The notes under the pieces: generated by a model
Database searches by the model: none
Seen by the model: the letters and a program-made list of their open reading frames with translations, nothing else
Told to the model about the DNA's origin: nothing
In this document: piece after piece, positions 1 to 64,000 of the stretch
Position numbering within the stretch: the first letter of the stretch is position 1
Layout of the letters: each line of letters begins with the position of its first letter
Program-made: the position numbers and the translations under genes
DNA from: a virus
Virus record (IMG/VR): IMGVR_UViG_3300009506_000022
Coordinates: 1-64,000 of that record
DNA: 64,000 nucleotides
Direction: 5' to 3' (one strand)

Positions 1-1263
1 AAAGATGCTGAACGCCATGGGGTAAAGACGTTGCTTCCAGATATAAATCTTTCAGGAAAAGGTTTTGTGATCGAGAGAGAAATGAACGCTATTGTTTGTT
101 CTCTTACAGATATCAAAAAGGTTGGGGAGAAAGCTGTTGAAGCAGTTGTTGAGGAGCGTGAAAAAGGAGGGAAGTTTAGGGGATTCACGAACTTTCTTGA
201 ACGGTGTCGTGGTCGTGCTGTTCATAAGGGAAACATTGAATCTCTCGCGTTGGCTGGAGCGTTTGACAAAATGGTTCCAAATCCTCGTTGGTTGGTAACG
301 GAACTTCCAAGGATGTGGAATGAGATAGATAAGAAACGATGGGATTTTATCGAGCGTGCTATTGATGCGTCAAAGACATCACATCAATGGAGCGAAGATG
401 TTCGAGCTTCATATGCTGAAGAGGTAAATCCATTTGTTGCGCGAGTTCATATTTCTGTTTTGTATGCGAATTTTATATTGGAATATGTAAGACCAAAGTT
501 TACTGAGTTGCGAGAATCAGAGATGTCAGAAAAGAAGATTCTTTGGTCTGCTGCAAGAATACAAGACTATGAAACAAGAACCGTTGGCGATTCTGTTGAA
601 GTCAAAGATTTTCCTTCTCCACAGGTTCAAGCAAAGATCGGTTGGGGAAAAGAATGGTTGCGACTAATCGTTGAAGGGGTTGATGGGAAACCGATTTGGA
701 TAAAGGTCGACTACCAATTGGTTCCAATCTTCAAACCGATCATCGAGAAAGGAAATAGTCCAGGGATTATTTTTTGTGCTGAGGTCAACCCAAGATATGG
801 TTCTTTGATTCTTCATTTCATGGCTGATTTTGATCGATTGGTTGAAAAGATAGAGAAGAAAGAACGACTCGAGTTATACGAGAGACTTTTTGTTGATCAT
901 CCATCTGTCGATTTTCCTTGGAAAACGAAAGAAGATCGTGTTGTTGCGATGTTAGATTTGAGCGATGTTGTGAAACGCGATAGAAGAAAGATAAGAGTTA
1001 TAGGGATTATAGATCGCATTCACGAAAGACCAGACAAGAATGGACATATCATGGCTTTTTTTGGTCTTGTTGGGGTGCGTGGTTACATTCGTGTTTTGTG
1101 TTTTTCGCGCAGTTGGGAGAAATACAACGAAAGAATAAACCAAGGCTATTTGATGGGAATGACGCTATCAAGACTTGATAGAGATGAATTGACCTGGTCG
1201 TTAGAGAGTAAAACAGGAAACCTAAAATTACATGGGAGACCAAAGAGAGATGGCCGGAACTAG
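1..1263 (+). CDS. dnaE: DNA polymerase III alpha subunit, C-terminal part (HhH + OB folds); 5'-truncated by window edge
   Basis: Frame is open from base 1; LLPDINLS, SLTDIKKVGEKAVEAVVEER, F..FLER, ESLALAGAFD and OB-fold DKNGHIMAFF..IRVLCFSRSW motifs typical of DnaE. Confidence 0.9.
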   Translation, partial: KDAERHGVKTLLPDINLSGKGFVIEREMNAIVCSLTDIKKVGEKAVEAVVEEREKGGKFRGFTNFLERCRGRAVHKGNIESLALAGAFDKMVPNPRWLVTELPRMWNEIDKKRWDFIERAIDASKTSHQWSEDVRASYAEEVNPFVARVHISVLYANFILEYVRPKFTELRESEMSEKKILWSAARIQDYETRTVGDSVEVKDFPSPQVQAKIGWGKEWLRLIVEGVDGKPIWIKVDYQLVPIFKPIIEKGNSPGIIFCAEVNPRYGSLILHFMADFDRLVEKIEKKERLELYERLFVDHPSVDFPWKTKEDRVVAMLDLSDVVKRDRRKIRVIGIIDRIHERPDKNGHIMAFFGLVGVRGYIRVLCFSRSWEKYNERINQGYLMGMTLSRLDRDELTWSLESKTGNLKLHGRPKRDGRN

Positions 1264-1549
1264 AACGATATGTAAAAAGATTCGTGTTCGATGTCCTCAT
1301 TGCAGTGAGGGTTTGGATTTATCAGATATGGGAAAAGAGTTGTTTCAGCGGATGTTGGAGGAACTCGAGGAAAACGGAAGAGTTGAAGCTGAAGGGTTTG
1401 GAACTTTTCGAGTTGCGACGATGCCGCCTAGAAAGGTGGCCAATTTTGGCAAAGGAGATGTAACGATTCCAGCGATAAAGGTTATTCGATTTAAAGCGTC
1501 TGATCATGCAAAAGGCAAGATCAACGGAAAGGGAAACGATAATGATTAA
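1250..1549 (+). CDS. HU/IHF-like DNA-binding protein with N-terminal CxxC knuckle
   Basis: GRVEAEGFGTFRV..PPRKVANF....IPA.KVIRFKAS HU signature. Confidence 0.85.
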   Translation: MAGTRTICKKIRVRCPHCSEGLDLSDMGKELFQRMLEELEENGRVEAEGFGTFRVATMPPRKVANFGKGDVTIPAIKVIRFKASDHAKGKINGKGNDND

Positions 1550-2030
1550 AGTACTGAAAATAGGTAAAGAAGAAATAAAAATAAACACTGATGTCATTGC
1601 TGGCATCGGGAGCGATCTAACTGATGATATGGATAAGGTGTCATCTCTGATTGCCACATATGGTGCTTATCTTGCTGCTGCAAAGAGAGAACAGATCTTG
1701 CAGAAAGCGACTTATCGACATTGGAAAGCGCGTTTCAAAAAAAAGCTTTTTGATGCAGAGCCAAAGCTTGCTGATAAAAAAGCTGATGCTGAGGTTGAAG
1801 CTCAGAAAACTTTTATGGATTACAAAGAACAAGAAGGTTTGTGTCTCGAGAATGTTGAGTTTCTTGAAAAGCTTGTTGAGGCGTTGAAAGAAAAGAGTCC
1901 AAACCTTCGCAGTCGTGGCGCATGGGAACGAAAAGAATTTGAGTCTCATGGGATGACGACCAAAGTCGATATCGATGCAAAAAAGGAAAAGCTAAGACAG
2001 AAATCCGCAAAACAACCAGTTACGAGATAA
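1542..2030 (+). CDS. UvsY-like recombination mediator
   Basis: Helical protein of about 160 aa with a DAEVEA...Y...L.KLVEALKEK pattern, next to SSB and RecA. Confidence 0.55.
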   Translation: MIKVLKIGKEEIKINTDVIAGIGSDLTDDMDKVSSLIATYGAYLAAAKREQILQKATYRHWKARFKKKLFDAEPKLADKKADAEVEAQKTFMDYKEQEGLCLENVEFLEKLVEALKEKSPNLRSRGAWERKEFESHGMTTKVDIDAKKEKLRQKSAKQPVTR

Positions 2031-2059
2031 GTCTACTATAAGATATAAAGGAGAAACAA

Positions 2060-3487
2060 ATGGCATTAAATACACAGCGCTGGGCGCAAAAAAAGAAGGA
2101 AGTCGATCAAAAACTAAAAGAGAGACAAGAAGGAAACCTTTGGGGAAAAATAGAAGAGGGTGAGTATCTCTGTTATGTGCATCCATTGGTTTATCCAGAT
2201 GATGAACACAACCATACAGGTGGATACAATTTCATTGAAGCTATGATGCACTACAATCTTGGTGGTCAAAACAATGCGCAATTGTGTTTGAACTACAAAG
2301 AGAACCCCATTCTTTCTCATCCGATCATACAAAAATTTGTTGCGAATAGAGAAAAGAACGCTTTCAAGATTACTCCAAAACTTCGTTGTGAGGCTTGTGA
2401 GAAAATCGAAAGTGGAGAAATAACCAACCCCAAGAACAAGCAACAAATCAAATGGTTCTTTGGGTTAACTCCCATGTGGTATAGAAAAGATAAAGCAGAC
2501 AATTGGTCTCGAATAAAGTTCAAACCGAGATTTTTGATTTCTGGTCCTCAGATCTTCAATGATTACATGGATTGTTTGATTGATTTGTCGTCATCTAACA
2601 TAGAACCGATGGATCCAGATTGCGCAGTGTTATTGAAGCTAAACAGGACTGGCACTGACTTCAATACAACTGAATATTCTGTTTCTGTTGATATCGATAG
2701 TGCTCGTGAGCCTATAAAACTCGATAAAGGCCAAAAGGCTGCGATCGCGAAAGTGGTAAGACCAAAAGGAGAACTTGATTTGTTTCATCTAGTTTCTTCT
2801 TTTACGAAGTCGCCAAAACAAATTTCTGCGCTTATTGCCGGTGTTAGCGAACGGAATGTTGCGGATGAAGAAGCAGAGAGTCCAAAAGAATGCTTTGGGA
2901 AAAACTGGGAAGATGATGATGAATGCAACGCTTGCGATAGTAGCGAGGAGTGCATGAGGGTTTGTGGGGTGAAGCCAAAGAGGGTTGAAGCCAAGTCGCA
3001 AAATAATGGGAAAGCGGGTTCGAGCAAAAAGAAAACTCAAAAAGAGACAGAAGAACCGCCACAAGAGACAGAACAGGAAGAAGCGCCATTCGAGTCAGAG
3101 ATGGAGTGTTTTGCCAACTACGATTCGGAAGCAGAAGAGTGTAAGGTTTGCCATGAAGCAGAACAGTGTTTTGAGGCGACTCCAGATGGTGTGGTTCCTG
3201 ACAATGATGGCGATGAACAAGATGGCGATGAACAAAGCGAAGATTTTGAAGCTGATGACGAAACGCAACAGCCACACTGTTATGGGCAATACGAAGGTGA
3301 TGACGAAGATTGTGCTCGATGTGATGTCAAAAAACAGTGCGAGAAAGATTCAGAAGTTGACGATTCGAACTCTCAAGTTGAGCAAGAATCAGAATCGGAA
3401 GATGATGATCCAGATGTTGCGAGTCTCAAAGAAGAAGCTGAACGGTTAGCGAAGAAGTCTCGCGGCAAAGGTAGGTCGAAGCAATAA
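2060..3487 (+). CDS. Single-stranded DNA-binding protein (gp32-like) with acidic tail carrying three Cys4 repeats
   Basis: H-Y..C..CxxC core, DPD..V.LKL.RTGT..TEYSV motif, very acidic C-terminus, position upstream of recA; SD AAGGAG. Confidence 0.7.
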   Translation: MALNTQRWAQKKKEVDQKLKERQEGNLWGKIEEGEYLCYVHPLVYPDDEHNHTGGYNFIEAMMHYNLGGQNNAQLCLNYKENPILSHPIIQKFVANREKNAFKITPKLRCEACEKIESGEITNPKNKQQIKWFFGLTPMWYRKDKADNWSRIKFKPRFLISGPQIFNDYMDCLIDLSSSNIEPMDPDCAVLLKLNRTGTDFNTTEYSVSVDIDSAREPIKLDKGQKAAIAKVVRPKGELDLFHLVSSFTKSPKQISALIAGVSERNVADEEAESPKECFGKNWEDDDECNACDSSEECMRVCGVKPKRVEAKSQNNGKAGSSKKKTQKETEEPPQETEQEEAPFESEMECFANYDSEAEECKVCHEAEQCFEATPDGVVPDNDGDEQDGDEQSEDFEADDETQQPHCYGQYEGDDEDCARCDVKKQCEKDSEVDDSNSQVEQESESEDDDPDVASLKEEAERLAKKSRGKGRSKQ

Positions 3488-4620
3488 TGGCTAGAAAGAA
3501 AAACACCTCCTCGTCTTCTAAAAAAGGAAAGTCTGAGAAGAAGACGAGAGAGGTGGAAATAAAAAATTCGTTTGAAGAAACTCTCATTCAGGAATTGAAT
3601 CGGAATGAGAGTGACACCCCAGCTCAACTCTTAAGTTCCGATGGGCTTGCAATAAAAATAAAAGGTGTGATAAGCACACAAGCACCATCGCTTGATCGTG
3701 CTTTAGGGAGATGGGGGATCCCTTTAGGTAGAACAATTATGCTTCATGGTCAGGAGGGTTCTGGAAAGTCAACTCTTGCGCTTCATTGTGTTGCTGAAAC
3801 ACAAAGGGTTGGCGGTATGGCTGTTTATATCGATACTGAATATAAACTAGATCCTGAATATGCAAAAGCAATAGGAGTTGATGTTGATAAGCTTACGTTG
3901 ATTCAACCTCAATGGTTAGAAAAAGCTTTTGAAATGATGGAGACAACAATTCGGGTTGTTTCTTCTTATCGAAAAGAAGGAATTATCATTCCAACGTTGA
4001 TTGTGTTGGATAGTATAAATTCAACAAAAACAAAAGCGGTTATTCAAGGAGAATGGGATGATCCTCATGTATCGCCAGAAGCAAAAGTGTGGAGCGAAAA
4101 ATTTCCTAAGCTAGTTCCTTTGATTAGTAACGAGAACGTTTGTTTGCTTCTTATCTCTCAAATCAGAGAAAAGATTGGCGTAATGTTTGGCTCAAAAGAT
4201 AGGACTGCTGGTGGTAACACTCCTAGATATTATGCATCTATTCTCATGGGTATAGAGAGAAAAGGTCAACTTGAGTCTGGGTTAGGAAGCGAAACAAGTG
4301 TCTTTGTTGCAAAGAACTGTGTTGCACCACCATTTAGAGTTGCAAAGTTCAGGATCATGTATGGAATAGGAATAGACTATGAACACTCGTTGGTTGAAGC
4401 GTGTATTGATTCAGGTGTCATAGAAAGTTCAGGTTCGTGGTTGAGTGTTCCTTTGATTCTTGAGCCATCTGGCGAGCCAATAAAAGCTCAAGGAAGAGAG
4501 GGGATGGCAAATCGATTGAGGGTAGATTCTAGTCTGTGTAGAGAACTTTATAAGATATTGAAGACGCCAATCGAGAAGAGAAAGAAGATTCAGAAAAAGA
4601 ACCCAGTGAAGAGGAAATAA
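3487..4620 (+). CDS. recA: RecA/UvsX recombinase
   Basis: SLDRALG..GIPLGR, Walker A GQEGSGKS, YIDTEYKLDPEYAKAIGVD, IVLDS, SQIREKIGVMFG, KNCVAPPFR. Confidence 0.97.
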   Translation: MARKKNTSSSSKKGKSEKKTREVEIKNSFEETLIQELNRNESDTPAQLLSSDGLAIKIKGVISTQAPSLDRALGRWGIPLGRTIMLHGQEGSGKSTLALHCVAETQRVGGMAVYIDTEYKLDPEYAKAIGVDVDKLTLIQPQWLEKAFEMMETTIRVVSSYRKEGIIIPTLIVLDSINSTKTKAVIQGEWDDPHVSPEAKVWSEKFPKLVPLISNENVCLLLISQIREKIGVMFGSKDRTAGGNTPRYYASILMGIERKGQLESGLGSETSVFVAKNCVAPPFRVAKFRIMYGIGIDYEHSLVEACIDSGVIESSGSWLSVPLILEPSGEPIKAQGREGMANRLRVDSSLCRELYKILKTPIEKRKKIQKKNPVKRK

Positions 4621-5759
4621 TGTACAAGGCTCTTTTTACAGCAGATTGGCATCTTAGTAACAAGTTGCCGTATTCAAAAGCGATGGTTGGTATGGATGGC
4701 ATTACCGATCGGCTGTTGGAACAAATGGCGATTATTCGACAAATCATCAAGGCAGCAAAAGAACTTGAGGTTGATGGGTTCTATATTCTTGGTGATATAT
4801 TTGACAAGCGTTCGTTGGACGCGATTGTTGTGAAGGCTGGAGCTCAATTGATATCTGAGTTGATTGAGGTTGTGCCGAACGTTTTTATCATGGTTGGAAA
4901 TCATGATGTTTATTCGTTGACAAGCAGTCGTTCGGTGAACGAATTTTTCGATTTCATTGGAAATGGTAGCGCTAAATATCTCGAGCCACAAACTGTTATT
5001 GATAATGTTGGGGTTAGATTTCATGTGTTGCCATGGTGTTCTTTGGATGTTGCTGGCGATAGATTGAAATCGATGGTTGTCGCAAAAAAATCGATGGTTT
5101 CCGCCGATAAGATAGTAAATAACAAAGAACTTGATATTTTGTTGCTTCATCATTCTGTAAAAGGCGCCGTTGATCGCAACTGGGTTTCTGAGGATGGATT
5201 GAATCCAGATGAGCTTGATCGCGATTGGGATTTGGTTCTGTCTGGGCATTTTCATGACAAACAGCCTTTTGGTGATAAAGGCCATTACGTAAGCGCTCCA
5301 ATGCAACACGATTTTGGCGATGAAGGAAATGGGTTGCGAGGGTATTATGTTGGTTATTTCAACGCAGATGAATATAAACTTGAGTTCAAGACAACCGAAC
5401 ATCATTGTTTTCATTCTATGTTGTATTCTACTTATCTATTGAACCCAAACGAAAATTTGGTTGAATGGAAAAGCGGCGATTATGTTCGATTCGATGTCTT
5501 GTGTACACATGCCGAATGGAAGTTGTTGAAGACGGAGGTTGAGGCGACAGAAGGCGAGCTTGTAAAGAAAGGATTCAGAGTCGTTCCAGCTCGATTTGTT
5601 CCGCAAACTCAACATGGTGACAGAATTGAACTTTCAGAGGACGCTTCATCTATAGAGATTGTTTCGCGATATCTCGATGTAACATCTTATGATGGACTTG
5701 ATAGAAGCAAGTTGATTGAAATAGCAAGACATGCTTTGAAGGAAGTCGAAAATGATTGA
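4620..5759 (+). CDS. sbcD: SbcD/Mre11-like (gp47) nuclease
   Basis: Metallophosphoesterase motifs ADWH, GDIFD, GNHD, HH, SGHFH; adjacent to SMC ATPase. Confidence 0.92.
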   Translation: MYKALFTADWHLSNKLPYSKAMVGMDGITDRLLEQMAIIRQIIKAAKELEVDGFYILGDIFDKRSLDAIVVKAGAQLISELIEVVPNVFIMVGNHDVYSLTSSRSVNEFFDFIGNGSAKYLEPQTVIDNVGVRFHVLPWCSLDVAGDRLKSMVVAKKSMVSADKIVNNKELDILLLHHSVKGAVDRNWVSEDGLNPDELDRDWDLVLSGHFHDKQPFGDKGHYVSAPMQHDFGDEGNGLRGYYVGYFNADEYKLEFKTTEHHCFHSMLYSTYLLNPNENLVEWKSGDYVRFDVLCTHAEWKLLKTEVEATEGELVKKGFRVVPARFVPQTQHGDRIELSEDASSIEIVSRYLDVTSYDGLDRSKLIEIARHALKEVEND

Positions 5760-7674
5760 ACATGGTCTATTGGTAATAGAAAACTTTTGCTGTATTCAAC
5801 AGGCGAAAATCAATCTGGCAAAAGCTGGATTGACTCTTATCGTTGGAGACAACCAGGACACTAACGCAGCGATAAATAATGGTGCTGGGAAAACCACGAT
5901 TCCAAAAGCGCTTACTTGGTGTTTATATGAGGATACACTTGATGGCGATCGATATGATGAGGTTATTCGATGGGGAGAAGACAAGACGGTTGTGCGACAT
6001 CTTGTTAGAGTCAACAAGGATGTTTGGCAAATTGTGAGAAGTAGGACAAAAGGAAAGCCGAGATTAGGACTATCAGTTGCAAGAAATTTCAAAAAAGGGG
6101 TCAGCTTCATTCCGATAGAGGGTGAGCGCAAAGAACTTCAACATAGGATTGATAAGCTTCTTGGTAAAGACTTTCGGAGTTTTTGTAACACTACGCTTTA
6201 CGGCGAAGGTGATATTTCTCGTTTTTATTCTGCAACAGATTCTTCGAAAAAAGATAGTGTTCATCGGTTGCTAAAAAGTGATGTCTTCAAGAAAGCGATG
6301 AAATATATCAAACAGAATCATTACGATGGATTGAAGAAGAAGTTGGAAGTGTTGGAACATGAACTTGATGTGTTGAAAGGGAAGCTTGAAGGATACGATA
6401 TCAAACAAATAAAAATATCACACGAAGAATGGGAAGAAGAACGCGAAGATCGCGTTGTTCAATGCTCAGAAGAATGTCGGAAATATTTATCTGATATAGA
6501 AAGAACTAAGAAACAGGAAAGCGCTTCAAGGAAGGAATATGAAAAAGAGCTAAAAGAAATCAAAAAAAACATGCGAATTTTATCTATTCAAAAGAAGAGT
6601 TATTCAAAATCCACAGAAGAACTTCAAACACTTGAACGTGATATTGGGGAGGTTGTGGAAAGAAGGATAAAGGCTGGTGAAAATATCAAATCGAAAGAAG
6701 ACTCTTGGTTTCTTCTGCAAGGCGATGAGTGTCCAACCTGTACTTCTGATTTATCTGAAGGGAAAGCAAACGAATATAAAGAAGAAGTAACTAAGAGTCT
6801 AGAAAAACTAAAAGGAGAACTTGCGGATTTAACAAATAAAGATGCTGAACTGAGGATTGCGATATCAAAGAAGTATGAAGAGGTTGAGATGTTCAGAAAT
6901 GCAAACGATGAAATAAAAGGACTCAACACGAGAAAAGATGTTTTACATACTCTATTAGAATCTTCTGATGATAAGATTGCTGTTTATACAAAAGAAAGAA
7001 AGGTGTTGGCCGAACAGGCATTGAAAAAAGCAAAGAAGATAGAGCAAGAGAAAAACCCTCACAGCGATCTATTACAAAAAACAGAAGAAAATATCAAAAA
7101 GATAAACAAAAAGATTACCGAAAAGAGAAGTGAACTAAAAACGGTTCGAGACGATTTTGCTCATTACGGGTTTTGGGTGAAAGGTTTCGGTCCTGGTGGC
7201 CTTCCTTCGTTGCTTCTTGATAGTAAGATGGATTTCTTATCAGAGCGTGCAAATGATTATTTGCTAACGCTTGCTGATGGTGACATTTCTGTTTCATACA
7301 AAACACAAAGAGAGCTGAAACAGAAAGGTCAGATGAGGGATGAGATTGATGCTCAAGTTATCATCGAAGGAATTCCAAACGTGAAACCAAGTAAAGCTCA
7401 AAAAAGGAAACTCGATATTGCGAGCGATCTTGGTTTGATGGATATGGCTGTTTCTAGAAACGGCCATTCGAATCTTTTGATGATGGACGAAGTTCTTGAT
7501 GGAATGGATTCAGAGGGTGTTAGGCGTGTTCTTGATTTGATTCATAGACTTCGTGCAATTTATCACAGCATATTTGTGACAACACATGAGGCTGGTTTAC
7601 TTGAAATATTTGATCGAGCTATTTGTGCTCGAAAGAAAAATGGTGCAACAAACGTTTTTACCATGAAGGGGTAA
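5752..7674 (+). CDS. sbcC: SbcC/Rad50-like (gp46) SMC ATPase
   Basis: Walker A NGAGKT, coiled coils, zinc hook CPTC, Walker B MMDEVLDGMD, H-loop VTTH. Confidence 0.92.
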   Translation: MIEHGLLVIENFCCIQQAKINLAKAGLTLIVGDNQDTNAAINNGAGKTTIPKALTWCLYEDTLDGDRYDEVIRWGEDKTVVRHLVRVNKDVWQIVRSRTKGKPRLGLSVARNFKKGVSFIPIEGERKELQHRIDKLLGKDFRSFCNTTLYGEGDISRFYSATDSSKKDSVHRLLKSDVFKKAMKYIKQNHYDGLKKKLEVLEHELDVLKGKLEGYDIKQIKISHEEWEEEREDRVVQCSEECRKYLSDIERTKKQESASRKEYEKELKEIKKNMRILSIQKKSYSKSTEELQTLERDIGEVVERRIKAGENIKSKEDSWFLLQGDECPTCTSDLSEGKANEYKEEVTKSLEKLKGELADLTNKDAELRIAISKKYEEVEMFRNANDEIKGLNTRKDVLHTLLESSDDKIAVYTKERKVLAEQALKKAKKIEQEKNPHSDLLQKTEENIKKINKKITEKRSELKTVRDDFAHYGFWVKGFGPGGLPSLLLDSKMDFLSERANDYLLTLADGDISVSYKTQRELKQKGQMRDEIDAQVIIEGIPNVKPSKAQKRKLDIASDLGLMDMAVSRNGHSNLLMMDEVLDGMDSEGVRRVLDLIHRLRAIYHSIFVTTHEAGLLEIFDRAICARKKNGATNVFTMKG

Positions 7675-7676
7675 CT

Positions 7677-8444
7677 ATGGAAGAAGAACAGAAAAAGATT
7701 GATTATAAGTTCATTTCAAAACAATTGGTGTGTGTCGGGTGGGAATTGCTTTCTGGGAATATCGGGTTCCCCGGTGCGATGTGGCAACACCATTGTATAA
7801 ATCGCAAGCTAAGCACATATGAAGCAGCGCTTTGTCATAACTTATTAGTTAAGATTTGTGATATAAACGAGAAGCATCGCAATTTTGAAGTGTTTAGGAA
7901 CATGCTTCGGTTGTTTGCTGATGGGTGGTCTATAGATATATCTAATCTAGAGGAAGATGAAGTTTTTATTTCTGTTCTAGATTTGTGTTTGTGGTGGAAA
8001 CAGATCAATCAAGGTGGCGAGAGATTTACATTTCAAGAAGCTGAAACATATGTCGAAAAAGAAAAAGCTCTTGATTGTTTGTTTTTGCAATATTTGATTC
8101 GTCTTCAATCTGGCGAGATTGAACGTATGGTGATTCGTCCTATTGATATTGTTCTTCCAGATCAAGAACACGAAAAAAATGAATGTGTTGTGGGTTCGGG
8201 TGTTGAATCAGAGAGTGTAGAACGAATCGAACAACCAATCAGAACATCTATTGGTGATAGCGGTTTTGTTTTCAAGGGCGACAAAGAGCTGTTAGTAAAT
8301 GCTCTTTTGTTTTTGGTTGATAAAGATATCAAAACTAAAATGAAAGCGCTGAACAATAAAGTAAAAGCTTTGATAGAATGTTCAAGAGAAGTTGAAGAAG
8401 CGCTGAAGGATTTAGGGATTTCATTAGATGAAAAAGGTGATTGA
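7677..8444 (+). CDS. hypothetical protein
   Basis: ORF tightly packed between sbcC and the resolvase. Confidence 0.6.
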   Translation: MEEEQKKIDYKFISKQLVCVGWELLSGNIGFPGAMWQHHCINRKLSTYEAALCHNLLVKICDINEKHRNFEVFRNMLRLFADGWSIDISNLEEDEVFISVLDLCLWWKQINQGGERFTFQEAETYVEKEKALDCLFLQYLIRLQSGEIERMVIRPIDIVLPDQEHEKNECVVGSGVESESVERIEQPIRTSIGDSGFVFKGDKELLVNALLFLVDKDIKTKMKALNNKVKALIECSREVEEALKDLGISLDEKGD

Positions 8445-9117
8445 TATATTAGGTGTCGACTTGTCGATGAATCATGGGGCTTTTGTTCTGTTGAGGAATG
8501 GGTCGCTTTTTGATTATCGATTTGTGACAGATAAATCTGTTCTCGCCAAAAAAGACAAGGCGCGTGGAGAATATCTCGCGGCTTCAAAAATCAAAGATAT
8601 GGTTGAGAGAGACTTTCTTCGTCTCGCATTTTGGTATGCGTATTCAAATCAAATATTCAAAGAACTTCCAGCTGAGTATATGGGGATTGAAGGATATGCA
8701 TATAGAATGTCACAAAATGCTCATCAGATAGGTGGTGTCGCTTCTATTTTCCGAGTGAAGTCTTGGATTCGAGGATTGAAGATAAGAGTTCATGGTCCAG
8801 AGACAGTGAAGATGTTTGGTGCCGATGATGGTAGCGCTGCGAAATCTGAAGTTCGTTTTGCTATGCACGATAAGTTTCCAGAGACGAAACAGTTTGATAA
8901 ATATGCGCATGGCAAAGGAACAATGCAGTTTCAAATTGCAGAAGATTTATGTGACGCCTATGTGGTTGCGCAGCTTGTCTGGCTCGAGGTTCGATTACGT
9001 TTGGGTTTGGTTGATTTGAAGAGTTTGCCGCCGAAAACGATTCAGATTTTTAATCGAATAACAAAAAGGTGGCCAGTCAACATTCTTGGTCGCGATTGGA
9101 TTCAAAGGGAACAATGA
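8428..9117 (+). CDS. RuvC-like Holliday junction resolvase
   Basis: ILGVDLS..GAFV, IEGYAY, P.TVKMF..G.AAKSEV, DLCDAY RNase H-fold motifs. Confidence 0.85.
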   Translation: MKKVIDILGVDLSMNHGAFVLLRNGSLFDYRFVTDKSVLAKKDKARGEYLAASKIKDMVERDFLRLAFWYAYSNQIFKELPAEYMGIEGYAYRMSQNAHQIGGVASIFRVKSWIRGLKIRVHGPETVKMFGADDGSAAKSEVRFAMHDKFPETKQFDKYAHGKGTMQFQIAEDLCDAYVVAQLVWLEVRLRLGLVDLKSLPPKTIQIFNRITKRWPVNILGRDWIQREQ

Positions 9118-9737
9118 TGGATACTCGGAAGCTCGATCGGATTGAGAGGTTGTGGAAGGATTGCAAGAAATGCGACCTTCATAAAACTAGGAAGCAAGTT
9201 GTCTTTTGGCGAGGACACCCACAAGCGAGACTTGTGATTGTTGGAGAAGCACCTGGAGAGATGGAGGATCGCCGCGGCCAACCGTTTATTGGTCAAGCTG
9301 GTCAGCTTTTTGATGAGCTATGTGAGAAAGCGGTTGTTGGTGATTCTCCACCAGAACCATGGAGCGTATTTCTTGCAAATACAGTCGGGTGTAGGCCGCC
9401 CAAAAACAGGAAGCCAATGATAAACGAGTTCATAAAATGTGAAGGGAGATTGTATTCGATGATTGCTGCTGTTGATCCGCAAGTTCTTCTTTTATTGGGT
9501 GGAACGGCACTTTCAATGCTTACTGGAGAAACGAAGATTATGAGATCTGCTGGTAAGTTATTTGAAGTCAAATTTGAATGGAAACGTAGGATGAGAGTTT
9601 ACAAAGCGATTCCCACGTTACATCCAGCTTTTCTTTTACGAAATAGAAAAAACACTGAATTAATAAATGCTGTTGTTTCACATATCCAAGCTGCTTGGGA
9701 GATAGCTCAACCAGGCGGTTGGTTAGAAAGGGATTGA
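9114..9737 (+). CDS. udg: Uracil-DNA glycosylase, family 4 (Fe-S)
   Basis: CKKCDLH..R..VVF, VGEAPG..ED..G.PFIG.AG, N.V.CRPP.NR.P, TLHPAFLLRN. Confidence 0.93.
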   Translation: MMDTRKLDRIERLWKDCKKCDLHKTRKQVVFWRGHPQARLVIVGEAPGEMEDRRGQPFIGQAGQLFDELCEKAVVGDSPPEPWSVFLANTVGCRPPKNRKPMINEFIKCEGRLYSMIAAVDPQVLLLLGGTALSMLTGETKIMRSAGKLFEVKFEWKRRMRVYKAIPTLHPAFLLRNRKNTELINAVVSHIQAAWEIAQPGGWLERD

Positions 9738-9987
9738 ATATGGGAAAAGATTTGTTTGATATGCTATGGAATATAAAAGGAAAATTATGTGAGTTTGAAA
9801 CTCATGAGAGCGCTTATAGAACAGAGGTTGTCCATCATGTCACTGAGCGCGAAATCAAATATGCTGATGTTGTCGTGAAATATCCAATGAAGATTTGTTT
9901 CGATGCGGCTGAAACAGATTTTCTTCATATCAGCAGTTTGAAATCTGTAAGAGTGGTAGGAAGCGACGTATAGGAGTTTGAAGTAAA

Positions 9988-10791
9988 ATGGTAAAGACGT
10001 ATCTTCAGTGGGTTGGAACTGGTTATTACGCGACAATCAGCGATTTTGTCATTGATGTTCGCGATCGTGGTCTTGTAAAGAGGCTCCCAAATATTCGAAC
10101 TGCGGTTTCTTTTTCTAAGAACGATGTAGCTGTGTTCTTGACCCACAATAACGGTAGGCTCAGACAGTGTTTGGCTTGTGCTGAGCCTACCATTTGCCCT
10201 TTGTGTCATGGCGAAGATGATGAGTGTTTGAGATGTAGAGGGCTTGGTTCTTTGGAGAAGGGAACTGGTGGATACGCAACTATTGATGGCGAGAAGTGGA
10301 CTTTTCTCCGATATGTCAAAATGAAACGAAACACAAAACATCCGTTTTGGGATAGCGAACATGTGGTTGGTGATGTTTCGTGGTGCAAGGTTTGTGGTGG
10401 TCGTGGTCAAGTTCCGCTTGGCGAAGTTTTTGGGTTTTATATTCCAGAGGAATATTGGTGTGTTGTGCGTGATCCTATAGAAGATTCTCCAGAGGAAATT
10501 ATTTATTCCAACATAAAAGTCTTTTCTAAGCGAGATGTGAAAAAAAGAGGTTTATTTGACAAGGGATTTTATGCTGTTGTTGAAAAAGAAGTTTCTGAAA
10601 GGGTTGCGAGATTGAAAAGTGAGGTTCTTGCAAAGATTGGTGATCCGCCAGTGGAGCATCTTGGCGGGTTTGTTCTTTTAGAACAGCCATTTTCTTATAT
10701 CGAAAAACAATTTCGTGGTGTGAAGAGTTGGGAACCGCCAGTTTTTATCAAGGATGAGGAAGAGAGACATCCCTTGGATGGAATAGCGTGA
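9988..10791 (+). CDS. hypothetical protein with DnaJ-like CxxCxGxG zinc fingers
   Basis: CLAC, CPLCHG, CLRCRGLG, CKVCGGRG. Confidence 0.65.
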   Translation: MVKTYLQWVGTGYYATISDFVIDVRDRGLVKRLPNIRTAVSFSKNDVAVFLTHNNGRLRQCLACAEPTICPLCHGEDDECLRCRGLGSLEKGTGGYATIDGEKWTFLRYVKMKRNTKHPFWDSEHVVGDVSWCKVCGGRGQVPLGEVFGFYIPEEYWCVVRDPIEDSPEEIIYSNIKVFSKRDVKKRGLFDKGFYAVVEKEVSERVARLKSEVLAKIGDPPVEHLGGFVLLEQPFSYIEKQFRGVKSWEPPVFIKDEEERHPLDGIA

Positions 10792-10876
10792 TGCGCTATA
10801 CTCGCCTTGTCCCTTGGCCGCCTTGTCTGGGAGTAACCCACTACTCTTTTTAGGCCAAGGGATTTTAGAGGTAAAA

Positions 10877-11377
10877 ATGATAAGCAGAAAAAACATGTTG
10901 GGGATTATATGTACTGAAGCAATTGAGTCTGATTTTGTTCCAGGCAAAATAATGAAAAAAAAATCAATAGAAGGTAAGCATATAAAAATTCAAATTTATG
11001 GTGTTAAGTTTCACTTGTTGAATGATGTATCGCTTGTCAACAAGTTTCTTTTGGATATGGTTCATGCTGCGAAGATGAGGGAACTCGATAAACCGCATGT
11101 TTACGATATCAAAGAAACATTAACAAAAAATGGATTTGAACCAGACAAGGATGAACCAGAAGGTGTAATTGGAATTGTTGTTTTGAGCACAAGTCATGTT
11201 GCGATTCATACATGGCCACATCGAGGGTATGCTGTAGTTGATTTATTTTCGTGTCGAGATTTCGAAGAAAGAGATATTACATGGCTTATCGTTGATATTT
11301 TGAAACCAACAAAAATGGCTGTTCATGATTTGAGTTTTTCTCTTGAGATGCCAGAGATTCGCGAACATGAACCCTGA
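10877..11377 (+). CDS. speD: Pyruvoyl-dependent S-adenosylmethionine decarboxylase family proenzyme
   Basis: PEGVIGIVVLSTSHVAIHTWPHRGYAVVDLFSC motif; start uncertain (10877 or 10952). Confidence 0.85.
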   Translation: MISRKNMLGIICTEAIESDFVPGKIMKKKSIEGKHIKIQIYGVKFHLLNDVSLVNKFLLDMVHAAKMRELDKPHVYDIKETLTKNGFEPDKDEPEGVIGIVVLSTSHVAIHTWPHRGYAVVDLFSCRDFEERDITWLIVDILKPTKMAVHDLSFSLEMPEIREHEP

Positions 11378-11389
11378 AAGGGTTATGAA

Positions 11390-11998
11390 ATGAGAAACTT
11401 TATTGTTGTATTAGCTTTGATTATATCCTTTAGTGTATTAAAAATAGAGGCGAAAGAGAAAAAATATTCTATGATTCCAGCGGAACAATTTGATTCAACT
11501 ACTCGTTTGTGGCTTGCGCGTGCCATGGTTGGTGAAGCTGGCTGGCTTGCGAGAAGAGATCATGTTGCAATCGCTTATGTTTTAAAGCGGCGTTGGAAAT
11601 CGATGAGGAAGCGTTGGCCACAAATTCAATTCAAGACAGTTATTCTTTCGTATTCAAAAGCTCTTGGCGGATGGAGAAGAGAATATACTGCTAGACAATT
11701 GTGGGTCAGAGACCTTGGTTTTGATTTGCATGAACCAAAAGGGTGGCCGAAAAAGATTTCATGGAAAAGCCATTCGAAGTATTGGAAATCGATTCTAAGA
11801 TATGTTGCTAAATGGGGAGATGGTAGACTTTTAGATCCGTGTAGGGGTAGGGCTTATCATTGGGGTGGGTACACCGATATTCCAAATGAAAAATTGTTTC
11901 CTATAGATTGTGGAGAAACTTTGAACACTTTTTATGGGATACAGAAAACAAACAGACAAGGAGATAACAGTGGGAAAAGAAAAAATAACAAGAGGTAA
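11390..11998 (+). CDS. Secreted SleB-like cell-wall hydrolase / lytic transglycosylase
   Basis: N-terminal signal peptide; LARAMVGEAG (catalytic Glu), AIAYVL.RR, DPC.G.A.H motifs. Confidence 0.65.
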   Translation: MRNFIVVLALIISFSVLKIEAKEKKYSMIPAEQFDSTTRLWLARAMVGEAGWLARRDHVAIAYVLKRRWKSMRKRWPQIQFKTVILSYSKALGGWRREYTARQLWVRDLGFDLHEPKGWPKKISWKSHSKYWKSILRYVAKWGDGRLLDPCRGRAYHWGGYTDIPNEKLFPIDCGETLNTFYGIQKTNRQGDNSGKRKNNKR

Positions 11999-12347
11999 GA
12001 AAAAGACTTCTCCGCAGAATGGAGAGATGCATGTATCAAGAGAGCATCGACTTAACGGCGTAACGGTTGCGAAGGACCATGGCTCTAAAGAGTTTGACCC
12101 AGAAGAACTTCCTCAAAGCTCTATTGATTCGTTAGTTGCTGAAGCTGGTGCCAACATCGAAAGAACGGTTCAGCCAGAGCAATATGAGGCGTTGCGTATT
12201 GGCGTGTTTTGTCGACTACCATGTTCTCTTGAGGACATGAAAAGTGGAAAAGCTTTCAAGGTTGTTCATGCGATGTGTCGTAAAGAACTTTCTGAACAAC
12301 TTCAGAGAGGGCTTGAAGGGCTTGAGTCTCCATTCAAACGCAGATGA
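11970..12347 (+). CDS. hypothetical protein
   Basis: GTG start with SD AGGAG. Confidence 0.55.
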   Translation: MGKEKITRGKKKTSPQNGEMHVSREHRLNGVTVAKDHGSKEFDPEELPQSSIDSLVAEAGANIERTVQPEQYEALRIGVFCRLPCSLEDMKSGKAFKVVHAMCRKELSEQLQRGLEGLESPFKRR

Positions 12348-13100
12348 ATCGACGAGATTTAGTAGCAAGGCGAAAGGCGCGCTTAGAATGTCCTGAACGC
12401 CATGATTGCGGTTTACTTTCTATTCGACACCTTGAGCCGAGATTTCGTGGGGACAAGTGGATTTGGATTTTGAAAACCAAAGAGGTTGAGCTTTCTGTTT
12501 TGTTTTGCCCGTGGTGTGGAGAAAGGTTGGAGTAGTATGAGTCCAGCGGTAGCAAAGGTCTTGAAGCAATATGCGGGCTTTCTTCTTCCGAAAGAAATAA
12601 ACGATCATTTTCCTGGAATGTCTAATATGCTTCATAGAAAACTCAAGAGTTGGTGGCAAAATATGCCAGCCAAAAAACGCCATGATTTTTTGATGAGAGC
12701 AAAGCGATTGGAACCATTATCGGACGAATATCGAGTTATTGCGATTCGATCTGGAATCATTTTGGATTGGCCGCCAAAAACAATAGTTAGAAGTCCATCC
12801 CGGGGTAGAGATGTCAAAAGAACAAAAGGAAAGGCTAAGAGAGTATCGAAGAAATCTTTGTCGAAGAAACTATAGCTTTGCGAGATGGTACGCCTTTCGT
12901 TGTTTAGATGTTTTGGCAGACAAGGTTTTTGGCTCTCAAGAGTATACAAACATGTGGGTTGAGCAATCGTTTGGAGAACAGATTGTTGATCTCGACCATA
13001 AAACATGTCTTGAGTTGATTTCGATGTGTAGAGAAGAGTTTCGCAGACATCAAAGGAAAACAAAGTTCTATGATATGATTCCAAAGAAGAGGGGTAGCAG

Positions 13101-13823
13101 ATGATTCCTATGGTCTCTTTGAACGAAGATAGACGATCGAAAAAGAAACATTTCGAGACTGAGGGTGAACTGTGTGACTATTTTTCTTCTATTGCAAAAG
13201 CGAATGGTTGGAAAGTGTTTCCAGAGGTTGATGGTTGGGATCTTGTTCTATTTGATGGCGAAGTTCAGATTGGCGTGGAAGCAAAGTTGAGAAGTAACAT
13301 TCAGCTGTTGGGTCAAGTGATGCGTAGAACAAGAACTCTTACTGGGTATAAGCAATATGGTTCTTGTCCAGATTATCGAGCGGTGTTGGTTCCAAAGATA
13401 ACTGCTGGAATAGTTGATGTTTGTTTTCATCTTAGGATTGTGCTTTTTACTTCTGGAACTCGGTTTATTCAGCTCAATCCTTTGTTCAACCTAAAGACAA
13501 AGAAACATTTAGTTCTTCCATCTGTTCCGTTGCAGAGTGGTGGGGGTCGCCCATCACCAAAAGTGTTGTCTCAATGGCGAGAGAAATCTTTGAGGTTGTG
13601 TATTCGGTTGAGACGAGACGGTTTTGTGACGGGGAAAGATTTCGATGAGTTGGGTCTTCATCGCCAAAATTGGGTGAAGTCTTGGCTTGACCGCGATGGG
13701 AAGGTTGGCCGGCATGCGAGGTATGTGCTTAGACCTGGCGTGACCCTTCCAGATGATGGATATGAGAGAGAGCGCGACATGATTGCTGAGGTCGACAAGA
13801 ACAGAAAGGAAATGGGGTTATGA
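13101..13823 (+). CDS. PD-(D/E)xK nuclease-like hypothetical protein
   Basis: E..L...VFPEVDGWDLVL....IGVEAK motif. Confidence 0.55.
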   Translation: MIPMVSLNEDRRSKKKHFETEGELCDYFSSIAKANGWKVFPEVDGWDLVLFDGEVQIGVEAKLRSNIQLLGQVMRRTRTLTGYKQYGSCPDYRAVLVPKITAGIVDVCFHLRIVLFTSGTRFIQLNPLFNLKTKKHLVLPSVPLQSGGGRPSPKVLSQWREKSLRLCIRLRRDGFVTGKDFDELGLHRQNWVKSWLDRDGKVGRHARYVLRPGVTLPDDGYERERDMIAEVDKNRKEMGL

Positions 13824-14364
13824 AACATGAGCTCGAGGGTACAGAGGTTTGGTGTCAAGCTCAAGGTTGTTCTAGTCGAGTTATGTGGGGTTCGCGCGAA
13901 TGGACTGCGAAATGGGTCAGTGTGTGGGTAGAGTCAGAGAGACGTTCTTTTGATTCGTGTTCCAATGAGTGTACGAAAAAAATCGAGAAAGGGAGATATG
14001 TCAAGGAAAAGAAAATCGACCAAAATGTTCAGACGGGTTGAGCTTGAGAATCTATTCGACAAAGACATTGTAAGAAAATGTGTCGATGTCGCGAACAAGT
14101 GTGGCCTTGAAGGCTTACGGGTTCTGGAGATTGGATTTGAGCGAGTTGACGAGAAAGACTTTGGCCTTCTCATGGTAGAACCTGTTTCTGAAGCGAATCT
14201 TCGCGAACCCGTCAAATCGGCGATTCTAGACGATTAAATTTTGGGCGATGAAAGATATGGCTGCAATCGGGTTTGTGGAACCCAGCTAATCCTGGTTATG
14301 GTTCTGAAGCTAGAACCGCAGTTGTTTTGTTGATCGCGAAAAACGCAACGGTGCTGTTTGGCGG

Positions 14365-14393
14365 TTGACAAAACTTGAAGGCAACTAAACAAT
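14365..14393 (+). promoter_or_regulatory. putative sigma70-like promoter
   Basis: TTGACA-N17-AACAAT upstream of the strong-SD gene at 14429. Confidence 0.4.
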
Positions 14394-14428
14394 GTGTAAT
14401 CACACAAATAACCATTTTGGAGGAAACA

Positions 14429-15058
14429 ATGTATGAAGATGAGCGTTTTGAGACGCGAGATGTGTTTGTTGAACTTACAGATGAACAACGCCAGGAGCGC
14501 GCCAAGCAATATGTTCATTGCGACAATCAGATTGAAAAGTTGAAAGCTGAACAGAAATCGTCGAACGATAAATACAAGCGCGATATTGGTACGCTGATGA
14601 ACGAGAAGGAAAATCTCAAACAGGCGGTTACCGATGGCCGCGAGTTGACAGCTGTTGAATGCGAATGGGTCGAGAATTTTGAGCAAAAATGCTATTTCCT
14701 CATCAATCCAAACTTGGAAGAAGATGATGACGATTACATTGTGGACCAACGCACGATGACGGCTAGTGAGCTTCAAGGCAATCTCGAGTTTTCAGAAGAT
14801 GAACAAAACGGAAGCGATGAACAGAACGGCGCTGAGGATGAACAAAACAGTGGCGAAGATGAACAGCAGACCGATGGTGATGAACAAAGCGGCAATGAGG
14901 GAGATGGCGATGAATATGGCGAGCCAGAGGAATCGCCAAACCCACAACCGCAAAGAGGGAAAAAGAAGGCTACTAAGAAAGCAGCCACTAAGAAATCAAC
15001 CGCCAAGAAAAAATCCACAGGAGGTAAAAAGAAGGGAGCATTGACGAGAGTTAAATAA
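14429..15058 (+). CDS. coiled-coil phage protein with acidic DEQ repeats and Lys-rich tail
   Basis: SD GGAGG; (DEQNGx)n repeats, then KKATKKAATKKSTAKK. Confidence 0.75.
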   Translation: MYEDERFETRDVFVELTDEQRQERAKQYVHCDNQIEKLKAEQKSSNDKYKRDIGTLMNEKENLKQAVTDGRELTAVECEWVENFEQKCYFLINPNLEEDDDDYIVDQRTMTASELQGNLEFSEDEQNGSDEQNGAEDEQNSGEDEQQTDGDEQSGNEGDGDEYGEPEESPNPQPQRGKKKATKKAATKKSTAKKKSTGGKKKGALTRVK

Positions 15059-15107
15059 AAAAAATAGAGTCTTCTATAAATAATAAAACAAAAAAAAGGA
15101 GTGTAAG

Positions 15108-15389
15108 ATGGATGAGATAAAACTTGGATATCGATATCGAGATGTGATTTCTGGCTTTAAAGGAATTGCTATTGGGATATCACATTGGTTATATGGCTGT
15201 ACTCGCGTTGGATTACAGCCAGAAGCTCTTGATGATGGTAAACCTGTTGATTCCCATTGGTTTGATAAGCCGCAACTTGAGTTTGTCGATGAGGGAATCT
15301 ACAAAAACGAGAAGCCGCTCAAAAGCGAAGAAGAACCGCTTGGCGGTCCAAAGCAAGATCCAAGCAGAAAGAAAGATGCAATCAGATGA
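15108..15389 (+). CDS. conserved phage hypothetical protein
   Basis: LG..YRD.ISGFKG......WLYGC.R..LQP pattern; SD AGGAG. Confidence 0.7.
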   Translation: MDEIKLGYRYRDVISGFKGIAIGISHWLYGCTRVGLQPEALDDGKPVDSHWFDKPQLEFVDEGIYKNEKPLKSEEEPLGGPKQDPSRKKDAIR

Positions 15390-16075
15390 AGCTGGTTGTT
15401 ACTTTCGATGGTCCAGTTGCAAGTGGTAAATCATCTTTGGCGCGCCGCGTTGCGCGCCAAGTTGGTTATATCTTTCTATCTACGGGTTTGCTTTATCGTG
15501 CGGTTGCGTATCGAGTAAGAGATTTGAATCTAGAACGCAAAGCTGAGGATGAAACCTATATGTTTGGGATAGCGATGAACTCGTCTTATTCTTTTAGTGT
15601 TGTTGATCATGAGAGTCGTTTGTTTCTTAATGGCTTTGATGTCACAGACGAATTGAAAAAAGATGACATTTCAATGCTTGCGAGTCAGATATCAAAACAT
15701 CAACGTGTGCGGAAAGCGTTGTTGCGGATTCAACAAGGTATGGGAAAGAATGGCGGGATTGTCGCTGAAGGCCGCGACACAGGAAGGGTTGTGTTTCCTC
15801 ATGCTGATATCAAATATTGGTTGACAGCCGATATTGATTTTAGAGCGAGGATGCGGCAACGCGATTTATTGAAGGATGGAAAAACCATTTCTTTTAGAGA
15901 TATCTACAAACAAGTTGTTGCTCGAGACAAACAAGACATGGAGGGTGAAACACCATCTCTTGTTCGCACATCGGATATGATAGAACTTGATACTACGAAT
16001 AAAGACCTTGATGACCTTGCGTTTGAGGTTTCCGAGAACATTCTTGGACGCGAAAAAGAACTGTGTGGTTATTGA
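15386..16075 (+). CDS. cmk: Cytidylate kinase
   Basis: DGPVASGKSS, STGLLYRAVA, IVAEGRDTGRVVFPHADIK, RDKQD. Confidence 0.95.
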   Translation: MKLVVTFDGPVASGKSSLARRVARQVGYIFLSTGLLYRAVAYRVRDLNLERKAEDETYMFGIAMNSSYSFSVVDHESRLFLNGFDVTDELKKDDISMLASQISKHQRVRKALLRIQQGMGKNGGIVAEGRDTGRVVFPHADIKYWLTADIDFRARMRQRDLLKDGKTISFRDIYKQVVARDKQDMEGETPSLVRTSDMIELDTTNKDLDDLAFEVSENILGREKELCGY

Positions 16076-16082
16076 GGTCGAA

Positions 16083-16382
16083 ATGAAGCAAATAAAGAGC
16101 AATCGTATTGGGAAGTTTGAAGTCTCGATTGAGCTAATAAACCAGTTTCCAGAATCGCTGAAAACAGTGATGTCAGAATGCATTGTGATCGGTGCTGATA
16201 TGCTGAACTATTATGGGAAAGTTGTTTACACCGCTGTTTCAGCTAGATTTGATGAAATCAAAGAAGGTGATGAGATTCCAGAGTATATTTGGGAACTAAA
16301 CACAAAAGACGGAAAGGATTACATTACATCCTGTCGAAGATTGAAAGATGTCGAAGAAGATATTGATATGGAGGATTTATAA
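16083..16382 (+). CDS. hypothetical protein (paralog of 33963-34358)
   Basis: Shared R.G....SECIVI..D...Y...S..FD....IPEY.W pattern. Confidence 0.65.
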   Translation: MKQIKSNRIGKFEVSIELINQFPESLKTVMSECIVIGADMLNYYGKVVYTAVSARFDEIKEGDEIPEYIWELNTKDGKDYITSCRRLKDVEEDIDMEDL

Positions 16383-16699
16383 TGAATATAAAACAAAAAA
16401 AATTGACACTACAAGAAGCGTTTGCGCTTATAAACGAAATGAATGAAAAAATGCTTGATATCGATGATCTAAGTATGGTGCCACAATTGAGTTTGGAAGC
16501 AACTACTCCAAACAAAGAAGATAGAGATTTTGAAGGTCGCATTATGTTTCTTGGTGAACAGCTATGGGATTCTTTTGAGGATTCTCATGATATAGATGAA
16601 ATCAAGAGAAACATTGCAGAAGATATTGTTTCTAATGCCGAGAATCTTTCTTTGATTGCGAGCCAAATCAATAAGCTGATAGCCAACAAGAAGTGGTAA

Positions 16700-16739
16700 G
16701 CGATGGGTGGTTACACAGGTTCGACTCCTGTGCATCGCA
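16700..16739 (+). ncRNA. tRNA-like minihelix (T-arm plus acceptor-like stem, no D or anticodon arm)
   Basis: GCGATG-GGTGGTTA-CACAGG-TTCGACT-CCTGTG-CATCGC-A. Confidence 0.5.
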
Positions 16740-16886
16740 CTGGTTAAAGGAGGTGCGACATGTGCCATTGAAGCGCTGAGGAGCGCGAAAACAAAAATGA
16801 CCATTCTTGTTAAGTGTGCACAAAACTCTAACGACCATGCCTGGTCACATTCGGTGGCCAGGCGATTAATAACAGGCAAGGTTGAT

Positions 16887-17342
16887 ATGGCATATGCGGA
16901 AAAAACAACGGTTCCTATCGAAAAAAGTAAAGCTGATATCGAGCGTATTTTGAGAAAAGCTGGAGCGGACCAGTTTGTTTCTGGTTGGGATCGAGAGAAA
17001 GGTGTGGGTCGAATCCAATGCAAGTTGGATGGAATCTTTCTTCAGTTTAGTATAACGGCACCAGAACCAGATAGGTTTAGAAAAACTGGTACTGGAAGAA
17101 TGCGTGATGAAGACGCTCTAAAAACTGTTTTGGAAAAAGAAGAACAGCGGCGATGGCGAGGACTTCTTCTTGTTATAAAAGCTAAGCTCGAGATGATTCA
17201 AACTGGCCAGACTACGATTCAAGACGAGTTTATGGCGAACATCTTGTTGCCAAACCAAAAGACTGTTGGTGAATGGATTGCTCCTCAGCTCGCAAAAGCA
17301 TATGAAAGAGGAACTATGCCAAAACTTCTTCCAGGAGGTTGA
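16887..17342 (+). CDS. conserved phage hypothetical protein
   Basis: YAEKTTVPIEKSKADIERIL..GA, RRWR.L.L.IKAKLE, EF.A.I.LP...TVGE pattern. Confidence 0.75.
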   Translation: MAYAEKTTVPIEKSKADIERILRKAGADQFVSGWDREKGVGRIQCKLDGIFLQFSITAPEPDRFRKTGTGRMRDEDALKTVLEKEEQRRWRGLLLVIKAKLEMIQTGQTTIQDEFMANILLPNQKTVGEWIAPQLAKAYERGTMPKLLPGG

Positions 17343-17651
17343 TGTGAAGATTGACGAAAAAAAAACATTAAAGGAACTCACAAAAAAAATAGAGAGGATG
17401 GAGTTCGAACAGCGCATTGATGGCAAGATGCGCTGTGTACGTTTGGTTATGCCTCTTGTTAGTGGTGCGGAAGCAATGCATCTTACTGGTGTGGAAGCTC
17501 AGAAAGCACAGTTGCGGTTTATTCTTTTGACAGCCGCTGGTGTTTGTAATCACGTTGGGAAGAAAAGTTTAGCCAATGAGATTCAGGGTGTTTTGCGTTT
17601 ATTACTAACCAAAATAGATGGAAACCAACAAGTCAATCCGACAAAAAACTG

Positions 17652-18218
17652 ATGATGTTTGATAGTTTTTATAGTGATCCACATTTTGGTCATGCTGCAA
17701 TCATAGAATATGAAGACAGACCATTTTCGTCTTTGGATGAAATGAACGATGTGTTGATTGCTGGTTACAACGATGTTGTCAAAGAGAACCATACATGCTT
17801 GTGGTTGGGGGATGCTTTTTTGATGTCGTATTTGCTTGCAAGGGACATCATGGATAGGCTGAACGGAGTAAAGTTCATTGTTCCAGGCAACCACGATCGA
17901 AGTCCTGCAAGCTTATCTAATATTGGTTTCGTTGTTATAACAAGAGATGTGGTTTTCAAGGTTAGAGAACGAGTTGTTAGGGCGAATCACTATCCTTACC
18001 TGAATACAGATAATAGACATGTAAAGCAGTTGACATCAAGGCAGCTAACAAGAATGAAGAGGAAGTATCCGCCGAGGATAAAAGGAGAAGTTCTCGTTCA
18101 TGGCCATTCACATGGAAAAAAAAGAAGATTTCAAAATATGATAAATGTTGGAGTCGACGCCTGGGGATATCGACCAGTTACATTCAATCAGCTCGAGAAA
18201 GAGGTTTCGAAGATATGA
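17652..18218 (+). CDS. Calcineurin-like metallophosphoesterase
   Basis: SDPHFGH, LGD, GNHD, HYP, HGHSH, INVGVDAW. Confidence 0.9.
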   Translation: MMFDSFYSDPHFGHAAIIEYEDRPFSSLDEMNDVLIAGYNDVVKENHTCLWLGDAFLMSYLLARDIMDRLNGVKFIVPGNHDRSPASLSNIGFVVITRDVVFKVRERVVRANHYPYLNTDNRHVKQLTSRQLTRMKRKYPPRIKGEVLVHGHSHGKKRRFQNMINVGVDAWGYRPVTFNQLEKEVSKI

Positions 18219-18389
18219 TAGAAGAAATCGTTCAGTGTTCGAATCCGAAAGAGTGTTATTGCAAAGGACGAAGGTGGTGTTGTCCACGATGCAAAAGATT
18301 TGTTCCTGAATGTTTTGGAGCTGCTGATGATTTATCTCACTTGTGTGATGATTGTTATGTGGCTGTTAAGGAAAAAGAAGAGGAACGCG

Positions 18390-18734
18390 ATGTCAAGAAG
18401 AGTTCAAATACGTAGTCGAAAAGAAATAGTGAAGTTACCAGAGAACACGGTTTACTGTGGGCGACCAACGATATTTGGAAACCCGTATAAGCCAGCGGAT
18501 TATATTGAACCAGTCATTCGAATGACTGGATGTGGCGATCGAGATATTTACTATGTTAGCAAACTTGCACGTTTATATTGTTTGTTAGATTACAAAGCTT
18601 ACCTTGATAAAAGGCCAGACCTGAAAGAAAAAATGAGGCAAGAGCTGAAAGGTAAGAACCTTGCTTGTTTTTGCTCTCTAAACCAAGAATGTCATGTAGA
18701 TTTGATTTTGAGGATAGCAAATGAAGCAGTTTGA
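18390..18734 (+). CDS. DUF4326-like protein
   Basis: VYCGRPTIFGNPY ... ELKGKNLACFC....CHVD.I. Confidence 0.85.
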   Translation: MSRRVQIRSRKEIVKLPENTVYCGRPTIFGNPYKPADYIEPVIRMTGCGDRDIYYVSKLARLYCLLDYKAYLDKRPDLKEKMRQELKGKNLACFCSLNQECHVDLILRIANEAV

Positions 18735-18912
18735 GTACAAAACAATCAGGATAAGAAAACGTGGCGAAGCAGCTGATATACTAAATCTCCTTGGCCAAGA
18801 GGGGTGGGAAGCTTTCGGTGTAGTTTCTCTCAACAGTGAAGTTAGCAATTCGTTTGATGTTCTTCTCAAAAGAGAGATTGTTGTAGGTGTAGGGTTCCGA
18901 AAACCTGATTGA
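18721..18912 (+). CDS. DUF4177-like small protein
   Basis: FEYKTI...LNLLGQEGWE.......LLKRE. Confidence 0.7.
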   Translation: MKQFEYKTIRIRKRGEAADILNLLGQEGWEAFGVVSLNSEVSNSFDVLLKREIVVGVGFRKPD

Positions 18913-18929
18913 AACAATAAGGGGTAAAT

Positions 18930-19355
18930 ATGGAAAAACGAGAGGGTTACGAACCAGTAGATAAGCGTGATATCGAATATCCAAGACTTCTTCCGCCAAA
19001 AAGGAAATCTGAAATCATAAAGTTGGAGATTGCCAACAACACCATTTTTTTTGGTACTGGCGAATATCAAAACGGAGAACTTGGAGAGATATTCATAGAT
19101 TTACATAAAGAAGGGACTGCATTGAGAGCAATGTGTAACTGTTTTGCGATCGCTGTTTCTCTTGGGATACAATATGGTGTTCCATTGAAGACTTATGTTG
19201 ATTTTTTCAAACAGACTAGTTTTGAGCCGAATGGTCTTGTTAGGGGTTATGACAAGATAAAGAAAGCATCATCGATAGTATCGTTGATATTTAGAATAAT
19301 CGGCAAAGAATATATCGATCCAGAAGGTTATTCAGATGAGGAGGAATCTCTTTGA
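18930..19355 (+). CDS. Stand-alone class II ribonucleotide reductase C-terminal (TSCPD-like) domain
   Basis: GEY..G.LGEIFID.HKEG..LR....FAIAVSLGIQYGVPL, FEP.G.V, SSIV..IFR. Confidence 0.85.
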   Translation: MEKREGYEPVDKRDIEYPRLLPPKRKSEIIKLEIANNTIFFGTGEYQNGELGEIFIDLHKEGTALRAMCNCFAIAVSLGIQYGVPLKTYVDFFKQTSFEPNGLVRGYDKIKKASSIVSLIFRIIGKEYIDPEGYSDEEESL

Positions 19356-19707
19356 TACTAAATAGAATAGAACCGTTTTTGGATGTTGGAGAAGTCCCAA
19401 TAAGACCAACGAAGCTGTTTGGTCAAATGGCTACTATAATGAATCAAAGCATACATGAACTCAGACACAAAGATTTGTTTTGGTTGATGCACAAGGGATT
19501 AGCCAAGGAGCTTGAATACAGCTTGGATGCAAGAAGAACTCTTTATGGTTCTGTTCATCCAGGAATGGAAGGCAAAGCAAGAGGGCTTTTTGGAATTGTT
19601 GTTCAAACATCTCTTATTGTTCAACCAACTTGTATAGAGCTTAGAAGCTGTAGCTTAAACAATCCATTTTCTGTTATTGCAATCAACGTAAAATTTGAGG
19701 TGTAAAT

Positions 19708-20184
19708 ATGTGTAGACCAACATTTGAAGAAGTGTATATGGAGTTTGCTTTATCTATATCGAGACGAAGCACGTGTAGTAGATTACAGGTTGGAGCTGTA
19801 GTGACAACAACCGATTTCAGGAAGGTACTTGCGATAGGATACAATGGAAATGCATCTGGATTGCCAAACAAATGCGATTCTAGTGAGCCAGGAAATTGTG
19901 GTTGTCTTCACGCTGAGGAAAACGCAGTTATCAATTGCGATAGTTCGCGGTTTGTTGACAAGATATTCTTTTCAACACATTTGCCTTGTGTGATGTGTGC
20001 GAAGCGGATTATCAATCTCGGTAATGTGAAGAAGGTAATATACAAAGAAACCTACAGAATCAAGGATAGTGTTGCTCTATTCAACGCTTCTGGAATAGAT
20101 GTGTACAAGATTTGGGATGGAGTCATTCATGGTCCTTTTTTTGCTTCAGAAAGCGAAAAGATAAAATCAACAATCGAGTGGTAA
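19708..20184 (+). CDS. dCMP deaminase (ComEB family)
   Basis: RSTC.RLQVGAV, GYNG, HAEENA, PCVMC. Confidence 0.93.
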   Translation: MCRPTFEEVYMEFALSISRRSTCSRLQVGAVVTTTDFRKVLAIGYNGNASGLPNKCDSSEPGNCGCLHAEENAVINCDSSRFVDKIFFSTHLPCVMCAKRIINLGNVKKVIYKETYRIKDSVALFNASGIDVYKIWDGVIHGPFFASESEKIKSTIEW

Positions 20185-20387
20185 TCAGATGTCGATTGAT
20201 ATTCCAAGCAATCACAGATACAAGTTTTGTAAACAGTGTTGTTTTTTTGTTGAGCAAGGGAAAAGTAGGTGCAAAATCGGTCTTGGAAAGTGCCAAGATG
20301 ATACTGGGTTGGACGGTAAGTGTTATATTGAAATAGCCTATGAACAAGGCTGGGAAGATAGAGATAAACAAATAGAAAGGATAGAAG

Positions 20388-20804
20388 ATGGAAACGAGTA
20401 ATATCAACTTTGCGTATTTGCGCGATCCAGCAAACAAGTTGCGTGTTGTGACATTTGCTTGGAAAGAGATAGAAGAGGCAAAACTAGATAGCGGTTATCG
20501 TGCTGTTGAATATTCATACGCAATCAATAAAGTCGTTTCGCCAAGAAATGAACCTTGGCGTACAAGGAAATCAGAACAACACAACAAAAAGACTGCGAGA
20601 ACAATGACAGCTGGTAGGTTGAAATCAGACAGATATAAACAGAAAGCTGTGGTTGAGACAGAAAAGGCGATTCAATCGATTATGAGCGATTTTATTTATC
20701 ATATATCATCGAGGATATCGTGGTTGAGGAAGAAAGGGGTTGTGCCAACTCCTGAACTTTTTATTCGCGATGTGTTAGAAAGAATAAGGGACCAAAAAGA
20801 GTAA
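20388..20804 (+). CDS. hypothetical protein
   Basis: ORF coupled to neighbours. Confidence 0.55.
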   Translation: METSNINFAYLRDPANKLRVVTFAWKEIEEAKLDSGYRAVEYSYAINKVVSPRNEPWRTRKSEQHNKKTARTMTAGRLKSDRYKQKAVVETEKAIQSIMSDFIYHISSRISWLRKKGVVPTPELFIRDVLERIRDQKE

Positions 20805-20864
20805 AGAGATGAAGTCTAGTAGTTCAACAAGCGACAAAGAACTGTAGATATTTTTGGAGGAACG

Positions 20865-21221
20865 ATGCCAAGAGATATATATGGGGTAGAAATCGATATA
20901 GCAAAGAGGATTTCGGAAAGAACGCCACATCATCCAGAATCGAGACGAATATTAAGCGAGATATCAGATGAATGGAATCAAAACCCTAACAATAGCGGTG
21001 AACGTTTAGCGTATGAGCTTGATATTGTTTTTGAACGTCGCGATATTCTAAATGGCCGTGGACCAGTGTTGTGTCCTCGTTGTGGTTGCGAGAAACCAGA
21101 TAATCGCAAACTGAAGAGGGTGAACGATCGTGCGATTGAAATAAAATGTGGTCTTTGTGGCTGTAAATACACAGCAAGAGTTGTGTTGATAACAACAGTT
21201 GAAATCAACGAATTGAAGTAA
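20865..21221 (+). CDS. zinc-ribbon hypothetical protein
   Basis: SD GGAGG; CPRC...CGLC. Confidence 0.6.
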   Translation: MPRDIYGVEIDIAKRISERTPHHPESRRILSEISDEWNQNPNNSGERLAYELDIVFERRDILNGRGPVLCPRCGCEKPDNRKLKRVNDRAIEIKCGLCGCKYTARVVLITTVEINELK

Positions 21222-21520
21222 GATGAAGTACAGGATAAGAATTCCATCTCTTAGAGAAAATAATGATTGGATTGTTGAAGCCAAAGATAGGATGGAAGCC
21301 GCAAAGAAAGCGTGTCCACCAAATAACGACTATTGGGAATATAAAGTAGAGTCGTTTAGCTATAAAAGGTTTCAGATTTCTCGTAAACTATTGAAGGATC
21401 CGTTTGGGTTCACTCAACACAGAAAGAGAAACAAAGTTCCATTGGGTGCATGGGTTCCATATGGAAAGGTTTTTATCGTTTATGATGAAGATGAGCGTAT
21501 CCCAAATTGTGAGGAGTAAG

Positions 21521-21952
21521 ATGATAAATACATGTTTTATGCTTACAGGAACTGAAGAAGCTGCTAGCGATGAAAAGCTATATCGATACGAGGATGTTAA
21601 TTATTCAAGAGGCGTAGACGAATATGATAATCCACTTCCTGGTGGACACATTTGTGTTGAGTTACGCGAATATCCGATATTGAAGAGAACCCCAAAAGGA
21701 GTGTGGATAAGCGAGTGTTGGAGATGGGGTTCTCCATTGAAGTTTGCAGCCGATGAAACAAGACAAGATAGAGGGGAGAGGTTTATTCTTCTTTCGGCGC
21801 GCAAGAAGTTTGCAGCTGAAACCAAGGAACAAGCGCTAGAGGATTACAAAGCACGCAAGCTAGCGCAAATCAGGATTTTGAAAGCAAAGATATCTGCTGC
21901 TGAAAGTGCATTGAATGCAGCGTGTAACGATAGGATGGAAAGCTATTATTGA
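21521..21952 (+). CDS. conserved phage hypothetical protein
   Basis: LYRYED...Y.I.K.TPKGVWI...RF.L..ARK.FA..T.E.A pattern. Confidence 0.65.
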   Translation: MINTCFMLTGTEEAASDEKLYRYEDVNYSRGVDEYDNPLPGGHICVELREYPILKRTPKGVWISECWRWGSPLKFAADETRQDRGERFILLSARKKFAAETKEQALEDYKARKLAQIRILKAKISAAESALNAACNDRMESYY

Positions 21953-22374
21953 AAGTAAAGGAAGTACGATGGAAATAGATTTTCTAAAGTTTTTAGGTAA
22001 GTTTCGCACTCCAGAAGACGATATTGTCGAAGCCAGTCTATTGCACAAATATCCAGATATTGCAAAGGCGCAAATCGATTTGTGTAAGGCGCTTAGAGCA
22101 TGGACACAAGAGACTGGAAGAGAAACGGTTGTTGTCATTGTGGAGCGAGGACCACTGAGAGAACTTCCTGTGTTCAACAAACAACGATTCTATGGTTTTT
22201 TTGCTCGAAACGGCAAGCCAAGGAGAGAAGAGGAAAATGTCGTTTCTCATGTTCTCGATTCATTGATGGAAATCATCGCAAAGGTGTTTTGATGGATATC
22301 TCAGAAGTCGTATTCGTGGCATGGTGTGTTATTGGGATACTTTTTATCATATTGGTGGTGAACGGAAAGCGTTA

Positions 22375-23595
22375 GTGAAGCCGATAAACATCGAGTTGTT
22401 TTGTTGTTCTGGTGGCATGTCGAAGGGGTTCAAGGATGCTGGAATCCAGTTTGATATCGTAGTTGATAGCGATATCGATGCGTGTAACAGCTATGAAGCC
22501 AATATGGGGGAGAGACCAATCCAGATGGATGTAAAAGATTTCCTTCGTTTGGTTAAATCTGGAATGAAGCGAGATATCAATCTATTGGTTGCCGATCCGC
22601 CATGCACGCCATGGTCGCGAGCGGGAAAGAAGAAGGGATTGGCGGATTCGCGAGATATGATACTGGCGACCATCGAGATTCTGGAGCTGTTGAAGCCGCG
22701 ATTTTGGCTGATAGCGAACGTTCCTGGATTGGACGATTCAAACAACTGGAAAACGGTTCAGCGCACGATAGGAAGGCTCACAGGAAGCGGATATTGTATT
22801 GACTACCGCAAGCTGAATGCGGCTGATTACGGCGTTCCGCAACGAAGGATAAGACCCTTTTGGTTTGGACATCGTGGTGGTGACTGTCTGAGTTGGCCTA
22901 AACCAACTCATGGGAACCCCAAAAGCATCGGACACGCTCTATTTGGGGATAACCGCCAACCATGGGTGACATGCAAGGATGCGTTACAACACCTCGAGCT
23001 CGAGGAACTCGGAGAACCGCGGCGATTGAAATCAATAAGCGCGAAGCACAAGCCGAATGAACCAGATGATGTCAGTGGAACCATTAGGAAGAGTGGAGGT
23101 TCATCGGGTTCAAAAACGATAGCGTTGCATCCCAAACATCCACCGAACGAACCCCACAAACCATCTGGAACCATCAGAGGTGGAGGTAGCGGTCACAGCG
23201 CGCCAAAGGTGTATTTGACGTTTCATGACAAACATCCAATCAATCGGGTAGATGAGCCCTCACATGTTGTGAACGCGAAACATCACGGATGTTCTGGCGG
23301 TCAAGCGATGGAATGGCCATGGGATAGGGTGGCGACCACGATAACACAGGATTCCAGGTTGACACCCCCGGGACATCACGATGGCGGAAGTTATATGACA
23401 ACACCAAATGTCATCATTTTGAGCGAGCGTGCCGCTTCAATACTTCAGGGATTCCCAGATGGTTGGGTGTTCTGTGGACAGACGAAGAAGGCGAGATGGT
23501 CGCAAATAGGCCAAGCGATGCCACCACAGTTGGCTTGCGCGGTTGGAAAGAAGATAAAGGAGTTGATATGTCAGACAGTGTGTCAAAAGCAATAA
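22375..23595 (+). CDS. DNA cytosine-C5 methyltransferase family protein, atypical (ENV replaced by ANV)
   Basis: ELFCCSGG (I), DPPCTPWS.AG (IV), ANV (VI), LNAADYGVPQRRIR (VIII), LQGFP (IX), IGQAMPP (X). Confidence 0.88.
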   Translation: MKPINIELFCCSGGMSKGFKDAGIQFDIVVDSDIDACNSYEANMGERPIQMDVKDFLRLVKSGMKRDINLLVADPPCTPWSRAGKKKGLADSRDMILATIEILELLKPRFWLIANVPGLDDSNNWKTVQRTIGRLTGSGYCIDYRKLNAADYGVPQRRIRPFWFGHRGGDCLSWPKPTHGNPKSIGHALFGDNRQPWVTCKDALQHLELEELGEPRRLKSISAKHKPNEPDDVSGTIRKSGGSSGSKTIALHPKHPPNEPHKPSGTIRGGGSGHSAPKVYLTFHDKHPINRVDEPSHVVNAKHHGCSGGQAMEWPWDRVATTITQDSRLTPPGHHDGGSYMTTPNVIILSERAASILQGFPDGWVFCGQTKKARWSQIGQAMPPQLACAVGKKIKELICQTVCQKQ

Positions 23596-23999
23596 CCGTT
23601 ATTGTTGAGGTTAGAGAAGGAAATATAGAACTTGAATCGTTATTGATTGATGAGCAAAACGGTTTAGATGAATACGAATGGTTTCAGGAGATGTATCAAG
23701 GAGGTCCTGAACTCATGTTGTTTGATACATTGAAACCAAAAGATGGTAGATACGAGATAGTTGGCGAACTCGTGAGTGAGAATATTCAAACCGACCAAGG
23801 CGATGAATATGACGAGTATTTCCATGTTATCAGCACAAAGAAGCTGATGAATCTGAGATTGAATGCAACGATACTTGGTTATCGAGTTACACTATTCTGG
23901 GCTTGGTATGATATGTGGTTCGGCGCCTATTATGATCGGAAATCGAAATCGCTTTATTTGGGAATGTTCCCAACCTTGATGTTGAGAATAAGAAAATAG
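23568..23999 (+). CDS. hypothetical protein
   Basis: SD AAGGAG; acidic N-terminal part and aromatic C-terminal part. Confidence 0.6.
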   Translation: MSDSVSKAITVIVEVREGNIELESLLIDEQNGLDEYEWFQEMYQGGPELMLFDTLKPKDGRYEIVGELVSENIQTDQGDEYDEYFHVISTKKLMNLRLNATILGYRVTLFWAWYDMWFGAYYDRKSKSLYLGMFPTLMLRIRK

Positions 24000-24053
24000 A
24001 GATTGTGGTGGTCAACAACACAAATATTGGGTATTGTGTGGGTAGGTTGGCCA

Positions 24054-24596
24054 ATGAAGTTAGCATTTGATAACGAGGCGATAAAAACTCGCATTGTAGC
24101 TTTAGCGCGATGTATTGATGCTGATTATCTCAGTGTGGGTAAGCTTCACATGATAGGGATTCTGCCTGATGGATATCAGTTGGTGAGCGATGTATCCAAG
24201 GCGCTGAAAACCCATCATACTGTGGATTTCGTATTGGAACAAAGGGAACCCGTATTCCCGTTGACCTCCCGCAAATACATCCGTAACGGCTTGCATCGGC
24301 AAACAAACAAAAAAGATGTATTGGTGGTAACAACGCTGCTGAGAGATGAAAGAGTGATATATGACACGTACACATCGATACTGTGTGAGGAGAATCCGAG
24401 AACAATACGATTACTCGCGCTTCTTTACTACGTGAGCGAGATTGGGTTGAATCCAAAACCAAACTATATCGGCTTTCCAATCAAGGGACATCCCAAGTTC
24501 CAGGGATACGGATTACCGCCACAACCTTACCTGAGAGATATCTATGAACATGTTCTCAACGGTAAACGAAAATCAAATCCAAATCATCGTTTATAG
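24054..24596 (+). CDS. HPRT-like phosphoribosyltransferase-fold protein with degenerate PRPP loop
   Basis: I..RI..LA..I..DY, IGIL..G....SD, KDVLVV, PNYIGF.I....F.GYGL match HPRT; canonical EDIIDTGxT is absent. Confidence 0.7.
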   Translation: MKLAFDNEAIKTRIVALARCIDADYLSVGKLHMIGILPDGYQLVSDVSKALKTHHTVDFVLEQREPVFPLTSRKYIRNGLHRQTNKKDVLVVTTLLRDERVIYDTYTSILCEENPRTIRLLALLYYVSEIGLNPKPNYIGFPIKGHPKFQGYGLPPQPYLRDIYEHVLNGKRKSNPNHRL

Positions 24597-24824
24597 AGAA
24601 CGAAAACAAAATCGGAAACAAACCAAAAAACTAGCAACAAAACCACCCGCAATCAAAAAGAATAGTAGAGGAACCAGAGAGACGCAAACAATAAGGAAGA
24701 ACAACACAATACACAAAACAACAGAGAAAGCAATAGAGAAGAAAGCAATAACTCCCATAGAGAAAGAAACAATCACATCACCAGCTTCTCTATCACATTC
24801 ATAAAAACAAAAATAATGAATCAT
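24591..24824 (-). CDS. putative small two-helix membrane protein; only plausible minus-strand gene
   Basis: Long hydrophobic stretches; stop overlaps the convergent stop of the HPRT-like gene. Confidence 0.4.
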   Translation of the reverse strand: MIHYFCFYECDREAGDVIVSFSMGVIAFFSIAFSVVLCIVLFFLIVCVSLVPLLFFLIAGGFVASFLVCFRFCFRSL

Positions 24825-25570
24825 CCTATGATATGAACTAAATCTATTCTATTTCCTAAATACAAACTCCAAAGAAATAAACACTTGGAAGCGAAAACAA
24901 TAAATACTCTCGGTTCTCGTTTTGTCCGACGAAGTCCCCTCAAAGAACCGATTTACAGTTTCTACTACTATCTCATCTACTAGCAACTTTACTCATCTAC
25001 TATCGGTTGCGCCATATCGAAGGGAAACTAATCGGTCGATATCGCATCGATATGTCCCCTGAAGCGTAGATTTCACGCGGTTTTGTCAACCAGTTCGCGG
25101 TGAAAGTGTCAACGAGGGAACGCACCTTGACAATCGATGAATATTGCTGACTATGTATGACACCACCCCCACTGGTAAGAAAAGTAGATGTAAAAAACGA
25201 AAAAAAAATCTAGTGTCAGACACGCGCGCTGCACAGAACTGCCTAAAATATATTGGAACCAGCTGAAAACCCTTGACAACTCATGAGTACTACTGAACAC
25301 TAAAGTGATAATGAGTGTCACGAATCGATATAGAGGGAAGGGAGGTTGCGATGTAGGGTTTGATTTTTTACATAGCGAAAAAGTTGAAAGTGGTTTTGTA
25401 GTGAATGACGATTCCCATCATGGGGCTTCTCCCCATTTTGGGAATCCCGTAAAGATTGAAAGCTGGTTGAGAGATATTGCGATAGCGCAAGTCGCAATAG
25501 CGCCAAGTGTGTCGCGCAACACCTTGAAGCGAAGTACTCTCGCCAGCTTTGAGTTTTTAGTGAGGGAGAA
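24825..25570. promoter_or_regulatory. large non-coding control region
   Basis: No convincing ORF; TCTACTA repeats, TTGACA hexamers on both strands, inverted repeats. Confidence 0.5.
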
Positions 25571-25858
25571 ATGAAACGATTTCTTAGTGCCTATGACCTC
25601 GAGAGATTGGCGTTACCGCCAGAGAGATGGCATGTGATTCCGCGATGTGTCGAGACCGCGTTGGGCCAAACATTGGAGGAAGCTTCAAGTGAGGTACCGC
25701 TATGTGTTGGTCACCTTGAGTTGACGGGATGGTTCATTGTGATGAGCGGGCAAGGACCATTTATTTTTTGGATGGAGAAGGAAGAAGGTGGAACCTATGG
25801 TTATGCCACGGATGGACGGCGTGATCGTTGGTACCCTGAGGAGAACGCATCAAAATGA
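25571..25858 (+). CDS. hypothetical protein (domain shared with C-terminus of 30777-31409)
   Basis: SD GAGGGAG; LCVG.....GWFIV motif. Confidence 0.65.
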   Translation: MKRFLSAYDLERLALPPERWHVIPRCVETALGQTLEEASSEVPLCVGHLELTGWFIVMSGQGPFIFWMEKEEGGTYGYATDGRRDRWYPEENASK

Positions 25859-26365
25859 AAAATCCCTATGAGCTAAATCCAAATGGCGATTTCACGATAA
25901 TACAAAGAATAAAGAACGAGACGTGGGAAGAAGGATATCGTGCTGGTTTGAATTGGCATCCGAACTGTTCAGAGACTCCAGTACCAGAAGTGTCTCAAGA
26001 CACGATGTTATTGGTCTCGTGGAATGATGCTCGTGGGTGGGAGTTCGAGGGGTATGCCTACGATATGGCCGATGGGTTATATCGGGTTATAGGGACTTGT
26101 GGAACAGTAATAAACACAGGTGGCCTGTTACGAAAAGCAGAGATAATAGCATGGTTGGAAGTGCCGATTCCAAAGGAGAACGCATGAGCATAAGCAATAT
26201 ACTTCTGATTCCGCGATTGTTTGCTTCCTCTCTTGAGAAAGAGAGGATTGATAGAGAGCGATCGAAACCCGCGAATCCCAGAAAGAAGGTAACAAAGCGA
26301 GCGAGTAAATTGAAGAAGAAATCCCGCAAGATGCGCGAAAAATCCCGCAAGAAGAACAGAAAATA

Positions 26366-26749
26366 ATGTGTGATCGATATAAGCAAAGGATTTATGGCCA
26401 ACTCAAGGCTTTGTTTACGCATGCTCAAAATGGTGAGCGTGTCGTTTTCTTCTGCGAGAACGCTTCGTCGCGGAAACATGCGATGTCTATGTTGTTGGAT
26501 ATCCTCAGAGTTCGAGGGATATTCTATAACAATGAGAATCAAAAACGTGATGGTGGGGTCTTCCTTCCTGGCGGTTGTGTGAGATTGATGACTTGCGATG
26601 CTCGTAGATTCCATCTGGATGTTGGCGAAAAACTGGCGACACATCGATTCCATCGATACGATGTCGAACCCAATATTCAAGAGGTTTTCGAAGCCGATCT
26701 TTTGGAGAGAGCGCGCTGCTTCGATGCCAAACTTGGTAAGGTGAAGTGA
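26366..26749 (+). CDS. hypothetical protein, tandem paralog 1
   Basis: G.RV.FFC...LLDILR.RG...DG.V..P.G..R.M.CD shared with next ORF. Confidence 0.7.
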   Translation: MCDRYKQRIYGQLKALFTHAQNGERVVFFCENASSRKHAMSMLLDILRVRGIFYNNENQKRDGGVFLPGGCVRLMTCDARRFHLDVGEKLATHRFHRYDVEPNIQEVFEADLLERARCFDAKLGKVK

Positions 26750-27150
26750 TGTGTCGGCGTACTGGTAGAACCTATTCTCAAATCGAGGAACTCGTTGTTT
26801 TCGCATTGAGTGGAAAGCGTGTAGGGTTCTTTTGTCATTCTGTATTGATGCAACACGAATCGATAAAGCTATTGCTGGATATCCTTCGTCTTAGGGGAAT
26901 GTGTCATGGTCGTGGCATGCGAGTTCGCGAAGATGGTGTCATTTTTCCAAACGGGTTCATTCGAATCATGGTTTGTGATCCCTATAGATATCTTGAGGAT
27001 ATCAGAGATAAACTGAGAGGGAGACAATACGATAAATATAGTGTTGATCATCATGTTTACGAGCTATTTGATGCCCATGTTTTGGAGAAAATCAACAAAC
27101 TGGAAGCCAAGAACGCAGTGTTGAAGAGAGAAATCAAAGGGAAACTATGA
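26746..27150 (+). CDS. hypothetical protein, tandem paralog 2 (P-loop-like RRTGRT)
   Basis: Paralogy with previous ORF; RRTGRT and VDHH motifs. Confidence 0.7.
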   Translation: MMCRRTGRTYSQIEELVVFALSGKRVGFFCHSVLMQHESIKLLLDILRLRGMCHGRGMRVREDGVIFPNGFIRIMVCDPYRYLEDIRDKLRGRQYDKYSVDHHVYELFDAHVLEKINKLEAKNAVLKREIKGKL

Positions 27151-27494
27151 GGTTCAAAAACGAAATAGTGGCATTGCTCAAGGGATATGGGGAATCGTAT
27201 CGAAACTACAAGCATGAGAAGGGAACCCCTAATGAAGTGGTGGCGGCGCGCGCCGCTATGGAAGCCAGGATTGAAACTCTGTTGTGGGTGCTGGGTTGTG
27301 AGATCGAACATCTAGATTTATTGGAACAAACCAGGGTTGATGGTGTTATCTTGAATTGTGGCGCGCCATTGAAGCATGTGAAAGGAATAGATTCTAACAA
27401 ACTTGATGATACTGGGTACCTCGAGGAAATGAACGCAAGAACTTTAGATTTGGAATCGGGACATTGGGTGCCACGTTAAACATGTGAAATATAG

Positions 27495-28235
27495 ATGAAT
27501 AAAAAACTATATATCGCTTATGATGAGCGTGCTGAAATCATGTCTACAGATGATTGTACTGTGCTTGAAAGTTTTGATTCATTTATCAATGCATATAAAG
27601 GGATGGAACAATATCCAAGAGGTGTATTGTTTTCTTACGATATTGTAGGGAAACAACTAGTGAATGAAACGAAGGTTGAGATGAAAGAGAAAGAATACAA
27701 GATTTCTGATTGTGTGAGTTTTCGCCGCTCAAAAGATACATATGGCTGTTTCTCGAATATGGCTGGCGGATTTCCTCTGGTGGTGAATGGAACCCGAATC
27801 AGAACTAGCGAGGCGCTATATCAGAGTTGTCGATATCCCCACATACCAGAGTTGCAGCGCGAAATAATAGCTGAGCACAATCCTATTAAGGCAAAAAGAA
27901 TAACGCGCCATGGCGATAACCTGAGAAAAACAAGGCCTGATTGGTTCGATGTCAATCTTGACATCATGTTTTGGTGCTTGGAAGTAAAGCTGATTCAAAA
28001 CCCAAGTTTCGAGGCGATGTTGTTGAGCACATCAAAACCAATCGTTGAGCATTCAAAGAAGGATCCCTACTGGGGTGCGTATCGAGTTGGCGATCTCTAT
28101 GTTGGGCATAACAAGCTTGGATTACTGCTGATGGACCTTCGCAAGAAAGCGAAAAGTGGAATATTGGCGGTCGATCCGTTACCGATTACAGCTTTCTTTT
28201 TGTTTGGTGAGAAGATCGAAAGGGTTACGAGATGA
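27495..28235 (+). CDS. NADAR (YbiA family) protein with N-terminal extension
   Basis: YGCFSN, TSEALYQ, W...MF..L..K..Q.P, IVEHSKKDPYWG, G.NKLG.LLM.LR. Confidence 0.9.
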   Translation: MNKKLYIAYDERAEIMSTDDCTVLESFDSFINAYKGMEQYPRGVLFSYDIVGKQLVNETKVEMKEKEYKISDCVSFRRSKDTYGCFSNMAGGFPLVVNGTRIRTSEALYQSCRYPHIPELQREIIAEHNPIKAKRITRHGDNLRKTRPDWFDVNLDIMFWCLEVKLIQNPSFEAMLLSTSKPIVEHSKKDPYWGAYRVGDLYVGHNKLGLLLMDLRKKAKSGILAVDPLPITAFFLFGEKIERVTR

Positions 28236-28864
28236 ATCTTGATGAACACTGGAATCGTTATGTCAGCAGGCTATCTCAAGAAGGGGGATTCAAACAACGC
28301 CTTGTTGCGATGGAAGCTTTTTATTTTGGTGTCATGGCGTGTTTGGAAATCATAGCAGAAATCGATCCACTAAACGCTGGGGTGGTAAAGGTTGCTTCTG
28401 AACTGGAAGCGTTTCTCAGGAGAATGAACGGTGGAAAAAAGCAAGTAATAGATTTCATAAATAACTATTTTATTCTTGAAGCAGCAGATGGGAAGTCTTA
28501 TTGGGTTCCTAAATCGATGCTTGGTGATGGCGAGCCGAATTGCGAAACGATGGAAGTCGATTTTGCAATAGGCGATTTTCTTCCTGGTGCTGATATCGTT
28601 CCTCGTGAAGCTGTTCGTTGGTTTTCTTGCGAGATGGAAAAGAAGTTGTTGGCCAACGATCACAAAGGGAAGGAAGGTTGGCTCTCTCGCAATTGTAACT
28701 ACAATACTCTGAAGATAAAGTTGGAGGAAGAATATCTCGAGGTGAGGAAACTTCTACATCTCCATTATAACAAATGGGAATCGCGTAATCTCATCGGTGA
28801 ATGTGCCGATATCGCCAACATCGCGATGATGATCGCAGACAGATTTAGAAAGAGAAGTCAATGA
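28232..28864 (+). CDS. hypothetical protein with C-terminal MazG-like (all-alpha NTP-PPase) domain
   Basis: MEKKL.ANDHKG..GW, LEEEYLEV, ECADIANIAMMIAD. Confidence 0.6.
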   Translation: MNLDEHWNRYVSRLSQEGGFKQRLVAMEAFYFGVMACLEIIAEIDPLNAGVVKVASELEAFLRRMNGGKKQVIDFINNYFILEAADGKSYWVPKSMLGDGEPNCETMEVDFAIGDFLPGADIVPREAVRWFSCEMEKKLLANDHKGKEGWLSRNCNYNTLKIKLEEEYLEVRKLLHLHYNKWESRNLIGECADIANIAMMIADRFRKRSQ

Positions 28865-29373
28865 AACCTTGGTTCCCATCTAAAGAGGAACGCGAAGCGA
28901 TTTCGCAAGCCATCGAATCAGCGCGAAAGATCCAAACCTTTTTATGGGGAGAAGCTCGTGGCGAAATGGGTTTAGTGGGATGGATTGCTTCGTTGCGCAA
29001 GAGGATAGATAAACTAGAACAAATAAATCGCGATAATCCTCATGCTGCGGTAGAGATCAGAAAGAGGCTTCTTCAAAACGCGGCTTTATCCATTGCGTTG
29101 ATTGGCATCATCGATAGAGATGGCGTTCCATGGGATGTGAAGCCGAATAAAGAAAAGATTTCTGAAAGATACAAAAAAGAATCTTGTGATCAGAGCGAAG
29201 AACCTGTTGATGGAAACATATACTGCGTTCAATGTGGAAAACGGCTTGAGATAGGCGATTGGAGTTGGTGTTATGAGTGCGGCGCTCCAATTTGCAAGGA
29301 ACACACTCATAGCACGCTAGGAGATGATGGCGAGTGGAAAGATTCTTGTATTGATTGCCTTCATTACGGGTGA
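28861..29373 (+). CDS. degenerate MazG-like helical domain plus zinc finger
   Basis: EIRKRLLQNAALSIA helix; CVQC..CYEC..C..H..CIDC. Confidence 0.45.
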   Translation: MKPWFPSKEEREAISQAIESARKIQTFLWGEARGEMGLVGWIASLRKRIDKLEQINRDNPHAAVEIRKRLLQNAALSIALIGIIDRDGVPWDVKPNKEKISERYKKESCDQSEEPVDGNIYCVQCGKRLEIGDWSWCYECGAPICKEHTHSTLGDDGEWKDSCIDCLHYG

Positions 29374-30161
29374 TGGAGAACCTGATGATAGATTATAGCA
29401 AAGATGAATTTGAGGAAACAATAACTGAGTTTACTCATGAGATTCGGATTCGGTTTCCAAATCGAACAAACGAAAAGCCACTACACGAGCTATATCGTGG
29501 GAGTTCTGCTTTTATTCGCAAAACGGCATTTATATTGGCTTATGCCGCTGGGATTGTGGAACAAAACGGTTGTTTTGGGATTCATAACACGCTTTTAGCG
29601 CTTATAAAGAAGATTGAATCAAAAGTAAAGGGACAGAACTGATGCTATCTGGAGACGAAAAAAAGAGGTTGAGGTTCTGTTTGAACTCTTGTGATACTTA
29701 CGAGAAGCTAAGAGAACTTTGTTATCACATCGTTTCTATGCTTGAGGAGAGTATGCAAGAACACGGTGGATGTACCAACTACGAAGTTTTGGTTTTGTTA
29801 GATTGTGGGTGGCGCGCTTTCTACCAAGGTACTCGTGGTGAATGTATCGCGTACATGGAAGCGATCAAGCTGTTTGGTAAGTGTCAACAAGAAGTTCGTA
29901 TTGGGGTAGGCGACTGTTTCTGTTATCCAGAGGAATATTTTTTGGAACCGATTCCAGGAAGAGGTGAGCATGAAAGATCTAAGCGACAAACAGCGTAGGA
30001 TGTGTGAACGCTGTTGCTTTCTGTCTCCAGAATGCTTTCCAAGAGGTAAGTTGATCGATTGTATGGGAGACAAACACCGAAGCAGTTTTATTAGAGGTAA
30101 TGGATTCGCGCCGCTGCCAAAGAGGGAACGATTCAAAGAAATGAACGAGGATATATAAAAC

Positions 30162-30764
30162 ATGAGCGCGTGGTGGGAGAAATACAAAGTTGATGTTCCA
30201 GAGGGTAAATCTGGAGATTGGGCGATAAGTCGTTTTGAGATCACAAAAAAACAGGAAGAGATGTATGTGCTTCGTTCGCTATTTCATCGAGTGAATCGAG
30301 CTGTTGATGCTGGAATCTATACTAAGCTTACGTTCAACAACGCGATAATAATGTCTGACACAAAGCCAGAGATCAAAGACCATATTGATTTTATAAATAA
30401 GGCGAAAGGTAACGTTCTCATTCATGGTCTTGGATTGGGAATGGTTGCACGAGCTTGTTTGATAAAACTTGAAGTTCTTAGTGTTACGATAGTTGAAATA
30501 GAAGAAGATGTGATAAAGCTTGTATCTCCTTGGTTACATGAGAACGCGCAAAACAGCGGCGTTCGTTTAGAGATCATTAATGGTGACGCCTATACATATA
30601 AGATCCCACAAAAAATAAGATGGGATGTCGTATGGCATGATATCTGGCCAGATATTTGTGGTGATAACTATGACGGTATGAAGAGACTACACCGAAGATT
30701 TGGAAAGAAATGCGATTTCCAAGACTCGTGGTGTAGAAACCTCGTAAAGAAACTGCGAGATTGA
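30162..30764 (+). CDS. class I SAM-dependent transferase, spermidine-synthase-like
   Basis: MSDT..E, GNVLIHGLGLG, VTIVEIEEDVI.LV, GDAY, WDVVWHDIW. Confidence 0.8.
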   Translation: MSAWWEKYKVDVPEGKSGDWAISRFEITKKQEEMYVLRSLFHRVNRAVDAGIYTKLTFNNAIIMSDTKPEIKDHIDFINKAKGNVLIHGLGLGMVARACLIKLEVLSVTIVEIEEDVIKLVSPWLHENAQNSGVRLEIINGDAYTYKIPQKIRWDVVWHDIWPDICGDNYDGMKRLHRRFGKKCDFQDSWCRNLVKKLRD

Positions 30765-30776
30765 AAAGGAGTTGTT

Positions 30777-31409
30777 ATGGAATCTAGGTTAAAACCTGTT
30801 GAGAAAGGATATCTTTCGAGGCGTACATGGAGCGAATTTCGAAAGTGTGGCCTAATATGGTGGATAAATCGATTTCTCCATCTGTTCGGTTGGGCAATAG
30901 TTCTTGAAATCGATGAGGATGATTCTATACGAGAGGTGTATCCCGCAAGAACTCGCTTTAGAGGGTTTGATGAAGAAACTGAAACCGCTGGATTCAAGAT
31001 GTTATCGAAGTACTTACAGCGTGTTGGCGATCAACTTGTTGATGACTGCGAGTTTGAAAGTGAGCATATAAATCTTGCTTGTGATAAACAAGGGTTCCCA
31101 AAAAGGAAACATAACATGTTGAGCGTAAACGATATGTTGGAATATGCTTTAAGCGACATTGATTGGAAGCTATGGGATGCGCCGCCAGAATGTATTGCGG
31201 AAGCTTTAGAAAAGCATTTAGTAATAACTTTTGATGATGCCAAGAAAAGGAGCGATTTGTGTGTTGGGCGCATGAGCGATGTTGGTTGGTTTATTGTAAA
31301 AACAGATGGTTTGGAACCAACCATAGTTTGGATAGAGGATAAAGAATCGCATAACTACAAACACACGATTTCACTTGATGGAAAAGTAGTTTTTTTCGAT
31401 TTAGAATAG
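30777..31409 (+). CDS. two-domain hypothetical protein
   Basis: N-terminal W.EFR..GL.W.IN..LH.FGWAI..PAR..FRGF module plus C-terminal domain paralogous to 25571-25858. Confidence 0.7.
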   Translation: MESRLKPVEKGYLSRRTWSEFRKCGLIWWINRFLHLFGWAIVLEIDEDDSIREVYPARTRFRGFDEETETAGFKMLSKYLQRVGDQLVDDCEFESEHINLACDKQGFPKRKHNMLSVNDMLEYALSDIDWKLWDAPPECIAEALEKHLVITFDDAKKRSDLCVGRMSDVGWFIVKTDGLEPTIVWIEDKESHNYKHTISLDGKVVFFDLE

Positions 31410-31706
31410 GATAAATAAAATGTGTAAATCTCTAGAACAATCAGGAAGGTTTCCGCTTATTGGCGGTAGCTCGATATCGTGGGAAGCCGCAAAGAAAGCG
31501 CACCGTTTTTATGTTTCTCTATATGGGAACGTTCAGACGCTAGAAGAGATTGCTGGACGTGGCGGGTTTCACATCTTTGAATTCTGTATCTTTTATTTGG
31601 GACTTCCTCCATTCAAAAGCAGAAACGAGAAGAAGCAGCATGAAATCGTTGCTCGTGTAGCATCGATGCTTGGCGACCAGTGGCGTTTCGATAGGGAATA
31701 TAACGA

Positions 31707-32033
31707 ATGAAAACGGTTGCGATTGAAAGCCCATACAAAGGAGATGTTGAGAGGAATCTAAAATATCTCGATGAGTGTATTTTATATTGTATAAAAAATG
31801 GAATGACGCCATATGCAAGCCATAAAATGTTGACAACAGCTCTTGATGATAACCAGAAGTGCGAAAGAACGCTTGGGATCGTGGCTGGATTACATATGTC
31901 AACCAGGATGGACGAAAGAATATTCTTTATTGATTACGGCTTTTCAGATGGAATGTTAGCGGCCAGAAAAGAATATGACATTCGTGGTTTGTCGTATCGA
32001 GTCGTAAAGATACGACAGAAAGAGGAAAAATGA
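31707..32033 (+). CDS. nucleoside-deoxyribosyltransferase-like fold phage protein
   Basis: VAIESPYKGDVERN..Y...C.......PYASH...LDD....ER..GI..G, D.G.S.GM. Confidence 0.65.
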   Translation: MKTVAIESPYKGDVERNLKYLDECILYCIKNGMTPYASHKMLTTALDDNQKCERTLGIVAGLHMSTRMDERIFFIDYGFSDGMLAARKEYDIRGLSYRVVKIRQKEEK

Positions 32034-32230
32034 AACGAGGAATAAAAAAATCAGGAGTTTGTGGGCTTCAGAAGTTCTTCAAGGTTTCTGAGGTTTCAAC
32101 ACGATGGGGAGTAAGTGAATCAACGATAAGAAGAATGATCGAACGTGGCGAACTTGCAATAACTCGATTTGGAAACTTGGTTAGGATTTCTATTGAGGAA
32201 ATCAGAAAGCACGAGGAAGCAGATGTATAA
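32030..32230 (+). CDS. excisionase-like HTH DNA-binding protein
   Basis: V.EV...WGVS.STIRRMI.RGEL...RFG..VRI. Confidence 0.8.
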   Translation: MKRGIKKSGVCGLQKFFKVSEVSTRWGVSESTIRRMIERGELAITRFGNLVRISIEEIRKHEEADV

Positions 32231-33164
32231 GTGTTGTAAATCATGTGTGAATCCGAGATGCGAGTATCACGGTAAAGAAGGACCGCAAGACTTTATTTGC
32301 AAGCAACACATGAGAGTTGCGCAACAAGCCGAGTTTATGCCCGATGGAAGTTGTCGGATGGTTCCAATGAAGACAGAGGAGAATTCGCTTATCTTCAAGA
32401 AGATTCTTGCTGATCTTGCCAAGAACGCTTCTTTCTCTCCAGGTTATCGTTATTGCGGCAATTGGGAGCATCCAGATATAGATATTCCACTGCCAGAGGA
32501 ACATGGATATAAAGAATTAATGACGCTTGGCGATAAGAGCAAAATGCGTTTTATATGGTCAAAAGGACTTAGCTTTGCAGAATTTACAAAGAGGTTCGAA
32601 AAGTCGCTGGTTCGAGATATTTACTCTATGAGTTATAAAACTGATATCGATATTGAAGAAATGCCACTGATAACAGAGCGCGATTTGTTTGAATTAGAAA
32701 CAGAGCGCGTATTTGAATCGAGTTTTGCCAAGAAGTTTGGAATTGAATTGAAGCCTCATCAGGAGTTATTACTTGATGATAAACGTTTTATTTCAGTTAT
32801 TGCAAACTGCAAGATTGATGCTTGTGTTTCGTTTCTAAATACTGGCTGTTTTACTTGGGAATTGAAACCTCGTTGGAAATATGTTTTGGATTTTGATTTT
32901 GACATAGAAGGCGAGTCTTATGAAATCAGAGTTGTTGAATCTGAATGTGAAGGCCATAAATTCGATCTTGTTTATGACGAGGAATTTGAGGGTGATTGTA
33001 AGCGTTCTTTGCAATTTATAACTCATGGCAGTTTGTATCGAACAAGAGTTTTTGTTTTACTGTGGCCAAAGAAGCCAGTTTTTATAAATGAAGCAAGGCT
33101 ATCTTGGAATAAACAAAACAAACGGAAGTTTGAAAACTGGAAGTCGTTGGAGAAGAGTCTATGA
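32223..33164 (+). CDS. hypothetical protein
   Basis: Long ORF, Cys-rich N-terminus. Confidence 0.6.
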   Translation: MYKCCKSCVNPRCEYHGKEGPQDFICKQHMRVAQQAEFMPDGSCRMVPMKTEENSLIFKKILADLAKNASFSPGYRYCGNWEHPDIDIPLPEEHGYKELMTLGDKSKMRFIWSKGLSFAEFTKRFEKSLVRDIYSMSYKTDIDIEEMPLITERDLFELETERVFESSFAKKFGIELKPHQELLLDDKRFISVIANCKIDACVSFLNTGCFTWELKPRWKYVLDFDFDIEGESYEIRVVESECEGHKFDLVYDEEFEGDCKRSLQFITHGSLYRTRVFVLLWPKKPVFINEARLSWNKQNKRKFENWKSLEKSL

Positions 33165-33437
33165 ACGAAGTGGAGCGTGAGAAGATAATTTCAAGTTTGA
33201 TCGATTTGGTAAACAGAGTCGAAGGGCTTCAAAACATTGCGAGAAAAAACGGAGAGAAGTTTGATAATCTGACTCGAGCTATCGATGCTCTTTCTGATGC
33301 GATCCGAGATACAGGAAACAATATTTCTCAAACGATTTCAAATGGTTTTGAATATATTTATATCAGGATGTTGCAAAGATAGACGGTTTCAGAAAGGTAA
33401 GCAAGAACACAAAAAATGATGCTACAAGAAACTTGAT

Positions 33438-33465
33438 TTGACACTTTGTTGTGAATCGTTATTAT
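33438..33465 (+). promoter_or_regulatory. putative sigma70-like promoter
   Basis: TTGACA-N16-TATTAT in an intergenic gap. Confidence 0.5.
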
Positions 33466-33962
33466 AGGGGTATGCGAGGATGCTATGGAACACAAACAAA
33501 AATGGAGAGCTCGAAAGGGAGCTGAGATTTTTGATTTCCGCGAGGATGCTCTCGCGCGTGTTCTGCTTGATGAAGGCTGGGAGGTTTGGGAGCTCGAGAG
33601 TAACGAGCAACCACGGGTTCCTTGCCAATCTGGCGTGTTTCAGATCGATATCAAAAAGCAACTCTAATCGATTCATAGACGGTTTTCTATTCATTTATTG
33701 ATTTTATGAATCAAATGGAGGTTATGTTATGGGAATGATACATATATCAATCAAAGGTAGTTTTCAGCCAAACGAGGAAAAAAAATTTTTTGCTGTTGAA
33801 AACGGTCATGCTTCTGCAATCGCAGAAGCAATAAAATGGTTGGCGGGTGTTGTGTTACAAAAAGCTATTCGTCGAGATCATGATTTGCATGAAAGAGGAG
33901 TTAAGCCAAGCGGTCCATTTGGTAAGGTAGAATAACATTTATTGTTTCTTTCGATATAGAGG

Positions 33963-34358
33963 GTGTTGATGCCTGTATATTTGAAATATCGTGGGATTAG
34001 TATTGGGCCATTTTTGGATGGAACACCATATGAGGAATATCTTAAGTGGTGGAACCCGTTTTTCAAAAAAGCTAAAGAAGATAAGTTTGTTGCTGAGAAA
34101 CAAAAAAGAGTTGGTAGCGTAACCTTCGATGAGCGCGATTTGTTGGCTTGCAAAAGAATTGTTCTAGAGTTTTTTTCTCAATGCGTTGTTATCTCCAAAG
34201 ACGTAAGTCCTTATGATAAAACTTATATTTATTGTTTGTATTCGATGTGGTTTGATTCGCTTCCTTCTGTTCGAGATATGAACCTAGAGGATATTCCTGA
34301 ATACGAATGGTTTATTGGTTCTCGTAATGGCGGTCTTATCTGTATGAGGGTGAAATGA
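33963..34358 (+). CDS. hypothetical protein (paralog of 16083-16382)
   Basis: Shared motif pattern ending IPEY.W. Confidence 0.6.
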   Translation: MLMPVYLKYRGISIGPFLDGTPYEEYLKWWNPFFKKAKEDKFVAEKQKRVGSVTFDERDLLACKRIVLEFFSQCVVISKDVSPYDKTYIYCLYSMWFDSLPSVRDMNLEDIPEYEWFIGSRNGGLICMRVK

Positions 34359-34987
34359 GGTTGCAAATAAAAAACTGCAAAGCTTGTCCTTTGTTGGGAC
34401 AAGAACTGAATAAAGATGGCGTTATTTCGGTGTGGTGTAATCATCCGAGAACTGCGCAAAAAAAGTATGATAAATATGTGATAGGGGGAAATGTTTTTAG
34501 AGGATTTCGAATTGGAGTGCGCAAGCCGCCAAAACAATGTCCATTGTATTATTGTGAGCTCGAGCTGTGTGTGAATAGATAATAAAGGTTCAAGGAAATG
34601 ACAAATAAAGCAGAAATAGCAAAATGGTTGAAAGGTGGTGCTAAGAGATGCGATTCTTCTCTTAGAGTTGGTAAATGTGATATTTGCGGGAAAGCGATTA
34701 TTAGAGGAAACTATTATTTCTCTCAATCAAGCGGCGTTGCTCACATGGATTGTGTTTTATCTGAGGATGTGATGCAAGAGCTAGAGATAGAACGCGGTGT
34801 GCGAAATGTGTAATCCTACCGATAGGTGGCTTTGTTTTGATGCTGCCTGGAAAAAACAAATGAGTTGGCAGGGATATCCTGAAAACTGGAGACCAAACAA
34901 TAATTTGTTGAAGCGAGCCAATCAAGCCTAGCTTCTAAATCTCCCCCCCGGGAAGCGCTTGATTGGCTCGCTTGAGCGAGGAGTCTT

Positions 34988-35494
34988 ATGGAAAGAAATG
35001 CTGTTATCTCTATGTGTGGAAAATATCGCTATTGGTTATCTCGAAAATGGGATGATATTAACGATAACGAAATGGTTTGTTGGGTGATGTTGAATCCAAG
35101 TATTGCAGATGGAAATGTTGACGATCCAACAATCAGGAAATGTATTGGGTTCAGCAAACAAATAGGATCTGGCGGACTTCAGGTTGTAAATCTTTTTGCG
35201 TATCGAGCGACGAATCCAAGAGAACTTTTGAATGTTCGCGATCCAGTTGGTGTACAGAACTGTAGATGGTTGCGAGATATTCTTCTCAAAAGCAACAAGG
35301 TTATTTTTGCATGGGGTTCTAATGGAGGAAAGAAAAAGCTTATAGATGTAGGTCCTCTTATTTTAATAAACAACATAGTTTTGTTACAAAACATGCAAGA
35401 AAAATTTTTTCGTTTTGGTCTTACCAAAAACGGTCAACCACTTCATCCGCTTATGTTGCCGTATAGTAGCAAACTAGAGAGGGTTTATGAGTGA
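34988..35494 (+). CDS. DUF1643 family protein
   Basis: CGKYRYWLSRKW, MLNPSIAD...DDPTIRKC, VNLFAYRAT.P, AWG, G.P.HPL. Confidence 0.92.
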   Translation: MERNAVISMCGKYRYWLSRKWDDINDNEMVCWVMLNPSIADGNVDDPTIRKCIGFSKQIGSGGLQVVNLFAYRATNPRELLNVRDPVGVQNCRWLRDILLKSNKVIFAWGSNGGKKKLIDVGPLILINNIVLLQNMQEKFFRFGLTKNGQPLHPLMLPYSSKLERVYE

Positions 35495-37457
35495 ACTTAT
35501 AGAAGGGTTAAACGACAGACAACAAGAAGTTGTTTATCATGATCAAGGACCAATACTTGTTGGAGCTGGCGCTGGTAGTGGGAAAACGCAAGTCTTGATT
35601 AGAAGAGTCGGATATCTCGTTATAGAAAGAGATGTTGATCCGACTAGGATTCTTGCTGTGACTTTCAGCAAAAGTGGCGCTGAGGAAATGCAAGAACGAC
35701 TTGATTCTCTTATTGGAGAGAGTGGAGCCAGGATTGGAACATTTCATTCTTTAGCATATGAGATCATCAAACACGAAAATTCAGAATATCGAACATGGAT
35801 TGTTGATGACAAAAATAGATATCGTGTTTGTATCAAGGAAGCCGTTGGTTATAAAGGAATCAAATGGAACAATGCAGATGTCAATATTCTGGAGCGTTTT
35901 ATTGAAATCTGTAAAGCTTATGGTGCGCGACCTGGTTCAGCGAAAGCTTTAGAGATAGCACGAAGTTTTGCAAAAAAGAAGCCTAGCTTATCTACGATTC
36001 CGGTAAAAATGATTATGGCTTATGATGAAGCGGAAGGGATTCGAGAATCTAAGCGTCTCATTTGTTTTGACGACATGTTGCTGGAAGCCGTTGAGTTGCT
36101 CACGAACAAGCTTATTTGTAAACATTGGGCGAATAAATACGACTACATTTTACAAGATGAAGCTCAAGATCAAAACTGGTGTCAGTTTCAAATAGGCGAG
36201 CTTCTTGCCAAAGAACATCGCAACTACATGCTGGTTGGCGATCCTTGTCAAACCATATACTCATTTCGTGGTGTTGAGGTAAAGAGATTTTTTGAGCTAA
36301 GAGATCGATGGAATGCAAAGTTCATTTCGATGAACCGAAATTATCGAAGTGGACAATCGATTATTTCTAGTGCCAATTCGTTGTTGCGAAACATGGATCC
36401 TAAAATAGCCTTGAGCGAAATGGTTTGTGAACGATCTGTTGATAGCGAAGTTTCGGTTGTTAGTTACGCAACGCTGGACGAAGAAGGAAACGGCATTGCG
36501 AATCAGATCAAACAGTTGTTGAGTGATGGAGAACAACCTAAGAATATTGCTGTGTTGTATCGCACCAACGCGCAGTCTAGAGCACCAGAGGAATCGTTGA
36601 TTTCTGCTGGTGTTCCATATCAAGTCATAGGGAGTATAAACTTCTATGAACGTAAAGAGGTCAAACATCTTCTATCTTATTTGAGATTAGCGGCTCTTAG
36701 GGGTAGTTTCCAAGATGTTGCTGGTTCAATAAATAGTCCATTTCGATTTCTTGGGAAGAAGTTTCTTGAAAGGGTAGAGAAGGCATCATCGAAAGGCAAA
36801 AAGATAGCTGATTGGCCAGGTCTTGTTCAAGACGTTTGCAAACAGGCTGGCCTTCAATACAGGCAGAAACAGAGCGCTGAAGAATGGATCGATTTAGTTC
36901 GTGAGATGACGGCTCGAGCGATAATAAATCAAACAGAAGAGTGTACGCCAGAGGATTTAGAAGAAGCGAAACCAGCTTCGATCCTTTCCGATATTGTACG
37001 CGAAACAAAATATAAAGAATGGCTGAAACAAGAAGAGGGCGATGAGACTCCAGACAACAGTAGGGTTTCGAATGTCATGGAGATGATTCGCGCCGCAAGC
37101 CGCTTCGATACTGTTGACGCTCTTTTGGATTATGTCGATATGACACTAGAGGCTTCAAAGACCAGTTCTAAAAACGGCGGAGGACCAAACAAAGTTACGT
37201 TGTGTTCGATCCATCGTTCGAAGGGTTTGGAATGGGCGAATGTTTTTATCGCTGGAGTATGCGAAAAGATTCTTCCTCATGGTAGATGCGAAGATATTGA
37301 AGAGGAACGTAGGATTTTTTACGTTGGGATTACGAGAGCTCAAGAGCGGTTGGCGATAAGCGCTGTAAGAAAGATTGCCGTTGGGGGAGACATGATAGAG
37401 GTTGAACCGAGTCGATTCATCAAAGAGATCGGTGGCGAAATAAAACAAGAAGGGTGA
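35487..37457 (+). CDS. uvrD: UvrD/PcrA/Rep SF1 helicase
   Basis: AGAGSGKT, TFSK, TFHS, DEAQD, VGDPCQTIYSFRG, NYRS, YRTNAQS, SIHRSKGLEW, EERRIFYVGITRA. Confidence 0.96.
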   Translation: MSELIEGLNDRQQEVVYHDQGPILVGAGAGSGKTQVLIRRVGYLVIERDVDPTRILAVTFSKSGAEEMQERLDSLIGESGARIGTFHSLAYEIIKHENSEYRTWIVDDKNRYRVCIKEAVGYKGIKWNNADVNILERFIEICKAYGARPGSAKALEIARSFAKKKPSLSTIPVKMIMAYDEAEGIRESKRLICFDDMLLEAVELLTNKLICKHWANKYDYILQDEAQDQNWCQFQIGELLAKEHRNYMLVGDPCQTIYSFRGVEVKRFFELRDRWNAKFISMNRNYRSGQSIISSANSLLRNMDPKIALSEMVCERSVDSEVSVVSYATLDEEGNGIANQIKQLLSDGEQPKNIAVLYRTNAQSRAPEESLISAGVPYQVIGSINFYERKEVKHLLSYLRLAALRGSFQDVAGSINSPFRFLGKKFLERVEKASSKGKKIADWPGLVQDVCKQAGLQYRQKQSAEEWIDLVREMTARAIINQTEECTPEDLEEAKPASILSDIVRETKYKEWLKQEEGDETPDNSRVSNVMEMIRAASRFDTVDALLDYVDMTLEASKTSSKNGGGPNKVTLCSIHRSKGLEWANVFIAGVCEKILPHGRCEDIEEERRIFYVGITRAQERLAISAVRKIAVGGDMIEVEPSRFIKEIGGEIKQEG

Positions 37458-39041
37458 AAGCTGTATGAGAGAAAAACTAAAGAAGCGTGTCAGAGATGCT
37501 GTTATGGCTTGTGCTGGTAGGATGAAAGCCAAAAGGCTTTATTTAGAATTTGAGAGAGCCAGCGATGCTCCAACGGCAAGGATGAAAGAATCCGATATCA
37601 AGAAGGTTCTTGATGCCATGATGTCTACATCGAAAGGAAGAATCAAACTTTTTATGTTGGCCTATCTTGGCTTGCAGGTTTGCGATAACGAGATTCAAAA
37701 ATTGGAACGAGGAAGCGACAATCTCCTGATGGGAGATTGAGAAAGGAAAATATAGATATGTCAAATGACGCAAGAGAAATGATGAAACCGTTATCTACAG
37801 ATGAGGTTCGCAATCTGTTGACATCAACTCTTCATGGATCACCTCCACACAAAACGCTGATGAGAATCTTTGCAACTCTTGCGGCGTGGTCGTCTTTGGA
37901 GGAAAACGAACGTGTTGTTTTTGAAGCGATTCAGTCTATTTGTGAATCGTTGAAGCATGCTCATCAAGGTTCTGAAATGATGCTTCAACAAATAGAACGA
38001 AAGGATTATAAGGCGCTTCTAGAAACCGGCAAGGCAGCGAAAGCGGCAATGAGTGAACTTGTTCGAGTGACAGCCGAACTTTTGAAATTGAGACAGAAAA
38101 GTTGATGGATAAACCTACATATCTGATCTCTCTGTTTGGGTGGGAGGGGTTCTGGCCGCTTTTTCTGAAAGATGATTACGAGGAAGCAAAACGGATTGTC
38201 GAAGATGTTGTCAAAAAGCAAGGTGTTCCAGAGGATACAGTTGGCTATTGCGTTACATGTTTTGATCGTAGCGATATTGCGCTTGGCGATATCTTTTATC
38301 AATGCAAAGAGGATCCTTCAGAAAACCCAGATTGGAGAAAGCCTGGTTGTTCTCAATGGGAATGGGATTCGGTTCCTTATCATTCTCGTCCTCGAGAAGA
38401 ATGCACTTGGTGGCGCTCTTTTGTTGTGGATGCTAAAATAGATATTGAGGAAAAATAATGAGTTGTCTGAAGCAATGGAAGGTTGGGCGTCGTGTTCTTG
38501 GTTTGATGGCAAGTGGGGTGGTTGTTATCGCAGAACGGAGAGATGGGGGTGGTTTTCCAGATGAGCAATTTACACTTGCGAGTGGACTTCCAGGTTTGAT
38601 TGCAATACGGGATACGTTGAATGAAGTTATAGACGAGATAAAATCTCGTAGAAAACAAAAGGAGTAGTCATGGTAGAGATATTCATAAACAGGTTGGTTC
38701 AGAAGATAAACATGTTGAACCTTTTTTTGGTGAACAACGTAGTTGTTGAGCAAGACGAAGATATTCCAACAATTATCATTATCAAGGTGTATCTTTCGAA
38801 GTGGGGATATTTTTTCTTCGGATTGATACAGTGGTTTGTGAAAAGGAAGCTTGCTGCGGTTGCTTTAGATCTTCCTGAAGATTTTCAGGTTACCATCGAA
38901 GCGACCTATCAATCCCCAAAGAAATGAGGCGATTGGTTACATCGAACTCTTTTACACGTAGTCAAGTTCGTTTGATTGTTAGATTGTTTAATGCGTTACT
39001 TCAAGGTCGCGATGTAACGTTTTACTTTCGAAGTCCAGATT

Positions 39042-39347
39042 TTGGCGCCGTGTTTGAAAAGTTCAAAACGATGTATGATAAGTGGGAAGAAAACGAAAGA
39101 AAGAAGTTTGCCAAAAGAAAAAATAAAAATATCCATAATATTAGGGCAAAGGATGAAAACCCTAAGGAACCGCAAGGGGTTGACAGCTTACCAACTTGCG
39201 AGAATGACAGGGATATCTAGGGATGACATATCTAGAATGGAAAATGGATGGGTATGTCCTACTATAAATAAGTTATATAAAGTGTCTATTGCCCTTTGTG
39301 TTCCGATATCTGAGATTGTTTGTGTGCTTGAAGGGATTGAACTGTGA
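39042..39347 (+). CDS. XRE-family HTH regulator (true start probably downstream)
   Basis: LG..MK.LR..KGLT..QLA..TGIS...IS..ENG...P....L..VS.AL.V. Confidence 0.8.
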   Translation: MAPCLKSSKRCMISGKKTKERSLPKEKIKISIILGQRMKTLRNRKGLTAYQLARMTGISRDDISRMENGWVCPTINKLYKVSIALCVPISEIVCVLEGIEL

Positions 39348-39745
39348 AAATAATCATTGCGGGAATCAGAACTTTAACTGATTATTCTATCGTTTGTCGC
39401 GCTGTTGAAATCAGTGGGCTCAAAATCTCTATGGTTGTGAGTGGTTTGGATGACGAGATAGAAAAAAGGAGCGTTCAAGGATTTAGAATTAGAGGCGTTG
39501 ACGCTTTAGGTGTTCGTTGGGCAAAACAACACAAGATTCCTTTTATTGTTTTTCCTCCCAATTGGAATCGATATGGAAAACGAGCTGGACCAAAGAGAAA
39601 CAGAGAGATGGCGGTTTACGCCAACGGCTTGATTGCTATTTGGAACGGTCGAAGCGATGGAACGAAAGATATGATTGATGCGATGTATAACAAAAAGAAA
39701 CCGATATTTGTTTACAGTTTGTCTTGTGACGAACAATTGGTTTGA
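39344..39745 (+). CDS. SLOG-superfamily (DUF2493/YspA-like) protein
   Basis: KIIIAG.R, VVSG, RGVD.LG..WA, W..YGK.AGP.RN.EMA, W.G.S.GT.DMI. Confidence 0.85.
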   Translation: MKIIIAGIRTLTDYSIVCRAVEISGLKISMVVSGLDDEIEKRSVQGFRIRGVDALGVRWAKQHKIPFIVFPPNWNRYGKRAGPKRNREMAVYANGLIAIWNGRSDGTKDMIDAMYNKKKPIFVYSLSCDEQLV

Positions 39746-41237
39746 TCGGAGATATCATGAAAAAGAGGATTCGAGATCTAATCGACAGTGATATATCTTA
39801 TGAAGTTCCAAGACATGTTCTTGGCCATTTTTTGCAGCTTAGCCATTATACGAAGTTTGAGCGGAAGCTTGAACTTGTTTTTCAGAACTATCTTGGTCGA
39901 ACTTTCAACGATTCTACGGTCAATGATTTGGTAGATAGGATTAGAAATATTTGGTCTAGAATGTATATAGAAGGCATGGTCGATTGTCCTGTTGATGAAA
40001 TGCCACTCTATAAAATTGAGTTTGACCATGATCGAAACCTAGTTTTCTCTTGGAATGACGAAGGGGATAGCAATGAAACACACTGAAGGGTTTTGCCATA
40101 TGGAATATAGTTCTGAATGTGGAAAGAAAATTAGCATTTGGAATAGTCGAGATGGCGTTACACCATTTATTTGTTTTATAGAAGGGGTTGAATATAAACA
40201 TTCGAATTGGAATAACGATAAGCAAAACGCTAGTTATATTCCAAGGGTTGGAGACTACCTTTTTGTTGATTCCACTCTTGAAGATTTGATAGACGAACGT
40301 TTTATCTGGTGGGATACTAACGCTAATTCGATAGATTCGTTTGCTGTGAAAACCTTTCATGCTCACTACGGTTATGATCGGAATAAAACGTGTCGCCTTC
40401 TTGCTGAGGAAGATTTAATTCGAAACGGTGAACCTCCACCACATCTTTTGGTGGCAACAAAAGATTTTGTTCGAGGATGGATTTGTCATAAACAAATGCT
40501 TATTACCGCCATGGATAGTATTCAAAAAAAATATAAAATATAAGAAAGTGGTTAAGATGAAGATAATAAACGGAGAACATGATTCAAAAGATAATGAAAG
40601 AGTTCCTTTTTCCACTTTGAAGCCTGGTGACTTTTTTATCCATTCTTCGCGTGTTTTGGTGAAGGTAGATAAAGATATTTATCAAATCGAACATGAAAAA
40701 GAGGATGGTGCATCTCATAGCTTCAAGCTTGTCTCTGCTGTTCGTATTGGTCATATAGATGATCCAGAAGAATCAAGAAAGATTGCTGGAAAAACAAGTA
40801 ACATTGGACAAGACACTAAAGTAAAGTTGGTTGACAATATCGCCGCGATGTATCTAAAAGGGTAGTGATGAAGAAAGCCAAGACGTTGTTTCCTCTTGAT
40901 TGCAAGCCAACTTTTGTTGACTCTATCGAAGTTGGCGATCTCAAGTTATTTGAGAAGACTCTTGGAAACAATGTCTTGAAAAAAAATGATGGGCTTCGAC
41001 CAACCCCTCTTGCAGTAAGGGTCGTTGAAAACAAAGGGGTTCCAAAGAACGTTGCGGTTCTTTGTGATAGCAAGGGGAATGTGATCGTTCAGTGTTGTTT
41101 TTGTGAATCTGAAGAGTGATCTTTTTGAAACAAAAACGGAAACGATTTTTTATAAAAAAAGTGTTGTTATTTAGCTTCTAATCTATATTATTGGCGGCGT
41201 AGTTAGCAGTTCCACAACCAACAAATAGGAGGAATCG

Positions 41238-42149
41238 ATGGGAACCGCACACGCCAATATTTGGCTAAGAAATGCTAATTGTGAGTTGTTGCCGAATGTC
41301 TGGAGAACAGATCTTGTAATACAGGGTTGTCCAGGTTCATATTTGGTCGATCTTTTTCCAGAGGTCATAGACCAGCTGAAAGAACGATATAGCACCTCAG
41401 CTTCGATGATATGCACTACTGATTTTCCTTTAGGGACCGATCAAGCTGGAAAGACTTTAGGCCTTACTTTTGGTTCTGGAAGCGTTCAGAACCTGGCTTT
41501 TAGCGCTCCAGCGATGAAGCTTGAGGAGATCGTTGGTCAGATGAAAGCTTTCTTCAAAGATTGCGAAATCGCTGTGATTGACGGAAGCATTGTTGTCAAA
41601 ACCACAGAACATGGTCCTGGTGTTTCGATTACGGTTAGTGGCGATAGCGATTTGACCTGGAGCACAGTGAAGGATGGAGAAGGATATAAGATCGTATCTC
41701 ATTTCTATCAGAATGCGAAACGGATCATGTTGATGCCACCTTCTGGAGAAAACATCAATCATATAGAAGTGGATATTCCGCCTGGTTGCTATCGTGTTTG
41801 GACTCGTGTTTGTCATGGCAACAATGAGGAAACTTCGATTCAGATGATAAATCCAAGATGTGGGGAGGAAGTATGTGTGAACCTATTGCTTCCAACGATT
41901 GAAACGTGTTCAGCTCACCTGGTTCATCCTCTTATGGATCACATTGTGGTCAACCAGAAGTTTGATAACGATGCGAATCGTGTCATGATTTTTCGCGGCT
42001 TGATCTATGGTGCTCAGTTGGCGAAACAGGTTGTTCTGGATCAACTTGCTTATCGATTAGAGGAAGCTGAGGATAAAAACGACACCGATCTGCAAGCTCG
42101 AGTTAATGCTGTTATTGCGTTGGCTAACCAGCTTCCAGATTGTTATTGA
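41238..42149 (+). CDS. moron-like hypothetical protein with its own promoter and terminator
   Basis: SD AGGAGG, AT-rich upstream region, downstream intrinsic terminator. Confidence 0.75.
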   Translation: MGTAHANIWLRNANCELLPNVWRTDLVIQGCPGSYLVDLFPEVIDQLKERYSTSASMICTTDFPLGTDQAGKTLGLTFGSGSVQNLAFSAPAMKLEEIVGQMKAFFKDCEIAVIDGSIVVKTTEHGPGVSITVSGDSDLTWSTVKDGEGYKIVSHFYQNAKRIMLMPPSGENINHIEVDIPPGCYRVWTRVCHGNNEETSIQMINPRCGEEVCVNLLLPTIETCSAHLVHPLMDHIVVNQKFDNDANRVMIFRGLIYGAQLAKQVVLDQLAYRLEEAEDKNDTDLQARVNAVIALANQLPDCY

Positions 42150-42170
42150 TATCTGAAACAATAGCTTGAG

Positions 42171-42200
42171 ATAGGGCGGGTTTTCCCGCCCTATTTTTTT
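42171..42200 (+). terminator. intrinsic terminator
   Basis: ATAGGGCGGG-TTTT-CCCGCCCTAT followed by a T-run. Confidence 0.9.
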
Positions 42201-42253
42201 GGCGACTTATCTTACATCAGAATATAAAAATAGTGATAAAACAAAATAAAGTG

Positions 42254-42282
42254 TTGCATCAACAAAAGAGATGGTTCATATT
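42254..42282 (+). promoter_or_regulatory. sigma70-like promoter, leaderless geometry
   Basis: TTGCAT-N17-CATATT-N6-ATG(42289) with A-rich UP region. Confidence 0.55.
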
Positions 42283-42533
42283 TAAAACATGACAACAACA
42301 AGAGGAAAAGAAAGCATGATGAAAAGAATAGGAACTGTGGTTGTTGGAAGAGATCTTGTTGGCGGCAAATGGGAGAGAACAGAACTTGGTCGTTACAAAA
42401 CAGAAAAGGCCGCGAGATTCGCTTATTATCGCAGACATCAATATGCGAACTTTTCAAATATCGATGTTGAACCCATTTATACATTTGCTGGAAGTGATTG
42501 TTCTTCCGATCCTTTTGCTATTTTTAACTGATT

Positions 42534-43088
42534 GTGGGGGTAGATATGCATCCGAAAAAGATTGATAGATTCATTAAGCTTGTTGCGAGAGAGTTGAATA
42601 AAGCTGGTGTTTATTCTCCGAAAGCTGAGAATAAAGCGCGCGATATCGTATATGCTAGTGTCAATGGAATGAAGCTTACTCGTTATGTTGTTGCGGATTT
42701 TTTGAAACCTGTCGGCAAAAATAAACTTGGCGAAATCGAAAATAGTTTTCTTCGCGCTAAAGTTGCGATCGATGTTTCGAGGATTTGGATTTACATGACT
42801 TCAGATACTGCAAACAATGCGTGTTTGAGATTGCATCTCGATACGATGATGACAAAAAAAGCTGCTGCAAAATGGTTGTTAAAGAAAGGGTTTATTTCTG
42901 AGTTGATTTATGACTCTTTCATTCTTGATCATTATCATGGTGGTGTTGATGGCAATCCGGTTGTTAAAGACGACCAAACTAGTCTGGAAATCGATTTTGG
43001 CAAACAGCTCAAGAAAGATCCGAGACGAGGGTTGAATCATTCTGTTCGCAAGCTTAATCTAAAAAGGAGGGAGCTAAGCGGAGCATAA
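42534..43088 (+). CDS. hypothetical early protein
   Basis: ORF downstream of predicted promoter. Confidence 0.6.
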   Translation: MGVDMHPKKIDRFIKLVARELNKAGVYSPKAENKARDIVYASVNGMKLTRYVVADFLKPVGKNKLGEIENSFLRAKVAIDVSRIWIYMTSDTANNACLRLHLDTMMTKKAAAKWLLKKGFISELIYDSFILDHYHGGVDGNPVVKDDQTSLEIDFGKQLKKDPRRGLNHSVRKLNLKRRELSGA

Positions 43089-43838
43089 AAACAAGATTGG
43101 GGGAAAAATGACGCAATATCAGTTGAGACAGATCGCCAAAAAAATAAGGAATGGAAACGCAAGAGTTGAGGGGAAAACATGTGATGGTTCTTGGTGGACA
43201 GAGGGAGAGCATTTTTGGATTATCACAGATTTCGAGACACAATCAACGCTTCATGTTCCTGTTAGTATGAGACCAACATGGGGAAGGTATGTTTGTTCCG
43301 ACAATTAACTATACGAATAAAGGGGTAGAAATGTCTGTTCGAGAAAAAATAAAGCTTATAAAGAGTGTGATTGCATACAAAGAGAAGGCCTTGGATGTAA
43401 TTCGAGGTTCCAATCGAGATGGGGACTACACCGTTTTGATGTACGAGATCGGTGGTATGCAGAATGCTTTAGATGCATATGAGAGACATCAAGATGTTGA
43501 TTCACGCATCAAGCAATATCTTGGTAGTCGACCGAAGATCCATACACGCGCTTTTGTCATGGGAATGTATTTTGTAGCCAAAGTGATCCAATAAGAGAAA
43601 AAGTGTTCTTTTGTGCGCAAGTCGATTTTGCGTAAAGGCACCAAATCTTCGATTTGAGGCTGTCAAAATATCATTGAAACACCGTTCGATAAAAATGATG
43701 GAAGAGAATCTGGTCGTTGGCTTGTTTGTCCTCAGCTTTGTAAAGCGGCGCGCTTCGATTCACTGCGGAGAGATACTGTAGAAAAAAAGTACTGTATTCG
43801 CATATCTCACTTATTTTTTGTGAAACATCATTATTTTG

Positions 43839-43867
43839 TTGAAACACTAATAGTGATGATCCATAAT
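43839..43867 (+). promoter_or_regulatory. sigma70-like promoter, leaderless geometry
   Basis: TTGAAA-N17-CATAAT-N6-ATG(43874). Confidence 0.6.
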
Positions 43868-43873
43868 TTAAAT

Positions 43874-44050
43874 ATGGACAAGGCAACAATAAAAGCGAAA
43901 CCACCACAACCAGCGATTGCAAGGAAGCTCGAGAATCCTCTTCAGAAAATGGGTAGAGAACTCGACACATATCTGAAGGCCGTTCGTGTTTCGGAAAACC
44001 TAACTTTATTGATCAAAGAATCTAATAAAATAAACAAGTTAGCAGCATAA
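43874..44050 (+). CDS. small protein ending in -LAA
   Basis: ATG at predicted +1; C-terminus NKLAA. Confidence 0.5.
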   Translation: MDKATIKAKPPQPAIARKLENPLQKMGRELDTYLKAVRVSENLTLLIKESNKINKLAA

Positions 44051-44063
44051 CAAAGGGGTAAAA

Positions 44064-44663
44064 ATGAAAACTTTAATCCAAAATAAAATTTTTGAATTGC
44101 AAACGTTGTTAGAGGCTACTCACGAAATCGATTGTGAGAGTTGTCGCTGTTCCGAGTCGTCCTGTACACAATGCGACGATATCGTCAAGACTCTCATGGA
44201 TGAGATAGAGAACCTAAAGAAAAACTTAGCCGAGAGTAATGAACCGCGTGAGTGGTCAATGCGCGATGATGGTGGTTGGCATGGCACGATTGTGGCCGAG
44301 TCTGCAGAGGAGGCGCTGGATGAGGTGGAGTCAGATATGGATATTGATTCTTGGGTGGATGCGGCTGGTAATGTCGAGACAGTGTATGTGACATTGTGGG
44401 CAGAATGCGAGTTGACTGGCGAAGAAGAAAGCCGTGATGTGGTGTTAGAGCCAGCAGAACCAAGATGTACACATGATGGACATCACTGGGTAGATATTTC
44501 AAATGGATATGATTTTGTCGATTCATCCGATTATGCCTGTATCCATTGTGGGTGTGCGCGGACAGAAAAACGACATGCAGATTGTAGTGGTATCCTACGA
44601 GACTATATTTCGTATGAGCCGAAAAAATACGCTGATTCTCTTGATATTGATGAGTGCGACTGA
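44064..44663 (+). CDS. acidic Cys/His-rich hypothetical protein
   Basis: CESC.C...C..C, C.HDGHHW, CIHCG. Confidence 0.7.
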   Translation: MKTLIQNKIFELQTLLEATHEIDCESCRCSESSCTQCDDIVKTLMDEIENLKKNLAESNEPREWSMRDDGGWHGTIVAESAEEALDEVESDMDIDSWVDAAGNVETVYVTLWAECELTGEEESRDVVLEPAEPRCTHDGHHWVDISNGYDFVDSSDYACIHCGCARTEKRHADCSGILRDYISYEPKKYADSLDIDECD

Positions 44664-45492
44664 ACCTTAGCTGGGCGTTTCCCTCCTATGGTAGGGGATA
44701 GCCCAGCTATGGATTACCGCGATCTCATAATAGAAAGGATTAAAAAATGATTATCTACAAAGGTAAGAGAATGACGAAAGATTCGCAGCATGATGGTGTC
44801 CATGGAAAGGATATCTTGGATGCTATTGAGAAGAATAATGTTGAGTTGCGAGATGGACATTTTGAAGCTGTTGTTCCTCGATTTTGTCAGGATTCAAACT
44901 GTGCGTGGATCCCAACAACGATTCAATTCACTTTTGTTGCAGACTAGGAAGGTATGGTGGTATGGAAAAGGTTAGTGTCAATAGGGTAGAGAAGATTGAA
45001 ACGAAGTTTCAGCTTCGCTTGAATCAAGAAGAACTTTTGTTTTTTCTAAAAGGGGTTGTTCCAAAGGACGCTACGGAAATAAAGGTTTTCGTAAAAGTTC
45101 CTGGTGACGCAGATTGCTCAAACGTTGAACTCGAGATTGGTGAAGATGTATCTTTGATTGTTGAGTGGAAAGTCAAGTCGATATCGCACAAAAGGGTAGA
45201 ACTTCGCATTCCAAAAACAAAAGGGAAGAGATAACCATGTTGTTATCAGGAGAATCGATCAAGTGGATGGCTTTTCAGCTCAAAACCAAAGAAGCCTTTG
45301 CTGAAGCTATGATGAACTGTGTTGTTTGTTCATACAACGATCTTTTGGATCATAGCCATACATGGCGAGTTGAACTTCTTGTTTCTCGTCTTGGCAGAGT
45401 GATTCTAGCGATTTCTATTGTTCCAATGGGAGATGATTTTGAAACGATTTCAAAAGACATGGGAGGGGTTTATGTTCGGAAATATTGGCGTA

Positions 45493-46008
45493 ATGAAAAG
45501 AACATTATTACTGATTCTCATAACTAGTTTGTGTTGTTGTGGCAGCTACGTTGGTTGGGGAAGCGATTCGGATAATAATCAAAATAGAAAAGATCGAACT
45601 GTTTATAACGAGTTGTCGGTTGAAGATATCATCGATGTTGTTGATGGTGTGATGTATGACATCGATGATTCATGGCCTGGAAAATGGAGCAATGATTGTT
45701 ATGAGCGAATGGGTTGGTTTGAGGTCTTCTTTGTTGATGACACAACGCCATTTTGTTCAGATGACACGCCAGATTGTTTTGGCGTAATAGATACACAAAA
45801 GTGGACAATTTATGTTCTTGCTGGCGATCGCGATTTGCTCTCTCAATATGAAACTCTTGCCCATGAATACACCCATCATATTGGCAACTGTTTGTATTTG
45901 GATGTCGATAGCGATCACGATAGAGAAGATTACTGGAAAACTCTTGATCCAGAAAACAGCATTGAGGCGAGAATAAACGAAGTTATTTGGCAACTTACAC
46001 GAAAGTAG
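45493..46008 (+). CDS. lipoprotein zinc metallopeptidase-like protein
   Basis: MKRTLLLILITSLCCC lipoprotein-type signal; TLAHEYTHH (HExxH) with downstream H. Confidence 0.7.
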   Translation: MKRTLLLILITSLCCCGSYVGWGSDSDNNQNRKDRTVYNELSVEDIIDVVDGVMYDIDDSWPGKWSNDCYERMGWFEVFFVDDTTPFCSDDTPDCFGVIDTQKWTIYVLAGDRDLLSQYETLAHEYTHHIGNCLYLDVDSDHDREDYWKTLDPENSIEARINEVIWQLTRK

Positions 46009-46013
46009 ATGAT

Positions 46014-46727
46014 ATGAAAGTTATAGGATACATAAGAGTTAGCACTGAAGAACAAGCAACTGGCGGAATAAGCTTAGAAGCTCAAGCTGAAAAGATTCGA
46101 ACATATTGTAAACTATATGATCTTGAGCTTATTGCTATAATCGAAGATGCTGGTGAATCAGCAAAAACATTGAAGCGTCCTGGGATGCAATGGGTACTTG
46201 ATATTCTAAAAGTCGGGCATTGTTCAAAAGGCATTGTTGAAGGCGTAATTGTTTCTAAACTTGATCGGTTGACTCGCAGCATGAGAGACTTGTCTTATCT
46301 GATTGAGACGTATTTTTCCTCCAGGTTTGATTTGTTTTCTGTATCTGAAAACTTGAATCCAAAAACAGCTGCTGGTCGACTTGTTCTAAACATATTGGCT
46401 TCGGTTGCTCAGTGGGAACGAGAAGTGATTGCAGAAAGAACATCAACTGCCCTTCAGCATCTAAAAGCAAAAGGTCGATATATTGGTGGTCGCGCACCAT
46501 ATGGTTTCAAACAAGACGGAGAAAACGTTGTTGTGGATTCTCGCGAACAGGACATGATTGTGGTGGCTCATAGTCTAAAAAGTGACGGGTTATCTCTAAG
46601 AAAAATAGGAAAGGTTCTTTCCGAGATGGATTACCATCCAAGAAGCGGTGGAAAATGGTCTGCGCAGCAAGTAAAAAGCTTGCTTGCTCAAAAAAATAGA
46701 AAGGATAAACATGAAAAAAGGAGATAA
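46014..46727 (+). CDS. serine recombinase (resolvase/invertase family) with C-terminal recombinase-type HTH
   Basis: GYIRVST.EQ, SL.AQ, D.GES...L.RPG, KLDRLTR, LASVAQWERE.I.ERT, GG.APYGF. Confidence 0.93.
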   Translation: MKVIGYIRVSTEEQATGGISLEAQAEKIRTYCKLYDLELIAIIEDAGESAKTLKRPGMQWVLDILKVGHCSKGIVEGVIVSKLDRLTRSMRDLSYLIETYFSSRFDLFSVSENLNPKTAAGRLVLNILASVAQWEREVIAERTSTALQHLKAKGRYIGGRAPYGFKQDGENVVVDSREQDMIVVAHSLKSDGLSLRKIGKVLSEMDYHPRSGGKWSAQQVKSLLAQKNRKDKHEKRR

Positions 46728-47190
46728 AAACAAACCTCGTTCTGGTTACACTTGCAAATTTTGTGGAGAACCAACCGACAAAAAAGGAAGCTTTTGTAAA
46801 CCAGAATGCGAGATTGCTTTCTTGAAAGCCGAACTCGCTAAGAAAAATAGAAGCGATAGCGATCCTTATTGTTTTGGGCGCGTTGAATGGGGAACATGTA
46901 TCCAAGAACTCTATTCGACATCTTCTTACGATGCAAAAAAGAGAGCTTCTGATCTTCGTAAGCAAGGGTTTGTTTGTGAGGCAACAAGGATCACAGGTGT
47001 TCCTATTTTTTCTGTGGAGCACAACAGAGTTGTCAACGAAAACATGACCTTATTGACATGCGTCAATAAAGGGAAGAAGTATGATGAGGTAGCACCGAAG
47101 CCAACGTTTTGGGAAGATGGTCTTGGTTTGGTTGCGAACAAAGGGGTTTTGAGACCAAAAGGGGTTTTGAGACCAGAAGGAGAATAGGGA

Positions 47191-47763
47191 GTGTCAAACA
47201 TCAAGATCGCCACTTTCCTTATTGATTCTCCTTGGCCAGAAGAAGGTGGCGGAAAGATAAAAAGGGGTGCGCCTTATAAAACGATGAAGCCAAGGGATAT
47301 TTTTCGTACCATCTGGACATGTCCGATTTTCAACCCAACTGATGACTCTCATCTCTATATGTGTGCTTCGAATAACTATGTTCCGCATGCAATAAGGATG
47401 ATTTCTCAGCTTGGATTTGAGTACAAAACAATGTTGACATGGGCGAAAGATCACATGTCTTTAGGGCAATATTTTAGGGGTAGAACTGAACAGATCATTT
47501 TTGCTACCAGAGGAAAAGGGTTTGCTCTTAGAACGGAAAGACGAGATTTGGATACTTTCATCTTTGCTCCAGTTGAACGATACGAAAGTGGTCCAAACAA
47601 AGGCAAAAAGATTCATTCTAGGAAACCAGAAGCGCTATATGAGAGAATCGAACAACGTTCTTTTGGGCCATATGGCGAGATATTTGCCACACAACATAGA
47701 GAGAAAAAGATAATAGGAAATCGAGAAATTGTATGGACATGTTGGGGTGATCAGTTAGAATGA
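47191..47763 (+). CDS. MT-A70 family adenine methyltransferase
   Basis: DSPW (DPPW variant), Y.TM, HLYM, GF.YKT.LTWAK, LG.YFRG.TE, HSRKPE, E.FA. Confidence 0.88.
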   Translation: MSNIKIATFLIDSPWPEEGGGKIKRGAPYKTMKPRDIFRTIWTCPIFNPTDDSHLYMCASNNYVPHAIRMISQLGFEYKTMLTWAKDHMSLGQYFRGRTEQIIFATRGKGFALRTERRDLDTFIFAPVERYESGPNKGKKIHSRKPEALYERIEQRSFGPYGEIFATQHREKKIIGNREIVWTCWGDQLE

Positions 47764-47787
47764 ACCTTCATCTACTTGACACCCTTG

Positions 47788-47824
47788 CCGCCACAGTTGA
47801 CTACCCCCATCTGTGGCGGTTTTT
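47788..47824 (+). terminator. intrinsic terminator
   Basis: CCGCCACAG...CTGTGGCGG followed by TTTTT. Confidence 0.75.
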
Positions 47825-47888
47825 ATTTGAACTCAAAGGTTTGTTGTAATATCCTTATCTGAACAACACCAGACAAGGAGAAAAGTAG

Positions 47889-48797
47889 ATGTTTTCATCA
47901 CCGATGATTAAATCAGGAAATGGAATCAAAAAGGTTCGAACTGGTTGGAAGCCAGATATTTTTGATCCACGAGATTTTGGCGAGCGTTCGCCACTCATTA
48001 TTGAGACAACAAAAGGACTCAACGTTTTGAGTCTGAGAGCCGAACAGCTTCCGAGAGAAGTTGTTTATTTTGACTATTGTGGTGAGATGGACGATCAAGG
48101 TGCGCTTGGTTCATGTGTGGCCTTTGGAACGTTGAACCATGTTGAATGCATGCAAGCACTTGCAACGGGAAAACATATTCGCGGTTCGCGGCGTGCTTTA
48201 TACAAGATCATGCGAAACCTCATGAAGGTGACGGGTGACACAGGAGCGTGGAACAGATTAGCATTTCAGGCATTGAGACTTTTTGGCCTTCCTCTTGAAG
48301 AATATTGGGAATACGATATCGAGAACTTTGATGATGAAGTTTCCGCTTTTGCTTTGGGGACTGGATTCAAGGCGATAAGCGACTTGAATTATTTCCGGCA
48401 TGACACTATCGATTTACCGCAAGAATGCATTCCAAGTTCGATCAAGAAATGGATGGCTGCTGGAGTGACCTGTGTAGGTGCGTTTTATGGTTGTTCGAAT
48501 TTCAATCGAGGTGGTAGACCTGGAGACATCCCGATGCCTCGCAACAGTGAGCGTCCATCGTGGGGACATTCAGTACATTTCTGTGGTTACAATGACGACT
48601 ACGAAATAGTAGATGTTGATACTGGAGAAAAGACGATAGGCGCCTTTTATCTCGAGAATTCATGGGGGAACGACAACGGAGATGGCGGGTTTTATGCCAT
48701 TCCGTATCAGTACATTATGGCGGGATATGCCCAAGATTTTTGGTCTTTAGTAGATCATAAATGGGTTGATCTCGACGATTTTGGCGCGATTGTTTAG
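47889..48797 (+). CDS. papain-like C1A cysteine protease
   Basis: GWKPD..DPRD, DQGALGSCVAF (Cys), GHSVHFCGY (His), ENSWG..GDGG (Asn). Confidence 0.92.
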   Translation: MFSSPMIKSGNGIKKVRTGWKPDIFDPRDFGERSPLIIETTKGLNVLSLRAEQLPREVVYFDYCGEMDDQGALGSCVAFGTLNHVECMQALATGKHIRGSRRALYKIMRNLMKVTGDTGAWNRLAFQALRLFGLPLEEYWEYDIENFDDEVSAFALGTGFKAISDLNYFRHDTIDLPQECIPSSIKKWMAAGVTCVGAFYGCSNFNRGGRPGDIPMPRNSERPSWGHSVHFCGYNDDYEIVDVDTGEKTIGAFYLENSWGNDNGDGGFYAIPYQYIMAGYAQDFWSLVDHKWVDLDDFGAIV

Positions 48798-48875
48798 TAG
48801 ATATCTTCAAGTTGAATCAACTTGAACCTTTCAAATCTCTCGACATAACTTGAGGTCAAAGATAGACTTCAAGTT

Positions 48876-49484
48876 ATGTCGTTGCAATTAAAGGGTGATG
48901 ATCTTAGAACAGCTCTTGGGAAACTAAGGACATGTTTAGTAGAGAATAAAAAAGATAGCGAGATTTGCGAAGAAATCGGTTTGAGGTGGGAGGAACTACT
49001 TGAACTGAAGCGCAAGTTTTATGATGCTGAAGCCGAGATTCTTAGGGGGAGATCCACTGAACACACCTATGTTCGTTATGTATTAGAGCAACGTCGTTGC
49101 ATGACAGATCTTGATGTTGCGATCACGAAAGACAATAAAGGGAATTCGAGTTATGTAAGCGCTGTTCGCGCGAAATCCGAGATTCTTGACAAGATTTTGA
49201 AGACTGGTGTCGAACTCGGTTTGATCCAAAGGCTTGCTGATGGTGGCGGTTACGCTGCTGGCGAAGCGATCAAATCGATGAACAACAAGGATTTTCGCGT
49301 TTATATCCTTCAAGAGATTCAGGTCCTCAATCAGATGATGGTAAAGTTCGGCGATACTACCATTATGGATGTAGAGGTTGGTCCTCTATATGAAACAAAA
49401 AAACAGCCAAAGATGCCAGTAAAAGGACATTCGAGAACGAAAACTTTTGGTGGCAGAAGGGTTTTGAAAGGGAAAAGTTCATGA
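48876..49484 (+). CDS. putative terminase small subunit
   Basis: N-terminal HTH-like region and helical body; first gene of the packaging module. Confidence 0.5.
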   Translation: MSLQLKGDDLRTALGKLRTCLVENKKDSEICEEIGLRWEELLELKRKFYDAEAEILRGRSTEHTYVRYVLEQRRCMTDLDVAITKDNKGNSSYVSAVRAKSEILDKILKTGVELGLIQRLADGGGYAAGEAIKSMNNKDFRVYILQEIQVLNQMMVKFGDTTIMDVEVGPLYETKKQPKMPVKGHSRTKTFGGRRVLKGKSS

Positions 49485-49603
49485 GAATCGATGGTGATTC
49501 TCTATTTATAAACTGTACTCCAGTTTATCGTGAGGTAAACAGGCTGCTGGGTTCTGACGGTTCAGTATGCTGTCAAGAGTACACTTTCTAACAGGAGGAA
49601 AGA

Positions 49604-49897
49604 ATGTCAGATCGAGTTGTGTACGCAGGTTCATTTAAAGGTACGGGTTCATCCCTCAATATTACCACATTAGGATTTCGTCCTCGTGTGTTGAAGTTGA
49701 TGAATATTGATGGTCTTTGTGAACTCAAATGGCAAAAAGGAATGGCAGATGCAAGCGGAGTAAAGACCGTAACAGCTGGAACGATTTCTCATATCACTTC
49801 TGGTGGCATCACACCTCTAAACAACGGATTCACTTTGGGTGCGGATACGGATCTGAATGTGTCTGGTGAAGAGGTGCATTTCGAAGCTCACGACTGA
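49604..49897 (+). CDS. putative virion structural protein
   Basis: Strong SD AGGAGG; G/T-rich beta protein (GSFKGTG..LGFRP..GFTLG). Confidence 0.55.
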   Translation: MSDRVVYAGSFKGTGSSLNITTLGFRPRVLKLMNIDGLCELKWQKGMADASGVKTVTAGTISHITSGGITPLNNGFTLGADTDLNVSGEEVHFEAHD

Positions 49898-49974
49898 TAG
49901 GCGTAGGATCATAACAACAAATAGGCTTCCCCTCGGTTTATCCGAGGGGAACTTGTTATGGGGAAGGTGATAAC

Positions 49975-50400
49975 ATGGCAGATTTTAGTCCATATGTACC
50001 GTTGAGTGAGGACAACTTGCTCGAGGATAAATCAATCAATTCAGCTCCTCAGCGTGCACCGATTTTCACTGAGCACCGTTCAGTTTCTGGCGCGATTGAT
50101 AGTGGCGACATAACAACTCGTGGTTGGGGAATGGTGATGTCTGAGTTCAAAACAGCTGTGATAAGAGTTGTTCCTGGAACGACTGCGAATATCACAGTTG
50201 AAGCTCGATTTTGGAGTGAGGATGCTGGCAAGTTTATTTCTGCAAATCCAGCGCTTCAACAAGCTGGTGCTGGTGCTGGAATTCCTTTTGATTACACTGT
50301 TGAGGTAAACGGAAAGATTCTTTTTGTTTATGTAACTGGAACAATCGGAAATGGCGCAAAGATTCAGATAGCTGGTGTTGATTTTATTTCAGAACCGTGA
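49975..50400 (+). CDS. putative virion beta-sandwich protein
   Basis: Composition and location between TerS and TerL. Confidence 0.5.
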   Translation: MADFSPYVPLSEDNLLEDKSINSAPQRAPIFTEHRSVSGAIDSGDITTRGWGMVMSEFKTAVIRVVPGTTANITVEARFWSEDAGKFISANPALQQAGAGAGIPFDYTVEVNGKILFVYVTGTIGNGAKIQIAGVDFISEP

Positions 50401-51914
50401 TGGCAAAGACTGCGGAAATAGTACCACTCATTAGAGGTGCAGCAAAGAAGCTTGAGAGATTAGAGCGAAGCGAGTTGGTTTCTGTCTATGAACAGTATCG
50501 AACAGCTTCTAATGAGTGGCTTCGCAGGCAGATAGTAGAAAACAATAGAATAGATATATTAGCGACTGTCATCCTTGGATATAAAGTAAAACCGTTTCAT
50601 TTGGCAATGTTGAAATGGCAGTTTCGTTACCCTCAAAATCTTGTTCTATCGTTTCGTGGTTGTGGAAAATCAACGATATGCACAGTTATAAAAGCCATTC
50701 ATTTGCATTGTAAAAATCGTCAGCTTAGGATCTTGATTGTTTCGGAAAGTAAAGCAACAGCATCTGATATTTTGAGGGACATCAAAGGGCATTATGAAAG
50801 CAACGATAGGTTGGCTGAAGTTTTTGGTTCTTTTTACGATCCAAAAATTGTCTCGAAATGGGATGTTTCAGCAATATCTATTGTCGGATCGCGACTGACA
50901 CAAAAAGAGACTAGTATCATGTGTGCTGGTCCAGATACTCGGATCACAGGAAAGCATTTTGATGTTGGTTTGATCGATGATTTGGTTACAGAAGACAATT
51001 CGCGTACTGAACATATGCGTGTTCGCGTAAAAACTTGGTATTATAAAACATATAGGCCTTTGATTTTGCCGCCAAAAGAAGGTCTTGAACATAGGGGAGA
51101 GCAACATCATAACGGAACATTTTATCATTGGGATGATCACTATCATCACCTTGAAGCGAATGAACTAAAAGGCAAAGTTCTAAAAATTCCATCGTTAGAT
51201 GAAAACGATAACTCACCTTGGCCTGAAGAGTATTCAACTAAGTTTTTATTAAACCAAAAAGATGAGCTTGGTTCGATTGTTTTTGGTTCTCAATATCAGA
51301 TGGACACAGACGCAATGAAAGGTGAAATCTTTCAGTATGACGATTGCCACCAAATAGATGGAGCGGATTATCCCCCTATTTCTGACATGATCATAACGAT
51401 GGGATGCGATCTTTCTGCGGACGAGAAAGAACAAAAACAGAATGCGATGTTTGCCATTGCTGTTATTGGGATAACTGGCAACATAGCAAAAGATGATATT
51501 TATATTTATCTATTAGATTATTATTTGCAGCATTTGAGACCAAGCAAACAACCAGAAAAGGTTATTGAATATTTTGATATATGGAATCCTTTTAGAGTCG
51601 GAATCGAAACAAATCAATATCAAGCTTCTTTGAAAGAGGCTGTAAAGCTGAAACGACCACAGATGAATGTGATAAAAATTCATTCTAAGATAGATAAAAT
51701 AACTCGTGCGATAAATGATTCTAGATATTTTGAAAATGGAAGAGCGTTTTTCAAAAAAGGTGTGCACGCAAAGCCGATCGATCATTTAGTGTTGTTTTCT
51801 GCAAGATCGAAATACAAAGATTTTTTTGATGCTTATGATTTCGCGCTGTACGCGGCAAAGAAAAAGAGAAACAAACAAGGAAAGCAAAAACGAAAAGTTT
51901 TTGGTGTCTTATAG
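50397..51914 (+). CDS. terL: terminase large subunit
   Basis: FRGCGKST, ITGKHFD..IDD, GT.YHWDD, WPE, F.SQYQ, GCD, IETNQYQ, DKITRA, D.FDA. Confidence 0.93.
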   Translation: MMAKTAEIVPLIRGAAKKLERLERSELVSVYEQYRTASNEWLRRQIVENNRIDILATVILGYKVKPFHLAMLKWQFRYPQNLVLSFRGCGKSTICTVIKAIHLHCKNRQLRILIVSESKATASDILRDIKGHYESNDRLAEVFGSFYDPKIVSKWDVSAISIVGSRLTQKETSIMCAGPDTRITGKHFDVGLIDDLVTEDNSRTEHMRVRVKTWYYKTYRPLILPPKEGLEHRGEQHHNGTFYHWDDHYHHLEANELKGKVLKIPSLDENDNSPWPEEYSTKFLLNQKDELGSIVFGSQYQMDTDAMKGEIFQYDDCHQIDGADYPPISDMIITMGCDLSADEKEQKQNAMFAIAVIGITGNIAKDDIYIYLLDYYLQHLRPSKQPEKVIEYFDIWNPFRVGIETNQYQASLKEAVKLKRPQMNVIKIHSKIDKITRAINDSRYFENGRAFFKKGVHAKPIDHLVLFSARSKYKDFFDAYDFALYAAKKKRNKQGKQKRKVFGVL

Positions 51915-51923
51915 GAGGAATCG

Positions 51924-53717
51924 ATGGGAGAAATAACAAAAAACTCGAACTTGCCTCTTCCAGAATCCCCAGAATCTCTAGCGATAAGAAAAAGGAATGT
52001 TAGAGCTGTTTTGATAAATAGCGACATAATCAAAAAAGTTTCTACCGAAATAATAGAAAAACAAGAAGACACCGAAGTTGGAGGAAGCAAACAAGTAGAA
52101 ACCGAGTTTGCAAAGTTGATTTCTTCTGGACAAGCTATTGATCCACCTTTTGATATGTTTGTTTTATCCACTCTTTCTGAGTACAACTCGGAAATGGGAC
52201 CTTGCATCGAGGCAATGAGAACCAACATAGATGGATTCGGTCATCGCTTGGTTTATCGTGGCGATCCAAAAGAGCTTGAAAACGATAAGCCGTTGGCAAA
52301 GAAGGTCTTAGAAGAAAAGGTTAGATTGGAAAACTTCTTCTTGTATGCTGGGCTCGATGATTCGTTTACAAAGATCAGAAAGAAAATGAGAACTGATCTT
52401 GAAAAGACAGGGAATGCGTATTGGGAAGTTGTCCGCTCCATGAAAGGCGAGATTCAGTATTTTGTTCCAATAAAAAGCTATCAAGTTCGACTTACAAAAC
52501 GCGACAAAGAACCAACAGAAGTAAACTTTCCTGTAGTAAAAATAGGACCTGATGGTAAATCGATCAAAAACGATTCGTTCAAAGTAAATACTTATTTCAG
52601 GAGATTTGTTCAGATCACATCGACAACATCTGTTGGCGCAAAAAAAAGTTGGTTCAAACAGTTTGGCGATCCAAGAATAATGGATTGCAAAACTGGGAGT
52701 TATGTTTCTCAAGGCGACTTGGAAAACTTCGAAGATACTGGCAAACCGATGCCAGCAAGTAGAAGGGCAAACGAAGTCGTTCATTGGAAAATGAATGACG
52801 ATCGTTCCCCCTATGGATTGCCTCGATGGATTGGAATATTCCTTGATATTTTGGGAGACAGAAAAGCAAGCGAAATCAACTATATTACTTTTTGTAACAA
52901 TAATATTCCAAGCTTGATTATTGCGGTTTCGAACGGGCAACTAACACAAGATACAGTTGATCGCATCAAAGAGTTTTTCGAGAAAGTTCAAGGTGACGAC
53001 AACCGTTCGAAAGCACTTGTGCTTGAAGCAGAACCATCAGATGAAGATGATGGAGAGGATGCTGGCGCGACCAAGATTGACGTAAAAACGCTAACGGAAG
53101 CGCAACATGATGATGCGATGTTCCAAAACTATAGTCGAGAGAACAGAGAAAAGGTTCGTGTTATCTGGCGCCTTCCTCCTATTTTCACTGGTAGAGCTCA
53201 AGACTATACGAGAACAACGGCTGAAACTTCTAGAGCGTTAGCTGATGAGCAAATTTTCGCACCAGAACGAGACGATTTTGACGATTGGGTAAACCGTATT
53301 TTGTTTCCAAGAATGGGTGTTTTGTATCATCGTTTTCAATCGAACTCTCCAAATACAACTGATAACTCAGAACTTACAAAGATTCTTTCTGGCGCTGAGA
53401 AGACAGGAGGGATTACACCGCGGATCGCGAGAAAGGTTCTCGAGGATATTTTAAGCGTTGAACTTCCACCGTTTCCAGAGGACTTCAACCCAGATATTCC
53501 GTTTAGCCTGACAATGGCTGAAGCGGTAAAAAATATGGGAAACCCAGTTGAGCCAGGACAATCAGTTACAGCTCTAAAGGGGTTAGAGGATGTCGTGAAA
53601 CTAACTGGAACGCCACACCCATTGATTAGTGCATTGATACTTCTTCGAAAGTCGCTTGAAGTCGAATGGTTGAAAGAGGTTTCTGAATCAGAATCAGAAG
53701 AAGAACATGTTGCGTAG
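51924..53717 (+). CDS. portal protein (PBSX-like)
   Basis: DLEKTGNAYWEVVR, FKQFGDPR, ANEV.H, YGLPRW, F.NN.IP, RLPPIF.G, YTRTTA, EQIF.PER. Confidence 0.9.
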   Translation: MGEITKNSNLPLPESPESLAIRKRNVRAVLINSDIIKKVSTEIIEKQEDTEVGGSKQVETEFAKLISSGQAIDPPFDMFVLSTLSEYNSEMGPCIEAMRTNIDGFGHRLVYRGDPKELENDKPLAKKVLEEKVRLENFFLYAGLDDSFTKIRKKMRTDLEKTGNAYWEVVRSMKGEIQYFVPIKSYQVRLTKRDKEPTEVNFPVVKIGPDGKSIKNDSFKVNTYFRRFVQITSTTSVGAKKSWFKQFGDPRIMDCKTGSYVSQGDLENFEDTGKPMPASRRANEVVHWKMNDDRSPYGLPRWIGIFLDILGDRKASEINYITFCNNNIPSLIIAVSNGQLTQDTVDRIKEFFEKVQGDDNRSKALVLEAEPSDEDDGEDAGATKIDVKTLTEAQHDDAMFQNYSRENREKVRVIWRLPPIFTGRAQDYTRTTAETSRALADEQIFAPERDDFDDWVNRILFPRMGVLYHRFQSNSPNTTDNSELTKILSGAEKTGGITPRIARKVLEDILSVELPPFPEDFNPDIPFSLTMAEAVKNMGNPVEPGQSVTALKGLEDVVKLTGTPHPLISALILLRKSLEVEWLKEVSESESEEEHVA

Positions 53718-54819
53718 TCAAACAATACATAGCCATATGCATGATGGCATTTCTGCGATTGACGCTATTATCGGTAAGGCGTTGAAGGTGAGTGAACTTG
53801 CCAGGATTGCGAAGATCGAAACGAATCTTAGAAAGTATATTGGTCGCGAATGGGACTCGTTGGCTTTAGATGCATCGAAACAAGCTGCAAGTGTAATCCG
53901 TTCTGGTTCTGGCGATCCGAATAATGATGATATCAACAGAATGATGGTGAAGATAAATCGCGTAATGAGCGATTGGAACGACAACATAGAGAAGCGATAT
54001 ATAGATGACAACAAAGAGGTTTATGAACTTGCGCATATTGCAGCGATGAAGCGTTCTCTTGGCAAAAACAAGAAGCAATTAGAATACAATACGCCAATAG
54101 GGCCTGAAACGAAGGTAAGCAAAGCAAAAGATATCGTTTATGTTACAGGAGATGATGGCGCGCGAGTTCCTGTTGTTCTTCCCTCATTCAACACAGTTGA
54201 TCTTGCGGCCATTGATGCTTTTGAGGAACATCAAGTTTTTTGGATCGGTCGACATTATAAAGAAAACGTTTCAAACACAGTTGCTGAAACCGCTCGAAAC
54301 ACGATTGTGAAAGCTGGTCTTGGACGCGAAGAAGCTGGAAAGATCGCGCAAAAAGTTGTTCGTGAAACGCTGGATATCGTGAAGGTTCCAGGTGGATTCA
54401 GTGGAACATCAACACAGTATTTCGAAGGCTTGGTTGCGAACGCTGTTACAACACAACGTGTTGCGGCTCAACTCACGAGTTTCGAGCGATTTGGATACAC
54501 AAAACAAACTATTGTAAATCCTCGTGATCAGAGGACGTGTCCTATATGCGATTTGATGGACGGAAAAGTTTTTGATGTTTCTGATGGAAGGCGAACTTTA
54601 GATAGATTGGTCAAAGCGAAGAATCCTACTTCTGTAAAAAAGATTCAGCCATTTATGACAGTTGCGATCGCAAGAGAACTTACTGGTGGTAAACGCGGTC
54701 CTATTGGAGCCAAACAGACTAAAGCTATTGTCGCTAGAGGCAATTCGATTCCCCCATTTCATTTTAAATGTAGGTGCAGTATCGATATAACAGAGGAAGA
54801 AGAAATCATTTCTTTTTGA
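53707..54819 (+). CDS. head morphogenesis protein (SPP1 gp7/MuF family)
   Basis: D.RTCPIC..MDGKVF and PPFHFKCRC motifs; follows portal. Confidence 0.88.
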   Translation: MLRSQTIHSHMHDGISAIDAIIGKALKVSELARIAKIETNLRKYIGREWDSLALDASKQAASVIRSGSGDPNNDDINRMMVKINRVMSDWNDNIEKRYIDDNKEVYELAHIAAMKRSLGKNKKQLEYNTPIGPETKVSKAKDIVYVTGDDGARVPVVLPSFNTVDLAAIDAFEEHQVFWIGRHYKENVSNTVAETARNTIVKAGLGREEAGKIAQKVVRETLDIVKVPGGFSGTSTQYFEGLVANAVTTQRVAAQLTSFERFGYTKQTIVNPRDQRTCPICDLMDGKVFDVSDGRRTLDRLVKAKNPTSVKKIQPFMTVAIARELTGGKRGPIGAKQTKAIVARGNSIPPFHFKCRCSIDITEEEEIISF

Positions 54820-54828
54820 GGAGTCAAT

Positions 54829-57800
54829 ATGAAAAACGAGCTACCAAAATCTGGAATAGTAGTTACCCCATCAAGTATGGCTGTTGCGATTTCCGAAGGT
54901 AGAAAAACTATCTTGGTGAAGACGAGAAGCTACAATATTGCCAACAGAGAAATGTTACTTCTTGATCGCAACAAAGCGTTGGGTGTTGTAAAAATCGGAG
55001 AAGAACAGGTTCTTCAAAACGATAATTTTGGCGAACATGAAGAACAACATCTGATTACAAAAGAGATCAGAAAAGACTGGTCTGAAGCTCAACCATCATG
55101 GGAAGAAGGGCCGTTCTTTCAATGGTCTGTCGAGATGGTTCAGAAATTTGATGAACCAATAAAGACTTATGTTGAGATTGGACCAACAGTTGTTATAGAA
55201 GAAATAAGTGAAATCGATATTGAAAAACGAGGACCTTTTGGACGTTGGGGTAGTTCAGGAATGTATGCTGAATGGCTTATAAAGCAGTTTCCAGAACACA
55301 AGAAGTATGTCGAGCCATTTGCGGGTTCTGCTTCTATTTTCTTTCGAAAGCAACCTTCAGAATCTGAAGTTCTTGCTGACTACGATAGCGAGGTTGTAAA
55401 TGCTCTGAAAACAATTAAAAAGTTGACGGAAGAACAATTTACAGTTCTCGAGTCTAAAGATCGCATCTTGTCCGAAGATAAGTGGAAGGAAATGAGAAGT
55501 AACATTCCTGAAGATTCTTTAGATAGGCTTCATCGAATGTTGTTCTTGAATGGTGGGGGTTGGAGTTCGAGTCTTATAAGCTATAGAATTCATAAAGATG
55601 GAAAGCAATCGTATGACCCGAATAGGCTGAAGCCGTACAAAGAGAGACTGAATAAAGGAAAAGTATCAATAGAATGTGCTGATTGGAAAGCGACGATTAA
55701 TAAACATGATTCAAAAGACACATTTTTCTTTATTGATTGTCCATATCCTGGAGAGTGGAGCAAAAAAGCCGATGATATTCCAAATGACGATCCAAAACGT
55801 GGCGAAAAAGTTCCTCTTGAGGAGTATGGAAAAGTCTTGAAGTCGATCAAGGGAAGTTTCGTTTTTGCGCTTGGTGATCACAAAGAACATCTCAAGTTTT
55901 TGAAATCACTTGAAGGTGTTGAAATAAAAACGTTTAGTGGAACTGAAGCATCAAATAAAGGTGGAACAAAAACAGCAAAGAGATATTTTGCTTTTAAAAC
56001 AGCGGCGTGTGGGAGCAAAAAACCAAAAAAGAAATCGTTTGACGAAGTCGAAACAGATGCAATGGAGTTTATCGATATAACAGAGGACCAACATGTTTTT
56101 GACGGGTTGATCCTAACAACAGAAAAAGAGGTGATTGACTACAGCACTTCTGAGTTAGTTGATATTCATAAATTGCTTCATCAGATATATTCAGAATTAC
56201 CAGATGGTTGGAACACATCTGATGTTGTCAATTTACATTCGATGGTTGTTGATGAGTTGTGCTCAAGAGAAAAAAATCACCCGTCACCTCCAGATAATGG
56301 CCTTGACGATATTTCTTTTGATTTTGAGTGTCTTACATCGAAACAAAAGAAATGGTTTGAAGAAAATTGCGACGAAGTTCCAGAAATTGAAGAGAGCATA
56401 TCTTATCTAGAAAAACGTCGACTTGCTTTATGGGGTTCCACCGCTGGAAAAAGCAGAGTTGCCAAAAGAATTGTGTCGATGATCCCAGAACACAAAACGT
56501 ATGTCGAGCCGTTTGCTGGTGGTGCTGCTGTTTTTTATGCAAAAGAGCCAAGCGAAAAAGAGGTTCTTTGTGATTCAAATCCAGAAGTTACACACGCATT
56601 CAAGTTTGTTCAATCTGCAAGTGATAACGAAATCGAAGCGCTTAAGAAAATGGATTGGACAGTAAGCAAGCCTCGAGCAAAATCGGTTCATGAAATGAAA
56701 CCAAAAGGAAGCGCTGAGAGATTTTTTAGGTTTGCTTATAAGAGATATGCGCTTTTTATGCGAAATGAAAATAGGATTACCGCAATAGATCCAGCAAAAG
56801 AAGGGAAGGCGCCAGATATAGCGAGTAGGATTTCCGAAACAAGAGAGAGACTGAAGAGGGTTTCTATTGTTGAAGGTGGATATGAAAAAGCGGTTAGTAA
56901 GTTTGATTCGCCAGAAACATTCTTTTATTTCGATCCGCCATATCCAAGTTTGGTCCAGGAGGTTGGAGAGAAAAGCTTTGATGAGGAAGCTTTCATCAAA
57001 ACACTGAAAGGCTTGAAGGGAAAGTTTCTTCTCCATTATGAAGCAAAAGCGAAAAAGAAATTTGATGGCGTTGATGGTTGGATTGTAAAAACCATTTCTG
57101 TTGCTCGTACTCCAGGTCATACAAAAGGAGGTAGCGCGCCAGGAAAACTTCTTGAAGTTAGAAATTATGAACTACCCAAAAAGAAGGTGAAGAAAAACGA
57201 TCCGTATTTGATGGCACCAGAAGGAGAGTTCCCTTTTTCAATACAACACCATTGGATTGGAAAATCGATGAACTCAGTTTTGAGAATCGGTGTTGTTCCA
57301 GACAGATGTGCGATCGGTTGGGCGATGAATACTCAACAAACTGAAGTAAGCGAACCAGTAACAACTCTTGCGAAATCTCGAGAGATATCAAAAAACTCAA
57401 GCAATATTTTCAGTGTTGATTGGTCTATTGGTAGATGGAACAAGAAAGGTGAAGAGGAACAACATATAGAGATTCTTTGTAAACGCCAATCTGTTTTTTC
57501 TCCTGTTTGGCTCGACATTGAGGCGAAAACCGCGAATCCAAAAGAAGGTGAACCATTACCTCTTGGCGGGAATCCGAAATATCCAGGTGTTTTCGAGATT
57601 GTAGAAAAAGGGGTAGTTCAGTTTGGCGCTCAAAGCGAAACTCTTCATGAATATTTTCTTTCTGGCACTGGATTCAAAGGAAAAACTATCTTTCGTATGA
57701 TGAAGATCAAAAAATCGATAGATGGTGATTGTCATGTTTGTGGAGTTGACGCAATAGTTGATGTTGGTTGGGCCGATGAACTCCCAGTGAAACTTTGTAA

Positions 57801-58959
57801 AAAATGCTATGACGATTGGCAAAAAAAGGAAGTGATAGAAAAATCATGCATTCCACAGATAGAATATGGTGACGATATTTCGTTCTGGGTTGGAACCAAT
57901 TCGAAAGATGCTGTTCCATTTGTGCTATCCGAAAAAGCGGTGAGTAGCGAGTGGATGCCACCAGATGGCGTTGCCGCTTTACCTAAAGAGATCAAAAAAC
58001 AAATTCCTAAAGAGTACGAATATTGGAATGAAGCTGGTAGTGATGCGAGACAGATGAGAGATCAACTTGTAAAGGCGATTCAAGAAAAAGATATTCCTCC
58101 TTTTGATTTCGAGTCAATCTTCAAATCTGATAGCCAGAAATCTGGATTCGTTTTACAAAAGCAAATCTGGGAAGATAAGAGCGATCCACGCTGGTTCATT
58201 AGAATTGATACAGGCAAACCAGAAATAAACGTAATTGAATTGCAGTCAGACCCAACCAATATTGAAAAAAGTGAAGTCCGAGTTTGGGTAGAGAAATATA
58301 AGTCTTCAATGGATATCGAGGGGTTGTTGTCGGTTGCTCATTATCTAAATCCAAAGAAAGGGATTAGCTCGTATCTGAAGAAGGTTGATGTTGGAAACGC
58401 TTCTGTGTTGTCTGATTCTGAAGAATCTACTCAAATTGAGTTTAAAGGAGATATTCTGGATGGAGTATTTACGTTAAAGCGAAATAATAACGAGTACTTA
58501 TTAGAGAGAAGCGGCAACGACACAATTGCTGAAATAGAGAAAATGATTGATTTTGAACTTGTTTTGCCAATCGATCATTTTGAAATCCACAAAGCAAAAA
58601 AAGGCAAGGAAAAACGGTTAGTTACTGGAATAGTACTTGAACCAGATATGGTTGATGCTCAAGACGACACCATCAAGTCTGAAGTGATCGAAAAAGCAGC
58701 TCATATGTTTCTTACTCAGTACAACAAAGAAACGAAACTTGGTTTGATGCACACAACGTTTGGCGATATCGGATTTGAATTGTGTCAATCCTTTCTCTCT
58801 CCTGTTGAGTACACTGTAGGGAAAAAAACAGTAAAAAAAGGAAGCTGGGTAATGACAGTACATGTCACTGATGATAATAGATGGTATGATATAAAAAATC
58901 GCAGGCTCACTGGATTTAGTATTGGTGGGAAGGCGAGGATGGCGAAGAAGAATGGATAA
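54829..58959 (+). CDS. multidomain prohead-protease polyprotein: ASCH-like + 2x Dam-like adenine MTase + LigD-PE-like + XkdF-type serine protease
   Basis: Two PEHK.YVEPFAG...F blocks with DCPY and DPPY; C-terminal RLVTGIVLEP..VDAQ.D...IEKAAH.F..MH...KGSW....LTGFSIGG. Confidence 0.85.
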   Translation: MKNELPKSGIVVTPSSMAVAISEGRKTILVKTRSYNIANREMLLLDRNKALGVVKIGEEQVLQNDNFGEHEEQHLITKEIRKDWSEAQPSWEEGPFFQWSVEMVQKFDEPIKTYVEIGPTVVIEEISEIDIEKRGPFGRWGSSGMYAEWLIKQFPEHKKYVEPFAGSASIFFRKQPSESEVLADYDSEVVNALKTIKKLTEEQFTVLESKDRILSEDKWKEMRSNIPEDSLDRLHRMLFLNGGGWSSSLISYRIHKDGKQSYDPNRLKPYKERLNKGKVSIECADWKATINKHDSKDTFFFIDCPYPGEWSKKADDIPNDDPKRGEKVPLEEYGKVLKSIKGSFVFALGDHKEHLKFLKSLEGVEIKTFSGTEASNKGGTKTAKRYFAFKTAACGSKKPKKKSFDEVETDAMEFIDITEDQHVFDGLILTTEKEVIDYSTSELVDIHKLLHQIYSELPDGWNTSDVVNLHSMVVDELCSREKNHPSPPDNGLDDISFDFECLTSKQKKWFEENCDEVPEIEESISYLEKRRLALWGSTAGKSRVAKRIVSMIPEHKTYVEPFAGGAAVFYAKEPSEKEVLCDSNPEVTHAFKFVQSASDNEIEALKKMDWTVSKPRAKSVHEMKPKGSAERFFRFAYKRYALFMRNENRITAIDPAKEGKAPDIASRISETRERLKRVSIVEGGYEKAVSKFDSPETFFYFDPPYPSLVQEVGEKSFDEEAFIKTLKGLKGKFLLHYEAKAKKKFDGVDGWIVKTISVARTPGHTKGGSAPGKLLEVRNYELPKKKVKKNDPYLMAPEGEFPFSIQHHWIGKSMNSVLRIGVVPDRCAIGWAMNTQQTEVSEPVTTLAKSREISKNSSNIFSVDWSIGRWNKKGEEEQHIEILCKRQSVFSPVWLDIEAKTANPKEGEPLPLGGNPKYPGVFEIVEKGVVQFGAQSETLHEYFLSGTGFKGKTIFRMMKIKKSIDGDCHVCGVDAIVDVGWADELPVKLCKKCYDDWQKKEVIEKSCIPQIEYGDDISFWVGTNSKDAVPFVLSEKAVSSEWMPPDGVAALPKEIKKQIPKEYEYWNEAGSDARQMRDQLVKAIQEKDIPPFDFESIFKSDSQKSGFVLQKQIWEDKSDPRWFIRIDTGKPEINVIELQSDPTNIEKSEVRVWVEKYKSSMDIEGLLSVAHYLNPKKGISSYLKKVDVGNASVLSDSEESTQIEFKGDILDGVFTLKRNNNEYLLERSGNDTIAEIEKMIDFELVLPIDHFEIHKAKKGKEKRLVTGIVLEPDMVDAQDDTIKSEVIEKAAHMFLTQYNKETKLGLMHTTFGDIGFELCQSFLSPVEYTVGKKTVKKGSWVMTVHVTDDNRWYDIKNRRLTGFSIGGKARMAKKNG

Positions 58960-59803
58960 GCCGCAATCTTCAAAACAAAACCTAAAAGATGCCAACGAGA
59001 TTCTTGAGCTATTCGTAGGCGAGGTTTCGGTGGTAGATAAGCCAGCTAATCTGCGAGATTTTTTGGTAGTCAAAAGAAGAAACAAGGAGGACTCGATGGG
59101 ACAAGCTTTTCAGCAGGATCCTGAGGTCGACAATTTAGAGTTAGTAGAAAAACTAGCTTGGTCAGACCTTGAGAAAGCGGCGCTGCCTGATGATCTAAAG
59201 AAAATGATCGACTCAGCAGTTGCCTGGATGAAAAAAAACGCAAGTGCTGAGAACGCGCCGAAAGAAGCGATTCTTGCTGCTACAGCACTTCTATCAAAGG
59301 TTGCTGGCGGGAAGTTCCCTGGCACAGCACCGAAATCGAAGGATGATGATAAAGACAAGAGCGATGATAGCAAAGATAAGAAAAAGTCTTTGTTGGTTGT
59401 TGGAGATGACGGTTCTTTTGAGATCGGCGGTGAGCCTATCGAAAAAGGGAAATCTCAGTTTACCAAAGAAAGAGTTGACGCTTTGAAAAATGCAATAGCG
59501 CCTTTGATTGGCGTATATGCTCAAGTTGATGAAGCCGGTGCGAAAGAGATGGTTCAAAACCTTGTTGGCGAAACTCTTTCTGGTGAAATAAAGTGGACAG
59601 AAAAGCGTGTTCCAGAACCAACCGATATCGCAGAACAGATCAAGAAGGCAATGGAACCTTTTGCTGAACAAATCAAAGAGGTTGGAAAGCGAGTTGAAGA
59701 CCTCGAGGGTTCTCGCTCAGCTCCACAATCTGATCCTGGTGATGGTGACACCACCGACAAACAAAAAAGTGACAACCCTTGGGATGGCTTGCCGATAGGC
59801 TAG
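58952..59803 (+). CDS. protease C-terminal segment (EVSVVDKPAN) fused to capsid scaffold; internal start at 59096
   Basis: EVSVVDKPAN..FLVVK motif, coiled coil, C-terminal PWDGL; SD AAGGAGG before ATG 59096. Confidence 0.75.
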   Translation: MDKPQSSKQNLKDANEILELFVGEVSVVDKPANLRDFLVVKRRNKEDSMGQAFQQDPEVDNLELVEKLAWSDLEKAALPDDLKKMIDSAVAWMKKNASAENAPKEAILAATALLSKVAGGKFPGTAPKSKDDDKDKSDDSKDKKKSLLVVGDDGSFEIGGEPIEKGKSQFTKERVDALKNAIAPLIGVYAQVDEAGAKEMVQNLVGETLSGEIKWTEKRVPEPTDIAEQIKKAMEPFAEQIKEVGKRVEDLEGSRSAPQSDPGDGDTTDKQKSDNPWDGLPIG

Positions 59804-59860
59804 CTTTGCCGCAGTGGCTTTTTCGCAACCCTTATAGGTTTATTTTATCAGGAGGAAATC

Positions 59861-61072
59861 ATGGGTTTATCAAATGAAGAACTTGCAATGATCCAGAAGG
59901 CTATTACCGCGGCAAACGTCCTAGTTTCTGCAGGAAAGCTAAATCCAGTACAGGCCTCGAAGTTTCTCGATTATGTGATCGACACCACCGTTATGAAGAA
60001 CAATGTTCGTATTGTTCGTTTTCGTAACGAGAAGATGGAGATCAATAAACTCGATATCGGGAATCGAGTTATGTTTCCTGGAACCGAGTATCAAGCTCCA
60101 CAAGAGCGTCAAGGGGTTACATCTTCCAAGCTCGAGCTTCAACCGAAAGAGGTTGTTTGTGCTTTCGATATCACCGACACCTTCAAGAATCAAAATATCG
60201 AAGGTGATAACGCCGCTGATCACATCATGCGGATGTTTGCAACGGGTTGGGGAAACAACATGGAAGAGACAGCGATCAACGGTGATGTCGTTGGTCCAGC
60301 TGGTCTTGAAAATGATGTGTGGGGGTCTGGCTCAACCACACAATACGTCCTTGATTCTTTGCTGGCTTTATTTGACGGTTGGTGGCGTAAAGCAGATGGC
60401 GCTCATCTCGTTAATATGAATGGTGCAAATGTTGGAATCAGTGTTTTTCGGAAGATGTTGACTGCAATGCCAGCCAAGTTCAAAAAGCAACGGCGTAATC
60501 TTCGATGGCTTGTTTCCGATGAGTTGGCGGATGTGTATATCGAAAAGGTTTCAACACGCCAAACAGCGAAGGGTGATCGTGCGGCTGAAGGCGAGGAACA
60601 ATCTCCTCTTGGAATCCCCATGGTGAGAATCCCGGGATTGCCTTTTAACCCAAAGATCGTTCAACATGTCGCGCTTCCGAACGACACCGCAGTAGCTTTA
60701 CGCTACAAACCGATTGTTTCTGCTTCAGAGGTAGTGACACCAAGCACGTTGGATCGAACTCCAGTGACTCCATATGTTGAGGGAACCGCCTATGATATGG
60801 ATTACGTCAATGGGACGATCACAAATCCAAGTGGTGACGCAACTATCGGTGATGGCGATACTGTCAAGATCACTTACGAAGCGGCTCCTCAAATCATTCT
60901 AACCCATTGGCAGAACTTCATTCTTGCTTTTGGGATGGATGATCTCAAAGTCGAGAGACAACGCAATATCCACAAGCGCGCTGATGAGTATGTTATGAGT
61001 GGTCGGTTTGACCAACTGATTGAAAACCTCGATGCTTGCGTCAAGGGATACAATCTAGGGGATAGTCTATAG
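59861..61072 (+). CDS. major capsid protein (HK97 fold) with inserted beta domain
   Basis: AGKLNP.QA..FLD, NIEG, E...INGD, DGW, MP.KFK; strong SD AGGAGG; follows scaffold. Confidence 0.9.
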   Translation: MGLSNEELAMIQKAITAANVLVSAGKLNPVQASKFLDYVIDTTVMKNNVRIVRFRNEKMEINKLDIGNRVMFPGTEYQAPQERQGVTSSKLELQPKEVVCAFDITDTFKNQNIEGDNAADHIMRMFATGWGNNMEETAINGDVVGPAGLENDVWGSGSTTQYVLDSLLALFDGWWRKADGAHLVNMNGANVGISVFRKMLTAMPAKFKKQRRNLRWLVSDELADVYIEKVSTRQTAKGDRAAEGEEQSPLGIPMVRIPGLPFNPKIVQHVALPNDTAVALRYKPIVSASEVVTPSTLDRTPVTPYVEGTAYDMDYVNGTITNPSGDATIGDGDTVKITYEAAPQIILTHWQNFILAFGMDDLKVERQRNIHKRADEYVMSGRFDQLIENLDACVKGYNLGDSL

Positions 61073-61080
61073 GCTGTATT

Positions 61081-61123
61081 TTAGAGCAAGGTGTACTTTA
61101 TGGGATTGTACACCTTGCTCTAA
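61081..61123 (+). terminator. 16-bp stem-loop after capsid gene (terminator, processing or stability element)
   Basis: TTAGAGCAAGGTGTAC-N11-GTACACCTTGCTCTAA, no U-tract. Confidence 0.6.
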
Positions 61124-61146
61124 CCATGTGATTGGAGGACTCAAGC

Positions 61147-61449
61147 ATGGAAGCAACGATTCAACTGAAAGGCTGTAGAAGCCATAGTGTTACGATCAAA
61201 GGCAATTCGGTCAAATTTATTTTTGGGCGCGGGTTTCCGACATCCAACACTGATGTGATCGAATATTGTGAATCTCAACCAGATATGTTCGGTGTCACTA
61301 AGAAGGTCGAACAAGAGAAGTCAGATAAACTAGCTGCAGCTCCCAAACAACAAGCCGTTGAGCACGAGGAAAGAGAGGAAGATGATTCGCCAACCAAAAG
61401 CGAATCGCCTCCACCTCGAGGTAGACGGAGAAAGGTCAAGGCTGAATAG
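61147..61449 (+). CDS. hypothetical head-associated protein
   Basis: SD GGAGG; follows capsid gene. Confidence 0.6.
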   Translation: MEATIQLKGCRSHSVTIKGNSVKFIFGRGFPTSNTDVIEYCESQPDMFGVTKKVEQEKSDKLAAAPKQQAVEHEEREEDDSPTKSESPPPRGRRRKVKAE

Positions 61450-61451
61450 CA

Positions 61452-61811
61452 ATGACTCGAACCTTTTATGCGCCAAAGAATGTTGGTCCAGTCCAAATTG
61501 ACTTGCCAGAATTCAAAGTGAAAGGACGCAAAGGAGCGCTTCATATTAGACCTTCATCGACTCTATCTTTGTCTGATGACGAAGTGAAGTTTCTCTCAAC
61601 TAACAAAAAGACCAAAGAGCTTTTTTTAAAGCTTAGAGAAACGACACCAAAAAAAAGTGGAGTTTATAAACCTGTTGTTCGGCCACCAGCTGGAAATGAA
61701 CTCTTTGTTGGAAGCAATCTAACAGATGTGAAAGACGAACAGAAAACAGGTGGAACTTTGGAGGAAGGTAAGAAGAAAGCTTCAACTGTTCAGAAAAAGA
61801 AATCTGAATAG
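61452..61811 (+). CDS. hypothetical protein
   Basis: ORF in structural operon. Confidence 0.55.
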   Translation: MTRTFYAPKNVGPVQIDLPEFKVKGRKGALHIRPSSTLSLSDDEVKFLSTNKKTKELFLKLRETTPKKSGVYKPVVRPPAGNELFVGSNLTDVKDEQKTGGTLEEGKKKASTVQKKKSE

Positions 61812-61834
61812 TTTCGCGTCCTCTAGAGGAGGAC

Positions 61835-62215
61835 ATGTTAAAGATACATTTATCAGATGGAAGGACACTTAGTTTTGATTTGAGTGATCCTGATAAAGCG
61901 AAAGAATGGTTATCCCTCGTGAGAAAACTTGCATTTCAGGATTCTATACGCGGGATGACCATTCAGCATAATGGGGGTTCATATTCGCTAACAAGGCCTG
62001 ATTCTTTTCATCATCTTTGGCTGTTTGCGGAACATCTTGATCCAGAACAAAGCAAGAAGTTCAAAGGCGGTAAACAGCTGATTTGTCAGGCTGATGATGT
62101 TCGAGTTTCCATGATGATCCATGAAAAGTCTCGAGCTGTTCGTGTTAGCCTGAAGCGGACTGGTTCTCAACGCTACAATCCGATCATGGATGATGGGAGG
62201 GCTTATGGCGGTTGA
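61835..62215 (+). CDS. hypothetical protein
   Basis: SD GAGGAGG. Confidence 0.6.
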   Translation: MLKIHLSDGRTLSFDLSDPDKAKEWLSLVRKLAFQDSIRGMTIQHNGGSYSLTRPDSFHHLWLFAEHLDPEQSKKFKGGKQLICQADDVRVSMMIHEKSRAVRVSLKRTGSQRYNPIMDDGRAYGG

Positions 62216-62774
62216 TGAACTAGTGAAGAATCGACAGCTTTCGCTTCCAGATACATTCAACGATCAGTTGAGTGGCGAAGACATTGAGGACATAGAATCA
62301 ACTGCGGATCATATGGGTCATTTTCTTTGGGCAGTGATGAGCCAGTTCAAGCGGATCATCCATGGAGATGATGTTGGTAACTGGACAGACAACCCAGTTG
62401 AGATCTTTGGTGGCGATGCTTCTTTGAAAGCACTGTTTGAAGGTGCAAGCGTTTCAAATCAACGCGCTAGCTTGAGCAATAAAGCAATGGCTGCGCAAGC
62501 CACAAGTTCAGATGGCGATCTTGCTTGTGATGTTGCTATTGCCGCAACACCTTCAAATGATGGATATGTTAGAATTTCGATAAACGGCCTTGCAATCAAT
62601 TTGGGCGATGGGGTCAAAACAACAGAGGGCTATTTTTCAAATGATGGCGGCGCAACAGCTCGAGACATTGCCGATATTGCAAGTGGTGATTTGTTGTATT
62701 GGAATGGAAGCGTTGCTAAATATGAGCTTTCTATCGAGGACATTGTTGATTTTGAATATTCAGAGGACACCTGA
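62205..62774 (+). CDS. virion structural protein
   Basis: V.ISING....G.G.K....YFS.DGG.TAR....I..GD.LYWNGS.A.Y.L pattern typical of virion beta-domains. Confidence 0.65.
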   Translation: MAVDELVKNRQLSLPDTFNDQLSGEDIEDIESTADHMGHFLWAVMSQFKRIIHGDDVGNWTDNPVEIFGGDASLKALFEGASVSNQRASLSNKAMAAQATSSDGDLACDVAIAATPSNDGYVRISINGLAINLGDGVKTTEGYFSNDGGATARDIADIASGDLLYWNGSVAKYELSIEDIVDFEYSEDT

Positions 62775-63199
62775 TGCAACTACCGATAAAACAGCTTCGC
62801 CAAAGTGGCGCTTCTGATGGTCAGGTTCCAACCTGGAGCGATGCGCTTCAGCAGTATGTTCCTCAAACGGTTTCTGGTGGTGGTGGTGGCAACACGTTTG
62901 TTGCAGAACCTTTTGTGTATGCAGATACAACAAATAAAGTGATTGGTCCTTTATCGAATACTCCAGCAAACTTGTCTTCCGTTAGTTTATTTCCTATTAC
63001 TGGCTTGATCCAAAAATACACACAAGACTACACGGTTAGATTGGTAATCGGCGGAAGCGCTCCTGGTTATTATATTTGTTTGTCACCAACGAGTACTCCA
63101 CCAGGTGGCGGTTCGTTTTCTGGAAGTTCAAATCCAGCAACTGGAATAGATGGGAATCTAGATCTTGGCGACGATTTTAGAGTTTTATATCCGTATTAG
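62774..63199 (+). CDS. virion structural/fibre-associated protein
   Basis: GASDGQV..W and Gly-rich linker. Confidence 0.55.
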   Translation: MQLPIKQLRQSGASDGQVPTWSDALQQYVPQTVSGGGGGNTFVAEPFVYADTTNKVIGPLSNTPANLSSVSLFPITGLIQKYTQDYTVRLVIGGSAPGYYICLSPTSTPPGGGSFSGSSNPATGIDGNLDLGDDFRVLYPY

Positions 63200-63207
63200 G
63201 AGGACAC

Positions 63208-64000
63208 ATGTCAAAAATACAAACAAAGTGGATTGCGGATGATGCTATTACTGCTGATAAGATTCATTCTGGAGTTGCTGGCGATGGTCTGATTCAAGCT
63301 GGCGATGGTTCGCTTGAAGTAAACGATGACGATTCGACCCTTGAGATTTCAGCTGATATTTTACAGGTAAAAGACCTTGGCATTACAACAGCTAAGTTGG
63401 CTGCGACTTCGGTAACTTCAGCGAAGCTAGGGGTTGTTGCTGGTGATGGCATTACAGGCGGCAACGGATCGGATTTAGCCGTAGATCCAGACGTGACTGG
63501 CGGCGCCAACCTTGCTCGAGCGATTAGTGTTTCGTCAAATGGCGTTGCGGTAAAAATTGATAACGACACTATTGTTGAAAATGGTTCGCAGCAACTTGCG
63601 GTTGGAGCCAATAGCATTGGAGCCAACGAAGTCGACGAAAGCGATAGCTACACTTGGGTTACAGGGAGCCACGATTTTACTGGTTCTGGTGGCGTTACGG
63701 TTCCAACGCCAACTGGAGACACCGATGCTGTAACTAAAGCGTATGCAGATGCATTACGCCAAGGAGCTAAACCAAAAGATCCAGCTGAAGCTTTGGCTGA
63801 TAGCAATCAGACTTTGAGCGGATTGCCAAGCAACATTGATGGAGTTACCTCTTGGTCGGCTGGCGATCGCGTGTTGCTTACAAATCAAACGACACCTTCA
63901 GAAAACGGCATTTGGGAAGTTCAAACAGGTTCTTGGACGCGACCTGTAGATTTTGATACTGGCGATAGCGCTGGTGGTTCTCAGATTTGGATTCATGCTG
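63208..64000 (+). CDS. head/tail fibre-like protein, 3'-truncated by window edge
   Basis: SD AGGAGG; IADDAITADKI/GITTAKL repeats, VAGDG repeats, DAVTKAYAD, GDRVLL.NQT..SENGIW. Confidence 0.8.
   Translation, partial: MSKIQTKWIADDAITADKIHSGVAGDGLIQAGDGSLEVNDDDSTLEISADILQVKDLGITTAKLAATSVTSAKLGVVAGDGITGGNGSDLAVDPDVTGGANLARAISVSSNGVAVKIDNDTIVENGSQQLAVGANSIGANEVDESDSYTWVTGSHDFTGSGGVTVPTPTGDTDAVTKAYADALRQGAKPKDPAEALADSNQTLSGLPSNIDGVTSWSAGDRVLLTNQTTPSENGIWEVQTGSWTRPVDFDTGDSAGGSQIWIHA

What the first reader, a model, noticed from the sequence alone, without database searches (positions are those of the whole stretch)
54829..58959. Prohead protease fused to two adenine methyltransferases and other DNA-acting domains: candidate capsid-loading polyprotein
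Seen: the gene in the protease slot (portal-MuF-[this gene]-scaffold-capsid) is 1376 aa. Only the last ~125 aa (from ~58585) are the XkdF-type protease (LEP..VD, MH, GFSIGG). Upstream are an ASCH/PUA-like N-domain (aa ~1-130), Dam/D12-class MTase 1 (from nt 55228; PEHKKYVEPFAG, DCPY at 55735), a small His-rich helical domain, MTase 2 (from nt 56416; PEHKTYVEPFAGG, DPPY at 56932) and segments resembling LigD 3'-phosphoesterase (FSIQHHW, FVLQKQ). Established: prohead proteases are assembled inside the procapsid and autoprocess; Dam-class MTases protect DNA from restriction; MuF-linked polyvalent proteins are known virion cargo. Inference: the protease acts as a carrier that packages MTases into the head, either to methylate DNA during packaging or to be co-ejected and modify DNA before host restriction acts.
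Basis: partly seen in the sequence, partly recalled or inferred. Interest (0 to 1): 0.93.

Follow-up and report, generated by a model that had tools for sequence, protein, structure and literature searches.

The report
Enzyme cargo fused to phage head protease
A 98-kb uncultured bacteriophage encodes its only capsid-maturation protease as the tail end of a 1376-residue protein that also carries two DNA adenine methyltransferases and two inactive-looking DNA-repair folds. This is probably a way to load enzymes into the virus head, and hundreds of related uncultured-phage proteins have the same layout.

Summary
ORF 54829-58959 is one open 1376-aa frame in the portal-MuF-[gene]-scaffold-capsid slot. 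It contains:
- two Dam-class (D12) methyltransferases
- a conserved helical mini-domain
- two LigD-phosphoesterase-like barrels; the second is confirmed by fold, and both lack the catalytic residues
- a C-terminal XkdF protease core, the only prohead protease found in the genome

The ASCH/PUA call for the N-domain could not be confirmed.

This gene is not a one-off. Of the 150 nearest protease relatives in a 1.8-billion-protein library, 93 exceed 400 aa, and all carry the protease at the extreme C-terminus. In a protease-anchored sample of 31 related cargo-bearing genes, cargo includes D12 methyltransferase (11), ATP DNA ligase (8) and 2H phosphoesterase (4).

The protease core stops just after its catalytic serine. 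The β-strand that usually follows lies at the start of the next gene (scaffold), in any of the three frames, so there is no frameshift. A complex model passes its controls. This gives a concrete tether to the scaffold.

Carrier-for-capsid-loading is the best reading but is not shown. Iyer et al. 2017 already noted C-terminal assemblin-like peptidases on polyvalent proteins. An overlapping window of this genome was noted earlier in the scan.

The parts
54829..58959 (+). Whole cargo-protease polyprotein gene (1376 aa, P0001), with GGAG 7 nt upstream of the ATG
54829..55203 (+). N-terminal domain, aa 1-125. It is conserved in P0002-P0006. Fold unknown; the ASCH-like call is unverified.
55240..56004 (+). 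MTase 1, aa 138-392. D12/Dam fold, motif I EPFAGS, motif IV variant DCPY (aa 303-306).
   Evidence: PF02086 E 2.7e-15; Dam fold Z 17.1; motif variants in relatives
56119..56358 (+). Small helical domain, aa ~431-510, with a conserved HP-x-PPD-x-GLD motif. It recurs in distant relatives. Function unknown.
   Evidence: no Pfam, PHROG or Atlas lead
56419..57162 (+). MTase 2, aa 531-778. D12 class, motif I EPFAGG, motif IV DPPY (aa 702-705). It is the best-conserved methyltransferase among related cargo proteins.
   Evidence: PF02086 E 1.4e-16; phrog_13242 E 2.9e-56; alignment
57223..57828 (+). First LigD-phosphoesterase-like barrel, aa ~799-1000. The signature reads IQHHWIGKSMNSVLR, with the His and Asp ligand positions lost. 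It is followed by a Cys4 zinc ribbon (C968, C971, C990, C993).
   Evidence: consensus VQHHWRGKSxHSDxR in relatives; strand topology in the model; weak hhalign to the second barrel
58135..58527 (+). Second barrel, aa 1103-1233. LigD 3'-phosphoesterase fold without the catalytic His residues, in this protein and in all relatives.
   Evidence: Foldseek prob 1.00; VIA Z 16.5, rmsd 1.9 A over 115 residues vs 3p4h; profile hit to 3p4h E 1.7e-4
58585..58959 (+). XkdF-type (Peptidase_S78_2) protease core, aa 1253-1376. His1308 and Ser1364 (GFSIGG) are invariant. The gene stops 9 codons after GFSIGG.
58952..59803 (+). Scaffold gene, long form. Its ATG overlaps the polyprotein stop (ATGGATAA), in the +1 frame.
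   Evidence: its C-part matches phrog_3017, a protease-scaffold family
58988..59077 (+). Conserved strand at the scaffold N-terminus (..NEILELFVGEVSVVDKPANLRDFLVVKR). It is predicted to complete and dock the protease core.
   Evidence: found in 75 of 84 loci, in all three frames; invariant E24, S26, V28, A32, F37; complex ipSAE 0.81 vs best control 0.00
59097..59803 (+). Probable short scaffold form from an in-frame ATG preceded by AAGGAGG. A second Met (MGAF) at this place is conserved in most relatives.
53707..54819 (+). MuF-like minor head protein (370 aa, no extra cargo here)
   Evidence: PF04233 E 2.5e-7
59861..61072 (+). Major capsid protein. Its N-terminal ..AMIQK|AIT.. aligns with ELVxK|A, which is conserved across the lineage and may be a processing site.
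   Evidence: phrog_1623 E 1.9e-66

Best explanation
This is a bacteriophage polyvalent cargo-protease.

Shown:
- The phage's only capsid-maturation protease core (XkdF/S78_2 type, His1308 and Ser1364) is the C-terminal 9% of a late structural polyprotein.
- The N-terminal 1250 residues are two Dam-class adenine methyltransferases, two catalytically degenerate LigD-phosphoesterase folds, a zinc ribbon and two small domains of unknown function.
- The same layout, with varying cargo, is common in related uncultured phages.

Supported by a model and by conservation:
- The core lacks the β-strand that follows the catalytic serine in single-chain relatives.
- That strand is supplied by the N-terminus of the long form of the scaffolding protein, encoded by the next gene.

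Inferred:
- Docking onto the strand both completes the protease and ties the whole cargo train to the scaffold.
- The cargo is therefore built into the procapsid when the coat protein assembles around the scaffold.
- The activated protease then cuts the scaffold, and probably the inter-domain linkers.
- Folded cargo domains too large to leave through capsid pores stay in the head and enter the next host with the DNA.
- There, the methyltransferases could shield incoming or newly replicated DNA from restriction.
For: Domain map.

The protease is the phage's own maturation enzyme:
- Only prohead protease found in a 98%-complete 98-kb genome.
- Conserved synteny of TerL-portal-MuF-protease-scaffold-MCP in related IMG/VR loci, with TerL, portal and MCP matches commonly E<1e-100.

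The cargo is variable and always in front of the protease:
- Protease gene size is bimodal. Of 53 non-redundant complete genes, 24 are 260 aa or less and 23 exceed 600 aa (maximum 1771).
- Of the best 150 of 4286 library hits, 93 exceed 400 aa. Of the 144 with a recognisable Ser motif, 143 end within 25 residues of it.
- Cargo tally among 31 related genes: D12 MTase 11, ATP DNA ligase 8, 2H phosphoesterase 4, and single cases of pyrophosphatase and C5 MTase.

The strand belongs to the protease:
- It follows the core in the same chain in P0038, P0055, P0077, P0078 and P0081.
- It precedes the core in Lactococcus phage 28201 gp33.
- It lies on the next gene in 75 of 84 loci (frames 0, +1, +2 = 19, 21, 35).
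- It also lies on the next gene in Pseudomonas phage VCM and Rhizobium phage RHph_Y1_11.
- Complex model: ipSAE 0.81, best of 3 controls 0.00. That mark was reached by 58 of 80 solved complexes and 2 of 110 mismatched pairs. The runs share at least 84% of contacts, and partner pLDDT is at least 53.
- In the model the strand lies against the Ser1364 strand and next to His1308.

The cargo is under selection: every domain is 55-89% identical among P0001-P0005, apart from MTase 1 in P0005 and one short linker.

Precedents in print:
- P1 DarB (a 250-kDa methyltransferase-helicase, about 40 copies per head) and the T4 capsid-targeting sequence: PMC9024508.
- Polyvalent proteins ending in an assemblin-like peptidase: PMC5512222.
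Against: - There is no virion proteomics, no cleavage-site data and no methylation data for this virus or any close relative.
- The complex model concerns two halves of what is one chain in relatives. Such pairs can pass by likeness to known folds, and my own alignments were used, so the calibration counts hold only roughly.
- Both phosphoesterase-like domains lack the metal ligands here, so part of the 'cargo' is not an enzyme in the usual sense.
- MTase 1 has an unusual DCPY motif, and its activity is unknown.
- These are the only D12 methyltransferases in the genome. Methylating progeny DNA in the producing cell would need no packaging at all.
- The candidate cut motif [LIVM][EQ]K lies at 3 of 6 linkers but occurs 10 times in all. 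That enrichment is not significant on its own.
Confidence: 0.6

Rival explanations
1. Late cytoplasmic enzyme. The polyprotein works mainly in the producing cell. Its methyltransferases modify replicated phage DNA before or while it is packaged, as the T4 and P1 Dam enzymes do. The fusion to the protease only gives late co-expression, or a way to destroy surplus enzyme at assembly. Delivery to the next host plays no part.
For: - The two D12 domains are the only ones in the 98-kb genome.
- The gene lies in the late structural operon.
- GATC is only mildly depleted (observed/expected 0.62), so many candidate Dam sites, if GATC is the target, would need protecting.
Against: - It does not explain why DNA ligase, 2H phosphoesterase, pyrophosphatase and dead phosphoesterase folds sit at the same N-terminal position in relatives.
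- It does not explain why the additions are always N-terminal to a protease core that is itself tied to the scaffold.
- It does not explain why MuF, a known virion-cargo carrier, shows the same size variation in the same lineage.
- Cytoplasmic methylation and packaging are not mutually exclusive.
Confidence: 0.25
2. Structural filler. The N-terminal train acts mainly as an internal core or scaffold extension (head-size control, DNA-ejection aid, pressure buffer). The enzyme folds are relics.
For: - Both LigD-like barrels have lost the catalytic residues, yet stay 58-69% identical among close relatives.
- MTase 1 has a non-canonical DCPY motif.
Against: - MTase 2 keeps motif I and DPPY, and is the most conserved cargo domain (78-84% identity).
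- More distant relatives keep intact HxDxR phosphoesterase motifs and ligase domains.
- About 45% of lineage members assemble heads with a bare protease of 137-260 aa, so the train is not needed for head building.
Confidence: 0.1
3. Artefact. The long ORF is an assembly chimera, or a frameshift error joins or splits genes.
For: None found. Raw reads could not be examined.
Against: - Four independent full-length relatives from other samples have the same domain order.
- Dozens of further loci have the same stop position just after GFSIGG.
Confidence: 0.02

Closest known systems
Polyvalent proteins of phages and conjugative elements (Iyer, Burroughs, Anand, de Souza, Aravind 2017; PMC5512222)
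   Same: - Many unrelated nucleic-acid-acting domains sit in one polypeptide.
- The gene lies in the head module next to portal and MuF.
- That paper states that an assemblin-like peptidase, when present, is always at the C-terminus and probably processes the protein at assembly.
- Adenine methylases, 2H phosphoesterases and pyrophosphatases are listed cargo types.
   Different: - That paper calls the peptidase-ending forms 'rather limited in their distribution'. Here they make up more than half of a large lineage.
- Its methylases are EcoKI/TaqI-like enzymes paired with SNF2 helicases, not Dam/D12 enzymes.
- Its text, as searched, contains no mention of XkdF.
- The passages I read also did not describe LigD-phosphoesterase folds, ATP DNA ligase cargo or a protease completed by the scaffold.
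Phage P1 DarB and the Dar anti-restriction system; T4 internal proteins with a capsid-targeting sequence
   Same: A large methyltransferase-bearing protein is built into the head (about 40 copies) and is believed to enter the cell with the DNA to counter restriction. A short signal suffices to load foreign proteins (PMC9024508).
   Different: In P1 and T4, targeting is by a short N-terminal peptide and helper proteins, and the protease is a separate gene. Here the protease core itself is the C-terminal carrier. No experiment exists for this lineage.
XkdF-type prohead protease-scaffold fusions (Bacillus PBSX XkdF, PF14550; Lactococcus phage 28201 gp33; phrog_3017)
   Same: The protease core is the same, with conserved His and Ser. 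It occupies the same slot between portal/MuF and the capsid gene, and the scaffold is encoded right behind it.
   Different: In those phages the protease and scaffold are one chain, and the conserved strand sits in front of the core. Here the core is severed from both the scaffold and the strand, and it carries 1250 residues in front.
Arthrobacter Laroyevirus gp18 (annotated as 'capsid maturation protease', 'RNA ligase' or 'aldolase')
   Same: These are cultured phages with a true cargo-protease fusion: about 240 N-terminal residues, labelled 'RNA ligase' in some records, in front of an XkdF core. The gene follows MuF.
   Different: The protein is only 370 aa with one cargo domain. It has no methyltransferase and no LigD-like fold, and it belongs to a different phage lineage.
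LigD 3'-phosphoesterase domain (PDB 3n9b, 3p4h, 3p43, 5dmp)
   Same: The barrel fold is the same (Z 16.5, rmsd 1.9 A). The signature motif is recognisable in the first copy.
   Different: The His/Asp ligand positions (as I recall them from the P. aeruginosa enzyme) are replaced in both copies here. The domains are fused to a virion protease rather than to a ligase-polymerase.

Membership tests
Peptidase_S78_2 / XkdF prohead protease (PF14550) | Profile match above the curated cut-off | tested here: met
   91.6 bits against a cut-off of 24, covering 5-123 of 126 positions
Peptidase_S78_2 / XkdF prohead protease (PF14550) | Conserved catalytic His and Ser | tested here: met
   H1308 and S1364 (GFSIGG) are invariant in 32 aligned sequences and in alignments A1 and A2
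Peptidase_S78_2 / XkdF prohead protease (PF14550) | Complete fold in one chain, including the strand with the EVSxVDxPAN motif | tested here: not met
   The gene stops 9 codons after GFSIGG, and the strand is on the next gene. The complex model places the strand against the active-site strand.
Peptidase_S78_2 / XkdF prohead protease (PF14550) | Proteolytic processing of head proteins | not testable with these tools
   Needs virion or procapsid mass spectrometry
D12-class N6-adenine DNA methyltransferase (PF02086, Dam-like) | Profile match above the cut-off for each copy | tested here: met
   57.2 and 61.5 bits against a cut-off of 22
D12-class N6-adenine DNA methyltransferase (PF02086, Dam-like) | AdoMet motif I (FxGxG) and catalytic motif IV (DPPY) | tested here: inconclusive
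   MTase 2 has EPFAGG and DPPY, so it meets the feature. MTase 1 has EPFAGS but DCPY. Relatives have DCPY, DPSY or DPPY at this place. The effect of the Cys is unknown.
D12-class N6-adenine DNA methyltransferase (PF02086, Dam-like) | Dam fold | tested here: met
   MTase 1 model against E. coli Dam 2g1p: Z 17.1, rmsd 3.5 A, 218 of 246 residues. MTase 2 was not modelled.
LigD 3'-phosphoesterase superfamily | Barrel fold | tested here: met
   aa 1103-1233 against 3p4h: Z 16.5, rmsd 1.9 A, 115 of 118 residues; Foldseek prob 1.00
LigD 3'-phosphoesterase superfamily | Catalytic His, His, Asp, Arg signature (residue roles from my knowledge of P. aeruginosa LigD) | tested here: not met
   The first copy reads IQHHWIGKSMNSVLR, where relatives have ..H.RGKS.HSD.R. 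The second copy has no His in any relative. It is therefore filed as the fold only, not as an enzyme of the family.
Polyvalent proteins (Iyer et al. 2017) | Several functionally disparate domains in one chain, encoded in a portal/terminase phage head module | tested here: met
Polyvalent proteins (Iyer et al. 2017) | Packaged in the capsid and delivered with the DNA | not testable with these tools
   Inference only
ASCH / PUA-like domain | Profile or fold match for aa 1-130 | tested here: inconclusive
   No Pfam hit at E up to 5. Atlas score 0.85, and the ASCH-bearing cluster (36% of its members) ranks only fourth. Model pLDDT is 26-57.

The most novel reading that the evidence does not exclude
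A two-piece prohead protease serves as a modular capsid loader. In a large lineage of uncultured phages, and in some cultured ones such as Otagovirus VCM, the protease core is inactive and untargeted until the N-terminal strand of a long scaffold isoform inserts next to the catalytic Ser and His. That one event switches on maturation and ties whatever is fused in front of the core to the scaffold. Methyltransferases, ligases, phosphoesterases and other domains can then be swapped in freely as head cargo for delivery to the next host.
Probability: 0.4. Interest if true: 0.8.

Novelty: new variant of a known kind. Interest (0 to 1): 0.62.

Why it matters
- If the cargo is really loaded and delivered, this lineage shows a second general carrier for phage 'first-strike' proteins, besides MuF and short targeting peptides. 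Its cargo set (Dam-class methylases, LigD-like folds, ATP ligases, 2H enzymes) was not listed in the parts of the 2017 survey I read.
- A strand-completed protease would explain how maturation is kept off until assembly. It would also offer a simple handle for loading foreign proteins into capsids.
- In practice, it explains why bare 150-212-aa proteases of cultured phages are mislabelled 'DNA methyltransferase' in public records.

Tried and rejected
**Hypotheses rejected**
- Programmed frameshift joining the polyprotein to the scaffold. The next gene lies in frame 0, +1 or +2 in 19, 21 and 35 loci. It has its own Met, and the spacing runs from an 11-nt overlap to 340 nt.
- Internal start giving a bare protease. 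There is no Shine-Dalgarno sequence before Met1239.
- Archaeal host, suggested by a Thorarchaeota-MAG hit. The window encodes a bacterial RecA, the C-terminal HHH_6 domain typical of bacterial Pol III alpha (DnaE), SbcCD-like proteins and UvrD.
- Cultured phages annotated 'DNA methyltransferase' or 'DNA methyltransferase/prohead protease' as close precedents. In VCM and RHph_Y1_11 the genes are only 150 and 212 aa, bare proteases with a carried-over label.

**Tests that gave nothing decisive**
- The [LIVM][EQ]K cleavage code. Three of the 10 occurrences fall in linkers that cover 14% of the protein, which is not significant alone. Conservation of ELVxK|A at the capsid N-terminus keeps it as a lead.
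- N-domain: no Pfam or PHROG hit, no short homologues, poor model.
- Helical mini-domain: no lead.
- PDB sequence search with the protease core: no hit.
- Pfam S78 against the strand: only E 0.28.
- hhalign of the two barrels against each other: weak (E 1e-3, probability 22%).
- Close relatives in IMG/VR using the whole protein: none.
- Genome collection scan: 3 loci, uninformative about the host.

**Tools unavailable**

Full report
**1. What is in the sequence**

ORF 54829-58959 (+) is one uninterrupted 1376-codon frame, with GGAG 7 nt before its ATG. It lies between a MuF-like gene (53707-54819) and a scaffold-like ORF. The large terminase and portal are upstream, and a phrog_1623 capsid protein is downstream.

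The window is part of a 98,006-bp IMG/VR virus record rated 98% complete. Other genes in the window point to a bacterial host: a bacterial RecA (E 8e-60), the C-terminal HHH_6 domain typical of bacterial Pol III alpha (DnaE), SbcCD-like proteins, UvrD and a C5 methylase. A Thorarchaeota MAG label on one relative does not outweigh this.

**2. Domain map**

| Part | Residues | Finding |
|---|---|---|
| N-domain | 1-125 | no family or fold assigned |
| MTase 1 | 138-392 | PF02086, E 2.7e-15; EPFAGS and DCPY |
| Helical mini-domain | ~431-510 | conserved motif, function unknown |
| MTase 2 | 531-778 | PF02086, E 1.4e-16; EPFAGG and DPPY |
| First barrel and Zn ribbon | ~799-1000 | degenerate LigD-phosphoesterase signature |
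| Second barrel | 1103-1233 | LigD 3'-phosphoesterase fold, no catalytic His |
| Protease core | 1253-1376 | PF14550 (XkdF), E 5e-26 |

- An AlphaFold model of aa 1-540 is poor overall (pLDDT 54). MTase 1 still aligns to E. coli Dam over 218 of 246 residues (Z 17.1, rmsd 3.5 A).
- A model of aa 785-1255 is good (pLDDT 87, pTM 0.82).
- In that model, residues 1103-1233 superpose on archaeal and bacterial LigD 3'-phosphoesterases (Z 16.5, rmsd 1.9 A, 115 of 118 residues of 3p4h; Foldseek prob 1.00). A profile search against PDB sequences hits the same region (E 1.7e-4).
- The preceding barrel carries the family's signature. Relatives read VQHHWRGKSxHSDxR. In this protein and its four closest relatives the second His and the Asp are replaced; here the motif is IQHHWIGKSMNSVLR.
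- The second barrel has no His at these places in any relative. Both copies are therefore phosphoesterase folds without the catalytic set, as I know that set from the P. aeruginosa enzyme.
- A Cys4 ribbon (C968, C971, C990, C993) follows the first barrel.
- The helical stretch at aa ~431-510, with an HP-x-PPD-x-GLD motif, recurs in distant relatives. It has no known family.
- The ASCH/PUA call for aa 1-130 could not be confirmed.

**3. It is not an artefact, and it is not alone**

- Four full-length relatives (1370-1376 aa, 62-71% identity) from other samples share the layout. Identity per segment is 55-89%, except for MTase 1 in P0005 (31%) and one short linker (38-61%).
- A word-indexed search found 115 long relatives. 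Nearly all combine PF02086 with PF14550. About 29 also have an ATP DNA ligase domain, and 10 have a 2H domain. Some have a C5 methylase, PALP or intein domains.
- An exhaustive search with the protease core alone found 4286 proteins at E up to 1e-3.
- Among the best 150 of those, 40 are 260 aa or less and 93 exceed 400 aa (maximum 2109). All carry the core at the extreme C-terminus.
- In IMG/VR, 382 loci were confirmed and 80 were fetched. They share the TerL-portal-MuF-protease-scaffold-MCP order, with strong matches to this window's proteins.
- The protease gene length there is bimodal: 24 of 53 are 260 aa or less, and 23 exceed 600 aa.
- A protease-anchored sample of 31 such genes gives D12 methylase 11, ligase 8, 2H 4, DUF6582 2, and pyrophosphatase, C5 methylase and LAGLIDADG 1 each.

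**4. The protease is in two pieces**

An earlier first-reader note on this genome pointed to this, and I tested it.

- The polyprotein stops 9 codons after GFSIGG. The next ORF starts at an ATG that overlaps the stop (ATGGATAA), in the +1 frame. It opens with ..NEILELFVGEVSVVDKPANLRDFLVVKR.
- Five relatives that run on past GFSIGG have this same motif 40-55 residues later in the same chain, followed by a scaffold-like tail.
- Lactococcus phage 28201 gp33 has the motif in front of the core.
- In 75 of 84 loci it opens the next gene. The frames are 0, +1 and +2 in 19, 21 and 35 loci, and the spacing runs from an 11-nt overlap to 340 nt. That excludes a conserved frameshift.
- Pseudomonas phage VCM and Rhizobium phage RHph_Y1_11 show the same split.
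- The strand has invariant E24, S26, V28, A32 and F37.
- It is usually followed by a second in-frame Met (MGAF). Here that Met is at 59097, behind AAGGAGG, which suggests a long and a short scaffold form.
- A controlled complex prediction of the core with scaffold residues 1-62 scored ipSAE 0.81 against 0.00 for the best of 3 controls.
  - That mark was reached by 58 of 80 solved complexes and 2 of 110 mismatched pairs.
  - The runs agree in at least 84% of contacts, and partner pLDDT is at least 53.
  - Scaffold residues 13-33 lie against core residues 124-129 (the Ser1364 strand) and 62-69 (around His1308).
- This pair is two halves of what is one chain elsewhere, so the pass may reflect fold likeness. 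It supports binding and does not show it.

**5. How it most likely works**

Shown:
- the domain map;
- that this is the sole protease found in the genome;
- the conserved slot;
- the variable N-terminal cargo;
- the split.

Supported by a model: the scaffold strand docks at the active site.

Inferred:
- Docking completes the enzyme and ties the cargo train to the scaffold.
- The cargo train is therefore enclosed when the coat assembles.
- The protease then cuts the scaffold and probably the linkers.
- Folded cargo stays in the head and enters the next cell with the DNA.

Candidate cut sites of the form [LIVM][EQ]K lie at three domain borders (after K133, K529 and K1238). The capsid N-terminus has ELVxK|A conserved across the lineage. 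The motif count alone is not significant.

Precedents for head-loaded anti-restriction enzymes are P1 DarB and the T4 internal proteins (PMC9024508).

**6. Rivals**

- The two D12 domains are the genome's only ones. They may therefore simply methylate progeny DNA late in the producing cell. This does not explain the other cargo types at the same position, and it can coexist with packaging.
- A purely structural role is suggested by the dead phosphoesterase folds. It is weakened by the well-kept MTase 2 and by the many lineage members that manage with a bare protease.
- An assembly error is very unlikely.

**7. Relation to what is known**

- Iyer et al. 2017 described polyvalent proteins. They wrote that assemblin-like peptidases, of limited distribution, are always C-terminal and probably process the protein at assembly (PMC5512222).
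- PHROGs already holds MTase-XkdF fusion families: phrog_13242 (unknown function) and phrog_1530 (labelled DNA methyltransferase).
- Cultured Arthrobacter Laroyeviruses have a 370-aa cargo-XkdF fusion, labelled 'RNA ligase' in some records.
- What I did not find in print:
  - the scale of the XkdF-anchored family;
  - its Dam, LigD-fold and ligase cargo;
  - the strand supplied by the scaffold.
- I therefore rate the finding a new variant of a known kind.

**8. Limits**

Contexts came from IMG/VR loci only, and no reads were examined.
- The residue roles in LigD, and the HK97 precedent for a Lys-specific cut, rest on my own knowledge.

Noticed in passing
same genome, 69173-69865 (5.2 kb beyond the window; L091:5173-5865): A 230-aa ORF with no Pfam family ends ..QLWDGLPV, like the scaffold's C-terminal ..NPWDGLPIG. 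It is the only other + strand ORF of 80 aa or more in the last 34 kb with W-x-G-[LVI]-[PLIV] at its end. The scaffold C-terminus W-x-G-[VL]-[LI] is conserved across the lineage. This may be a second capsid-targeting route.
   Followed up: partly
L010:1-3646, L019:1-3391, L027:3588-7863, L031:3156-5844: In related phages the MuF gene just upstream of the protease also varies widely in length, from about 350 to more than 1400 aa. The lineage therefore seems to use two alternative cargo carriers, sometimes both at once.
   Followed up: no
L028, L042, L059, L069 protease N-termini; also P0008, P0009, P0013: Several proteases, bare and cargo-bearing, begin with a peptide like ..SxALExGGKLxPAxxPGSG... 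It resembles the capsid protein's N-arm (..ADALASSGKLNPAQ..) and could be a mimic used for incorporation.
   Followed up: no
L086:5941-6393 (Pseudomonas phage VCM), L085:5974-6612 (Rhizobium phage RHph_Y1_11), Lactococcus phages 50901, 62501 and others: Bare XkdF proteases, or protease-scaffold genes, carry the product name 'DNA methyltransferase' in public records. The label was evidently carried over from fused relatives.
   Followed up: yes
L005, L007, L008, L010 scaffold genes (alignment A5, columns ~340-400): Some scaffold proteins of the lineage carry an inserted zinc-ribbon-like CPxCG...DGVCxxCGY segment in their acidic middle part.
   Followed up: no
window 1-64000: The palindromes CCGG (observed/expected 0.32), TTAA (0.35) and AATT (0.47) are strongly depleted. 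GATC is mildly depleted (0.62). This suggests restriction avoidance at sites other than a Dam site.
   Followed up: no
P0025, P0096 and one member of alignment A6: Some cargo-protease genes of relatives carry intein or LAGLIDADG domains (PF14890, PF14528, PF03161) inside the cargo.
   Followed up: no

What the first reader, a model, noticed from the sequence alone, without database searches (positions are those of the whole stretch)
55219..59902. Recurring [ILV]-x-K motif at every cargo boundary and at scaffold and capsid N-termini: predicted maturation cleavage code
Seen: both MTase domains start immediately after the same motif (DIEK|RGPF at 55228; YLEK|RRLA at 56416). Similar motifs sit in later linkers (KVKK|ND, KIKK|SI, VIEK|SC, IFK|SD, EIEK|MI, EIHK|AK just before the protease). 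They also occur in the scaffold (LVEK|LA, DLEK|AA, PIEK|GK), capsid N-terminus (MIQK|AIT, 59891-59902), MuF (IIGK|AL, KVSK|AK) and portal (IIEK|QE). Established: HK97-family head proteases cleave after Lys in short motifs. Inference: the polyprotein is cut into free enzymes by its own protease domain.
Basis: inference. Interest (0 to 1): 0.8.

Follow-up and report, generated by a model that had tools for sequence, protein, structure and literature searches.

The report
Lysine cut-site code in virus head
A short motif (Val/Ile/Leu, any residue, Lys, then usually Ala/Gly/Ser) is conserved at matching places in the capsid, scaffold, MuF and protease-cargo proteins of this uncultured virus and its relatives, so it is probably where the virus's own head protease cuts, but no cut has been measured and the loose motif as first written is too common to mean much.

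Summary
All motif strings sit at the stated coordinates. As written, though, [ILV]-x-K occurs 44 times in the 1376-aa polyprotein. It is not enriched in that protein's own AlphaFold-defined linkers (8 of 44, 6.1 expected). One cargo linker (391-436) lacks it, and the portal site is not conserved.

Comparative data rescue a sharper form: P3 V/I/L, P1 K, P1' mostly A/G/S.
- It is near-invariant amid variable flanks at capsid K13|A14, across 133 loci and about 150 cluster representatives.
- MuF K24|A and K139|A carry it.
- Five or six scaffold columns carry it.
- So does the start of the XkdF protease domain. In this subclade the site is re-created four residues downstream, as EIHK1255|A.
- Control proteins lack it.
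- Capsid leaders upstream of the site range from 3 to about 216 residues; the longest are scaffold-capsid fusions.
- Tryptic mass spectrometry of the related Bacillus phage 0105phi7-2 did not detect the residues before its IIEK|A.

Sites between cargo domains (K133|R, K529|R and others) are weaker, but Lys precedes 15 of 16 methylase domains in relatives.

Verdict: a probable protease cut-site code, a Lys variant of the T4 and HK97 precedents, and unproven. Whether the cargo is cut into free enzymes is less certain. This scan has noted the same motif on other DNA.

The parts
53707..54819 (+). MuF-like minor head protein (370 aa)
   Evidence: Pfam Phage_Mu_F 31.9 bits, cutoff 29.6
53770..53778 (+). 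MuF candidate cut site I-G-K24|A
   Evidence: In MuF relatives K in 31/41, P3 V/I/L in 37/41, P1' Ala in 27
54115..54123 (+). MuF candidate cut site V-S-K139|A
   Evidence: K in 32 of 33 occupied rows, P3 V/I in 31, P1' Ala in 28
54829..58959 (+). 1376-aa cargo-protease polyprotein
   Evidence: One ORF. Pfam D12 methylase twice and Peptidase_S78_2. In relatives the protease ORF ranges from 137 to 2226 aa, with the protease always at the C-terminus.
54829..55197 (+). N-terminal ASCH/PUA-like domain (res 1-123)
   Evidence: AlphaFold2 model; Foldseek 2dp9, TM 0.71 on the target
55219..55227 (+). Candidate site I-E-K133|R in linker 123-141
   Evidence: pLDDT below 50. Lys directly precedes 15 of 16 methylase domains in relatives, with P3 V/I/L in about 12. 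Matrix score 5.9.
55228..56004 (+). Dam-type (D12) methylase domain 1 (res 134-392)
   Evidence: Pfam PF02086; Foldseek E. coli Dam, E 1e-12
56119..56127 (+). T-E-K433|E, the only Lys site in linker 391-436; does not fit [ILV]-x-K
   Evidence: Relatives have x-x-K|R/A/S before the same helical module.
56137..56358 (+). Helical module of unknown function (res 437-510), a mobile unit in relatives
   Evidence: Homology-block edges; helices in the model
56407..56415 (+). Candidate site L-E-K529|R in linker 480-537
   Evidence: pLDDT below 50 over 505-530; conserved in L084; Lys before methylase domains; matrix score 3.5
56416..57183 (+). Dam-type methylase domain 2 (res 530-785)
   Evidence: Pfam PF02086, best stretch 540-727
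57184..57195 (+). K-V-K788-K789|N before the phosphoesterase domain
   Evidence: K column in 22/27 relatives. It may belong to the domain's own K-x-x-D-P-Y start. pLDDT is low over 781-788.
57199..57714 (+). LigD 3'-phosphoesterase-like domain (res 791-962)
   Evidence: Foldseek 3n9d E 5.7e-6, 3p4h TM 0.83 on the target
57721..57831 (+). CxxC...CxxC zinc-ribbon-like insert (res 965-1001)
   Evidence: Sequence; present in only part of the relatives
57835..57843 (+). Candidate site I-E-K1005|S in linker 1001-1017
   Evidence: pLDDT 63. Relatives have [V/L]-x-K| before a conserved (V)LPPSE stretch. Relatives with linkers of 24 aa or more usually carry a site; those with linkers of 10 aa or fewer do not.
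58117..58140 (+). I-F-K1099|S and S-Q-K1104|S, in the loop between two sub-domains
   Evidence: K columns in 18/27 and 20/27. Relatives read V-x-K|A-S at the second column; the window's copy is degenerate.
58585..58593 (+). Best candidate site in the polyprotein: I-H-K1255|A, 8 residues before the first confident protease strand
   Evidence: Top matrix score, 10.4. Low-confidence stretch 1231-1260. All 6 members of the subclade with this insert have E-[IVL]-x-K here. Most have lost the family's usual P-I-x-K|A/V/S four residues upstream.
58594..58956 (+). XkdF-type prohead serine protease domain (res 1256-1376); His1308 and Ser1364 invariant
   Evidence: Pfam PF14550 91.6 bits, cutoff 24; invariant columns H528 and S584 of A2
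58952..59803 (+). Scaffold protein. Its start ATG overlaps the polyprotein stop (ATGGATAA). It begins with the EVSVVDKPAN strand.
   Evidence: Met column conserved in 49/50, strand conserved in 66/67 scaffolds. PHROG 3017 C-terminal part.
59066..59074 (+). Scaffold V-V-K41|R (K51 of the TTG-started ORF), at the end of the protease-like strand
   Evidence: K 65/66, P3 V/I 63/66
59144..59176 (+). Scaffold V-E-K67|L and L-E-K75|A
   Evidence: K in 53/62 and 51/66; P3 V/I/L in 52/62 and 34/66; P1' Ala/Gly in 50/66 at the second site
59438..59446 (+). Scaffold I-E-K165|G
   Evidence: K 66/67, P3 V/I/L 63/67, P1' A/G/S 67/67, flanks variable
59759..59767 (+). Scaffold K-Q-K272|S before the C-terminal W-D-G-L-P tail
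   Evidence: K 65/67; relatives read V-x-K|S-F-W-x-G-V-L
59861..61072 (+). Major capsid protein (XkdG-like, HK97 fold family)
   Evidence: PHROG 1623, E 1.9e-66; phage records name the homologs major capsid protein or XkdG
59891..59899 (+). Capsid candidate cut site I-Q-K13|A14
   Evidence: K 98%, P3 V/I/L 95%, P1' Ala in 120 of 133 capsids. Kept across cluster representatives down to about 25% identity, with leaders of 3 to about 216 aa.

Best explanation
The XkdF-type serine protease at the C-terminus of the polyprotein probably recognises an extended stretch with Val/Ile/Leu at P3 and Lys at P1, and cuts after the Lys. P1' is mostly Ala, Gly or Ser; Arg, Asn or Thr seem tolerated.

Inside the procapsid it would do the following:
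- remove a 13-residue leader from the capsid protein (K13|A14);
- cut MuF at K24|A and K139|A;
- dismantle the scaffold at K75|A and K165|G, and probably at K41|R, K67|L and K272|S; the last cut would detach the scaffold from its C-terminal W-x-G tail;
- free itself from the cargo at K1255|A.

Weaker Lys sites sit in the cargo linkers: K133|R, K433|E, K529|R, K788/789 and K1005|S. They may separate the ASCH-like domain, the two Dam methylases, the helical module and the LigD-phosphoesterase-like part.

Shown here: the motif, its conservation, its position in predicted linkers, and the intact His/Ser of the protease. Inferred: that it is a cut site, which protease cuts it, and that the cargo is packaged.
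For: 1. The same P3/P1/P1' pattern stands out against variable P2, P4-P6 and P2'-P4' in unrelated proteins: capsid K13, MuF K24 and K139, scaffold K51, K77, K85, K175, column 263 and K282 (ORF numbering), and a 230-aa protein encoded 8 kb downstream.

2. Specificity. Conserved Lys columns with P3 V/I/L number 6 of 11 in MuF plus scaffold, but 1 of 16 in terminase, portal and small neighbouring proteins. The same test for Arg, Glu and Asp columns gives about 18%.

3. Leaders before the capsid site vary from 3 to about 216 residues while x-x-K|A-x-[IV]-T stays. Three relatives with a scaffold fused to the capsid keep L-S-K|A/T exactly at the junction. HK97 removes its fused scaffold domain after K103 (plus my own knowledge).

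4. Distant cultured phages with an XkdF protease have the same capsid start: IIEK|A, IIQK|A, KVNK|A and LLEK|V. In Bacillus phage 0105phi7-2, tryptic mass spectrometry gave many spectra for peptide 12-38 and none for residues 1-10. The authors infer loss of about 10 residues (PMC10219371).

5. The family-wide P-I-x-K|A/V/S precedes the protease domain in about 100 relatives. In the window's subclade that Lys is mostly lost and an E-[IVL]-x-K is gained four residues downstream.

6. A matrix trained only on the non-polyprotein sites ranks K1255 first in the polyprotein. In 48 non-redundant polyproteins it finds 186 sites of score 7 or more, against 58 +/- 6 in shuffles. Such sites are 1.7 to 2.6 times enriched just before homology-block starts. 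With plain patterns, [ILV].K gives 118 against 81.6 expected, and controls stay near 1.

7. Lys precedes 15 of 16 methylase domains at a variable distance of 3-11 residues from the W-x-G-x-x-G-K anchor.

8. His1308 and Ser1364 are invariant.
Against: - No cleavage has been measured in this lineage.
- The one proteomic hint used trypsin, which also cuts after Lys. The missing tryptic peptides would be only 5-6 residues long and could be missed anyway.
- In this window the loose motif is not enriched in linkers (8 against 6.1 expected).
- Several equally conserved [ILV]-x-K sites lie inside folded domains (K927, K1289, capsid K63 and K372). The pattern is therefore also an ordinary beta-strand feature.
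- Some 'boundary' lysines may belong to the domains themselves. K-x-x-D-P-Y of the phosphoesterase domain resembles the start I recall for LigD phosphoesterases. P-I-x-K lies inside the Pfam XkdF model.
- The capsid leader is conserved as far as P7 (N-E-E-L). HK97 gp5 starts with a very similar S-E-L-A-L-I-Q-K-A-I. The stretch may therefore have an assembly role whether or not it is cut.
- The enrichment tests count related sequences, so their z-scores are inflated.
Confidence: 0.6

Rival explanations
1. The code is real for capsid, MuF, scaffold and the cargo-protease junction, but the cargo itself is not cut. After release at K1255 the ASCH-like domain, both methylases, the helical module and the phosphoesterase-like part stay together as one roughly 1250-residue multi-domain protein. 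That protein is packaged and delivered whole.
For: The inter-cargo sites score low on the matrix trained on the other head proteins (K133 5.9, K529 3.5, K1005 6.3, against K1255 10.4). Their P1' is Arg, not Ala/Gly/Ser. Linker 391-436 has no V/I/L-x-K. In this window the motif is not enriched in linkers. Some phage polyvalent proteins are packaged uncut, such as the N4 virion RNA polymerase (PMC5512222).
Against: Lys precedes 15 of 16 methylase domains in relatives, and 8 of these read [ILV]-E-K, far above background. Scaffold K51|R shows that Arg at P1' goes with an otherwise canonical, near-invariant site. High-scoring sites are enriched before homology-block starts even when the protease boundary is left out.
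Confidence: 0.3
2. There is no cleavage code. The hydrophobic-x-Lys pattern reflects Lys/Glu-rich composition and amphipathic strands. Its conservation reflects ordinary structural constraints at domain starts.
For: There are 44 instances in one protein, and no linker enrichment in the window (8 against 6.1). Conserved in-domain lysines also have V/I/L at P3. P-I-x-K is part of the Pfam protease model. K-x-x-D-P-Y may be intrinsic to the phosphoesterase domain.
Against: The same three positions are conserved amid variable flanks in five unrelated families, but not in terminase, portal or tail-side proteins. Small residues are preferred at P1'. Leader length before the capsid site varies from 3 to about 216 aa. 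The lost Lys is re-created four residues downstream in the window's subclade. The motif shows a seven-fold excess in scaffolds and a three-fold excess in polyproteins over shuffles, although the scaffold figure is partly circular, because four scaffold columns were used for training.
Confidence: 0.15
3. The conserved K-A stretches are docking or targeting elements, for example the capsid N-arm helix that binds the scaffold tail, or a capsid-targeting peptide. They are not scissile bonds. Alternatively they are cut by a host enzyme, as in Staphylococcus phage 80alpha.
For: The capsid leader is conserved well beyond P4 (N-E-E-L). HK97 gp5 begins with a near-identical stretch at the start of its scaffold domain. 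Scaffold and the downstream 230-aa protein share a C-terminal W-x-G tail, which looks like a binding tag. That 80alpha capsid and scaffold leaders are removed by a host protease is from my own knowledge; the 14-residue leader is cited in PMC10219371.
Against: A docking role does not explain the same tripeptide occurring many times along the scaffold, twice in MuF and in cargo linkers. It also does not explain leaders of about 200 residues fused in front of the capsid site. The lineage carries its own protease with an intact His/Ser.
Confidence: 0.15

Closest known systems
Phage T4 prohead protease gp21 with its L/I-x-E sites in gp23, gp24, scaffold gp22, internal proteins and Alt (from my own knowledge; reviewed in PMC9026906, listed but not read here)
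   Same: One short motif with a hydrophobic P3 and a charged P1 is shared by the capsid, scaffold and packaged cargo proteins. The head protease trims leaders, destroys the scaffold and releases the cargo inside the procapsid.
   Different: P1 is Lys instead of Glu. The protease belongs to a different family (XkdF, Pfam PF14550, not S77). Here the cargo is fused directly to the protease rather than carrying a separate N-terminal targeting peptide. Nothing has been shown experimentally.
HK97 gp4 protease (S78) cutting capsid protein gp5 after K103
   Same: It cuts after Lys with a small P1' (T-F-N-K|S). Relatives of this virus with scaffold fused to capsid keep L-S-K|A at the equivalent junction. 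An E-V-S-x-V-x-x-P-A-N strand is present.
   Different: This virus has a separate scaffold gene and a capsid leader of only 13 residues. P3 here is V/I/L, whereas HK97 has Phe at that site. The protease strand is encoded on the scaffold gene.
Phage-type polyvalent proteins (Iyer et al. 2017, PMC5512222)
   Same: A large multi-domain protein sits next to MuF in the head module. It carries DNA methylases and other nucleic-acid enzymes, is presumed to be packaged and delivered, and carries a peptidase domain proposed to process it.
   Different: The processing peptidase described there is a zincin-like metallopeptidase. Here it is the virus's own prohead serine protease, and the proposed cut sites are those used for head maturation.
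Bacillus phage 0105phi7-2 gp5/gp6 (PMC10219371)
   Same: It has a homologous capsid (about 32% identity over 254 aa) and an XkdF protease fused to a scaffold-like tail. Its capsid starts M-T-L-N-N-K-T-I-I-E-K|A, and residues 1-10 were not detected in virions.
   Different: It has no cargo on the protease. The authors did not propose a motif, and could not place the cut because trypsin was used.
Giant phages phiKZ and SPN3US: head protease cutting many ejection proteins (PMC10052503, PMC5694885; listed but not read here)
   Same: Many packaged proteins are processed at one short motif.
   Different: That motif ends in Glu (from my own knowledge), and the protease is T4-like.

Membership tests
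XkdF-type prohead serine protease (Pfam PF14550, Peptidase_S78_2) | Profile match above the curated cutoff | tested here: met
   91.6 bits against cutoff 24, residues 1253-1370
XkdF-type prohead serine protease (Pfam PF14550, Peptidase_S78_2) | Conserved His and Ser of the catalytic dyad | tested here: met
   His1308 and Ser1364 (G-F-S-I-G-G) are invariant in 24 aligned relatives. That they are the catalytic residues is inferred.
XkdF-type prohead serine protease (Pfam PF14550, Peptidase_S78_2) | Gene lies between portal/MuF and scaffold/capsid | tested here: met
   the same order holds in relatives
XkdF-type prohead serine protease (Pfam PF14550, Peptidase_S78_2) | Proteolytic activity on head proteins | not testable with these tools
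   Needs expression and assay
Head-maturation cut-site code (T4 gp21 / HK97 gp4 type) | One short motif shared by several head proteins | tested here: met
   Capsid, MuF, scaffold, polyprotein and the downstream 230-aa protein
Head-maturation cut-site code (T4 gp21 / HK97 gp4 type) | Motif conserved in homologs while its flanks vary, and absent from proteins outside the head interior | tested here: met
   6 of 11 conserved Lys columns in MuF plus scaffold, against 1 of 16 in terminase, portal and small proteins; logos
Head-maturation cut-site code (T4 gp21 / HK97 gp4 type) | Sites lie at leader or domain junctions that are accessible | tested here: inconclusive
   K133, K529, K1005 and K1255 lie in low-confidence linkers. 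In the window, however, linkers are not enriched for the loose motif. Across 48 polyproteins the enrichment is 1.7 to 2.6 times.
Head-maturation cut-site code (T4 gp21 / HK97 gp4 type) | Mature proteins start right after the motif | not testable with these tools
   The only data are an indirect tryptic mass-spectrometry result for a distant relative
Phage-type polyvalent protein (Iyer et al. 2017) | Several unrelated effector domains in one polypeptide in a virion-gene context near MuF | tested here: met
   ASCH-like domain, two Dam methylases, LigD-phosphoesterase-like domain and protease; MuF lies directly upstream
Phage-type polyvalent protein (Iyer et al. 2017) | Zincin-like metallopeptidase as the processing domain | tested here: not met
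   No such Pfam or PHROG match; the peptidase is XkdF-type
D12 N6-adenine DNA methyltransferase | Pfam match and Dam fold | tested here: met
   PF02086 105.7 bits, two stretches; Foldseek E. coli Dam, E 1e-12
LigD 3'-phosphoesterase domain | Fold match to solved phosphoesterase domains | tested here: met
   3n9d E 5.7e-6, 3p4h TM 0.83 on the target. Catalytic residues were not checked.

The most novel reading that the evidence does not exclude
V/I/L-x-K|A would be the general address-and-release code of a very large, mostly uncultured group of tailed viruses with XkdF protease and XkdG-type capsid, some found on contigs binned with Asgard archaea. Under this reading, any protein fused in front of the head protease, or carrying the scaffold's C-terminal W-x-G tail, is loaded into the procapsid. 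It is then cut free at these sites. That would explain why the protease gene ranges from 137 to 2226 codons among relatives and why the cargo turns over so fast.
Probability: 0.35. Interest if true: 0.7.

Novelty: new variant of a known kind. Interest (0 to 1): 0.55.

Why it matters
If the code holds, it gives three things.
- It gives a simple rule for predicting mature virion proteins and packaged cargo in thousands of uncultured phage and archaeal-virus genomes that carry an XkdF-type protease.
- It explains how enzymes such as Dam methylases and DNA-end-processing domains could be delivered ready-made with the genome.
- It offers a compact tag-and-release system for loading foreign proteins into capsids.

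It also flags a practical trap. Trypsin-based virion proteomics cannot see these cuts, because trypsin also cuts after Lys.

Tried and rejected
Related loci came from the search for related loci instead.
- Complex prediction on the protease domain plus capsid residues 1-45 gave no verdict (score 0.01). It is not used as evidence either way.
- Literature searches for a known XkdF or XkdG cleavage specificity found nothing usable.
- The papers on ChaoS9, phiH1, HFTV1, P1 and Felix O1 held no N-terminal data for this capsid family. The 1994 N-terminal sequence of phiH HP32, cited in PMC6210493, is not in the library. HP32 reads I-T-E-K16|N-A-L at the aligned place.
- The portal site IIEK46 is rejected: conserved in 1 of 50 relatives.
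- A programmed frameshift joining protease and scaffold was considered. It is unlikely, because the scaffold's ATG is conserved in 49 of 50 relatives and overlaps the stop codon.
- The window-only linker test for the loose motif was not significant (8 of 44 against 6.1 expected).
I could not check whether the invariant acidic residues E1271, D1276 and D1280 line an S1 pocket.

Full report
**What is there**

The window carries a head module on the + strand:
- portal (51924-53717);
- a MuF-like protein (53707-54819);
- a 1376-aa polyprotein (54829-58959);
- scaffold (ATG 58952-59803, overlapping the polyprotein stop as ATGGATAA);
- an XkdG-like major capsid protein (59861-61072).

The polyprotein holds two D12 Dam-type methylases and a C-terminal XkdF-type prohead protease (Pfam PF14550, 91.6 bits).

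AlphaFold2 models of residues 1-800 and 781-1376 were built on alignments of relatives. Foldseek searches with them add three parts:
- an ASCH/PUA-like N-terminal domain;
- a LigD 3'-phosphoesterase-like domain (791-962);
- a zinc-ribbon-like insert (965-1001).

Low-confidence stretches and the edges of homology blocks define the linkers at 123-141, 391-436, 480-537, 779-790, 1001-1017, about 1096-1105, and 1231-1260.

**The observation**

All quoted strings are present at the stated places. The loose motif [ILV]-x-K occurs 44 times in the polyprotein. That is above composition (30.3 +/- 4.6 in shuffles). Only 8 of the 44 fall in the 14% of residues that are linkers (6.1 expected), so within this window 'a motif at every boundary' is what chance gives. 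One linker (391-436) has no such motif. [ILV]-E-K does better: 8 observed against 2.9 expected, with 4 in linkers against 1.1 expected.

**Relatives**

The capsid has 114 word-indexed homologs and 916 cluster representatives at E up to 0.001. I fetched 163 related loci from viral and metagenome collections. In these loci the protease gene ranges from a stand-alone 137 aa to 2226 aa. The protease is always at the C-terminus, and the cargo in front of it varies widely.

**A sharper motif**

In alignments of relatives, a few Lys columns have V/I/L two residues before and mostly Ala/Gly/Ser after. The other neighbouring positions vary.

| Site | Lys | P3 | P1' |
|---|---|---|---|
| Capsid K13 | 98% | V/I/L 95% | Ala in 120 of 133 |
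| MuF K24 | 31/41 | V/I/L 37/41 | Ala 27 |
| MuF K139 | 32/33 | V/I 31/33 | Ala 28 |
| Scaffold K175 (K165 from the ATG) | 66/67 | V/I/L 63/67 | A/G/S 67/67 |

Further scaffold columns show the same pattern: K51 (F-L-V-V-K|R), K77, K85 (K|A), column 263 (I-E-K|T/A/S, lost in the window) and K282 (V-x-K|S-F-W-x-G-V-L at the C-terminus).

The portal site does not (1 of 50).

As a control, conserved Lys columns with P3 V/I/L number 6 of 11 in MuF plus scaffold, but 1 of 16 in terminase, portal and small neighbouring proteins. For conserved Arg, Glu and Asp columns the rate is about 18%.

**Leaders and fusions**

Before the capsid site the leader varies from 3 residues to about 45. In three relatives (P0257, P0262, P0263) it is about 208-216 residues, and these residues look like a fused scaffold. 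They include the protease-like P-A-N strand and several V/I/L-x-K sites. The junction still reads L-S-K|A/T-A/T-[IV]-T.

This is the HK97 arrangement. HK97 gp5 reads T-F-N-K103|S104, and its fused scaffold domain is removed there (my own knowledge).

Distant cultured phages with an XkdF protease keep the capsid site:
- 0105phi7-2: I-I-E-K|A
- SIO-2: I-I-Q-K|A
- Clo-PEP-1: V-N-K|A
- BillNye: L-E-K|V

For 0105phi7-2, tryptic mass spectrometry gave many spectra for peptide 12-38 and none for residues 1-10 (PMC10219371). This fits a cut after K11 but does not prove it. Trypsin cuts there too, and the missing peptides are short.

**The protease junction**

About 100 relatives read f-V-P-I-x-K|A/V/S-D/N just before the first protease strand. 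The window's subclade has mostly lost that Lys (P-I-D-H-F). It has gained an insert reading E-[IVL]-x-K four residues on, which is E-I-H-K1255|A in the window. A matrix trained only on capsid, MuF, scaffold and the downstream protein ranks K1255 first among the 152 lysines of the polyprotein (10.4). K1255 lies in the low-confidence stretch 1231-1260.

**The cargo junctions**

Lys directly precedes 15 of 16 methylase domains in different polyprotein contexts. P3 is V/I/L in about 12 of these, and 8 read [ILV]-E-K. The distance to the methylase's W-x-G-x-x-G-K anchor varies from 3 to 11 residues.

Lys also precedes three other modules:
- the helical module;
- the phosphoesterase domain (K column in 22/27, though this may be the domain's own start);
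- a conserved (V)LPPSE stretch after that domain.

Over 48 non-redundant polyproteins, sites of score 7 or more number 186 against 58 +/- 6 in shuffles. They are 1.7 to 2.6 times enriched in the 17 residues ending at homology-block starts. Plain [ILV].K gives 118 against 81.6 expected, with controls near 1. Related sequences are counted here, so the significance is overstated.

In the window the inter-cargo sites have Arg at P1' and modest scores (K133 5.9, K529 3.5). Equally conserved V/I/L-x-K sites also sit inside folded domains (K927, K1289).

**A further protein**

Outside the window, G000:C1:69173-69865 encodes a 230-aa protein. It starts M-M-E-E-Y-I-Y-I-Q-K|A, has P-V-Q-K109|A before its second half, and ends Q-L-W-D-G-L-P-V like the scaffold. 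Its relatives keep V-V-V-H-K|A after leaders of variable length, and end in K|S-F-W-x-G-V-L, the same tail as the scaffolds. Its second half also occurs inside some polyproteins, again right after a Lys.

**Reading**

The most economical explanation is that V/I/L-x-K followed by a small residue is the recognition and cut site of the XkdF-type protease. This would be a Lys counterpart of T4's L/I-x-E. It would be used to trim the capsid leader, cut MuF, dismantle the scaffold and release the protease from its cargo. Cuts between cargo domains are plausible but less well supported. Nothing here shows a cut.

I found no paper that states this specificity for XkdF proteases. The library is limited, so this does not show that none exists. 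Earlier notes of this scan describe the same hydrophobic-x-Lys motif in other uncultured phages. They are AI notes and do not count as independent evidence.

Noticed in passing
window 58952-59074: The scaffold gene starts inside the polyprotein's stop (ATGGATAA). It opens with the E-V-S-V-V-D-K-P-A-N...F-L-V-V-K strand that ends HK97-type proteases. The strand is conserved in 66 of 67 scaffolds, and the start Met in 49 of 50. The protease fold therefore seems to be completed in trans by the scaffold. In BillNye the strand follows the protease in one protein; in 0105phi7-2 and Clo-PEP-1 it precedes it.
   Followed up: partly
G000:C1:69173-69865 (same contig, 5.2 kb beyond the window end): A 230-aa protein between neck genes shares the scaffold's C-terminal W-D-G-L-P tail and has I-Q-K|A at residue 10 and V-Q-K|A at residue 109. 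Relatives keep both the N-terminal V-x-K|A and the C-terminal K|S-F-W-x-G-V-L. It is a candidate packaged internal protein with a capsid-binding tag.
   Followed up: partly
L169:1029-1400 (HK97 gp5) compared with window 59861-59910: HK97 gp5 begins M-S-E-L-A-L-I-Q-K-A-I-E-E. That is almost the same as this capsid's N-E-E-L-A-M-I-Q-K-A-I-T-A, although in HK97 it heads the 103-residue scaffold domain. Whether this is shared ancestry or convergence is unexplained.
   Followed up: no
proteins P0257, P0262, P0263: Three relatives of 521-530 aa have a scaffold-like N-terminal half, including the P-A-N strand, fused to the capsid protein. This is an HK97-like layout within the XkdG-type capsid family.
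   Followed up: partly
related loci L005-L163: The protease gene of relatives ranges from 137 to 2226 codons. Its N-terminal cargo swaps freely: methylases, phosphoesterase-like domains, the helical module, and even portal-protease fusions in L043, L044, L063 and L080.
   Followed up: partly
window 57721-57831: A CxxC...CxxC zinc-ribbon-like insert (res 965-1001) sits between the phosphoesterase-like domain and the next module. It is present in only part of the relatives.
   Followed up: no
capsid homologs P0054 and P0115: Two capsid homologs are named by NCBI as proteins of Candidatus Thorarchaeota metagenome bins from marine sediment. The host of this 98-kb contig could be an Asgard archaeon, or the bins may hold stray viral contigs.
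   Followed up: no
window 1-64000: GC skew is positive in every 2-kb window, and the genes examined here all lie on the + strand. The contig is 98,006 bases.
   Followed up: no
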